64,000 nucleotides of DNA from Octopus vulgaris (taxonomy: Eukaryota): contig OX597835.1 in assembly GCA_951406725.2 (NCBI GenBank), forward strand, positions 9,300,001 through 9,364,000. Reading direction: 5' to 3'. This document shows, in pieces, positions 1-64,000 of this stretch (position 1 is its first letter; each line of letters opens with the position of its first letter). The position numbers and the translations under genes are program-made. The notes under the pieces were generated by a model. It did no database searches, had not been told where the DNA came from, and was given only the letters and a program-made list of their open reading frames with translations.

Positions 1-730
1 TTCCTCTACAATAGACTATATGATATCATTGCCAACCAACCAGATGCTATCTGGTGTGTCCATCTACTCGGTATGCTGCGAGTTTATCTCTGCTCTGCAA
101 TGCAATTATGGCAGACCAAATATATGTATACACTCCACTATGATTGATTAAAGCATCCAAACAATATTTTACACAGAAAATACAAATTTTACAATGTGTT
201 GTCAAGATTTATACCATTATATGAGCAATCACGATGAACATTGTTTCTCCAGTAGTTTTTTCTGCTATAGTTAAATATTTTTATACTTACTTCTGTGTAA
301 TTTTGCTTAGCTTAATATAAAGAACGTAATATTTACGCAAGCAATGTACCTATTAAATATTCCATCCCCATTGTGTATACTTTACTATCGATGCCTGTAA
401 AGTTTTTCTTTCCGCGTCTTGACTTCACAGTTTTATTTAATACAGAAGTCCATATTTTCCTTATTCGGGTGTAATATACACGTGTTTCGTCACAGGTGCC
501 ATTGTACGATATGTTTTCATCTACTCCTAGATACCATTCGTCATCAAATATTGGGGAAACAGTCAATGTGTTGCTGCTTTAGTTTACAATTTTCCCTCTT
601 CCATATCGGAAGATTTATCCAGACCAAACTCCAACTCTATATCCTTTGGGAATATTGAAGCCAAGTCAAGACACTTGTACATCACATACATATTCTTGGC
701 ATACAGTTTCAAGTCATCCACGAAGAAATA
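1..730 (-). mobile_element. Decayed RLE-type (Dong/R4-like) non-LTR retrotransposon RT fragment
   Basis: Minus strand from 727 reads FFVDDLKLYAKN...PKDIELEFGLDK (RT catalytic DD motif plus the EFGLDK motif), then WYLGV and YYTRIRKIW; frameshifted. Confidence 0.8.
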
Positions 731-822
731 CATCATGCATGTATGTTCTTATGTATGTATGAATGTATGAATATATGTATGCATGTAAGTATATACATGT
801 ATGTATGTATGTATGTATACTT

Positions 823-1224
823 ACTTACTTTTACTTACTATTACTTGTTTCAGTCATTTGACTGCGGCCATGCTGGAGCACCGCCTTTAAACGAGCAACT
901 CAACCCTGGGACTTATTCTTTGTAAGCCCAGTACTTATTTTATCGGTCTCTTTTGCCGAACCGCTAAGTGACGGGGACATAAACACACCAGCATCGGTTG
1001 TCAAGCAATGCTAGGGAGACAAACAGAGACACACAAACATATGCACACACATACATATATACGACGGGCATCTTTCAGTTTCCGTCTACCAAATCCACTC
1101 ACAAGGCTTTGGTCGACCCGAGGCTATAGTAGAAGACACTTGCCCAAGGTGCCACGCAATGGGAATGAACCCGGAACCATGTGGTTCGTTAGCAAGCTAC
1201 TTACCACACAGCCACTCCTACGCC
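823..1224 (-). mobile_element. tRNA-derived SINE, family 1
   Basis: Reverse complement of the repeated unit GGCGCAGGAGTGGCTGTGTGGTAAG...GGTTCAGTCCC (A/B-box-like head) ...GACTGAAACAAGTAAAAGAG tail; about 10 copies in the window. Confidence 0.9.
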
Positions 1225-1479
1225 ACACATGTATGTATGTATGTATGTATGTATGTATGTATGTATGTATGTATGTGTGTATAAAGCTAGAGAATTAGAG
1301 AGAGAGAGAAGTGAAAACGTTGAGAGTGAAGGCGACTCACACAAACAGATGCTGAAATGAAACAAATAGAGAAACAAACATTCTAGATGGTAAATATTTA
1401 AATAATAAGATATTAAGCTTGCTAATAGAAAGCTACGTAGATATGTAAGTAGCTAACTTGGTAGGTATGTAGACGGTTG

Positions 1480-1760
<281 letters not shown>

Positions 1761-2199
1761 ACAAGCATACATGTTAGTAGAGAAATAAATTCATAAAGGG
1801 AACAGTACTGTGTGTATAAATAAGATGAAAGATATTTTCAATATCAGGAAAAATAAGTGTAATATTTTAAGTGAATTAAATATTCCACAATATCCCATTG
1901 TATATAATCCCGAAGGCCATATCATTGTGCCAGTATTAATATTTTGTACGAAGGGGCGGTAAGTAGGAAGTGGGAAATCTTTAATATTGGCAGTAAATAT
2001 TAGATAAAGTTATTGAATTCTTAATAAAACATTGGAAATGCCACAGAGAAAAGGCATAGCCATACTTCAACTTTGGGCGACCGTCCTCGCTACAAGAACC
2101 AGTTGTTTAAATAAAGGAAACAGCTTGAACTCCTTAGCTTTCCACAATGCAACGATAAATATTTCGTGTTAGGATGAGGGAACCATATTTAATACTACT

Positions 2200-2468
<269 letters not shown>

Positions 2469-2469
2469 C

Positions 2470-3172
2470 CCAAAACATGTAATGAAAAGAAATATAACAA
2501 GTAACTGCAGAATATGTGGAGATGGACAAGAAACAATAAATCATATTATTTCTGGCTGCTCAGTCCTAGCTAAGAAGGAATATATTCACAGACATGACAG
2601 AGTTGGGACCTACATACATTGGAAGCTATGCCAACATTATGGAATAACAACAGAAAAAAGATGGTATAGGCACACACCAGAGAAGGTCACAGAAAACGAG
2701 AAAGCAACCGTACTCTGGGATATGCCAATACACACAGATAGAGAAATTAAGGCTAACAGACCAGATATAGTTGTCAGAGATCATGAAGAAAGAAAATGCT
2801 TTCTAATTGATGTATCAATACCGGCAGATGACAACGTGTCTCTAAAAGAAATGGAGAAACTCTCAAAATACAAAGACCTGGAAATAGAGGTAACCAGAAT
2901 GTGGAATCTAAAAACAGAAACAATTCCTATCATAGTAGGTGCAATAGGCATGATTAAAAAATATTCAGACAAATACATAACAAAACACCAGGACTTACAA
3001 ACACATATAACATACAGAAAATTGCACTACTAGGCACTGCACACATCCTACGCAGAACACTTTCCATACAATAACCATCAGAGCATCACAACAAATCACA
3101 GCACATACCCAGGGCACACAGAGCTGTGCTCGGTAGTGAAGTGAAAGTACGCTATAAAAATAAAACTACTGA
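2470..3172 (+). mobile_element. 5'-truncated Dong/R4-like LINE 3' end: CCHC knuckle, restriction-like endonuclease and 3' UTR
   Basis: ORF 2482-3033 has CRICG...HIISGC, RHD, RPDIV...LIDV and KYKDL motifs. A frameshift near 2985 continues as IQKIALLGTAHILRRTLS*. (AAT)n on both sides. Confidence 0.93.
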
Positions 3173-3178
3173 ATAATA

Positions 3179-3213
<35 letters not shown>

Positions 3214-3336
3214 TATAATAATAATAATAATAATAATAACCATAACAATAATAATAATATGTTTAGTAACATATGTATATATGAGCACATTTTTAAATAT
3301 ACATATATGTATAATATATGTATCTATCTCTGTCTG

Positions 3337-3453
<117 letters not shown>

Positions 3454-3461
3454 TGTAAGAA

Positions 3462-3638
3462 CGCAAAACATCCGGACAACTAGGTGATACAAAAAGGGAC
3501 AACATAACATCCAGATAGACGATACAAAAAAAAAACAGGGACGGATCATTCGAAGCTTTCTATCCTCAGTCAAGAACCGTATCATCCTCGCAATTTCGGC
3601 TGATTAATGATTAATATTGAGATTGCTCCAATCTGGCC
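3462..3638 (-). mobile_element. Short non-coding repeat embedded in (TA)n, probable Penelope-like fragment
   Basis: Complex sequence bounded by TA/TG tracts, in the same context as the hammerhead-bearing elements; family assignment is inferred. Confidence 0.35.
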
Positions 3639-3756
3639 ATATATATATATGAATGACTATGTAGGTAATATGCATGAATGTATTTGTATATATGATTAAG
3701 TAAGTATGGAAAACAGCAAGTCGAATCAACGACGTTTACGAATAATTACATACGTA

Positions 3757-4175
3757 GGCGCAGGAGTGGCTGTGTGGTAAGTAGCTTGCTAACCAATCAC
3801 ATGGTTCCGGGTTCAGTCCCACTGCGTGGCATCTTGGGCAAGTGGCTTCTGCTATAGCCCCGGGCCGACCAAAGCCTTGTGAGTGGATTTGGTAGACGGA
3901 AACTGAAAGAAGCCTGTCGTATATATGTATATGTATATATTTATCTGTGTATGTGTGTGTGTTTGTGTGTCTGTGTTTGTCCCCTTAGCATTGCTTGACA
4001 ACCGATGCTGGTGTGTTTACGTCCCCGTCACTTAGCGGTTCGGCAAAAGAGACCGATAGAATAAGTACTGGGCTTACAAAAGAATAAGTCCCGGGGTCAA
4101 TTTGATCGACTAAAGGCGGTGCTCCAGCATGGCCGCAGTCAAATGACTGAAACAAGTAAAAAGAGTAAAGAGAGT
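3757..4175 (+). mobile_element. SINE family 1
   Basis: Full-length copy with head, internal TA/TG tract and GTAAAAGAG tail. Confidence 0.92.
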
Positions 4176-4912
4176 ATTGTAATAATGTACGCATAACGTA
4201 TGTGATTGTGTATATATAATATTGTGTATGTGTGTATGTGCAGTTTCTTCGACATTAACTTTCGTCTCGTGTTATCATAACTTAGGATAAACGATGGAAA
4301 CCAATCGCTCGATCCATAAGAAAAGGCCTCCATCCGATTACCATACTTCCAAAATAGTTCAGCGTAAAGCTAATTATTTCAGCCGGTATATCCGTGGTTT
4401 AAGCACGATTCTAATTTTACTGCGAGTTTAAATACACCAGTATTAAAGATATAAATATGAATAAATCTACACACGTATTCGTTTTTTTTTATTCGAAATA
4501 TTAATAACTGTATGTCTAAGTTCTTCCATTCTCTTGAGACGAGTCTTAAGGGAATAAACACGAGTGGTTATACTCCTCGAACCTAATTACACAGAGTCTA
4601 TAGATTAAAACCGAGCTGAATGCCGTAAGGAAGTTGAATATGTATTTATTAGATATGCGATATTATTCATATACCTATACATATGTAGATATTAAAACCG
4701 AACATAGATATTTTATATGAATATCTACTTCGGTTGCATGGAGATAAATTGAAAATGGATTATATAATCCCCTATAATATCTAAGGGTGCAGCTGCTCAT
4801 ATCTTTCAATATCTTTGTATCCACGACCTTAACCACGTTGTCAGGTTTCATTTTCTTAGATAAATTGATAAGCATTACAACATTGCATACACAATATAAC
4901 TATGTGCATGCC

Positions 4913-4993
<81 letters not shown>

Positions 4994-6276
4994 AAGAAAG
5001 AGAATAAGCGTATATGTAGAGTATATAAATTGCGTTATAGATTGTAATGCATATATATGTGTGTGTGTGTGTGCGCGTGTGTGAGTGTGTATGTGTGTGT
5101 CCGAGTATAAAAAGAAACAAGCGTACACACATACACACATACTCATACGCATACACATTTAGAGAGAAGCTCGTATATAGTACAACTTGATGTCACAAAT
5201 ACATACATACATACACACACATATTCAACGCAAAAGTGCACTTCTTCTACGCACATTTTATACATCCACTTCACATTATATATGTTAATACGTACATCGA
5301 AGCCTCTCGGACCACATCTACGATCAAAAAAATTACATATATTTAAACAACAGTTATGTTATATGCCATAGTGCACACATACACATACACACAGTGCACG
5401 CACACGCATATGTACACACGTGATGATGCAACAAACCTCGCACTTGTCTACTCACTGTCCTACATTCACTTACATCTATTCGACTGTTAACAATTTAGTT
5501 TGTACCGTAAAATTACATACGACACACATACATACACACGCGATCCCACAAACACATACCCAAATAACAAAACACAATCGCAATAACGCAAACAAACATG
5601 GAATACCATTACACCAATCATACTCATTCAGAGAGATACATACATACAAAAGAAAAATAACGCAATATATATATAACTACATATAGAAACACACCGATCA
5701 ACTGGAAGTTGCTGTTCTGTCTTATTACAGTAAACCTCACAGCGCCTCTTCACATTTCCAGTCAGTCAACGGTTGGTGCGTCTTCATATGCATTTTCTAT
5801 AGAACGAATTATTTTTCTTTTCGGTTACCGAACCCAGGTCTTCCAACGTTTGAGTCCACGTAAACATTTTTAATATAAATGTACACAACTTTAAATTTTC
5901 CTCATCGCTAATTCGTGTAGCTTAAATTTATTAACATTGCACACGCCAACAAATATATTATTTGCGGTTTTCATTTATGAACGATAGTCTTTATTGAACG
6001 ACCAACTCCGTGTGCATAACTAATGAAGCGTAACGACGAAGAATGATGCGTCTTATTGTCTGATTACGTATTTATAGCTTGATGACGAGTTGCTTTCATA
6101 ACAATTCGCCTCTCAAGATAGATTCCACAGTGAAGGACTCTCCACATTTGAGTTTTCACGAACGTTCTAAATATAACTATATACAGCTTAATGCTAACCA
6201 TCGCTGCTTCCTGATTCTGTATATGTGTATGCCTGCCTGATTGTGTGTCACTTTGTGTGTCACTTTGTGTATGGAC

Positions 6277-6350
<74 letters not shown>

Positions 6351-6940
6351 ATGTATAGTTGGATTACCAACAAAACAAAATATTCAACAATAAGATACAA
6401 ACGTAATAGCTTGTACAATGGATTTATAAATAAATAAATACGAGGAAACATTGTATATGTGTGACATTTAGAAATATATTCCATGAATCTTTAAATCTAA
6501 AGAAACTTGATGACATTTAAACAGAATTTTCCTTTAATATTGTCGACCATCTTAAGAAAATGGTGATTCAATTGCAATGACTTTTAAAGAAATCAGTTTA
6601 ATTTTTTTTCCTTCAATAACAAATAAATAGAAATAATAACCTGAAAGCATTAAAAAATGGTGAAATTATTTTCTTTTTGAAGCTTTAATATTTTCTATTT
6701 AAGTATTTGCGGATCAACCCACACATTGATACATATTCTTTCAAGGCCCAGAATTAATATACCAGCTTGTACGTATGTCTGCACGTATATACATACGTAT
6801 GTATCTATGTATATATGTATGTATGAATGCATAAATATATGTAAATCAGCCTATTTATAAAGGTAGAAGTTCTGGGGTTTAGTGAAATGTTTTTGAATTA
6901 CATAGAAAACATTTTTTTAATGGTATTACATTATAAAAAA

Positions 6941-7357
6941 GGGGCGAGCTGGCAGAATCGTTAGCACGTCGGGCGAAATGCTTAACGGTATTTCGGCTGC
7001 CGTTACGTTGTGAGTTCAAATTCCGCCGAGGTCGACTTTGCCTTTCATCCTTTCGGGGTCGATAAATTAAGTACCAGTTAAGCACTGGGGTCGATATAAT
7101 CGACTTAATACCTATGTCTGTCCATGTTTGTCCCCTCTGTGTTTAGCCCCTAGTGGGTAATAAAGAAATAGGTATTTCGGCTGCCGTTACGTTGTGAGTT
7201 CAAATTCCGCCGAGGTCGACTTTGCCTTTCATCCTTTCGGGGTCGATAAATTAAGTACCAGTTAAGCACTGGGGTCGATATAATCGACTTAATATATATG
7301 TCTGTCCATGTTTGTCCTCTCTATGTTTAGCCCCTTGTGGGTAATAAAGAAATAGGT
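6941..7357 (+). mobile_element. tRNA-derived SINE family 2, head-to-tail dimer
   Basis: GGCGAGCTGGCAGAA head, GAGTTCAAATTCC B-box and GTCGACTTTGCCTTTCATCCTTTCGGGGTCGATAAA central domain; body repeated from about 7171. Confidence 0.9.
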
Positions 7358-7365
7358 ATTACATG

Positions 7366-7583
7366 CAGGGGTTATTCATAACTTTATACTTCAAAGAAAA
7401 CAGTGGTATTATTCATGAGGGAATAAAATGATGTAAAATAACGTAATCTTCTTGTCAACGAAAAACAAATCAATAAGCCATTTTTAGGAATGTCATATTT
7501 TACATCATTTTATTGCCTCAGGAATAATACCACCGTTTGTTTTGAAACATATGTCGGAAATATAAAGATTTCAATAACACCTG
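7366..7583. mobile_element. MITE-like foldback, Tc1/mariner-type ends
   Basis: CAGGGGTTATT...AATAACACCTG termini with inner arms GGTATTATTCATGAGGGAATAAAATGATGTAAAATA / TATTTTACATCATTTTATTGCCTCAGGAATAATACC. Confidence 0.75.
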
Positions 7584-8159
7584 CGTTTAACTCCATTTCT
7601 TAGTTTATCTACGCCTGCGCTTATCTTGGCAAGTCCCATGTCTCTCTTCTCTCCAGTTGAAGTGATGCAGCGTGCGTTTGCTGATCTTAAGAAAGTCTCA
7701 TCTCTCTTCCTGCTTGAAACTTTCGCCTTCGGTTTTCTACAATCCCCCTGGCTTTATACTTGTTTCTGGAGAAATTACATCTTTTCTTTGGTAGCATATT
7801 TTTTACAATATTGTAAAACTCCGACACACCATTCCACTCTGGTGGCTGTAACGACAGAAAGTTGCCGATGCTGCGTAATATTGTTCACATTAGGATGTAA
7901 ATTATTTATTTCAAATATAATAGAAATAAGATGACCTTAATGCTATCACATTAGAATTAAAAGTGAAAGAATGAAAGTGAAGCTATTATATCACATTACA
8001 ATATAGGTGTTATCCAGTGCCAATGTTAAATTGTTTTAATTCAAATGAAAAAAATATTACATGTTGACACTCACGGGGTTTGATAATATTACCTTGTAAA
8101 TTTTTATTTCATTTGTTTGAGCCGTTTGAAAATGCATAGGAAATATATATATATATATA

Positions 8160-8362
8160 TACTCTTTTACTCTTTTACTTGTTTCAGTCATTTGACTGCG
8201 GCCATGCTGGAGCACCGCCTTTAATCGAGCAACTCGACCCCGGGACTTATTCTTTGTAAGCCCAGTACTTATTCTATCGGTATCTTTTGCCGAACCGCTA
8301 AGTAACGGGGACATAAACACACCAGCATCGGTTGTCAAGCAATGCTAGGGGGACAAGCACAG

Positions 8363-8393
<31 letters not shown>

Positions 8394-8558
8394 CATATAT
8401 ACGACGAGCTTCTTTCAATTTCCGTCTACCAAATCCACTCACAAGGTTTTGGTCAGCCCGAGGCTATAGTAGAAGACACTTGCCCAAGGTGCCACACAGT
8501 GGGACTGAACCCGGAACCATGTGGTTGGTAAGCAAGCTACTTACCACACAGTCACTCC
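8160..8558 (-). mobile_element. SINE family 1
   Basis: Reverse-complement copy. Confidence 0.92.
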
Positions 8559-8822
8559 AGAAAGATATATATATATATATATATGTGTGTATAGATACGT
8601 TAGTGTATATATATATATATATGTGTGTACATAGATACGTTAGTGTAATTGTAGCAGCAGTTACGCTGTGGTTGGTTGATGTCGGTTGCTTTCGTTGTTC
8701 ATCGATGTTTAGTTTCTGTCAGCTTTGATCAGCATCTGTTCCCAGCTTATTCGCTGCCTGTCTCGTCTTTGGTGTTGTTTCATGCACTCTCTCTCTTTCT
8801 CTCCCACTCTCTCTCTCTCCCT

Positions 8823-8858
<36 letters not shown>

Positions 8859-9045
8859 ATAAATATCGTAGGTGCACCAAATTTATACTAATTGTTAAGC
8901 TCAGAAAGAAGCGCGTCAAAAGATTAATTGTTGCAGGAGCCACTTTGACTTGTTGTCTTGATTGGTCAGATATTTTCGATCACATGGTTAAATGGCAGCA
9001 AATCGTGATATTGCATATATCGATCTGACTGCTGAATATCCTGCT

Positions 9046-9078
<33 letters not shown>

Positions 9079-9121
9079 CACACCTATACATATGTGTATG
9101 TGTGTGTGTCTGTGCATGTCC

Positions 9122-9229
<108 letters not shown>

Positions 9230-9835
9230 TGATTTGCGTGTATATGTTATGGCTTTCGTTGAAGTTCACAATAAAACACTACCGTTTCGAATACTTATTT
9301 CTATAGTTTCTTTATCCAGACATTTCTATATTTCTCGGTGTAACAGTCATTTGCTTCGTACCGCTTCAGTAAGTTTGAATAAATGTCGCGCCAGATGTGG
9401 TAAATTAGATATTTACATCCTATATACCGATAAATGTATTTATACAGCTCCACAAATAATGTTCATGTCAAATTTAATGTAAAGTTATTACTACTGGTGT
9501 CCATAAAACACATATAGTATTTTGAATTGATTTTATATATTTTCCGGAATGCTTTTTAGATTTTTAGTTTAGAATTTTTGAATTCTATCAACAAACTTCA
9601 ACCTAAATAATTTTACACAAAAATACTCAGGGGAATTGTAACAAACAACGAGGAATCGTGTAATCTAAGCGTTCTGAAAAACCCATGTTCTTGTAACAAT
9701 TGCTATATCCTGTCATTAACAATTGTCCTATTCACAGAAATATACGGAACATCACTATTTATCAGCTTCCACAAATGAAAAGTATTCAAGTATGTGATAT
9801 AGTCACGTATACAGTCTGCAGTTATTTATACACAA

Positions 9836-9871
<36 letters not shown>

Positions 9872-10039
9872 CCATACACATACATTTACATATGTGTATG
9901 TATGTGTGTGTTTGTGTGTGTCCATTGTTTTCGTGTGAGTGTGTGTGTGTGTGTGTGTGTATCCATACATATTTAAATATAGAAATATGCACTTATAGCA
10001 AAAACAGGAACAATTTTGGAAAAAAGTATACGGAACGAT

Positions 10040-10980
10040 AAAAAAATTAATTTAAGGAGGAAGCTGAAGAAGATATGTCTGCTACTGAAGAACAGAAATG
10101 GGAAGATATTACAATAAAGGGAACTAACTCCAACTCTATCTAAACGTCATAAGGAGAAGTCTCCTGAAAATAGAAAAATCCCAAACCTCTGACTTAATAA
10201 TCTCTCATCATCGCATTAATGGAATATTTGCCTGGTATCATCAGAAACCCCAGCATGTCTCCCAAACTAGTTCACATTAAGAATAACATAGCAACTCCCT
10301 AAAATACCTTCACGCCGATCACTTGTTAGACAACTACGTATAAAATACATTGATCCACGTTGAAAGGACGTACAATTTCTCAATCAAAACATCCTTTCTC
10401 TTGAACAGAAAGGGTTCAAAAGAGACTCATGCAGTTGCAAATATCAGTTGTTAATAAACCGTATGTAATCAAAAATTACTCACTGGGAAAATGGTACCAT
10501 GGTATAGCACGGATTGAGTTTTATGATGCGTTTGACATTTTCCCACATAGCTGGAATTTAAAGGGACTAAATCTCTCCTTCTGTAAAAGGCTTTCTGCAA
10601 CACAGTATGGAACTGTGGAATAAGAAATTAGATCGTTGAACATTTCAGGGCGATTCACTCTCCCCTCTTCTCTTCTGCCTTTCCCTCATTCCCTTGTACC
10701 TTGAGTTGAATAGTTGAATAGAACAAATTTGTGACTGCAGCCGAAGCAGAAGGATTTATCCCAGCGGCACAAGATCAGAGTTTCCTCACCCGGAACTATC
10801 AAGCTAATGTCCTGCACAAAGGCGCATACACTAAATATAGACTCTGCGATGGCAAGCTTGAGAGCAGCGACCACTGCTGCAGAATATAAATCCAAGCATG
10901 ATCGAGTTGATCAATACGTGCACTGGGGAATATGCCATCACTATGGTATCCTGCATCCTTAGAACTGGTATGAACACCCA
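10040..10980 (+). mobile_element. Decayed, internally deleted Dong/R4-like LINE (RT N-terminal part plus knuckle/RHD region)
   Basis: Reading across frameshifts gives SPENRKIPNL*LNNLSSSH, TPITC*TTTYK, LEQKGFKR, ARIEFYDAFDIFPHSW, EAEGFIPAAQDQSFLTRNY, YRLCDGKLES and EYKSKHDRVDQYVHWGICHHYG. Confidence 0.85.
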
Positions 10981-10999
10981 TTAGGGGTTTAGTCTTTAT

Positions 11000-11200
11000 T
11001 TTGTTGACTGCATAAAAAATGCAAGTAGAACCATTTTATGGTACCTGTGAAATAAAAGACTGAGTGTGAGGGAAGTATCAAAATAAATTAATGATGCGAT
11101 ATGCCAAGGAAATTTCAACAAAGACAGTGGCATAAAACTGGTTTGAAGGTTTCAAGGAAGTTGACATCAGCCTTGAAGACAAATCAAGTTCCGTGATAGA
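11000..11200 (+). mobile_element. mariner transposase N-terminal remnant
   Basis: NWFEGFKEVDISLEDKSSS resembles the mariner WFxxFKxGDxSLED motif; contains stops. Confidence 0.65.
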
Positions 11201-11399
11201 TTTATTGCCGAAGAACTCAAAACGAAAATCCAAATCCAAAAATAGAAACAAAGAAGCAAACACACAAAATAAGAAATCTCTTGTCAGGATGACAATAAAT
11301 TATAATCCTATCTTCAAGCTCAGATTATTGGGAAGAAAAGGAAAAAGAGAATAAGATTACGCGTTTAGAGATAATGGCTGGAAATGTTGGGAGAAAGGT

Positions 11400-11560
11400 A
11401 GAAATTTTGGCGGAGGCGGTAAGATGATGATATTGACCAAAGTGTTCAACTAGTGCTTATGTCATTGACCCCGAAAGGATGTAAAGTCGACTTCGGTGGA
11501 ATTTGAACTCAGAACGTAAAGACATGAAACTGCAACTAACGATTCTGTCAGCTAACCACC
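11400..11560 (-). mobile_element. Old SINE family 2 copy
   Basis: GACCCCGAAAGGATG...GTCGAC...GGAATTTGAACTCAGAACG, diverged. Confidence 0.75.
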
Positions 11561-11773
11561 TAAAGCGTTTAGAGATAATATGATAAAGGGATAAAGACCG
11601 GTCGGATCTGTGCCTGACAATTTGCTTGAAAAGGATTTAAACTAATCCCTGTCTGTTGTAACACAACGTCTGGCTGACTATCATACCAGAATCTGTCACT
11701 CTAGAAATTCAATTCATGACTGGCTGGCTTCTATAATACTCTCTTTAAAAAAAAAAAATTATAGATATTTATA

Positions 11774-12110
11774 GGCGCAGGAGTGGCTGTGTGGTAAGTA
11801 GCTTGCTAACCAACCACATGGTTCCGGGTTCAGTCCTACTGCTATAGCTCCGGGCCGACCTGTCGTATATATGTATATGTATATATATATGTATGTGTGT
11901 CTGTGTTTGTCCCCCTATCATTGCTTGACAACCGATGCTGGTGTGTTTACGTACCCGTCACTTAGCGGTTCGGCAAAAGCGACCGATAGAATAAGTACTG
12001 GGTTTACAAAGAATAAGTCCCGGGGTCGATTTGCTCGACTAAAGGCGGTGCTCCAGCATGGCCGCAGTCAAATGACTGAAACAAGTAAAAGAGTAAAAGA
12101 GTAAAGAGTA
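11774..12110 (+). mobile_element. SINE family 1 with two internal deletions
   Basis: Head and tail intact; the GTGGCACCTTGGGCAAG and GTGAGTGGATTTGGTAGACGG segments are missing. Confidence 0.9.
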
Positions 12111-13995
12111 TATACCTTCAGATATCCGCACACAAGAGAATGCATTAATAATCTGAACGTAGATAGTATTTTAAACGAACACACATACGTATACATGAGT
12201 GTGCGCGTCTGTCCGCGGGATGTACGTAAGAACAAAGCTCGTCAAAGACTGATGCCTTCAGCTGCTAGATAACTTAGGCGTTTCTTCGGAGTAGATGACA
12301 AGTCGATTCGGTTAATCGTCTAATATTTTTGTCTTTTAAAACCCGAAGAAACGTGTGTGGATGTTAATCATGAACGCAGCAAGATTTGAACGCATAAGAG
12401 TTGGAAATTACAACTAAACTGGAATAAAATTGACTGAACATTTTATATTCTGCATTGATCCTTCAATCCACCTCACGATACACTTTCACGGGCATTAATT
12501 CTTTTATTAAATGTTCAATATACGAAGCAAAAGGTCCTACGGATCTACCAATTCTTTTCCATTCGGTGAATAATTTGTATTAAAGTATTAATTACATTTT
12601 TAAGTAGTTTTACAAGATACATATACATAATACATACATGCCTACGTACATATAATGGTTGACGTGTTAATGGAAAACAATATGAAGCTATTGTTTATTT
12701 TTCTTTTTACTTTTTTCAGTTTCCATTAGAATATAAAACACTCACATTTGAGTATGTTTGCATTGAAGTGTTTACAATAGATAAATATACTTAATTTTAC
12801 TGCTTAGAATTAAATAGAATCATATCATTTAATCATGAGAGATATGAAAGTGCGCATATCACTCAAGCTGAGTAAAATTTTATGTTAGATGTATTTTATA
12901 TAACTTCTGATATTGCTATTTCTGTTTCGCAATTAATTTTCCGAAAAGGAAACAAGGAAAATATTAATACATGATTGAAACTAGGTAGTATTAAAAGGTG
13001 GAAATGCGGTTAATAGAAAGTAAATAGCTTTGATAGAAAACACAGAATCTGTTTACAAAAGATGTAAACTCGTTTACAAATTGTTCTTGCATATCATGGC
13101 TTATAATTCAAAAGAAAATTGAACAATAACCTGCATCCAAGTATTTCATATCTGATGATTAAATAATATTGAAATGAAGGTTGAAATAATTTAATATTTC
13201 ACAGGAAGAAAGAAAATAATTTCGACGGCAACAAACAATGAAATATTAACACTGATTTTCATGAAGAACTTTCAGTATTAGAATTACGCCATCCCACAGG
13301 ATTTCTATACGTAAATATTGAAAACTTAATAGAAACCTTGAGACTAATTCGCGGCAGTGTATTTCTTGTTATCCTTATTTCATTCTTAATTTACCATTGT
13401 TCAGTGATGGAAATAACATTTCTTTCGCACATTATAAAGAAAATTAATCTCACACACATGTCTATATACGTAGTATCATCGAGAGAAATTATAGCCTTGA
13501 ATATAATGAATATCTACATTACTATGCAACGATCAGATTTGAATTGATCCTCAAGTGTATGTAGGAGGGAGTTTGTCCTGAATAAATATTCTATTTCGGT
13601 GAATTTGAGAAATTTTAATTTAATAAAATCTTGAAAGATAGTAAATACTGCGTCCCATACGGCATGTATGTACGCTAATAAAATTTTCGAAACTAAATGG
13701 TATTTCAATATTTTACTGCAATTTCTATTCGGCTATTAATTAAATGTTATTAAACAATATTTTAATATAACGTCTTTAAATGGAATAATCAATCAAAGCA
13801 ATGATTGAACAAACTTAAAGATATCGAAATAAAACATTTTTATCGACATTTAAATTGCGAATGTTTCTCAAATATTTAGGCAGCAGCAACACAAATGACA
13901 TAAAATGCCGTTGATGACGCGCACACACACATACATGTATGTACGTGTGTGCATCATCAACGGCATAATATATGCCTGTTCATACATGAGTATAG

Positions 13996-14049
<54 letters not shown>

Positions 14050-14105
14050 GGAGTGAGAGAGATAATAACATGATAAAGTGATAGAGACCGATCAGGTCTG
14101 TGCCT

Positions 14106-14154
<49 letters not shown>

Positions 14155-15094
14155 ATTTATGTATGTATGTATTTATGTATATATGCATGTATGCATGTAT
14201 GTATGCGCCTCTTCTCTGTCAATCTCTTTCCCTCTCTTGTTCATCATCCTTTCTGGTTTTCTCTCCCACCCTTCCCTATTCTTCTCCTCTCCTCTTCACC
14301 GTTCCCTATTTCCCTCTTTCACCATGACTCTCTCGTCGCTGACACGTGACAAAAGGGAATCTATCTTTCTTTCCATTTCTTTCCCAAAGACAAGACGTGC
14401 TTTTACCTGTCTCCTCTCATTAGCTCGTCCTCCTAGCGTTCATAATAACTTTCCTATCGTCTTCACTTAACAGCCCTCACCGTTTGTTTTTACTGTCTTG
14501 TTCTCACTTTCCTGTTCTTGTTACCACTTTCACCCTCCGCAAAATATCCCAAATTTTATTTAATTTGCTTTGCGGGAAGGAATATTTCACGAAGTCGCCT
14601 CTTGTCCTTATCTTCGAAACACGGAGTAGATGAAACAGGGACAGCTGATAAAGGGGAATATTCTTTATGTTGCATGTCTCGTTTCTCTTTTTTGATTATT
14701 TGTTATTTCTGAATTAGCCAGGATTGTTCATTCACAACTAATCAACAAGACATATACACATGTGGCGTTCGTCCTTCCTCTCTCTGAAAATGGCCCGATT
14801 GCCTGCTTTATAAATTTTGGGGGCTTAATAGGCGAATATTAACAATTAGAATATAGCGTCGGCACGAACCAGCAGCATATTTTTGTTCTTAACATTTGTC
14901 GTTCTGTGAATGAGCAATGTTGCGCAAGATTTTCCAAAATGGAATGATCTAAGTTACACTTTCTCGAGATCTTTAAAATTTCCTTTTTCATCCATCAGCT
15001 GACCGAGAACCAACAGATAATTCCCCAAAGGAACGCTACTTAGGGTTTACTGGAATCGGACAGATATATATATGTGTGTGTATGTTATGCAATT

Positions 15095-15738
15095 CGGCTC
15101 TCACTCATAAGATCTTTTCCTGTCTTGAGCAAGGCACTTTACTTCACATTGGGTGGAGGCGCAATGGACCAGTGGTTAGGGCAGCGGACTCGCGGTCGTA
15201 GGATCGCGGTTTCGATTCCCAGACCGGGCGTTGTGAGTGTTTATTGAGCGAAAATACCTAAAGCTCCACGAGGCTCCGGCAGGGGATGGTGGTGCGATCC
15301 CTGCTGTACTCTTTCACCACAACTTTCTCTCACTCTTACTTCCTGTTTCTGTTGTACCTGTATTTCAAAGGGCCGGCCTTGTCACTCTCTGTGTCACGCT
15401 GAATATCCCCGAGAACTACGTTAAGGGTACACGTGTCTGTGGAGTGCTCAGCCACTTACACGTTAATTTCACGAGTAGGCTGTTCCGTTGACCGGATCAA
15501 CCGGAACCCTCGTCGTAACCGACGGAGTGCTTCCGCCACACTTCACATTGCGCGATTTCATGCAACTACTAAAAATTAAACTGTACATGTATTTTGAACG
15601 GCCGCCCTCGTCTCATCTTGTGTTACGCTGAATCACCCTGAGAACTGCGTTAAGGGTTCAGGTTCATTCACGTATCACGAGCTGGTTGTTCTAGCGATCA
15701 GTCGACTGGAACCCTCGTCGAGGTAACAGGCGGAGCAA
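15095..15738 (+). mobile_element. Old CORE-like SINE split by a younger insertion
   Basis: CTTGAGCAAGGCACTTTACTTCACATTG before 15151 resumes at 15540; the diverged tail resembles family 3. Confidence 0.65.
15155..15536 (+). mobile_element. tRNA(Arg)-like SINE family 3
   Basis: tRNA-like head TGGACCAGTGGTTAGG...GGTTTCGATTCC; near-identical to 42041-42420; TSD ACTTCACATTG at 15141 and 15540. Confidence 0.9.
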
Positions 15739-15967
15739 CTATTTCTCTACCCACAAAGGGCTAAACACAGAAGGGACAAACAAGGGCAGACAAAGGGATT
15801 AAGTCGATTATATCGACCCCAGTTGGTAACTGGTACTTATTTAATCGACCCCGAAAGGATGAAACGCAAAATCGACCTCGGCGGAATTTGAACTCAGAAC
15901 GTAGCGGCAGACGAAATACCACTAAGCATTTCGCCCGGCGTACTAACGATTCTGCCGGCTCACCGCC
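15739..15967 (-). mobile_element. SINE family 2
   Basis: Reverse-complement full copy; degenerate TSD TAACAG(G/A)CGGAG. Confidence 0.9.
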
Positions 15968-16249
15968 TTAACAGACGGAGTACCATACACGCACACACGC
16001 ACTCACACACTCACACACACACAGTATCACCCCACACAGTACTCCATAATATACAGACACGCATAAAATACATATATACGCATATGCACTTCACACACAT
16101 ACACAAACGTTTCTCACACGCACACTCACGCGAGCAATTGCCAATTTCGCACTCACTCGTCTTCGCAAGGCATATATTCTATTTCTCTTGAAATTTCTGC
16201 CATTTATTTTCTAACCATATAATGAACACGTGCTTTTATGAGGACTATC

Positions 16250-16450
16250 TGCACTTTCCTGTTTTTTTTTTTGTTCTGTTTTGTTCTATTCTGGACTTCT
16301 ATTTCAGACGAAGAGCCATGGTCGAGACGTCATTTCCATTTTTCCATTTAACATTTTCTCTAAGTGTCAATCTAATACATAAACTTTATACAACCCAATT
16401 CACTTTTGTTGTTTGCTCCCGGGTTTTTTCTATTATGGATTTGTTTATAT
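16250..16450 (+). mobile_element. Penelope-like non-coding element with decayed hammerhead
   Basis: Same layout as 17986-18162; motif CAGACGA-AGAGC-CATG-GTC-GAGAC-GTC at 16305-16331. Confidence 0.55.
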
Positions 16451-16466
16451 CTATCTATCTATTTAT

Positions 16467-16551
<85 letters not shown>

Positions 16552-16720
16552 AATCTCTGTGTATGTATGTATGTATTAATCTATCTATCTAGCTAGCTGT
16601 GGCTGTCTGTATGTATGTACGTATATATCGATCTATCTATTTATCTGTCTGTCTATCTATCTATCTATCTATTTATCTATCTATCAATGTATGTATATCT
16701 GTGGATGTATGTATGTATGC

Positions 16721-16756
<36 letters not shown>

Positions 16757-16777
16757 GTCTATCAATCTATCTGTCTG

Positions 16778-16826
<49 letters not shown>

Positions 16827-16827
16827 A

Positions 16828-16868
<41 letters not shown>

Positions 16869-16885
16869 GTTTATCTATCTATCTA
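16447..16885. repeat. (TATC)n compound microsatellite
   Basis: Tandem TATC/TATG/TGTC arrays. Confidence 0.95.
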
Positions 16886-17542
16886 CAAGCATGTGAGCAA
16901 GCGTAACTTTTGTAAGGTTTCTCGCAATGACCTGCAGCCATGTTTGACACCAAATTCAAGAAGAAAATTACTTTTCGAATTCGTTTCTCCTCTTTAACAA
17001 ACATCTGCATAAGGATACAGAATTTCAAACGTACACAGAGATGTACATAAAACAAACTCACATGTGTGCAAGTATACTTACAAACACACATATACAGTTG
17101 CCCACTCTACAGGCGCCGCAAACCAGAAGATGGTGGAAACATTACCAAGTTCAAAGTTAATGGCCGAGGGATGGAAATAACAACACGTGGATCGTGCCCT
17201 ATAACCCATTGCTGTCTAAAACATTGCAGAACCATGTTAATATTGAGACATGCAACTCTATAAAAAAAACTATTAAATATATATGTAAGTAGATCAGTAA
17301 GGACTCAGATTGAATATTTATAACTTGATGGAAATTCCTTGAAATAAGATACTCTGTAAGACAGTTCGCTATTCTCTTTAAGTTCACAAATACCTTTTTA
17401 AGAGCTACATACTTTGTATTGTTGTTATTGGATTAAATAAAGAAATAGTTATTGGATTAGCGGAAAACTTATGAGAATGGAACCAAGGGATAAGCCCAGT
17501 GTTTTCCGGGAATTACCTGGTACGTTAACTAGTACATACACA

Positions 17543-17605
<63 letters not shown>

Positions 17606-17612
17606 ATATCTA

Positions 17613-17651
<39 letters not shown>

Positions 17652-17654
17652 TTC

Positions 17655-17984
17655 TGGCTCAGTGGTTAGAGCGTCGAGCTTACGATCGTGAGGTTGTGAG
17701 CTCGAATCCCGGACCGGGCTGCGTGTTGTATTCTTGAGCAAGGCACTTTATTTCACGTTGCTCCAGTTCACTCAGCTGTAGAAATGAGTTGCGACGTCAC
17801 TGGTGCCAAGCTGCGTCGACCTTTGTCTTTCCCTTGGATAACACTGGTGGCGTGGAGAGGGGAGGCTGGTATGCATGGGCGACTGCTGGTCTTCCATAAA
17901 CAACCTTGCCCGGACTTGTGTCTAGGAGGGCAACTTTCTAGGTGCAACCCATGGTCATTCATGACCGAAGGGGGTCTTTACCCC
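17655..17984 (+). mobile_element. tRNA-derived SINE family 4 with CORE-like domain
   Basis: TGGCTCAGTGGTTAGAGCG...CTCGAATCCC head and CTTGAGCAAGGCACTTTA central motif; second copy at 53381-53709. Confidence 0.9.
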
Positions 17985-17985
17985 T

Positions 17986-18162
17986 ATATTTTGTATTTTG
18001 TATTTTCTATTTTCTCTCCCTGTTTATTTTTGTGTTCGTTTCTGTCGAAGAGCGTAGGCTCGAAACGTAAACAACTTTCTCACCTCCCCGAGCGTCAAAC
18101 TAATACATCTATTTGTTGTTTACACAACCATCTTCGTCTTTTGTTTTTTCGTAAATTCTCAC
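17986..18162 (+). mobile_element. Penelope-like non-coding element (family A) ending in (TA)n
   Basis: Homologous to the reverse complement of 28366-28560 and carries a hammerhead motif. Confidence 0.7.
18038..18072 (+). ncRNA. Minimal type I hammerhead ribozyme motif, variant core
   Basis: GTTT-CTGTCGA-A-GAGC-GTAG-GCTC-GAAAC-GTA-AAC; core position 6 is U instead of A. Confidence 0.6.
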
Positions 18163-18238
18163 TATATATATATATATATATATATATACGTATGTATCTA
18201 TGTATGTATGTATGTATGTATGTGTGTGTGAGTGTATG

Positions 18239-18287
<49 letters not shown>

Positions 18288-18822
18288 GTATATATATAAA
18301 TGTGTGTGTGTATGTATATATGCATGCATATTTGTGTGTTTTTTTATGTATGTACCTCGTGCATTAGTTGCATATCTATATATCTCTCGCTCCATTTATC
18401 CATTTACTCATCCGCTAATTATATATATTGGCATCTATCTTTCTTTAATACTGTACTGTATAGTTAGTGTCATAACTTAGAGTTCCGTTGTAATTTCATT
18501 AATGTTTAGAAGAAAATCAATTGTTTCTCACTTCATTTCAAACATTTCTCATCAATTGTAGAATGGGAAGAACGAACATGGTATACAAAACTTATCACAA
18601 GAATTGTCGATATTTTAAATATTCAATTATATTTTTTTCTCACCAATGTCGAAAATCGACTTAACTTGTGAAAGAAGTGCCACATGACTGGCGAAAACAA
18701 TACAAATGACCTAATTTCTCTAAATATCTAAATATGTCACATAGATACGACCGTGATTAACATATACTTATTAATATATATGTATAGATATAAGTACGTG
18801 CATGTGTCCATGTATGTGTTTT

Positions 18823-18867
<45 letters not shown>

Positions 18868-18871
18868 GTAT

Positions 18872-18872
<1 letters not shown>

Positions 18873-18946
<74 letters not shown>

Positions 18947-18960
18947 TAGATATAGATATA
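18873..18960. repeat. (GATA)n microsatellite
   Basis: Tandem array. Confidence 0.95.
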
Positions 18961-19269
18961 TATGTATATATACATGTACTTTCTTAGACAGATAGACAGA
19001 GTTATATAAAATTAAGCATACACTAAAAGCAGGTATACCGAAGGGTACTAGATTAATAAGCATATATGTCACACACACACACACAGACATCTATATCTAT
19101 CTATCAACCTATATATATATAAAATTACTGATAGCAAAAGATGGGATGATGTGGCGTTCAGTAATTCCGTAATTGAAAAATGCATTAAATACTAAATAAA
19201 CATAGAGGTAGGATAGACACAGAAGGACCCCAATTCTTCATCAGGAATCAACCGAAAACACTAAAACCG

Positions 19270-20017
19270 AGTTGCGTGCCTTTGACGATAAGACGGAGAT
19301 TTCTATATCGGCAGCAACTGCAAGATTTGCGTAGAATTAGGGGTCGAGCAAATAGAACAATATATGGAGGAAGAACTTCAATTCCTTTACTGTCTCCCAC
19401 TAGCCCATCTGTTTCCGGGAGTCCTTCTGACACGACGAAAACAGTGAAGTTCGGGGTAAGAGTTTCATGCTTTAAGATACATACAAAGTGATGTTTCAAA
19501 AAAGTTGGTTGAATTTGACAGTAACTTGGATAAAGCCAAATACATGCAGTTTCTAAATGACAGGTTGATATCAGACTTGGATGAAGGCGAGATTTTCCAG
19601 TATGGCAGGGCTAAATATCACGTGCAGCACAACAGAATCTGGCTGATGGAGGTGTTACCGTATTGAACAATAGGCCACTTCAGAGACTTGACTTAAGTAT
19701 CGTGGAGCAAATGTTGACAGAACTAAAGAAAACAGCTCGTTAGAAGAATCCACGCAATGTTGAAGGGTTGTATAGGGTCAACTACGGAGAATGGCATCTG
19801 CTACGCGTGAAGATGGTGAAGTATTTGTACGCATCGATTCTTAGGCACATTGCAGCAATTATTCAAGCTAAGGGACGCCACAAGAAATATTAACAAAGTA
19901 CAGGAACTTCTAGAAATGGATATTATGTAAGAAAATTTCATTATAAACATCAGTCTCGTTTAAAACATTGTTTCTGGATTAATTTATGCGTGGTGGTCGA
20001 AAACTTTCGCACGGCCA
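19270..20017 (+). mobile_element. Decayed Tc1-family transposon, 3' part with right TIR remnant
   Basis: TVKFG, IFQYGRAKYH (DNA..H-like), RPLQRLDLSIVEQM (WPxQSPDLNPIE-like) and IQAKGRHKKY* C-terminus; TIR-like GTCGAAAACTTTCGCACGGCCA near 20000. Confidence 0.8.
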
Positions 20018-20210
20018 TTTTTGTTTAACCTTCTCACGTCATACCCTCTCATTTAAAAACCCTTCTACAAAATGTAATGATTAGGTATGGAAATGACTCC
20101 CACTGGGCGAATCTTTCATCTTTTAAAAGACGCAATGCGATACCTCCACATATAAAATGCCAATTAGAAATTTACAAAAGTTTAAAGTGGACAAAGGCTT
20201 TTTCACTCTA

Positions 20211-20270
<60 letters not shown>

Positions 20271-20301
20271 ATGTGTGTGTGTGTGCGTGTGTGTGACTGT
20301 G

Positions 20302-20443
20302 TTGAACATATATTAAACGTGGATTGAATATACATTAAATAATTCTATTATATATATTATATAGATCAAATTATCCTTTACTTGAATTATATTATATTTT
20401 TGTATATTTTCACTTTATCTATGATCCTCTATGTATAAATATT

Positions 20444-20474
<31 letters not shown>

Positions 20475-20690
20475 ATAATATATATCCACATATTCAATTC
20501 ACACACAGACACACACATATATATATATATATTCTTATATGGATAAATAAATATACATATGCATATATGCGTACATATATGAAAATGAATTATACTAAAA
20601 TATTATACAATTGAAATAAAGAATAATTTAATCTACATAATATGTATAATAGATTTATTCAATATTCTATCCATATTCAATATACGTTCA
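20302..20690. mobile_element. AT-rich foldback with arms of about 100 bp
   Basis: TTGAACATATATTAAACGTGGATTGAATAT... mirrors ...ATATTCTATCCATATTCAATATACGTTCAA; inner arms are also complementary. Confidence 0.6.
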
Positions 20691-20886
20691 AAATATCTAT
20701 AAATATATAAGTATATAAAAATAAATATATATATATATATAATTTAATCTGCACAAGTTTCTCTGACTGTATCTGTTTAACTGTTTCAGTGTATTTAAAA
20801 CTATTAAACAGTTCCCTGCTCATATTTCAAATAAAATATATCAATGAAAATGCCCATTTACAGTAGGGTTTGTCGATAATATCCTG

Positions 20887-21004
<118 letters not shown>

Positions 21005-21040
21005 TGTAAATACAATATGTAGCAATTATCAGGTATCCTT

Positions 21041-21101
21041 GACAAAACTTCTAGTTTCGGATCACGGGGCGGAAACCCACGTCAGCATCTCTTCAGTTAT
21101 C
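21041..21101 (-). ncRNA. Type I hammerhead ribozyme motif (family B, canonical core)
   Basis: Minus strand reads GATAA-CTGAAGA-GATG..22 nt..GATC-C-GAAAC-TAGAA-GTT-TTGTC; stem I is GATAA/TTGTC. Confidence 0.65.
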
Positions 21102-21169
21102 GGGCCATCGATAAAAATATCAAAATACATTAGCGGTTATTTTCATAGCATTTTTTTTTTCGATGGCTC

Positions 21170-21230
21170 GATGACTAAAGAGATGCCGGCGTGGATTTCC
21201 GCCTCTACATCCGAAACTCGGAGTTTTATC
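21170..21230 (+). ncRNA. Type I hammerhead ribozyme motif (family B, G5>A core)
   Basis: GATGA-CTAAAGA-GATG..22 nt..CATC-C-GAAAC-TCGGA-GTT-TTATC; stems I-III pair. Confidence 0.6.
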
Positions 21231-21379
21231 ATGGCTACTGAATAATTGTCACATATTATATTTACAAATTTACAAATAAATCCCTCTATTTACATAATAT
21301 CGAGGTCTCTTTCATTCTTTTGTTGTCTTCCGTTTCTATCAATATATATATATATGCGTGTGTATGTGTTAATAATGAT

Positions 21380-21402
21380 TAGATAGATAGATAGATAGAT
21401 AT

Positions 21403-21482
<80 letters not shown>

Positions 21483-21497
21483 GTAGATAGATAGGTA
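21380..21497. repeat. (GATA)n microsatellite
   Basis: Tandem array. Confidence 0.95.
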
Positions 21498-21959
21498 GGG
21501 AGAGAGAGATGCATGTATATATACATATATACACCTTGAATTTTTATACATATATACATGTATATACATATATATTATATATTTATACAGATGTATTTTA
21601 ACTGTTAATTTTAATTAGAAGTCTGTTCGTTGAAAAATACAGAATGCTCATTAGGAACCTGTACGCTGCATTTATCCTATTAAATTAAAAACATTACAAA
21701 GATTGTTTGTTTTATTGTAATATATTATTTTGTGTTGGTTTATACGAAATTCGCATCTGCTTTCTTAATGAAATATCGGGTGGGTTAATTAATGCACCGA
21801 AACATGAATTAGGTATAGCCAACAAATATATCTCGTGTATTATATTTTCAGAGGTGAAGAAACAGAATATGTATTTTGATATCGTAATATGTGTATTCTA
21901 AATGTTGATTGTTTCACTATGAATATACATACGTACACCCACGCCCACAGAGACACATG

Positions 21960-22011
<52 letters not shown>

Positions 22012-22143
22012 TTATTTATATTATATTAACTACACATAGTACATACATGTTTAACACATACATACATGCATACATATATATATATATATGTACATATATA
22101 TTCATATATATACAAATATATGCATATATATATATATACATAC

Positions 22144-22215
<72 letters not shown>

Positions 22216-22899
22216 CGCTGTTTGACGTCATAGTATTTTATTCTTCAATAACCAAGTCTTCCTCCCAAAAGTCTAATTTTTCTTCCAAAATTGTATTTCC
22301 TTCAATTATTCTTGTGTGAAAATAATCACGCATGCAAGCAGATCGTTGTTTTCTTTCAATAATGATTAATGAGTAAAGAAGAATCCAGCTAATTATTTTG
22401 AAGCACTGATGGGTAATTCATGAAGTTATTGATATCTATTCTTTTATTTATTACTCCTAATAATGTGCATTGTGATGTCTGGATGGCGGCCTCATTATTA
22501 CACAGAATATTAATGTCTTTACAATGTGATTGATTCCGCAAAAAATAATTTGATATTTATGCGAACAAAATTTGTGGTCGACACAAATTTACATAGTTTT
22601 ACATAGATTTCATATAGTTAGACATTTTGTCACATTTAGAAACCAGCATTTGTGAATCTTCAGGAAATCTTGCAGTGAGCGAATGTGCTAAAATGCGCAA
22701 ACTTCCGTTAGTAACAACTTTGAGGAATTAAGACATGTCGTATTATGGACGGGAAAAATCAGAAATTATAAAGCAATTCCAAGAATAGACGACACGACAT
22801 TTAATTTTCACGTATGGAGTTATTCATTGTTTCATTAAATAATCACCAAAAGTGAAAATATTAAATTAAGACAGCGTGTATCTATAAACGATACCTTAT

Positions 22900-23440
22900 C
22901 AGCACGACAGAAATATTCATTTTTTTTTTGTCGGTAATAAAAGAGAAAGATTTCGAAAGTATTTCTCTGAGTTCTTTACAGTTTTTATCGAAGAATGTGG
23001 ACAACGAACTGTCTTATACTTTTGAAACCTTGTAAGTGGAACGTGATACACAGAAACTGTGGGATCGGCTAATTGATACAGTAATGGTACAGCTTTGTTG
23101 CACTCTGTGTTACGTTGATTCAGCCTGAAAATTACGTTAAGAGTACTCAGTACTGTAAAATACTCAACCACTTCCATATTAATTAAATGGGCAGATAACT
23201 CAGTTGATCGAAAAACTAAATCAGTATATTCGAGATCATCGCACATCGGTTTCCTCACTGTAACAATTTTGCATCCAAAACACCAATATTGCATTTTAAT
23301 ATCAATGCTTCAATACTTTGTAGAGATGACATTCTTAGTAATCATCGCTATTCTACAACTGTGTGGGCGCAGGTTTGATAAATATGGAATTGTCGTGAGA
23401 TTTGAACTAAAAGCAGACCTGCAATTAATCTGTAGTTTTT
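22900..23440 (-). mobile_element. Highly decayed LINE RT remnant (RTE/L2-like)
   Basis: Ordered degenerate motifs PAPTQL (LAPTLF-like), LEYTDLVF (YADD-like) and VVEYFTVLS (VxxFxYLGS-like). Confidence 0.4.
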
Positions 23441-23691
23441 AAGGGGCCGACTTGTAAATGTACATGTGTTGCTGTCGCCCAGTCGTAGAGAACACTGTTA
23501 AATACAATATGTTAGTTATCGCATTTAGATTTCAAATAGCCAAGAGCTATCCCACATCATTTACTTATCTTGTGTTCAAACAATAGTCACTGCCACTCTC
23601 ATAACCACCAATAGTTGCAGCAATAACACAAAGTAATAAACTTCGGTTTTGTTGCCTATCTACTTTCACCCTCGTTCCTGACTTAATATTC

Positions 23692-23913
23692 GCTTCAGAA
23701 TTTCGTACAAAGTCAGAAATTTTGGGAGACGGGTTAGCTCATTTATATCATCCCTGGTGCTCAACTGGAACTTATTTTATCGAGTCCGTCAGGATGAAAG
23801 GCTAAGTCGACTCTCCCACCACGACGGAATTTGAACTCAGAACGTGAAGACGACCGAAATGCTGCTAAGCATTTATGTCCCAAAGTATTAATGATACTCT
23901 CAGCTTGCTGCTT
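23692..23913 (-). mobile_element. Old SINE family 2 copy
   Basis: Diverged central domain and head; flanked by TTCCT(G/A)ACTTAATATT. Confidence 0.8.
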
Positions 23914-23933
23914 CAATTTCCTAACTTAATATT

Positions 23934-24378
23934 CCTTTCTGCTCTAGGCACAAGACCCGAAATTTAGGGGGAGGGGGGTCAGTCGATTAAATCGACCCCA
24001 GTAAACACCTGGTACTTAATTTATCGACCCCGAAAGAATGAAAGGTAAAGTCGACCTCGGCGGAAGTGGAATTCAGAACGTAAAGACAGACGGAATACCT
24101 ATTTCTTTATTACCCACAAGGGGCTAAATATAGAGGGGACAAACAAGGACAGACAAAGATATTAAATCGATTTCATCGACACCAGTGCGTAAGTGGTACT
24201 TAATTTTCTGTGTTTAGCCCCTTGTGGGTAGTAAAGAAATAGGTACTAAATTTATCGACCCCGAAAGGATGAAAGGCAAAGGCGACCTCGGCGGAATTTG
24301 AACTCAGAACGTAACGACAGACGAAATACCGCTGAGCATTTCGCCCGGCGTGGTAATAATTCTGCTATCTCGCCTCCT
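23934..24378 (-). mobile_element. SINE family 2 dimer with an inverted tail fragment inserted
   Basis: Two minus-strand bodies joined near 24100; plus-strand tail piece at about 24207-24243. Confidence 0.85.
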
Positions 24379-25714
24379 ATTCCTGACTTATTATTGTAAC
24401 ATCAAAAGATTTTCACAAATGCCAGTAAAGATATAAAGAAACATAAAGAACAATACAGCAATTCATTTAATCATAGACACATTTTTCCATAAATTTATAC
24501 TTATGCCGAAAAACACCTGAGCATATACGTGTGTGTGTGTGTGTGTGTATACGTGCGTGTATAGATGTATGTCTTGTGTGTATATGTGATAGTGATATAT
24601 GCAGATATATGCGTTCATGTATGCGGTGATCACACATGAATATTAAAAAATATTCTCAACACGCACAAATAGCAGGAATGCACACGAGAGGCCCTGTTCG
24701 CAGGATGAACATCAGGCTATGGTTTTATGGCGTTTCCAGTCCTGTTTTAGATGAAGTGCAATCGATTCGATTAGAAATCGAAATCTGCGGGGGGTTAAGT
24801 CCTGCCATAAAACCATCTTTAACACTGTCTCATTGTACATTTAATATGAAAGCAATTATGCATGCAACGGCGAAAAGGTTATCAATTGAGAAGTCGATAT
24901 TAATATCGTTTTCCAGTCAGACACTTTACATGTTTATAGTAACTAGCCAAAGTGATGTCATTGAATATATTGATTTTCAGACGAGCGCAGGTTTACAAAT
25001 TGGTGATTTAGTTATAGCTGATTAAATGGATCTCTTTACATGCTTGCTTCTCATTTTATCGACCTTCGAGCAATGAAACGGAAATGTCGATCTTGGTGAG
25101 ATTTGAGCTCATAAAGCCACAGGAACAAAATTAAATAGAGCAAGTCTTAGAATATGCAGCTCAATTGTTTCTGCCATTAATCTGTCCTCGCAATTCAGCT
25201 GACGTTGAAAGAGTTAATTTGATGTGCTCTTTATAGATTATCAATCTTTAAATATTTCTTTCGCATCGAAGTGTCAATGTCAAGAGCTCCAACGATCAAA
25301 TAATCGATGACTTTTCATCAATCGAATTACTTCATATTATCATACATTTTTTCTTTGTCTTTTTTTTATATTGTGAGACGGAATAACGCATTCAATTATT
25401 AATAATATCAATGGAATTTGCACAGAAAGGTGCGTACACAGACTTAAACACAGATAGTTACACATATACAAACATGGTAGTATATTAAGGCAGGCATATA
25501 CACATTCTCACTAATTTGTGTACACACACACACACTCCTACACACACATACACAAAGCACATGAGCACACACATACAATAGAAAACTAATACGAGAAAGT
25601 AAACGACGTTACCGCCATAAATTCTACGATAACTTCTGTTCACATCAAACCCAAGCCTCTCTTAGATGTCTTGCTGCACAAATTCATATGTTACTATTGT
25701 TGTTGCTGTGATCA

Positions 25715-25745
<31 letters not shown>

Positions 25746-25746
<1 letters not shown>

Positions 25747-25866
25747 GAGTGAGTGAGAGAACAGTGACACTGGGGTAAAATATACGAAGCCCAGTATACT
25801 CATCATGACTAACCGTCTGATAAGCGTACGCCAGGCACATGCATCACAGCCATATGTGCACAGCAT
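25746..25866 (-). mobile_element. 3' fragment of an (AAT)n-tailed retroposon
   Basis: Matches 37092-37225 and abuts (TTA)n. Confidence 0.8.
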
Positions 25867-25870
25867 ATAT

Positions 25871-25951
<81 letters not shown>

Positions 25952-26978
25952 TATATATATATATACATTATTTGATGCCATGATTGACTATAAAATTGGT
26001 AATGACTCTGATAAATAAGTTCCTTTTGTGAAGCCAAAATATTGAAACAGGGTTAGGAATCGTAACTGATATCTTTTCTCACACAATAATATAAAAATAG
26101 AACTGTAAATGGTAGAAACAGAAAACAAAACACAAATAAACTATGGATTCTCCTCACAAGTGTTGCATCTTACGGTGTACATCATTCATCTGTAAACAGA
26201 ACGGTAGAATATGGCAAATTATGAGGGCACCTACGCGGCGGCGACTTATTATGCGAGCTAAGAAAAATAAGACTCCAAAATTACCTTCAAAAGTCTAACT
26301 ATAGAAAAATAATATTAGCTAATTTATTTATAGATACATTATTTCGAAAAATAAAAAGACCTACATGATCTTCACTGGGACACTACTTCTGTTTCAAAGC
26401 TATGAGCGACGACTGCTGACTTGTGGACTAAACAACTGCAATCAATATACAATTTACTTTTTTGGTACAATATCTCAGACTATAATCGAAAAACAAATCA
26501 CATGCATTGTGAATAGGTCAGACGCGGCAAATAATGTCGATCTTAAAAATGTCTGATTGAATACAGATGTGATCAACACTATGGAATTACTAAAACCATT
26601 TCTTGGATGCGACCAATATCGATTCGGTTTGAATCTGCTTCAACGAAAGATAAAATGTGTCTACAGGTTAATAACATAGAAAGTCAATTTTACGAAAAGA
26701 AATATTCTAGATTTTCAGTTCGTCTTTAAATAAAACAGTATTCGCAAATTCTTAATACAGAGTATGCTACAAATTAGTAAACTTTATGGAGCAGGATCGA
26801 TACAACTTGGCGTTTTATATTAGGAAACAATGAAACCTTTCTCGAAAAAGAATTGATCCAGCAAGACCTTACCTAAAATGGAAATGATACATTAATATAA
26901 TTCTTTAAAAACGGCTATGTTAAAGATAGAAATTTGACGGCAGGAATATCTTTGACAATCGATGAGGTCAGACACCAC

Positions 26979-27448
26979 GCTCAATGAAATAATTCAAATA
27001 TTTACACAAGGAATAAAGCCTTTCGATTGTCGTAAATAGAATTTTTCGAAAGAATGGTTATCATAGCACATTAAGGAAACACTTCGATGTATAACATTAA
27101 TAATAATGAGCAAAATAAAGAATTCTTCTGCTATGTCTAGCAAGTTAGGCGGTCGCATCTAGCCTCACTCGCTGTTTTGGTGAGTGTGTACAATCGTGTT
27201 CGAAATTTCACCATATCTGAGTAATTTTCAGCTGGGAAACTTTTTTCCTCCCCATTATTCACTATAAATAGGTGCTCAATGAAATAATTCAAATATTTAC
27301 ACAAGGAATAAAGCCTTTCGATTGTCGTAAATAGAATTTTTCAAGAGAATGGTTAGCATAACACATTAAGGAAACACTTCAACGTATAACATTAATAATA
27401 ATGAGCAAAATAAAGAATTCTTCTGCTATATCTAGGAAGTTAGGCGGT
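26979..27448. repeat. Direct repeat, 2 x 175 bp with a 120 bp spacer
   Basis: GCTCAATGAAAT...GTTAGGCGGT at 26979-27153 and 27274-27448. Confidence 0.93.
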
Positions 27449-27475
27449 TAGCCAGACATCTTCAGACATTTCTCA

Positions 27476-27550
27476 TCGACAACAATGCCCCATTTTACAA
27501 CAATAATGTCTTTTCTCGACAACAATGCCCCATTTTACAACAATAATGTC
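27476..27550. repeat. 40-bp tandem duplication
   Basis: TCGACAACAATGCCCCATTTTACAACAATAATGTC occurs twice. Confidence 0.9.
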
Positions 27551-28205
27551 CTTCTTTCATCAATGTGGCAGTCGTTTTCCGCTACATCTTTAATTTTTTT
27601 CCTATTTTCTTTGTCATTCCGATTCTTATTATTTCTGTCACACCGTTCCCGATAGAAAATCTTTCTTTTACACTCCGCTTCTATCTTCCCATTCTCTGTC
27701 CTATCCTATAACCCTCTGTAGTTGTTATTTTCTGTCATTAATTCTATTCTGCAAAACTTCTAAATAGATTAGATATCAAATGAATCTGAAGCATTTCTAC
27801 CGTCTTAGGAAGAGGCATGCCGGGAAAACACCTGTCAGCAAAGTAAATTAAACCTTCCAACAAAAGCAATGGAAAAGAAAAAAAGTAACAAACAACTATT
27901 TCCTGCTCGAGTGTTGTGAAGCAGATTAATGATATATTGTGAGTTGTATGTTTTTCCTAAGGGGAATAGTGAGCTAATACTGTCAGAAGGAATATCGCTA
28001 GAAGTCAGAATTAGCATTGTGAATAATGCAAACCCAACTTTTATCATTTACTCATTCGTTATTTCATATCTCATATATTGTTGGCGGCGATGAAAATGGC
28101 AGCAGAAATACTAATAAAGTGCATTCAATTATTTACAGTTGTATATTCATACATTTCGGAGTTCAAATCATAGGCTAAGCATTACATTCTACTGCACTGG
28201 AATTG

Positions 28206-28288
<83 letters not shown>

Positions 28289-28365
28289 TATAGATAGATA
28301 GATAGATATAGATATAGATATATATGTATATATATGTATATATGCATATATATACATATATATAT

Positions 28366-28560
28366 AAAGTTAATCCAAACAAGAAAGCACAAAACACACA
28401 CAACAACGCGAGGACGTGGAACAATTATAATATTATTGGACTCCCAGGAAAGAAGGAGAGTTTAACGTTTCGAGCGGAGCTCTTCGTCGGAAACATAGGA
28501 GAAGGAAATATCCAGAGAAGGGAAAACAGAGGAAAAAAATCGCCAACGGTACACGTGGTC
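28366..28560 (-). mobile_element. Penelope-like non-coding element (family A) inserted in (TA)n
   Basis: About 195 bp between two TA tracts; homologous to 46548-46755; contains a hammerhead motif. Confidence 0.75.
28460..28494 (-). ncRNA. Minimal type I hammerhead ribozyme motif (U4>C)
   Basis: Minus strand reads GTTT-CCGACGA-A-GAGC-TCC-GCTC-GAAAC-GTT-AAAC. Confidence 0.7.
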
Positions 28561-28622
<62 letters not shown>

Positions 28623-28675
28623 GAAATGAACTACGTGAAATTCCATACGAAGAGTACTCCTCCCAGTGAGAGTTT

Positions 28676-28805
28676 AATATTACTACACGTTTCAAATACA
28701 CGTGCTTATCACGATACCGCCAGGTTCCCGTGCATGAGTACGCATGTACAGGAGACTATTAGCAGCGCGTGATAAGTACATGTATTTGACACGTTTAGTA
28801 ATATA
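28676..28805. mobile_element. Palindromic MITE-like hairpin
   Basis: TATTACTACACGTTTCAAATACACGTGCTTATCACG pairs with CGTGATAAGTACATGTATTTGACACGTTTAGTAATA. Confidence 0.75.
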
Positions 28806-28817
28806 TATATATATATA

Positions 28818-29245
28818 GGCGCAGGAGTGGCTGTGTGGTAAGTAGCTTCTTTACCAACCACATGGTTCCGGGTTCAGTCCCACTGCGTGGCACCTTGGGC
28901 AAGTATCTTCTACTATAGCCTAGGGCCGACCAAAGCCTTGTGAGTGGATTTGGTAGACGGAAACTCAAAGAAGCCCGTTGTATATATGTATATATATATA
29001 TGCGTGTGTGTGTTTGTGTGTCTGTTTGTCCCCCTAGCGTTGCTTGACAACCGATGCTGGTGTGTTTATGTCCCTGTCACTTAGCGGTTCGGCAAAAGAG
29101 ACCGATAGAATAAGTACTGGGCTTACAAAAGAATAAGTTCCGGGGTCGTAAATAGAATTTTTCAAAAGAATGGTTATCATGCTCGATTAAAGGCGGTACT
29201 CCAGCATGGCCGCAGTCGAATGACTGAAATGAGTAAAGAGAGTAA

Positions 29246-29247
<2 letters not shown>
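28818..29247 (+). mobile_element. SINE family 1 with a foreign insert of about 32 bp
   Basis: Full copy; non-SINE sequence at 29149-29180. Confidence 0.92.
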
Positions 29248-29307
<60 letters not shown>

Positions 29308-29388
29308 CAAATTGAGATAGGGGTTGTAAATGCAACCCTCCATGGGATAACATATATCCAATATACTGTATTTCTCCATTTTCTTATC

Positions 29389-29429
<41 letters not shown>

Positions 29430-29447
29430 AAGAGAGAGCGAGAGAGG

Positions 29448-29498
<51 letters not shown>

Positions 29499-29822
29499 GA
29501 CTGCGTGGGATTCGATAATAAATAAATATAGATTACATGAAGTACGTGTCGTATATATATCAGTGAAGGACGCCATAGGTTTGGAAATGGAGTTTGGCTA
29601 CTTAATAAAACAACTTGATGTACTCTTATATAACATATTAATATATTCAGCTTGCAATGTGATACTATGAAGCTTCTAAACCATAACTTTTAATATTGCA
29701 ACAATCATTATTATTGTCTTCCATTTAATAATGGCCATCTGGATATTAGAATGGATGATAAAAAGTAGTCAGGTTACTCTGCATTATGTCCTTATGATTT
29801 AAAATCCGACGTTTATGAATAT

Positions 29823-30039
29823 ATAGTAGCAATTTAAGAGATATTTGCCGTTATTGTGCAGCCCTATAGCAAATGTCAGACATTTATATTTCTAAAATTA
29901 TTAGAGTAATTCCATTATTTAAGTGGAATCTTATGCAAGGTAAAATCTTCAACAGATTTTATGGCATTTTTCCTCAGAAATCTCAAAGAATCAGTGAGGG
30001 CTGCAAAACAGCAGGAAATATCTCTTAACTTGCTACTAT
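29823..30039. mobile_element. MITE-like element with TIRs of about 43 bp
   Basis: ATAGTAGCAATTTAAGAGATATTT...GCAGCCCT pairs with AGGGCTGC...AAATATCTCTTAACTTGCTACTAT. Confidence 0.7.
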
Positions 30040-31475
30040 CACACGTTACTACTTTTTGCTGAGTCAACTAACGTAAGACATGGAGTTGTACATAAGAGAC
30101 GCCTAAGAGACTCTAATTAAATGTATTAGAAAGCATTGCTTCTAGCATTTAACTATCACCAAGGTAACGAAAGATATGTGGGTTTGATACAAAATTTGAT
30201 CAACCGATTTCGAGAAATGACAAGGAAACCAAAATCTTTAGGAAGTCGATTATTCTCATCCTTCAACTGAAGGAAAATTCTTAGGAAGGCAAACGTGCAA
30301 AATATTTCGTTTTTGACTGCGATTATCGTGCGTGAATCCTATTCTTTTCTTGTGAAATTTAATGACAAAGCAAATTTATGTCAAAAATATAATTACCTTC
30401 ACAGGTCAAAGAGTGTAACCAGATGAAATGTAGCTAAACGTTCTCAAGAAACTACAAAATATTGATGTTTGTCAATGTTTGTTAGGATAATGTAAAATAA
30501 TCTAAAATTGAGAGGAAATTCTATACACGAAATGTGACACTTAAATTGGGAAAAATTAACTCTAATAATAAAAATTAAAACGGAATCAGTGAAAATTACA
30601 TTCTAAAACTGATGGTAAGTAACTAGAAATTAAAAGTAACCTATGGTTGAACAGAATTAGCAATCATCGAGAAGTAGAATTCGAAACGAGGCATAGTTTT
30701 TCTAAGAATGTAGACAATAAAAGTTTATTGTAAACACAGTCAAAGTAATACATTTGATCTAACATAATTACATATTGTTTTTAGTGTGTGTGTGTGTGTA
30801 GTCTACTAGATTTTATGTCGCTCTGAAAATGAAAATAAGATGAGGAGGAAATATAATGTCTGTGCCATCGGAGAGAATTAAGTTAGAAACCATTATGAAA
30901 ATATTGCGCAATTATGACGAGACAATAAAATGTTTACAGAATTTAATCAAACGTTCATGAAATGTTTTGCTATTGAAAGACCAAATAAAATGCAACGCAA
31001 CACCTTTCAGATTTATTTCAAAGTAAAACTAGAATATCTCTCAAACGACTAATACTGACATAATTGCTTGTTCCATATAAAATAAAAGGCAATCTATGGC
31101 AAATCATCAGAAACACTCGCATAGCGACAAAATTGCAAATATTGATGGAGACAACTGAAAGTCATTTAAACTTTCTAAATATTTGGCGATATTGTTTTGT
31201 TAAGTGTAAGCATTAATAACCGATAGATAGCTTGAATGATCTCGCGACGGAAAGTAAGGCGGCGTTTAAACAAGGAAAAGTATAACCATAGAAGTCTGAG
31301 GTGTAAATTTGACATAACGAATACTTTGAACAAAGATATGACTGCAAGCGGAAATTTGTGGAGAACATTAAAAGCGAGAAGTCATAAGGGAAAATAAAGC
31401 ACCACCTTCGAACTTATTAAATAGACTATATACTTACACACACATATAGTGTGTGAGTGTCTGTGTGCATGTGTA

Positions 31476-31516
<41 letters not shown>

Positions 31517-33029
31517 AAACACACACACTCAAAGAATACAAGCACACCTATGGAAGAAAACTAAGGACCAGAATGGATATCCAGTAGAAATGACTGAATG
31601 AAAAACACTCGAACAATGAACTGTAAAATTTGTCGACAAAATGTAGACTTCTTTATTATCTGTTAATAAAATTTATGAGTGAAAATGAGGCGTTAAAGAA
31701 ACATAAAATGTATACACACAATATAGAAATCCACCTGTAATATTCTTTTCCTTAAAGCATAAAAACCGCATCTATCCTTCCCAAAAGACGTTAGTATTCT
31801 CTGATTGAATATAAGACATACATATAATACCCATATCTACACGTATAGATTGCGTAAAAGTCTATTACAAAGACGTTGATGAAGCAATCTGGTGAATTAA
31901 AATATATTACTAGAGGTTTTCAGACATCTTGTCTGTTTAGTATATCTGAAAATGGTTTTAGAAAGAAGCAATTGTTTACCCGACAAAAACTTGCACTTGT
32001 ATATAATAGATTTCACGTAAAATTCCCGTAAATGATGTTGGAAAAATTACATTAGAGTGATCGTCGATTATTATCTGGACATAAATAACAGATAGAATAT
32101 TGGAAATATTCATTCTAATGGAAAGACAACTGACTAGTGAACGAACAAAGCAAACGAAAATGAAGATAAAAATTCCAGTCAATGATTTAATACCATCGCT
32201 CAATCTATTCGAGGAAACAAAGAAATGTTTTATTAAAAATTTTCGTTAGACTTTCTGATGCACAGTTTGAGTACATAAGTATATTTTGAAATTTAATCAC
32301 GCAGTAAATTAACGTAACCATTCCAGCTAAACGCTGGTTTGTCATTCATTTAAGTAGCAAATGCAATGATTGTTATCTTCGCAACCATAAGGACGGGTGT
32401 TGCTTTAGTCTGTAAAATGCCATATATATGAAAAGACAGTTTCGTTATTTTTCTACTTGCAAAAGAGAAGAAAAATGCATTTACATAATTTTACTTTCTA
32501 TTGCATAGATGTTACGCATTCTCTCCTAAAATACACTCTTTGTGCAGCCATTGGTACAAGTACCTGTGTATGTTATGGGTGTTATTTCGAGTATTTTACT
32601 TGGTTCAGTCCAAGAACAACGACACCCATATAACTAATGAGGAATGCAGAATAAATATTTCATTTAGTAAGAAATCCTAAAGAAAAGCATTCTCCTAACC
32701 ATCATAGAAGCATTTGTTAACAAATATTCCTTTATATCAATTAGACACAAATAAGTCTATCAAGTAAGGGTTAGCCTTTGTAACAATTACATCAGTTTTG
32801 CACAGGTTCCATACGTAAAGCAGCATTCTATTCTAAATGGTGTGATTGGTCTGAACTGATATATCCATTGCCTCTGTCTTCCGAGGTTATAAGGTATGGT
32901 TTCAGTGATATTTAGCGACCTTTTTTTTCTAAAAATCACTCTACTTCATGGTTTCTTGCAATTTAAACTTTGGTTGTAAAAGAGCTGACGTTGAGCTCAG
33001 AGCCATGCAACAAAGGAGAATATACTAAT

Positions 33030-33720
<691 letters not shown>

Positions 33721-34422
33721 CTTCGCGTATACGTGTAGAAACGTAGCATTATAATTATTTCCTATTACGTTTTACATCCTGTTACATCCAGGTCGCGGAC
33801 ATTACTTTCCCATCTTACGGTATAGGTTAAATAAGTATCACACAAAGAATTGAGGCATTGCAGACAGCAGAATCAGCTAAATTCATTGATGTGGTGTTCC
33901 GAAATGTTCACAGTCTAAGATCTATAGTAATTCAAAGAGTTAAAGAATGGAACTAAGAGAAAGAGAAGCAAAGTGCCAAAAATGAAAGCAAGAAACTGAA
34001 GAAGCGGTTGTTTTACATCTGTTACACAAATTACTAGATAATCTCATAATCAACAGCTAACACTAGTCATGAAAGTGACAGGAAAAGAGAATTTGATAGA
34101 ATAATATGTTTCAATGGAAAAGATGGTTGATCTGTTGAGATAATAGTGAAAGAAACGTCGGAATTTAGTAATGCTAGAGAAAATGGCAATAAATGACACG
34201 GTGAAATGAGGAAAGCGGATGAGAGAACTGATAGAAAGAGGAGAAAATTGACGATGAATATAAAAGGTAAAGAAGAAGACAATAAATAATAAACTTCGAG
34301 CAAGAAGAGGTCCTAAGAACTGGACAAGAATTGACTTCAAGTCATGGAGCAAAATAGATTATATTGGACGGGTCGTAAATGAATGACAAAAGATTTTGAT
34401 AACTAATAACGCTATATTACAA

Positions 34423-34477
<55 letters not shown>

Positions 34478-34644
34478 CACAGACAATGTAGCGCTGTGTC
34501 CTTTTCTGTAATGTTCGCATGATGTATTAGCGGTGCATGCGTAGGAGGATGTATATTCAAGAAACAACCCTACAATTACGTGTGTCTGCCTACATTTTGT
34601 GATACGTGTCATTGTGCAGAGCAGAGGCAACAGTAGCAGCAGCA

Positions 34645-34782
34645 GAAGACGAAGAAGAAAGAGGAGGAGGAGGAGAAGAAGAGGAATAAGAAGAAGAAGA
34701 AGAAAGAGAAGAAGAAGTAGAAGAAGAAGAAGAAGAAGAAGAAGAAGAAGAAGAAGAAGAAGAAGAAGAAGAAGAAGAAGAA
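34645..34782. repeat. (GAA)n microsatellite
   Basis: Polypurine trinucleotide tract. Confidence 0.95.
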
Positions 34783-34811
34783 ATGACTCATATTTGTATC
34801 AGTAGACGTAA

Positions 34812-35700
34812 TTAACCCTTGGTCTAATAGAGAAAAATGTATGCCACTAATTACAAAATGGGTCCAATGGACCCCAATTTTTTTCTTTTAATTAAAATTT
34901 TATTAATTAATGTAGCTACCACTAGCTACATTGCATATGCTATCAGGTTAATGAAGAATTACTGTTTCTCACAAATTTTAATTAAAAAATATAGCTTACA
35001 GAATATATTATAATTTTTTTTTTTTTTAAATTACAAAAATACAGAATTACTGTTTTCCATGGCAGTGAATTCAGACAGCATTGGTATGTTCTTGGCAAAT
35101 ATGGATATTGCAATTCTTACATGTAATATGAGTTTTCCTGCCATTTTTGGGGTGCGGGATACACAAAGAACAACATCCTTTTTTCTTTGGCTGAAGAATG
35201 TCAAATGAGGTTAAAGATCGTCTTCTTTTCTTGTTTTGTTTTGTTTTTTTTTTTTTTTTAGTAATGTCAGCAGAACTAGAAGATTGTTTGTCATGTTCTT
35301 GTTTAGCATTAACCCCAGCAAATTCCTTTCCTAACTGAATTAGGCACTGTCTCCTTTTATCCTTGAAACTTTGCAAGTGAAGCAGATTAGTAGCAACGAA
35401 AGCATCCATTGCACTTATATCAAACATGTTATATAATTTAATCCTAGGCCATCTACGAGTCATTTTTCTGCAAATGGATGACCTTACCATCTTGTCTGGG
35501 GTAGCTGTTCCTCCTTTTGTTTTGTTGTAACATGTAATAACTTCAGGTTTATTTTCAGCACTTTTCGAATCAATTGAAGGTTGAGACTGCATTGTATTCA
35601 TAAGTGTGACAACATAATTTTTCTTGGAACAATAAGATAGGATCATAAAATCCTATTGAATTCCAAATATTCTGCTGTCACAGTTTTGAAATTGTTGTTG
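34812..35700 (-). mobile_element. piggyBac transposon 3' part: transposase C-terminus and terminus
   Basis: ORF 35071-35646 has YNKTKGG, RKMTRRWP and a Cys-rich domain CSLC...CKNC...C..H. TTAA followed by CCCT terminus at 34812. The GGVD motif is lost (GGTA). Confidence 0.9.
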
Positions 35701-35828
35701 TTATTTACTATCATGTCAGCCTTGATCGAATATTTGATCCCATTTCAGCATTTGCATGAATCATCGCGATACATTCGCTTTATTCCTTGCGATACATTCG
35801 TTTTATTTGAAGTAAGTTGCAAGACAAG

Positions 35829-36140
35829 CTTGTATGGTTAGGCTTGCTTCACAACCACCTGGTCACCTGTTCACTCTCATTAAGTGATTAAGGTATGTGT
35901 TTTTTTCCTGAAGCCCCGGGTCGACCAATATTTAGTGCGTACATGTTTATATGAAAGTATGTGTTAACGTTTTCTCCCATCAATTCAAAATCGGTGGTGG
36001 TTAGTTTGCATCCCTGTAACTTAGCACCTCAGCAAAAAATATCCCTGATACAATAAGTACTGGACATTGAGTCGAGCCATAAAATTCTTGCAGATAAAGC
36101 TCAAGCATGGCCGCTGTTTAACTACGGAACTAAGTAAGTA
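35829..36140 (+). mobile_element. Old diverged SINE family 1 copy
   Basis: Degenerate head, AATAAGTACTGG and AGCATGGCCGC motifs. Confidence 0.6.
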
Positions 36141-36899
36141 ACGCCATAAATAAAAACTATTCTTTTCTCCATGAAAATTTCTATCGTGCAATTATAGAGA
36201 ACCAAAGTTAGAAGCTATTTATGACTTTATGTCCCAAAATTTATTTCCGAGCTCTTAGTGGGGAATATTAGTTTAATAGAATTATTTCAACAGTTTTATT
36301 TCCAAAATTCTTTCTTATGGTTTTGTCTATTGCTCCTCTTTAGAATAGGAAGGAACTATTGACAGGAATGAAGTATCAACCAATTTCTATTAAGTAACGA
36401 AATTGACCCATTCGTCTTGACGCCGTCTAAATGGCTCAGTTTTCACCAGAAGAGGCAAATATTTTACTCACGCAATTACAGTGTGTCTGTATGATTGATG
36501 GCGATGAAGTATGAGGAAATTGAGCTGGAAATTTGAATCTTTTCACACTACAATATCTCCATCTGATGATTGCTGCCAGAAAACATAACTTATTGACATT
36601 TTGCACAAGTCAATGTAGGTCGAGACGAAATGGTCGCTTGATACGTTATAATGACAAACTAGATCTCAGTGTGGAAACAAAAGAAACGGTATTTTAGTAG
36701 AAAACATTGGTAAATGTAGAACGAGTGAGAATATGCCTGAAGGGAAAACGTGATGTTTACTACTGGAATAATTTTGATAACAGGAGATGCTAATATTATT
36801 GTAACGCGTACCAAACATCGGTATGTCCCTGATTTCTGCATGATTTTGCAGAATTTCAAAATGACAGCACTTTAATACTCCGAATCGACTAGTCCCCTC

Positions 36900-36956
36900 C
36901 AGTGGCATAGCTAGGATACATGCGCCCAGGGCAAAGCCAAAATTTGCCCCCCCCCA
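36900..36956 (+). mobile_element. hAT-like terminal fragment
   Basis: CAGTGGCATAGCTAGG...GCGCCCAGGGCAA...GCCCCCC resembles non-autonomous hAT ends; no partner end found. Confidence 0.35.
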
Positions 36957-37032
36957 CAGTTATTTAGTCAAAAAAGCCGTACACTTGTACGTCGTAGTCG
37001 ACGGGGGAGAGCGTCGTGCATTCTTCTTCTTC

Positions 37033-37091
<59 letters not shown>

Positions 37092-37632
37092 GAGTGAGAG
37101 AGCAGTGCATGCCATCAAAGTGACACTGGGGTACAAATATACGAAGCCCAGTATACCCATCATGACTACCCATCTGATAAGGGTACACCAGGCACATGCA
37201 TCACAACCATATGTGCGCGACATGGTGATATCATATCAAGATAAACAGCACATGACCTTGCAGGTGGGGCCCAGTTAGAAATTTCTTCAGGTTGAGTAGC
37301 CCATCCCGCTCAAAAGTTCCCTGAATAAGGGTTGTTTAAGGATGTTGAAAGAACCACCCATGTTTCCAGGAGTGAATCATTCAAACCCCAAAGAATCCCT
37401 GTCAACACATGGCTATGATGCTACCCCACTTCTTCTACTCGTGATCAGAGATGCACATATCGTCAGCCACTAAGGGACATGCTCAACTGGTTAAGGTCAA
37501 ACAACTGACAAGCAAATCTGTGGTATTGAGCAGAATATTTGCTGTAGCCCATCTTTTGTACCAAGACAAAACAATGTACATGATAACACTTGCAATCAGT
37601 TAAGATCAGAAGCCACGAGAGCCACTGCCTGG
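37092..37632 (-). mobile_element. 540-bp non-coding retroposon embedded in (AAT)n
   Basis: Flanked on both sides by (TTA)n; a truncated copy at 25746 keeps the same end. Confidence 0.8.
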
Positions 37633-38200
<568 letters not shown>

Positions 38201-38929
38201 GTATTACACAAAATATGAGAAGCTGATAGATGGATAATATGCAGGCTATTCATCAGTTTTGTAAAACTGGAGTTCCTTGAATAAGCTATTGTGGAATGCA
38301 GTAGCGTTATACATTAAAAATGTATAACATCCTAGAAATATTGAACATGAAAAAGCATTATTTGTCAAGATTTCTGTCACTTTATTTTCTATATAACGAA
38401 TGATTCCATACTGGGAATATTTAGTGACGTAAAAGATTCGAAGAACAGCGGTTGTGACGCACGAGAATTTGGGGCTGTCCATTAATTCACTTGTTGAGAT
38501 CCCATGTTTCGCACGATGACAGGTGCTTCTTCCGATCATTCCAGATCCGCATATAATGATCCGACAATCGTAATAGGGTACAAAAAACGATGGAAAGAAG
38601 AAACGACAGATATATATATAGAGAGAGAGAAAGACAGAGATTGTGAATATTCACAGCGTTCTCCTTTCATGTTTAGTAATATTTTTCATCACAAATTCTG
38701 CAAATAAAGATACATTTTAGTGTAGGACGCAATACAGCATGCATATGTCATCAAGTACATACCTGGCTATTGAATAATGTACACAAAGGGAGCGGAAACA
38801 TTAAAGTCAATCACATTTGCATGCGTATACTTTAAAGGAAATCTATATAATGTAACACAGACATAGACACACATACACACAAATATGCATGTTGAAATCT
38901 AACTCTCACCTTCTATAGGTGTATAGACT

Positions 38930-38930
38930 C

Positions 38931-38965
<35 letters not shown>

Positions 38966-39398
38966 CATTATATATAGGTATGTCTTTATATGTGTATATG
39001 TGTTGTATATATGTATATATGTATATTGTATATATATATATATATGTATAAACTGTATATGTATATACGTATATGTGTATACATTGTATATGCATGTGTA
39101 TGGTATGTATATGTATATGTATGTGTACGTTATATGTATGTATATTATGTGTGTGTGTGTGTGCATTATATATATACATTATATGTATGTGCATTGTGTG
39201 TATGTATATTATATATGTATATGTTGTATATGTATATGTACATAGTATATATATATATATATGTATATATGCATTATATACATGTATATTATATGTATGT
39301 ATGTTGTGTATATATATGTATACATGTGTATACATTATATGTATATATATGTATACATTGGTATGTGTATGTTAAGTGTATATGTGTTATATGTATGT

Positions 39399-39430
<32 letters not shown>

Positions 39431-39711
39431 TGTATATTGTGTGTATTTGTGTTATGTGTATGTGTATGTATGTATACATTGTGCATATGTATATGTATAT
39501 ATGTATATGCATTGTGTATATATATATGTATATATGTGTATATTGTATATGTGTAAGTTATTTGTATGTATATGTTGTGTGTGTGTATTATATATATGTA
39601 TGTTGTGTGTGTGTTGTGTGTGTGTGTATATTATATGTATATATGTGTTGTATGTGTGTGTGTGTGTGTGTGGTGTATATATATGTGTGGGGTGTGTGTA
39701 TGTAATGTATG

Positions 39712-39763
<52 letters not shown>

Positions 39764-40397
39764 AGTGTGTATGTATGGACCGCACACACGCGTAGACACA
39801 TGTATGCGTATATATACACACACAAAGACGCGTACACCCACACCATATATGCGCACACACACAGAAACATACTCAATACCAACACACGCAAAGCGCATAT
39901 ACACACATGCCACGCAGATACACCCAGCAGACCTGGACACACATACGAACAAACACATACACACTAACGCACACGCAACGCACTAATAGACATTAACCAC
40001 ACACATACACACACACACAAACGGGCACACATATACACACACCATCCTACCCTAAAAGATTCTTTAAATAACACACATCTATTTACACCACATCTATTTA
40101 CACCACCCTGGAACAAATCAAAAACAGCCCCCCCACACACACACACAAACACATGTATACATATATATGCACACACACACACTCACACCAATCTCACCTC
40201 CATACAGACACACATATACACACGCAGCACCATGCCAAATGCAATCCACACACATAAATACACACACACACAACACCAAGACAACCACACACGCGGTTGA
40301 CAAACGGACACACATATACACACACCATCCTACCAGATCTTACAGACACACAGACACATCTATTCACACCACATATGTATGTACACACACACACTCA
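38930..40397. repeat. 1.5-kb degenerate (TA/TG) then (CA) low-complexity array
   Basis: Alternating purine-pyrimidine sequence; TG-rich to about 39778 and CA-rich afterwards. Confidence 0.9.
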
Positions 40398-41104
40398 CCC
40401 CATCCTGACCCCTAAATCATTGATGAAGGAGAGACAAAAAAAAGGGTAAATTCTTTTCATTTCCACATTACTCCTCCTTCTACGCGACCATAGCGGACAG
40501 GTAGGTTTTAGCTCCACCACTATTATAATGTAAATCTTTTTTGAACTCATAATATTCTGTACGTGTATACTGAACTTTTTTAATAATTCCTTCTGGAAAT
40601 TATCTTGAGAATGTATAATATATTTGTTGTAATCTTTTGTGCCCATTATTTCAATGAGCTTGTTAACCTTTTTTTATATTCTCAACATGCTTTTGTCATC
40701 AAAGATTGTATATTTATATGGATTGTAGTACTCTGTGTCAACCAATATTCTGTGCATGTTTGAATATACAGATAAAATACCAATATCAATTCCTCCTGGA
40801 AACTATCTTAAGCATGTCCTTGAGAACGATTATTTATGTAGTAATCTTTTGTGCCCAATATTTTAAGGAACTTGTTGAACTCTTTTATGTCCTTAACATG
40901 TCCCTGTTACCAATGACTGTATATATGTAATGTAGCAATTTGTAACAACCAATTATTAACGCAACCAAACTTCTACATGTTACATTTGACAATCTTTTTC
41001 CAAAGAGTGAACCCGGTAAAGTAAATAAACATCTTTTAAATTGCATTTTCAAACGTTCTTTCGTATATAATTTCACTCGTGCAGTACCACACAACTCCAC
41101 TTTG

Positions 41105-41174
<70 letters not shown>

Positions 41175-41333
41175 ATATATATATATATATATATAATATA
41201 TGTATATGTATATATGTTTATGTGTGTGTGTGTGTGTGTGCGTGTGTGTGTATGTACTTTTTTTATTTTATTTTATTTAGTTTCAGCTCACAAGCTGTGG
41301 CCGTGCTGGGGCACCGCCATAAATATACATGTA

Positions 41334-41375
<42 letters not shown>

Positions 41376-42040
41376 TACGTACATACACATATACAGCTTA
41401 TATGAATTGACGTACAAACACAAATATATATTTCTCAGCTTTGTTCTCTCCCTCTCTCTTCTTCCTTCCTCTCCTCCTCCATATCTTTCTATCCCCCTCG
41501 CTCTCTCTCTCTATATATATATACATACATATATATATACATATGTATATATGAATATACATATATGTATATGCATATATATATATGCATGCATATGCAT
41601 TTTAAGCATATATATATATATATATGCATGAATATGTGTAAGTATATATGTATGTGCGTACGTGTGCGTGTATAAAACTTGTGATCCTGTGATATGCATG
41701 TGCGTGAATCTTGTGTGTGTGTGCGTGTGTTAGTATGTGTTTGTGTGGGCGTAAGAAGTTAGCATGTATGATATAAAGATAAAGGAGGAAACTTTATCTT
41801 GATGAAGGTTAAGTATAATGGTGTATTAACAGAGGCCAATGAAATGTTGGTGAAGTAGGAGTCATCAAGACTCCAATAAGGTGAAGTTTGTGGGGGTTAG
41901 GGATACACTCTTCGGGTCTCCTTCAACAAACCGTATAAACTATATCATTGCATTTGCATATGAGATGACGGTTGAAACCTCTGTGAAGTTTGTAGAAATA
42001 TTTCAGAGCTAGTGAATAATAGAATAGTTACGTTCAGAGT

Positions 42041-42420
42041 GGAGGCGCAATGGCCCAGTGGTTAGGGCAGCGGACTCGCGGTCGTAGGATCGCGGTTTCG
42101 ATTCCCAGACCGGGCATTGTGAGTGTTTATTGAGCAAAAACACCTAAAGCTCCACAAGGCTCCGGCAGGGGGTGGTGGTGATCCCTGCTGTACTCTTTCA
42201 CCACAACTTTCTCTCACTCTTACTTCCTGTTTCTATTGTACCTGTATTTCAAAGGGCCGGCCTTGTCACTCTCTGTGTCACACTGAATATCCCCTAGAAC
42301 TACGTTAAGAGTACACGTGTCTGTGGAGTGCTCAGCCACTTACACGTTAATTTCTCGAGCAGGCTGTTCCGTTGATCGGATCAACCGGAACCCTCGTCGT
42401 CGTAACCGACGGAGTGCTTC
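42041..42420 (+). mobile_element. SINE family 3
   Basis: Near-identical to 15155-15536; TSD-like TTAC(G/A)TTCAGA. Confidence 0.9.
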
Positions 42421-42615
42421 CTCAATTACATTCAGATTAAACATACATAGGTATATCCACACATACGAACACATACATATAAATACATACATACATACGC
42501 ACACACCCACACACACACTCACACATATACACATGCATAATAGAACCAGGTGGTGCTATTAAGCACATGGCATGGGCCTATAGTGGCCAAGAACCTAAGT
42601 TAACTAAGTTTTATA

Positions 42616-42840
42616 TACACCGTGAAAAAGGAGTTACTTTGAACAGTTTTCAGACTTCTTATTGCAATAGTTTCATAACCATGTTTTTCAAGTTTAACGA
42701 AATTTGACTATGTTCGGGGGACAAAATAAGTAAACTGATACATAAAATAAAAAATAAGTTGCAGTCAAAATTTGATTACTTTTTTATATAGATGTCGCTG
42801 TTCAAAGTAACCCCAAATCAGGGGATTCTTTGAAAGTAAT
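42616..42840. mobile_element. pogo/Tigger-like MITE remnant
   Basis: TACACCGT start; inverted GTTACTTTGAACAG / CTGTTCAAAGTAAC. Confidence 0.4.
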
Positions 42841-43394
42841 TACTCTTTACTCTTTTACTTGTTTCAGTCATATGGGATCTTGGATAGCAAGTCGTTTCTC
42901 GAACACATCCAACCCCACCATGGGGCTCCCTCTAATGTTTTGGCATAGTGTTTAGGAAGGATAGTATTGTATGGTTACTCTTTTACTCTTTTACTTGTTT
43001 CAGTCATTTGACTGCGGCCATGCTGGAGCACCGCCTTTAATCGAGCAACTCGACCCCGGGACTTATTCTTTTTTTTTTGTAAGCCCAGTACTTATTCTAT
43101 CGGTCTCTTCTGCCGAACCGCTAAGTAACGGGTACATAAACACACCAGCATCGGTTGTCAAGCAATGCTAGGGAGACAAACACAGACACACAAACACACA
43201 CACGCATATACATATATATATATATACATATATACGACGGACTTCTTTCAGTTTCCGTCTACCAAATCCACTCACAAGACTTTGGTCGGCCCGAGGCTAT
43301 AGTAGAAGACACCTTGCCCAAGGTGCCACGCAGTGGGACTGAACCCAGAACCATGTGGTTGGTAAACAAGCTACTTACCACACAGCCACTCCCG

Positions 43395-43395
<1 letters not shown>
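42838..43395 (-). mobile_element. SINE family 1 with duplicated tail enclosing a captured segment of about 108 bp
   Basis: Body 42977-43395, captured DNA 42868-42976, second tail 42838-42871. Confidence 0.9.
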
Positions 43396-43428
<33 letters not shown>

Positions 43429-44074
43429 AATGTTCAGAAGTTGAATATGTTATTTGGAGGGATAAGTTTACCATCAACTGTAAGAGTTTCGCTTTTAAGT
43501 CCTGTAAGTACGAGGATGGTTCTGGAGCACCTAACCATACTCTGGATCTTTAGATATTTTGGCACAGGCGTGATACAAATTGGGATTTGTTTCGCTTTAA
43601 AAATGTATTAACCCCATTCAGCTGAAGGAAAATTGTTTTAAAATTGCGGTACTCTTCAAACTCGAGCTGTGATGTAAAGCAGAAACAAAATAATATATTT
43701 GTTCATAGTAAACTCATTTAACGGTATGTATATATATATATTCTTACTGGATACCATCTGCGTAGTATAAACGACAATACTATGTGGTACTACTTCTAAT
43801 GATAGAGAGAAGCCACGCTAGCCACAGAGAAAGATACACATGTGAATTAGGAGGTGTAAATATATGACTCGATATTTCGTTTTCTGCTGATAATGTGGAT
43901 ATTGAAATTGGCGAACTATGGAAATGCAGAAACCTTCACCAATATCACTTCACTCAGCGGATGATATCGTGAATATCAAGTAATATGAATAATGCATTAG
44001 TGAATTTTACCTGTTTATACATATGGAAAGAAAAATCCAGTAGGAAAAATAACATGCACATATTAATACATATA

Positions 44075-44114
<40 letters not shown>

Positions 44115-44179
44115 TATATAGATATATATAAATGTATATGTGTGTTTGTGTTTATGCACATATATATATATACATACAT

Positions 44180-44243
<64 letters not shown>

Positions 44244-44380
44244 CATATATACATACATACATGCATGCATGCATACACATTACAGTTTTAAAAGTCTCAA
44301 GGATTGAAACCGGTACGGCAATGTCTTTTATGAAACTATTTTAGCATTCTCTATCTTGACTTTTCTTTCCACACACACAC

Positions 44381-44477
<97 letters not shown>

Positions 44478-44706
44478 TTCAGAATTTTCAGTGGCAACAC
44501 CGTCGAGCTTTGGAAGTAGATGGGATAAAGTCTATTTGTATTAAAAAATAATAATCAATGTTAGTCAGTTGTTGTTGATCAATATTTCTCCATTTTCTGT
44601 TTGCTTAAAATTTTATATATATATATATATATATTGATGTACTGTATATGTTATATAGATATATTGTATATATTGTATATATATATATACATATATATAG
44701 TAATAG

Positions 44707-44764
<58 letters not shown>

Positions 44765-44772
44765 ATATAATT

Positions 44773-45090
44773 CTTTCATTCTTTCAGTCATTTGACTTAT
44801 TCTATCGGCCTCTTTTACCAAGCCACCAAGTTACGGGGACTCATACACACCAATATTTGTTGTCAAGCGATGAGGCCGGGGACAAAGAAAGACATACAAA
44901 CATATACATACATATATAATTTGTATACGACAGGTTTGCTTTAGTTCCCGTCAACCAAATCCACTCACAAGCCTTTGTTCGGCCTGAGGGTATAGTAGAA
45001 CATAATTGCCCAAGGTGCAACGCAGTGGCACCGAAACCAGAACCACGTCGTTTGTGAGCAAGCTTCTTACCACACATCCACTCCTGCGCC
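44773..45090 (-). mobile_element. Diverged SINE family 1
   Basis: CCACTCCTGCGCC end and ACCAAATCCACTCACAAG motif. Confidence 0.85.
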
Positions 45091-45251
45091 TATCTATACA
45101 TACATATATACATATAAATATATATATGTGTGTGTGTGTATGTATGTGTGTATAGAAAGATAGAGAGAGAGAGATTGATAATATATTATATATATGCATA
45201 CATACATACATAGATCCACATATATGTTTATAGACATATGTGTGTGTTTGT

Positions 45252-45298
<47 letters not shown>

Positions 45299-45787
45299 TG
45301 AGCTGTTTTGTATGGATTCCAGCTACCATATTTCTCACAAAACCTAATATTCAATCCGAACCGTAGAAGAAGGACACGCGCAGAACAACGTGATAGCGAA
45401 TAAAACTGTTTAACAATGGTTTTTTTTTTTTTCCTTTGATTATGTTTTAGTCGTTTCTTACCTGGGAGGTAGAAAGATTCAGAATGGAAACAAAGACAGC
45501 TCTGGTGTTTTCGTCAGAAAGAAAATACCGAAACAGACAGAAATATATATCTCATTTCGATATTAAACAAGATGTATTAATTGCAAGCATAATTTTCGCG
45601 ACTATAATGTTACTAGAGATTCTAATATTACAACAAAATATTTTCTATTATTAACCTAACGATGTACATATATAAGTTTCATGATTGCGACGAATCGCAG
45701 ATATTTAGGCGCACACTCTCAAGCACACACACGCACACATATAGATGGCTAGATTGATTCATAGATAGATAAACAATTGTAGATATA

Positions 45788-45946
45788 GGAGTGGCTGTGT
45801 GGTAAGTAGCTTGCTAACCAACCACATGGTTCTGGGTTCAATCCCACTGCGTCGCATCTTGGGCAAGTGTCTTCCACTATAGCCCCGGTCCGACCAATGC
45901 ATTGCGAGTGGATTTGGTAGACGGAAACTGAAAGAAGCCTGTCGTA

Positions 45947-46005
<59 letters not shown>

Positions 46006-46220
46006 TTGTTTGTGTGTATGTGTTTGTCCCCCTAGCATTGCTTGATAACCGATGCTAGTGTGCTTACGTCCCCGTCACTTAGCGGTTCGGCAAAAGAGAC
46101 CGATAGAATAAGTACTGGACTTACAAAGAATAAGTCCCGGGGTCGATTTGCTCGACTAAAGGCGGTGCTCCAGCATGGCCGCAGTCAAATGACTGAAACA
46201 AGTAAAGGAGTAAAAGAGTA
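45788..46220 (+). mobile_element. SINE family 1
   Basis: Full copy. Confidence 0.92.
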
Positions 46221-46649
46221 ACCATATAATACTATCCTTCCTAAACACTATGCCAAAATATTAGAGGGAGGTCAATGGGATGGGGTTGGATGTGTTCGAG
46301 AAACGACTTGCTATCCAAGATCCCATATGAACCAATATCAAGATAGGAAACTCAAACGAGGGAAGCAGTGTCGAACGCCCTCCATTACCTAAAGCCAATC
46401 ACATAGCAGTAGCCAATTAAAAGGAGATTACACTGGTGGTGCCCCAGGATGGCCACAGCATTAGGGATGAAACATATTAAGGAAGAAAAGAATATAGCTT
46501 TATGATTCTATGTACGCATATCATATATATATATATATATATATATGAAGGTTAATCCAAACATGAAAGCACCAAAAAAACACAACAACGCGACGACGTG
46601 GAACAAATATAGTATTACTGGACGCTCAGGAAAGAAGGAAAGAAGGAGG

Positions 46650-46684
46650 ATTTAACGTTTCGAGCGGAGCTCTTCGTCAGAAAC
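46650..46684 (-). ncRNA. Minimal type I hammerhead ribozyme, canonical core
   Basis: Minus strand reads GTTT-CTGACGA-A-GAGC-TCC-GCTC-GAAAC-GTT-AAAT; stem III is the ACGT palindrome. Confidence 0.8.
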
Positions 46685-46910
46685 AAAGGAGAAGGAAAGA
46701 TCCAGAGAAGGGAAGACAGGGGTAAAAAATCGCCAACGGTACACACACGGTCTAATTTTGAATATATATACAAATATATATATATTTGTATGTGTGCGTG
46801 TGTTTGTGTTTGTGTGTGTGTGTGAGTGTGAGTGGCCGTGTGGTGAGAAGCTTGCTTACCAACCACATAGACCCGGGTTCAGTCCCACTTGAAAGAAGGA
46901 AAGAAGGAGG

Positions 46911-46945
46911 GTTTAACGTTTCGAGCGGAACTCTTCGTCAGAAAC
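46911..46945 (-). ncRNA. Minimal type I hammerhead ribozyme, canonical core
   Basis: Minus strand reads GTTT-CTGACGA-A-GAGT-TCC-GCTC-GAAAC-GTT-AAAC; a G-U pair preserves stem II. Confidence 0.8.
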
Positions 46946-49035
46946 ATGAGAAAAGGAAAGATCCAGAGAAGGGATGACAGAGGGAAAAAAATAGCCAGCG
47001 GTACCCACGCGGTCACATTTTGAATGCAGGATTTTGAATTCATATATATATATATATATGAATATACGGGTACAGGCAGGACACCACCATCTTAAATACG
47101 AAAGCAAATGATTTCAATACGCAAACAACCTGAGAAACAAATGGAAACCAGGACAAGTAACATAAAGAATGACCCTTCATCAGTTGTCGGCTGTCTATCT
47201 ACTCCTCATTTCGAGAAGTGAACGTCAATATAAGGGTTAGAAGACATATGCTCCCATATATACCAAAATAGAATTTGGGATTTTGCAGGGTTAAATTTGG
47301 GAACAAAAACAGGACAGTGGAAACCGAACGCAAAAAAACAAAAAACAAGAAGGGTTGTTAGACAAGAACGAGGATAAAATAGCGAATACTGGAGAAATAT
47401 TTTCTTTGACAAGAGAAAAGATAGAATAGACAGACAGGTTACGCCCAGTCTATAGGACAACCCTGATCGCGTGAGGAAAAGAATGATGTACGATGTTTTC
47501 GTGTGAGCAACGAAAGAGAGTAAAGGAGAAAGAGGGGAGAGAGAGAGAGAGAGAGAGACAGATAGACAACGGAGAAGGGGAGAAAAAAGGAATTAGAGAA
47601 AAGGAGGAGAGAGAAAACGATTTGGGGAAAAACAGTATATATGAGCGAGATGTAAACAGTAGCAGCACGACAGCGTGAAGTATATTTTGCACCTAGATAT
47701 GGTTGACCCATATGGGACGATGCTATTGTGGTTTATAGGCCCAGGAAGACATCTCCTCTAGCTGGCTAACGACACACTGTCTGTGCCGGATCTGTATTTG
47801 CGAAAGGGAATCATCGTTCCTATCTCTATAAAATGTTTCTAATATAACAATTTAAATATATTCTTTAATCATATAACACTATCCTTCTGTAGTATTTTCA
47901 CTCTTTTTTGTCTTTTATACAACCAACCACGTGCTTTCACATACCACCTATCTCACCTATATATACATATATATAGACAGAGAGAGAGAGAGATACACAT
48001 AAATACATACACACATTGCGAGTATTCTTCTGCAGGTACATGGGAACACTCACTGATACACTATGACACATTTACACGTCTCAGACATATATATACTTAG
48101 AGACAGACCGATAGATAATAAATAGATTGAGTGATATGTGTGCAGAAAGATATAGACATACACATATATGTATGTGTGTCTTATATGTATATATAAGACA
48201 TTATATATACGTGTGCGTGTGAGTGTGTGTGTGTGTTTGTATGTATGTATGCACTTATATATACTGCGCAAATATTCATTCGTTGTCAATATAAAAAAGC
48301 ACTCAATGACATAATTTAATCGTTTGTTTTCACGTCTGCTTTTAATTTTCCTTTCTCGAATTGCTTATTCTGTGTTGTTTATTTCTCCATTCTAAATTGG
48401 CAATCATTTGCGTTGTTTCATTTGCAGACAAATTGGATACTATTAAACTATATAACATAACCTACATTGAGTCCTGTACTGACTACTTCTACAACTACTA
48501 CTACTACTACTAAGATGAGGAGGAGGAGTAGTAGTAAGAGCTCTGCTGCTGCTGCTGCGGAATCGGCTTTTGAAGTTTAAACAGTAATGAGGAAGACAAA
48601 TTCGAGCAAATTTCAAAGAAAGAAAGGTAAAGAAAAAAAGGAAGAAAACAAGTAGAAAAAAATGAATCTAAGAAACCAGGAAAGAGAACATTTATTCTTC
48701 ACAGAATTAAAATTGAGCAAATCTTTTAGAAAAGCTGTTTCTTCATATTATAACAGGGGTACTACTACTACTATTACTGCAAGTACTTCTATTACGTCTG
48801 CTAGTATTTCTTCAGTTACTGATACCCGTGCTTCTGTTGCTGCTGTTAATAAAAAACAATCAATTCTACTATAGGCACAAGGCCTGAAATTTGAGGGGAG
48901 GGTACTAGTCGAGTATTGCCCTTACCATGCGATAACATTCTCTTCTGAACCTTACCTTTATCATAGAATGTTTGATTCCATCACTTTCAAATACCCTTTG
49001 GGATTTGTAGCTCTCCATTATTATTATTATCATTA

Positions 49036-49470
49036 TTTATTGTGGTTACGTAGCTTCTGTCGCTGGAAATGTACTACGGTGCCAGCTGTTCACTACCTGT
49101 GAACTAAAATTACACCTCTTAGTTTTTGAGCACCATCCAGAGTATTCGCGGAGTTCCAAGTACCACTGTTTTCTGCAAGTGCTCCACCCTTATTGCAGCC
49201 CCTATTTGTTCCATGTACGTCTCAAGATTTTTACTCACTACTACCATCTTTTTCTCGACCACAACTGCTTAACCTCCCAAGCTAACCTGTCATATCTATC
49301 GACTTTTCTTTTTTCCCTTATCGTCAGCTGGGCATGTTTTATCCATGATACAGCATCGTTTGCTATCTTTCTCAATTAACTCTATCTCATGGTCGCACTG
49401 AATCACTAAATCCCATAGGATCTTTGCATTATCATTTTTTATGATGCCTTCGGGTTTATGTTCGTTGAAA
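49036..49470 (-). mobile_element. Dong/R4-like LINE 3' fragment (RLE domain)
   Basis: EHKPEGIIKNDNAKILWDLVIQCDHEI, RYDRLAWEVKQLW and LQKTVVLGTPRIL; short AAT tracts at both ends. Confidence 0.85.
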
Positions 49471-49477
49471 ATAATAA

Positions 49478-49478
49478 T

Positions 49479-49559
<81 letters not shown>

Positions 49560-49641
49560 CACTACTACCACTACTACTACTACTACTACTTCTACTACTA
49601 CTACTGCTGCTGCTACTACTACTACTACTACTACTACTACT
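49478..49641. repeat. (CTA/CCA)n microsatellite
   Basis: Tandem array. Confidence 0.95.
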
Positions 49642-49913
49642 ATTGAGTTCCAATACTGCCTATGTTGACATTATATTTCATTCCGTTTAAGTCGATAAAA
49701 TAAGTAGCAGGTGGGCGTGGGGTGTGTGGTCAACATCGGCACTATTGGCTCAATTATCCCACTCCCGTTAAATTGCTGGCTATATGCCAGCATTTTAGAC
49801 AGTTTTAGACAATTTTAGATAAACTATTGTTGATAACGTTGTTGTTAATGTCACTTTTGCAAATTTTCTGATACGAGTAAAATGGATTCCACCTGCGATG
49901 CAATTATGATATG

Positions 49914-50139
49914 AGAAGAGGAAGGTGAAGGAGAAGGTGAAGAAGAAGAAGAAGAAGAAGAAGAAGAAGAAGAAGAAGAAGAAGAAGAAGAAGAAGAAGA
50001 TGGAGAGGATGAAGAAGAAAAAGAAAATGAAGAAGGAGAAGAAAAGGAAGAAGAAGAAGAAGAAGAAGAAGAAGAAGAAGAAGAAGAAGAAGAAGAAGAA
50101 GAAGAAGAAGAAGAAGAAGAAGAAGAAGAAGAAGAAGAA
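49914..50139. repeat. (GAA)n microsatellite
   Basis: Polypurine tract. Confidence 0.97.
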
Positions 50140-51124
50140 TGTCGAACATTGACACTAAAAAACAGACAAACCATAAAACTGATTAGGAAAGCATACCTGA
50201 GGTAAGAAGTGATTTGTTTCATAACTTTGAAAGAGATAAAGGAAATTATAAAGACTAATCTAAGAAATAACGTAATAAAAGCGATATGACAGAAAATAAT
50301 ATCCTGGAATTGCGGGAGTAAGTGTAGCAGAATAAAATAAACAGATAACAAATGAGATGTTTTAGAGAAAAACAAACAAATATATAATGATAGCTAACAT
50401 TAATAAAATAATTATAGACTGATAAAAAAAAAACAAAAAACGAAAGACTTATGTCAACGCAGTGATGGTTGAGGAGAAGATAGAGAGATCGACTGGCGTC
50501 TTTTCGATTATGCTTGCTTATGGAAAAGTGAAATATTATGTTGATTTAGATGGACGAAAACAATTCTATGAACGGAACGAAAGAAGAGAAACGAAGAACG
50601 CATGAAAGATAAATGGTAACAAATAAGTATTCTCGAATTTCTATGGAATACATTCCGCCAACCTTAATTTTTTTGCTTTGCGTTTTTCTTATTATATCTA
50701 CCGGTATATTTCTTTTTTTACCTATAACATTTCTATTAGAAAACACTTAAGTCTATTGTTATATAAACCACTTTGTTACCACAAGTATTGATCACCTGCA
50801 AAGATCACTGCGAGGAAATAGTAATGAAAATATCGGAAAAAATATGATTCGATATATCTGGTAAAGAAACAACAATAGGAGGAAAACGAATGAAAAAAAA
50901 CTGAAAATTTTGTATATCGATTTGATTGACCAAATATTACAGTTATATTTTGAAGAAAATATTTCCAGTGCTAGTGGCAGCGATAGTTGTTGTTTTGTGG
51001 TAGCGGTAGTGGTGGTGATAGTATTGTCTGCATAAAGAACGTTGACATTTGCTTAAGTGAGAAGTTTGCAGTAAATAAAGACGCCAGAAGTTATTGAAAG
51101 GGAAAGAAAATAATCGGTTAATTG

Positions 51125-51475
51125 TTGCTGTAGTTTGAAATTTTGAGACAATTAGCCATTTTTTTTTTTTTTGAATTTAACGTTTCATTCAGTATAGTCT
51201 GCCATTGTCTTCAGTCTCAATATTTCAGTAGGTGTAAAATGAACTGAATTTCACTGAGCCAAAGCAACTAGGCAGAAGGTTATTGTTCGTACTCACATAT
51301 TTGCTGTAGTTTGAAATTTTGAGACAATTAGCCATTTTTTTTTTTGAATTTGACGTTTCATTCAGTGTAGTCTGCCATTGTCTTCTGTCTCAATATTTTA
51401 GTAGTTGTAAAATGAACTGAATTTCACTGAGCCAAAGCAACTAGGCAGAAGATTATTGTTGGTACTCACATATTT
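51125..51475. repeat. Tandem duplication, 2 x about 175 bp
   Basis: TTGCTGTAGTTTGAAATTTTGAG...ACTCACATAT starts at 51125 and again at 51301. Confidence 0.93.
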
Positions 51476-51634
51476 AGATAGACAGGTAGTTGTATTGACT
51501 CGCAATAAGAGGAGAAAGAAGATCAGTCAAATGGCTTCAATAAACTTACAACAGAAGACATAGGTTCGGTACCAGTGGGTACCAGATCCATATATTTCAA
51601 TCGAGTTGAAGATGCAGCATTGAACTGTATAACC

Positions 51635-51866
51635 TTTTTTTTTTACTACCCACAAGGGGCTAAATGCAGAGAGGACAAACAAGAATAGACGAACGGATTA
51701 AGTCTATTATATCGATCCCAGTGCGTAACTGGTACTTATTTAATCGACCCCGAAAGGATGAAAGGCAAAGTCGACCTCGGCGGAATTTGAACTCAGAACG
51801 TAACGGCAGACGAAATACCGCTAAGCATTTCGCCCGGCGTGCTAACGTTTCTGCCAGCTCGCCGCC
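51635..51866 (-). mobile_element. SINE family 2 with 15-bp TSD
   Basis: TTGAACTGTATAACC at 51620-51634 and 51867-51881. Confidence 0.93.
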
Positions 51867-52217
51867 TTGAACTGTATAACCACACAACACAAGAGTAGAC
51901 ATGTGCCATCCAATGTTCTTAGATACCGTTTATTAAATTCCACTCGAATGATTTGCCAAAACTGGACCTATATGGAAAGATATATACTAATGTGCCACAA
52001 GGGATTGGTGCCGTTTCGAAGTGATTTAAAGTTAAATATGGTTTCTGTGCTAAAAGTTGTGTCAATGAAAAATAGCTTAGACATACTTTAGAGAGAAACA
52101 GAAAGTCAATCAATCAACGTTAATGACTAAAGTATGTTAAAGAGTAAATAAATGATTTGTATCTGGCTTGCATTAAGATTTCTGATTGTATTTCAATGAC
52201 TCAATCTCCATGTTCAT

Positions 52218-52301
<84 letters not shown>

Positions 52302-52444
52302 ACACTTTTCCTCTGTTGCTTTCTTTCTCAGTCTGATTGTCTGTCGCTCGCTCCCTATTCTCTCTTTCTCTCTGTCAGTCTCTCTCTCTCTTTCTCTGCC
52401 AGTCTTTCTCACTCTCTTACTCATCTGCGCACTCACTTTTACCT

Positions 52445-52481
<37 letters not shown>

Positions 52482-52555
52482 CTTACACAAGCCAACAAGG
52501 AAGACTCTGCTTTCTAACTCTTCCTGCTCAAATTATAAAATTCTGACTTCTTCAA

Positions 52556-52707
52556 AGACAGACAAAGGGATTAAGTCGATTACATCGACCCTAGTGCGTA
52601 ACTTGTACTTAATTTATCAACCCCGAACGGATGAAAGGCAAAGTCGACCTCGGCGGAATTTGAACTCAGAACGTAACGGCTGACGAAATACGGCGTGCTA
52701 ACGATTC
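52556..52707 (-). mobile_element. Partial SINE family 2
   Basis: Central domain and B-box present. Confidence 0.85.
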
Positions 52708-52789
52708 ACAGACCTCCACACAATCACGCATACACATAAATGTGTGTATGCCTATACATGTATGCGTGTATGGTTTTTGAATATATATA

Positions 52790-52941
52790 GGCGCAGGAGT
52801 GGCTGTGTGGTAAGTACCTTGCTTAGAAACCACATGGTTCCGGGTTCCGTCCCACTGCGTGGCATCTTGCTATATATAGGCCCGGGCCGACCAATGCCTT
52901 GTGAGTGGATTTGGTAGACGGAAACTGAAAGAAGCCTGTCG

Positions 52942-52980
<39 letters not shown>

Positions 52981-53198
52981 TTGTGTGTCTGTGTTTGTCC
53001 CCCTAGCATTGCTTGACAACCGATGCTGGTGTGTTTACGTCCCCGTCACTTAGCGGTTCGGCAAAAGAGACCGATAAAATTAAGTACTGGGCTTACAAAA
53101 GAATGAGTCCCGGGGTCGATTTGCTCGACTAAAGGCGGTGCTGCAGCATGGCCGCAGTCAAATGACTGAAACAAGTAAAAGAGTAAAAGAGTAAAGAG
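52790..53198 (+). mobile_element. SINE family 1
   Basis: Full copy with a small internal deletion. Confidence 0.92.
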
Positions 53199-53380
53199 TG
53201 TGTATGGCTATATGATATGGTATATATATGTGTGTGTATAAATTCATGTATGTCTATATATAGTATATTTTTGTTGTTTATGAGGTTTTCTACCGTCTAC
53301 GTCATAAGTGACATTACGTCTCTGAAATAACTTAACATTCCATCAGTCATAATCATAGTATTGATATAATTTTCTTGTAA

Positions 53381-53709
53381 AGGGTAAAGACCCCCTTGGG
53401 TCATGAATGACCATGGGATTGCACCTAGAAAGTTACCCTCCTAGACACAAGTCCGGGCAAGGTTGTTTATGGAAGACCAGTAGTCGCCCATGCATACCGG
53501 CCTCCCCTCTCCACGCCACCAGTGTTATCCAAGGGAAAGACAAGGGCCGATACAGCTTGGCACCAGTGACGTCGCAACTCATTTCTACAGCAATGAACTG
53601 GAGCAACGTGAAATAAAGTGCCTTGCTCAAGAACACAACACGCAGCCCGGTCCGGGATTCGAGCTCACAACCTCACGATCGTAAGCTCGACGCTCTAACC
53701 ACTGAGCCA
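53381..53709 (-). mobile_element. SINE family 4
   Basis: Reverse complement of 17655-17984. Confidence 0.9.
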
Positions 53710-53905
53710 GTGAACAATAATATACTCACGTTTTGGTATGGTAACAAACCGACAGTTATTTGTTTAATACCGTCTGCTACATTTTTCCGTTTCATATTTC
53801 ACAACACAGAACTGAAAGCAACTGTACTCTTGTCAGAATTCGAATTTCCATTCACGTCAAAATTCCAACCATATATTTATTGCAAATGTCTGCTTCGCAA
53901 CAAAA

Positions 53906-53940
<35 letters not shown>

Positions 53941-55166
53941 CGTGTTTGGTCCAAGAACCGGTATGATTACATTAACATACTACACGGAGATGGTGAAGAT
54001 ATTACATATTTGAATGAAATCTTCCACGCCACACTTAACAAATTACTTGAAATTTACCTTTTAGTTTGGAGAATAGAGTCAGATCTTAACGACACTTGAA
54101 TACATTTTCCCTGGAGAACGAAAGTGTTTCAAAAAACGACGATTTTGTGACGATGGACAATACATCAAACTATCTGACCATTCCTGCCAACATCGATCAT
54201 GTTTTTATTTCAAGCATACAAACGTCACTATCGTTCCATGATATACAACAGCTCTTCTTCTATATGTTATTAGACTGTAGTAGATATAGGCGTACAACAG
54301 AAGAATTTTTCGTTCTTATATTAATCACGGATCTTCAACATCAAGACTTGTGCATTCTCACAGAATAGATAACACATGGTGTTCTGTCACGAACAATCTA
54401 AATAAATGTGTATCTACCCACAGCCGAGGATAAACTACGCTTCTCACTTTGCTTATCGTCCCTCAAGCATGAATTGGCTCCATGTGAAATGGTACACTCC
54501 GTCGTCTCTCTCCTAAATTGACTTCCACTCACCATCTCAGCTCCCTCCACTTACTATCCACGTCACATAAAGAGTTATGTAACTGATATGTTACAAAATT
54601 CTGTAGCGGCATTGTTAAAAGTCTGATTTTTTAACTACAAGATATAACTCCTTCGAAATGTAGACGATGTTGATAAAGTCTTTGTTGAACACTTATGAAA
54701 TCGCTGAAATATATTAGTTATTGTAAAGATTATAATCTCTTCTTTATAATGGACCAAAATTATTTTGATATGTTTCCCATTTTAGTTGCGGATATTTGCT
54801 GATGAAAGAGGTTTTTATTGTTCACATTCTGAGTGTATTGTTTTAAACCCTGAAATGTAATTATTTATATCAAATATCTGATTCTCGCTGATGATTGAAT
54901 CATGTTCTTCGAAACATACAATGCGATAGGTTTCACTAGAATCGGTTTGCTCTTGCTGCTTTCTTACATTTCTAAAATCTCTTTGTATTTCTTTAAAATA
55001 TTTTCCTTGTCTTGCATAAGATTAAATCGTTTGCTTCTTCTTTTTTATCTTTTCCATTTTATGTTAGCTTTCCGCCATATTGTTGCCAGCCTTTCTGTGA
55101 TTGGTGGCCTTAATTTGAGCAAGAATAACACAGTTTTCTCCGATACTGTCATAAATATTCACTAAA

Positions 55167-57836
<2,670 letters not shown>

Positions 57837-58124
57837 TGGGTTGAAATACTCCTTTGTTTTAATAAGGTTGTATGTTTCATTCGTCCTCCTCAGAGCCTCA
57901 AATATCACGAATTCCCATCATTGGCTGGCAAAGAACATCACACGTTGATTTCCTCTCAGATGTGTTGCCGAAGTCAGAGATTTGCTGCACATTTCTCCGA
58001 ACGAAGCAATATTCAAATTTTGCACAGTAGTAAGAGATACTAATATCTCTACAATGTGTAAGGAACAGAATAAGCACACTTTAGAGAATTACAAAACAGA
58101 TGTAATACTGAACGGTATGAATAA

Positions 58125-58497
58125 CTAGCAGTATCGCCCGGCGTTGCTCAGGTTTGTAAGGGAAATAACTATAAAGCATTTTTAGAGAGTTATAGCCAAA
58201 AAATAGCAAAAAAATGGAAAAAAAATGAAGGTAAATTTTTTTGAGAGTTAAAAAAGGTCGAGTTGCGTCCCCTAGACAGTTTGTGGTTTGGGTTTCTGAT
58301 TCTCGACCCCATGTCGAATTTATCGATTTTTCAGAACTTTTCAAAATTTTCGCTGCGTTAGTTTTGAATTATGACATTGAGCTATGTGTGTGTCAAGTTT
58401 CATCAGAATCGGTTGAAAGCCGCGGTCAGGGTGAGGGTACAACCAAACAGACACACAGAAACACGCACAGACAAACTGCCGTTTATATAGAGAGAGA
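58125..58497 (-). mobile_element. Non-autonomous Helitron
   Basis: Minus strand runs 5'-TC...CTAG-3' between host A and T, with a subterminal hairpin CCTGAGCAACGCCGGG. Confidence 0.8.
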
Positions 58498-58873
58498 TAT
58501 TAAAATCGGCCGCAGTGACATAACTTTGAAGATAAAACGATAGTTGGCAGCGCTTTTGTATAATGAACAGGAAGTGTTCCGAAACGCGCAGATAATTGAA
58601 CTAGGAAAGTATTCACTGCGCTCAAGATCCACCTTTCTCTAAGGGATATATTCAGATATGCTTGACAAGCTCATACGCAGGACGTGAAATGCCAGAAGAA
58701 TAAATACAATGGATCGGGATTTATCTTGTAGCAGCGAAAACTAAAAGTGAATGGTGAAACAAATCAAACCAAAATAAATACAAAAACGTCTTATTTTTAT
58801 TATTATGGTGTGTGTGTTTCGGTGTGCATGCTTGTGTGTATTGATATATGCATGTATGTACCTTTATTATGTA

Positions 58874-58911
<38 letters not shown>

Positions 58912-58964
58912 CATACTTACATATGTAGATATATATATATATATATACATACTTACATATGTAG

Positions 58965-58995
<31 letters not shown>

Positions 58996-59605
58996 TATGT
59001 ACATATGTACGCTACATCTGTGTGTGTTTGTGTTTGTGTTTGTGTGTGTGTGTTATCACTATGTATCCGTAAGATAAACATACATTCATATATATGCTGC
59101 ACACAATAAACGAATTAAGTTTACCATGAAAATGTTTTATTTGAGAACAAAGAAACGGAGAAGATAAAATCTAATGGATGCTGCTAATAAAAGTGAAGAA
59201 TTAATTTATAGAAAAATAAATTCACAGCCAATATCCTGGAAGAAAGCATAAAAGAAAGGAATGTGAAGCGATACGAAAACTAAGTGTGACTAAAACTTTC
59301 ACCAATAAACGAAGATTAAAGGTTTGACTTTAGCTGAACAACATCAATTCTTAACAAGAAGTATATATGGGCAAAACAAAATAATAAACGAGAGACAAAG
59401 TTGATCTGTCAAAGTTGGAAAGCTGCCACAACTGTGAGTTGGTAGGCAAGTGAATCCATTGAGAATTATTCGAAGGCATAAACATGGCGATTTGAAATAT
59501 GTGGTTTCACTAATTATTTTAATCCGCTATTAGTCAATAATACGACTATAGAACGCATGGACGAACCACTTCGGACTAGCAATCATACAATATTAATCAT
59601 AGTAA

Positions 59606-59661
59606 GACGGCAAGCTGGCAGAATCGTTAGCACGCCGGGCGAAATGATTAGCAGTATTTCT
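59606..59661 (+). mobile_element. SINE family 2 head only
   Basis: GGCAAGCTGGCAGAATCGTTAGCACGCCGGGCGAAATG. Confidence 0.8.
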
Positions 59662-60114
59662 GCCGGTGTTTAAATCTTTCTTCAAGAAATTCCACATGGT
59701 TTAGGTTTCTTCAGATTTTGACTCTGTAGCTGATTTTCTTGTCAACCCTGAACTGTGATACGCAGTGACTCCACGCTTAGATGGAGTTTACATTATTCGA
59801 GATGAACATTATGGTTTTTTCTCCTCCTCCATACAATTGCCACCACAAACTATTTGGTGGTGTATTAGTCAGCATCATTAAAAACACAGATTTTACTTTG
59901 TAGGATATATTTTGATGACAGTTTGTAACGTTAGCATAACTTCAAGCGTTTGCGTTATTCCTTGGAGGACCGTAACTTCTATTTCAGATAAATATAATCT
60001 TTCTCAACCGCAAATTGCAAAGTGTATTCGAAGTGCAGTCATTATTAGTCTCCTTTCTGTCTGATCACGCGAGCTCATTTCGTCTCTATTTGAGAATACT
60101 ACAAATATAGTTTA

Positions 60115-60413
60115 CTAGCAGTATCGCCCGGCGTTACTCGGGTTTGTAAGGGAAATAACTGTAAAGCATTTTTAGAGAGTCATAGCCAAAAAATAGCAAA
60201 AAAATGCATTAAAAATGGAAAAAAAATGATGGTAAATTATTTTTAAAATCGTAGACTCATCATAGACGCGCGCTAATACCCAGAAGGGCTCGATATGAAT
60301 CACGACCATAAGATATGCGGTTTTGGTTAAACTGCACCGCAAAATGTGGGAGTAGTTAGGAATCTAAATCGAAGGAAACAGACAGCACACAACCTCTCTT
60401 TTATATATAAAGA
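60115..60413 (-). mobile_element. Non-autonomous Helitron
   Basis: Same 3' end as the 58125 copy (CCCGAGTAACGCCGGG hairpin and CTAG), 5' TC, A/T insertion site. Confidence 0.8.
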
Positions 60414-60701
60414 TTACTGAGACAACTAATGTAGTGATGCCTGTTATTTTATTTATTTGTATTAGTATAGTTCTATTTTAATATTAATCTCACACTTCTG
60501 TAACATTCCTTCTTAAACTTTATTTTCATTTCATTTCTGTGGGCTGGACTCTGTCTGGTTCATTGAATCCCAAATGTTTCCACGTCTGTGTTTTTGTTTA
60601 ATTCTCTTATTTCTGTGTCCTTTCCTTTGCATAACATTACTGCACTTAATTAATTTTTCTCCTTTTGATTGTTGTTGCTGTTATTCTTCTTCTTCTTTTA
60701 C

Positions 60702-60925
<224 letters not shown>

Positions 60926-61315
60926 TTTTTTTTTTTTCTTCTTTCAAATTTTTTTCCATTTCTTGCCGAGTGTCTTCCCGATTCCTAGGGCAAAGAAACT
61001 CATAGTGTATATTGGTAGGCCATTAAACCAAACTCAGTAGTTCGTTAATTTTTTTTTTTTTTAAGTTAAATTAAAATACATGAGCAGCAACAGTTCTCAC
61101 ATCGACAATGCTCTTCTCAATACGTGTGATGTACCAGTTAAGACAATCTTTTGCACTTCTTGCAGGGATGGTAAGCCAGGGATCATTCTCATATAATTTT
61201 CGGTTCCCTTCTTGATCATTCCTAGTGCTCCTACGATCACTGGTATTGTAACCGCCTTGAGATGCCATATTTTCTCAATTTCAATGAGTAGGTCTTTATA
61301 TTTTCTATATTTTCT
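60926..61315 (-). mobile_element. Dong/R4-like LINE 3' end
   Basis: Minus strand reads KYKDLLIEIEKIWHLKAVTIPVIVGALGMIKKG...VQKIVLTGTSHVLRRALSM*, homologous to 2870-3074; (AAT)n on both sides. Confidence 0.9.
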
Positions 61316-61349
61316 ATTATTATTATTATTATTGTTATTATTATTATCA

Positions 61350-61395
<46 letters not shown>

Positions 61396-61512
61396 CATCA
61401 TCATCATCATCACAATCATCATCATCATCATCATCATCATCATTATCACAATCATCATCATCATCATCATCATTATCACAATCATCATCATCATCATCAT
61501 CATCATTATCAC

Positions 61513-61557
<45 letters not shown>

Positions 61558-61625
61558 TATCACAATCATCATCATCATCATCATCATCATCATTATCACA
61601 ATCATCATCATCATCATCATCATCA

Positions 61626-61680
<55 letters not shown>

Positions 61681-61731
61681 CATTATTATCATTATTATCA
61701 TTATTATTATTATTATTATCATTATCATCAT
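61316..61731. repeat. (TTA)n/(CAT)n array with a higher-order unit
   Basis: Recurrent TTATCACAA(TCA)n unit, about 5 times, between TTA tracts. Confidence 0.95.
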
Positions 61732-62711
61732 GATCATTTATTTATTTATTTATTTATATCGTTACATGAGTGGAATCAGCTACATCAAAGTGAAGTCAAG
61801 TAGAAATTAAGTAAATAAAATATCAAAGTTTATATCAAGTATCACATAACCAGTCTGGATATAAGATCTCTGATTCCAAACAACTTTGCAGAACTTCCAG
61901 CACTCATATTACCTACAGTATAATTAATGTCAATGTTTTATCCGATATAAACATATATTGTACCGTAGTAACGCATGGTATACAGTCCTCTAATATCCTA
62001 TAAATACTAGTGTATCGTATGCTACTAGTAACATCACTGGTTGAATTATACGTCTGTAACTCAAATCAACTGCCGTATCATTAACTATAAAACTTATGTA
62101 AAATTGTAAAATTCATTTGAATATTAAATTCCCTTTAGAAACCAATATTTGCAATAAATCTGAAAAGCTAGATTGTTTAGAGTCGATAACATTTCCTAAA
62201 TAATGTTTAAATTTTATTATATCTAGAGAAAGAATTGAACACATATTATTGGAGGTCGATTCCTGCTGTTCTTTTGCATTGCCTTCAAAGATTTAATGAC
62301 CAAGAGTACCTATGATTTTCTAGTTTTATGGTGATATAAAACTAAAAACAAATTTCTTTCATATCAGGTCAAGAGCTGGCAATGTTTACAGAGCGTAAGA
62401 AATCAGAACTAGTTATTTCCTGCAGCTGTTTGATGTTACATTTCGTGTTTATCTCCTGATTCGATTACGAAGGTGCTGATGTCAATTAAATTGACTAAAT
62501 ACTGCCCATTAGATGAATGGTAAGAGAATTTCATTGAAGCAAAATGCAATCAGCAATATTATTCCAACGAGTTGAAGATTTTTCTCATATCTTCAATTTC
62601 CCTTAATTAGACAGGGATTTTAATGTCTGGAACTTCTTAGAGGCTTTCATGAATTTTATGCAATCATTTAGCATTGCTCTCTTTTTTCTCTTTGTGCATC
62701 AATCTATCCAT

Positions 62712-62816
<105 letters not shown>

Positions 62817-62914
62817 AAATATTAGAAAAAACTACCTTTTATCAATTCAAAATGAATAATTAAATTGAATTATTTTTCCTTGTAAGTTTCGATTTTATTC
62901 CCTCAAATAATAAT

Positions 62915-63010
<96 letters not shown>

Positions 63011-64000
63011 TATATGTATTCATATACATTCATACATACATTGATAAGTATGTACGTATGCATGTATGTATGTATATGTATGTGTTGGAATATATGCATT
63101 TATGGTTGGTCTTCTGAGTGGTAAAATGTAGGAATGTCTTGTAAAAATGAAAAGATTAAAATTAGCCATGCAGCTGATAGAATTAATAGAAAAACCCAGC
63201 TAAAAGTACATTTGATAAAATGGTGGTGCAAAGAACGTTATCACTAATGTAAATCAAAAGATCAATATATAAGACTGTAATAGGTTTACGTCTCGAAAAT
63301 ATGATTAATTGACCTTATTAAAATTGGAAGTATTAACCAGAAAGGAAAATACATTCTTCGGAAGAGAATTTGATTTGGCAGATTAAACCTTACAAGTTTT
63401 TCCTTCAGCGAAATCCTCACTGGAATATTGAATAGAACAACAATATTTATTCTACAAATATGATAATGAATATTTCTCCGGAGACCTGGAAGCTGTTCTT
63501 AAATGAGATTCAGAGTTTCAAAAAAAATTATTTTTATCCAACTTCATAAAAGCCGATAATCTGGTTCATATTCTTTCAGATATTTTTATTTAGTTTGAAA
63601 GTGAGGTGTCTATTCTTATCACCAGGCAAGATCCCGAAAATCACAAATTCTCTGTCAAATATTTAAATTTCTGAGATGTGACAGATAAATATATCTTACA
63701 GCTAAACTGAATAGATTAATTGCGACGAGGCATCTATTAATCATACTATTTCTCTTAAAATTCAGTCGTCGTAACCGAAGCCAAGTCTCTTTACGTCTGA
63801 TTCCGTGGACAAACCTGTCAGAGAGTATTACTGAAACTGTCGCCTAATAAATCAGGCAACCTAATTATACAACCGGCAAAGAGATTGATAACGTCAAGTA
63901 ACCTCAACAATGTCCATGCTTGTATTTCTTTATTAAATCACCTAAACTATGCGATAACCCATCACGTCTTAACATTGATAACGCATTTTAAAATATGGCA

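Follow-up and report, generated by a model that had tools for sequence, protein, structure and literature searches.

Two minimal hammerhead motifs 261 nt apart probably belong to separate copies of a dispersed, (TA)n-flanked repeat

The minimal hammerhead ribozymes (min-HHRs) of metazoan Penelope-like elements (PLEs) are described by Cervera and de la Pena (2014; PMC4209133) as mostly single, widespread motifs that probably represent truncated PLEs, and closely spaced dual motifs are also on record there. A preferred PLE target is (TA)n, and hammerheads lie near the 3' ends of the elements (PMC8557442). PLEs account for 6.83% of the Octopus vulgaris assembly, where they are divided into 190 families (PMC13282606), and 235 matches to the Rfam hammerhead_1 family have been reported from the giant squid genome (PMC6962438).

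The locus described here lies in a 64-kb window (the whole stretch of DNA that was analysed) and carries two minus-strand hammerhead motifs, A and B, which an initial annotation had read as a retrozyme-like tandem unit. We put the probability at about 65% that the motifs belong to two copies of a very abundant, dispersed, (TA)n-flanked repeat, which is likely a stub of the terminal repeat of a Penelope-like retroelement or else a non-autonomous derivative of such an element, and that the 261-nt spacing likely stems from a deletion that fused one copy to the head of a SINE, leaving no replicating unit. The window directly shows three copies of the repeat with their boundaries (Table 1), a spacer that contains a SINE head and microsatellite, and a single junction at which copy A and the SINE have each lost an end.

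Table 1. Hammerhead motifs, repeat copies and spacer components in the 64-kb window.
Feature	Positions	Strand	Remarks
Minimal type I hammerhead motif A	46911..46945	-	Core 46941-46935; predicted cut 46915/46914; matches the min-HHR consensus (PMC4209133 supplement)
Minimal type I hammerhead motif B	46650..46684	-	Core 46680-46674; predicted cut 46654/46653; H17 46654; one stem I pair G-U
Copy A of hammerhead repeat	46891..47016	-	Without the last ~85 nt common to B and C; preceded by a short extension and (TA)n
Copy B of hammerhead repeat	46545..46754	-	Apparently complete, ~210 nt; (TA)n on both sides
Copy C of hammerhead repeat	~28365..28562	-	Solitary; (TA)n on both sides; core CCGACGA
SINE-like repeat head, 60 nt	46830..46889	+	Antisense to the hammerheads; broken off at its contact with copy A; alignable to 7 further heads in the window
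(TG/CA)n and (TA)n microsatellite	46755..46829	.	Between SINE head and copy B

The motifs and the repeat that carries them

The initial annotation had described two minus-strand minimal hammerheads with a full core, paired stems I and II and a stem III consisting of ACGU, and both a descriptor search and a reading of the letters bore this out; the two predicted cut positions, 261 nt apart, were also confirmed. On the minus strand, motif A runs from GUUU (46945-46942) through CUGACGA (46941-46935), an extra A (46934), stem II with its loop (GAGU-UCC-GCUC, 46933-46923), GAAA (46922-46919) and CGUU (46918-46915) to AAAC (46914-46911). The same string recurs 261 nt downstream as motif B, except that a C-G pair replaces U-G in stem II and G-U replaces G-C in stem I; both changes preserve pairing, and the cores of A and B are intact. 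The CUGANGA / GAAA / NUH core in type I order is present in A and B, and U4 is changed to C in copy C. Helix III in A and B is the palindrome ACGU only. The extra base between positions 9 and 10.1, the G10.1-C11.1 pair, the palindromic 15.2-16.2 and the lack of loop 3 all agree with the consensus given in PMC4209133, as does the U-rich 5' flank with its metazoan min-HHR consensus. As far as letters can tell, motifs A and B are Penelope-type minimal hammerheads by the published consensus.

The descriptor, which combined the core with a stem II of at least 3 bp, a palindromic helix III and a stem I of at least 3 bp, matched three times in the 64-kb window (at 46941, 46680 and 28490, all on the minus strand) and not once in 100 shuffled windows (dinucleotide shuffles in 2-kb blocks). 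Rfam gave no match at the gathering score anywhere in the window and so missed the hammerheads. Over 46400-47400 at E values up to 10, Rfam returned 21 matches, no hammerhead family among them; the microRNA matches in this set scored far under gathering and were discarded as (TA)n hairpin artefacts. Exact and loosened hammerhead patterns found no locus in metagenome contigs, prokaryote genomes or viral contigs, collections that are unlikely to contain the host.

Each motif sits in a longer repeat. Copies B and C are about 200-210 nt long and start at a nearly identical base; copy A has the same start and ends 24 nt past its cut site, and other contigs of the family run on at this point into a tail of the B type. 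The starts of all three copies fall within a few bases and the ends of two coincide, which hints, on three copies, at a fixed-length non-autonomous element and not at random truncation. (TA)n lies at the 5' side of all three window copies and on both sides of the two complete ones. Copy C, which the initial annotation had overlooked, is some 18 kb from the A/B pair. Over the 117 columns present in all three copies, identity was 103 (88.0%) for A-B, 101 (86.3%) for A-C and 104 (88.9%) for B-C, so that the A/B pair does not stand out against either comparison with copy C; this equal divergence would fit independent insertion and co-insertion in the same burst alike. A and B agree against C in 7 of the 21 variable columns and share a 9-nt 5' extension that is absent from C. 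Among the 40 of 137 sequence differences listed, ten within A or B depart from the family majority, and nine of these are private to one copy. Two of the ten lie in the tail missing from A; of the eight that can be tested in both copies, seven are private, and the single shared departure sits at an indel-ambiguous homopolymer edge.

We aligned contigs from 4 of 24 listed public runs to 46340-47340 at 80% likeness. Two of the four are probably DNA and bear different organism labels; the other two are guessed to be RNA. On this region, which includes two other repeats, they gave 27,080, 26,117, 7,087 and 821 aligned contigs; the individual items listed were 40 of 137 differences, 15 of 57 joints and 32 of ~61,000 pieces, with microsatellites excluded. 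In one DNA run (X1) the summed contig depth over copy B was ~2.6-3.6 million, compared with 28 in a bin of unique sequence and 60 for a contig that matches the locus exactly, and the depth over copy B was similar in the run with the second organism label. These ratios (~4x10^4 to 1.3x10^5) suggest a family of roughly 10^4-10^5 members, an order of magnitude, summed depth being no copy number; the estimate fits a density of one to three copies in 64 kb if the genome measures a few gigabases. In a family so dispersed and so abundant, close same-strand pairs are expected by chance: with 3x10^4 to 1.2x10^5 copies and an assumed 2.7 Gb, some 50-800 same-strand neighbours would lie within 300 nt. 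The family is apparently dispersed at high copy number in (TA)n targets, as is a PLE terminal repeat or its derivative. A 293-nt contig of run X14 (depth 885), about 85% alike over 46603-46752, extends ~140 nt past the 5' end of copy B, and a 626-nt contig of run X1 extends past it likewise; either could be the parent element or a longer member of the family.

The coding content of the window yielded no parent. No Penelope reverse transcriptase (RT) or GIY-YIG fragment was found in the 214 of 315 stop-to-stop frames, the non-repetitive ones, that were scanned against Pfam. Five Pfam matches arose in these frames, all under curated cut-offs, and only zf-RVT at 2467-3030 looks meaningful, and it is unrelated. 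With no ORF or parent element found, the link to Penelope rests on motif shape and target site, from which we infer a Penelope origin of the repeat. Short words of the repeat were absent from the PMC8557442 supplement, a weak negative because long sequence runs are cut there.

Several other features of the window are recorded here in their own right. At 51125-51475 two 173-bp units, 94% alike, form a true head-to-tail dimer; they carry on the minus strand the core look-alikes CTGAAGA...GAAACGTT (51214-51179) and CAGAAGA...GAAACGTC, whose stems fail the descriptor, and which may be remnants of a minimal hammerhead from a different family or may have arisen by chance. At 45519-45512 on the minus strand a lone TTTCTGACGAA resembles the start of a hammerhead core, and its surroundings contain neither a second half nor homology to the family. 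A second abundant repeat (47094-47325; summed depth ~0.5 million) lies just upstream of copy A and has a diverged copy at 14483-14693. It bears a CTGATGA half core on the minus strand with GAAA ~35 nt upstream, and no Rfam ribozyme was matched; PMC8557442 lists an 'HHR_half_core' and a (TA)n preference for octopus Naiads. Three 3' fragments of non-LTR retrotransposon ORFs end in trinucleotide repeats, at 2467-3033 on the plus strand (the place of the weak zf-RVT match) and at ~49500-49670 and ~61100-61300 on the minus strand. An open frame of 193 aa with a cysteine-rich tail at 35071-35652 on the minus strand has no Pfam match; it looks like the decayed end of a piggyBac-type transposase.

Composition of the 261-nt interval

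The 261 nt between the two cuts break down into 24 nt of copy A, one junction base, the 60 nt of the SINE head, 75 nt of microsatellite and 101 nt of copy B. Tandem Repeats Finder returned no 261-nt period among its 118 rows, and the stretch common to A and B is only ~125 nt long (47016-46891 with 46754-46630), the remainder being SINE head and microsatellite; the description as a tandem unit is thus not confirmed. Nor is the claim of a 261-nt retrozyme unit supported, since the interval is unrepeated, consists of the end of a truncated copy A, an antisense SINE head, a microsatellite and part of copy B, and draws its motifs from a family that is dispersed and abundant.

The SINE head is cut short. 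All seven of the other aligned heads in the window continue into further SINE sequence, full SINE copies span ~435 nt, and contigs that leave the locus at 46889 into a normal SINE body number 483, 643, 152 and 61 in runs X1, X4, X8 and X14. The junction between the SINE and copy A was bridged by none of the 32 pieces listed of ~61,000. Because copy A and the SINE each lose one end at this same junction, a single deletion explains both losses. We also considered that copy A had inserted into the SINE and displaced its body, and rejected this after finding no SINE body beyond copy A. The head contains what we take to be look-alikes of the Pol III A- and B-boxes; it is the only promoter-like element in the interval and points opposite to the hammerheads. 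Elsewhere in the window, at 6987-7360 and 55773-56139, two tandem dimers of a 184-bp unit belong to an abundant SINE-like repeat (97% and 88% alike).

The interval has a GC content of 43.7%, and its size and GC lie within the ranges used for retrozymes (150-450 nt, GC under 45%). Folded as a 261-nt circle it reached -47.6 kcal/mol with half of its bases paired (z -2.1 against 100 shuffles), and 50 of the 65 pairs involve the SINE head or the microsatellite. When the double hammerhead was imposed on the 475-nt transcript, the structure lay 22 kcal/mol above the best fold. We set this penalty aside as evidence, since a perfect dimer of copy B incurred +25 kcal/mol and spacer-shuffled controls averaged +22.1, 19 of 30 at or below the real value.

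Contigs of the two runs guessed to be RNA, in which the family sequence is present, gave no locus-specific RNA. Joints that skip 260-292 nt superficially resemble excision; they also occur in the DNA runs and are explained by single family copies that align partly to A and partly to B, so they were not accepted as excision. A back-joint from 46654 to 46914 was not among the 15 joints listed of 57. We likewise made no use of the ratios of RNA to DNA depth or of the RNA depth of zero at 47054-47087, contig depth being no measure of expression and the runs only guessed to be RNA.

Weighing the explanations

The separate-copies explanation would work as follows. A Penelope-type RT/GIY-YIG endonuclease would have made the insertions into (TA)n, and in the parent element the hammerheads would act as dimers to cut a tandem precursor RNA. 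Copy A, copy B and the SINE would have reached one microsatellite-rich patch independently, and a later deletion would have taken out the 3' end of copy A and the body of the SINE; adding back the ~85-nt tail and the ~370-nt SINE body, the original spacing may have been ~700 nt or more. The A/B pair would then be without a selected function, and slow cis-cleavage of chance read-through RNA could still take place. We count against this explanation that the cores of A and B are intact while that of C is altered. Together with the shared 9-nt extension and the columns in which A equals B, the intact cores keep alive a rival in which A and B began as the two halves of a head-to-tail dimer of the ~210-nt unit, produced by joint insertion or by local duplication; such a dimer, of retrozyme origin or a partial tandem left by Penelope, would later have been spoiled by a SINE insertion between the copies and the deletion of A's tail. 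Even so, the present 261-nt interval would not be the unit. The same strand, same 5' start and common extension of A and B suit such a dimer, and so do the frequent partial tandems among PLE insertions described in PMC8557442 and the vertebrate retrozyme families in 10.64898/2026.07.22.740005, which come from PLE pLTRs and occur in monomeric, dimeric and multimeric form. However, A resembles B no more than it does C, a PLE partial tandem truncates its upstream copy at the 5' end whereas it is the 3' end that is missing from copy A, copy C stands alone, and no further unit follows B. A depth of 38,000-68,000 over the extension bins (edge bins, hence weak) also suggests that the extension is a variant of the family and not a local feature. 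We regard the dimer as unlikely on balance.

The remaining alternatives are less probable still. That the pair arose by accident and nevertheless works, so that a minus-strand read-through RNA would fold as a double hammerhead and be cut slowly at one or both sites to release an immobile piece, strikes us as quite improbable. All core nucleotides are intact in both motifs; in modelling, a single nested structure would accommodate the ACGU duplex together with stems I of 4 bp each formed by cross-pairing, and dimeric min-HHR constructs did cleave somewhat in vitro (PMC4209133). That activity was low and needed non-physiological Mg2+, however, and among the Xenopus dimers in 10.64898/2026.07.22.740005 one of nine cleaved; the predicted ensemble probability is ~0.016 for the ACGU duplex and ~0.001-0.002 for the stem I pairs of the monomers. 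The initial annotation had rightly supposed that such motifs need a partner, since in PMC4209133 single motifs did not cleave and dimers cleaved at a low level. Its main proposal, under which the interval would be excised as a retrozyme monomer, close into a circle and be retrotransposed by a Penelope RT, we hold to be highly improbable. Two intact same-strand hammerheads 261 nt apart at 44% GC do fall in the range of non-LTR retrozymes (PMC7229834), and the circular fold is somewhat stabler than its shuffles; against this stand the lack of a 261-nt period, the SINE and microsatellite that form the spacer and also dominate the circular fold, the lack of the circularising joint among those listed, and the retrozymes of PMC7229834 themselves, which carry canonical type I hammerheads, min-HHRs being assigned there to PLEs. 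A retrozyme is defined by a unit repeated head to tail with a hammerhead in each, and the interval is not such a unit. Least credible of all is that the motifs are chance look-alikes in a repeat unrelated to ribozymes: Rfam did not recognise them and single copies fold no better than shuffles (z +0.82 and -0.98), but none of the shuffled windows matched the descriptor, and features beyond the core match, namely the extra base, G10.1-C11.1, the palindromic 15.2/16.2 and the U-rich flank, agree with the consensus.

If the motifs lie in separate copies, the pair matters little, given that min-HHRs in dispersed Penelope stubs are known across animals and that close pairs are inevitable in a family so large; A and B are likely ordinary repeat debris and no new circular-RNA element. 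The family has an interest of its own, as a hammerhead repeat that looks very abundant in the host genome and is nonetheless missed by Rfam. The locus is also a trap, because single-copy contigs that align half to A and half to B mimic an excision of ~260 nt, in DNA runs too. A tentative further idea, which we think possible if doubtful, is that the ~210-nt repeat forms a non-autonomous hammerhead retroelement of fixed length, present some 10^5 times in an octopus-like genome. Circular RNA from tandem master arrays would have seeded these copies, which would make the repeat the dispersed monomer of a cephalopod retrozyme with a minimal hammerhead. Should the 210-nt unit indeed have tandem masters and a circular RNA, retrozyme-type mobility in cephalopods would be tied to minimal hammerheads. 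Literature searches on octopus Penelope elements and cephalopod hammerheads listed no report of such a cephalopod family or of a min-HHR retrozyme, and the family may already stand in Repbase or Dfam.

Comparison with described systems

The non-LTR retrozymes of animals, as described in PMC7229834 and 10.64898/2026.07.22.740005, resemble this locus in being non-coding, in carrying same-strand type I hammerheads at a spacing of 150-450 nt, in their low GC and in their proposed PLE partner. They differ in that theirs are head-to-tail repeats with one hammerhead per unit, whereas the interval here is unrepeated and over half SINE and microsatellite.

Among the endonuclease-bearing (EN+) PLE clades in PMC8557442, Neptune, Hydra and Naiad share insertion into (TA)n with the present repeat, and Neptune and Hydra also a hammerhead near the 3' end. 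Naiads are described there as without canonical hammerheads and are therefore the least likely parent.

Against the min-HHRs of metazoan PLEs in PMC4209133, stem II is short here (4 bp) compared with 7-8 bp in Schistosoma; a cephalopod example did not appear in the searchable supplements of that paper, one file being outside the search. By its motifs the locus is placed with these hammerheads, and it would act as they do. The motifs share the type I order, CUGANGA followed by one extra base, G10.1-C11.1 and GAAA-C-G-U-H without a loop 3, together with a short stem I, a U-rich 5' flank and an occurrence mostly as single dispersed copies in very large numbers.
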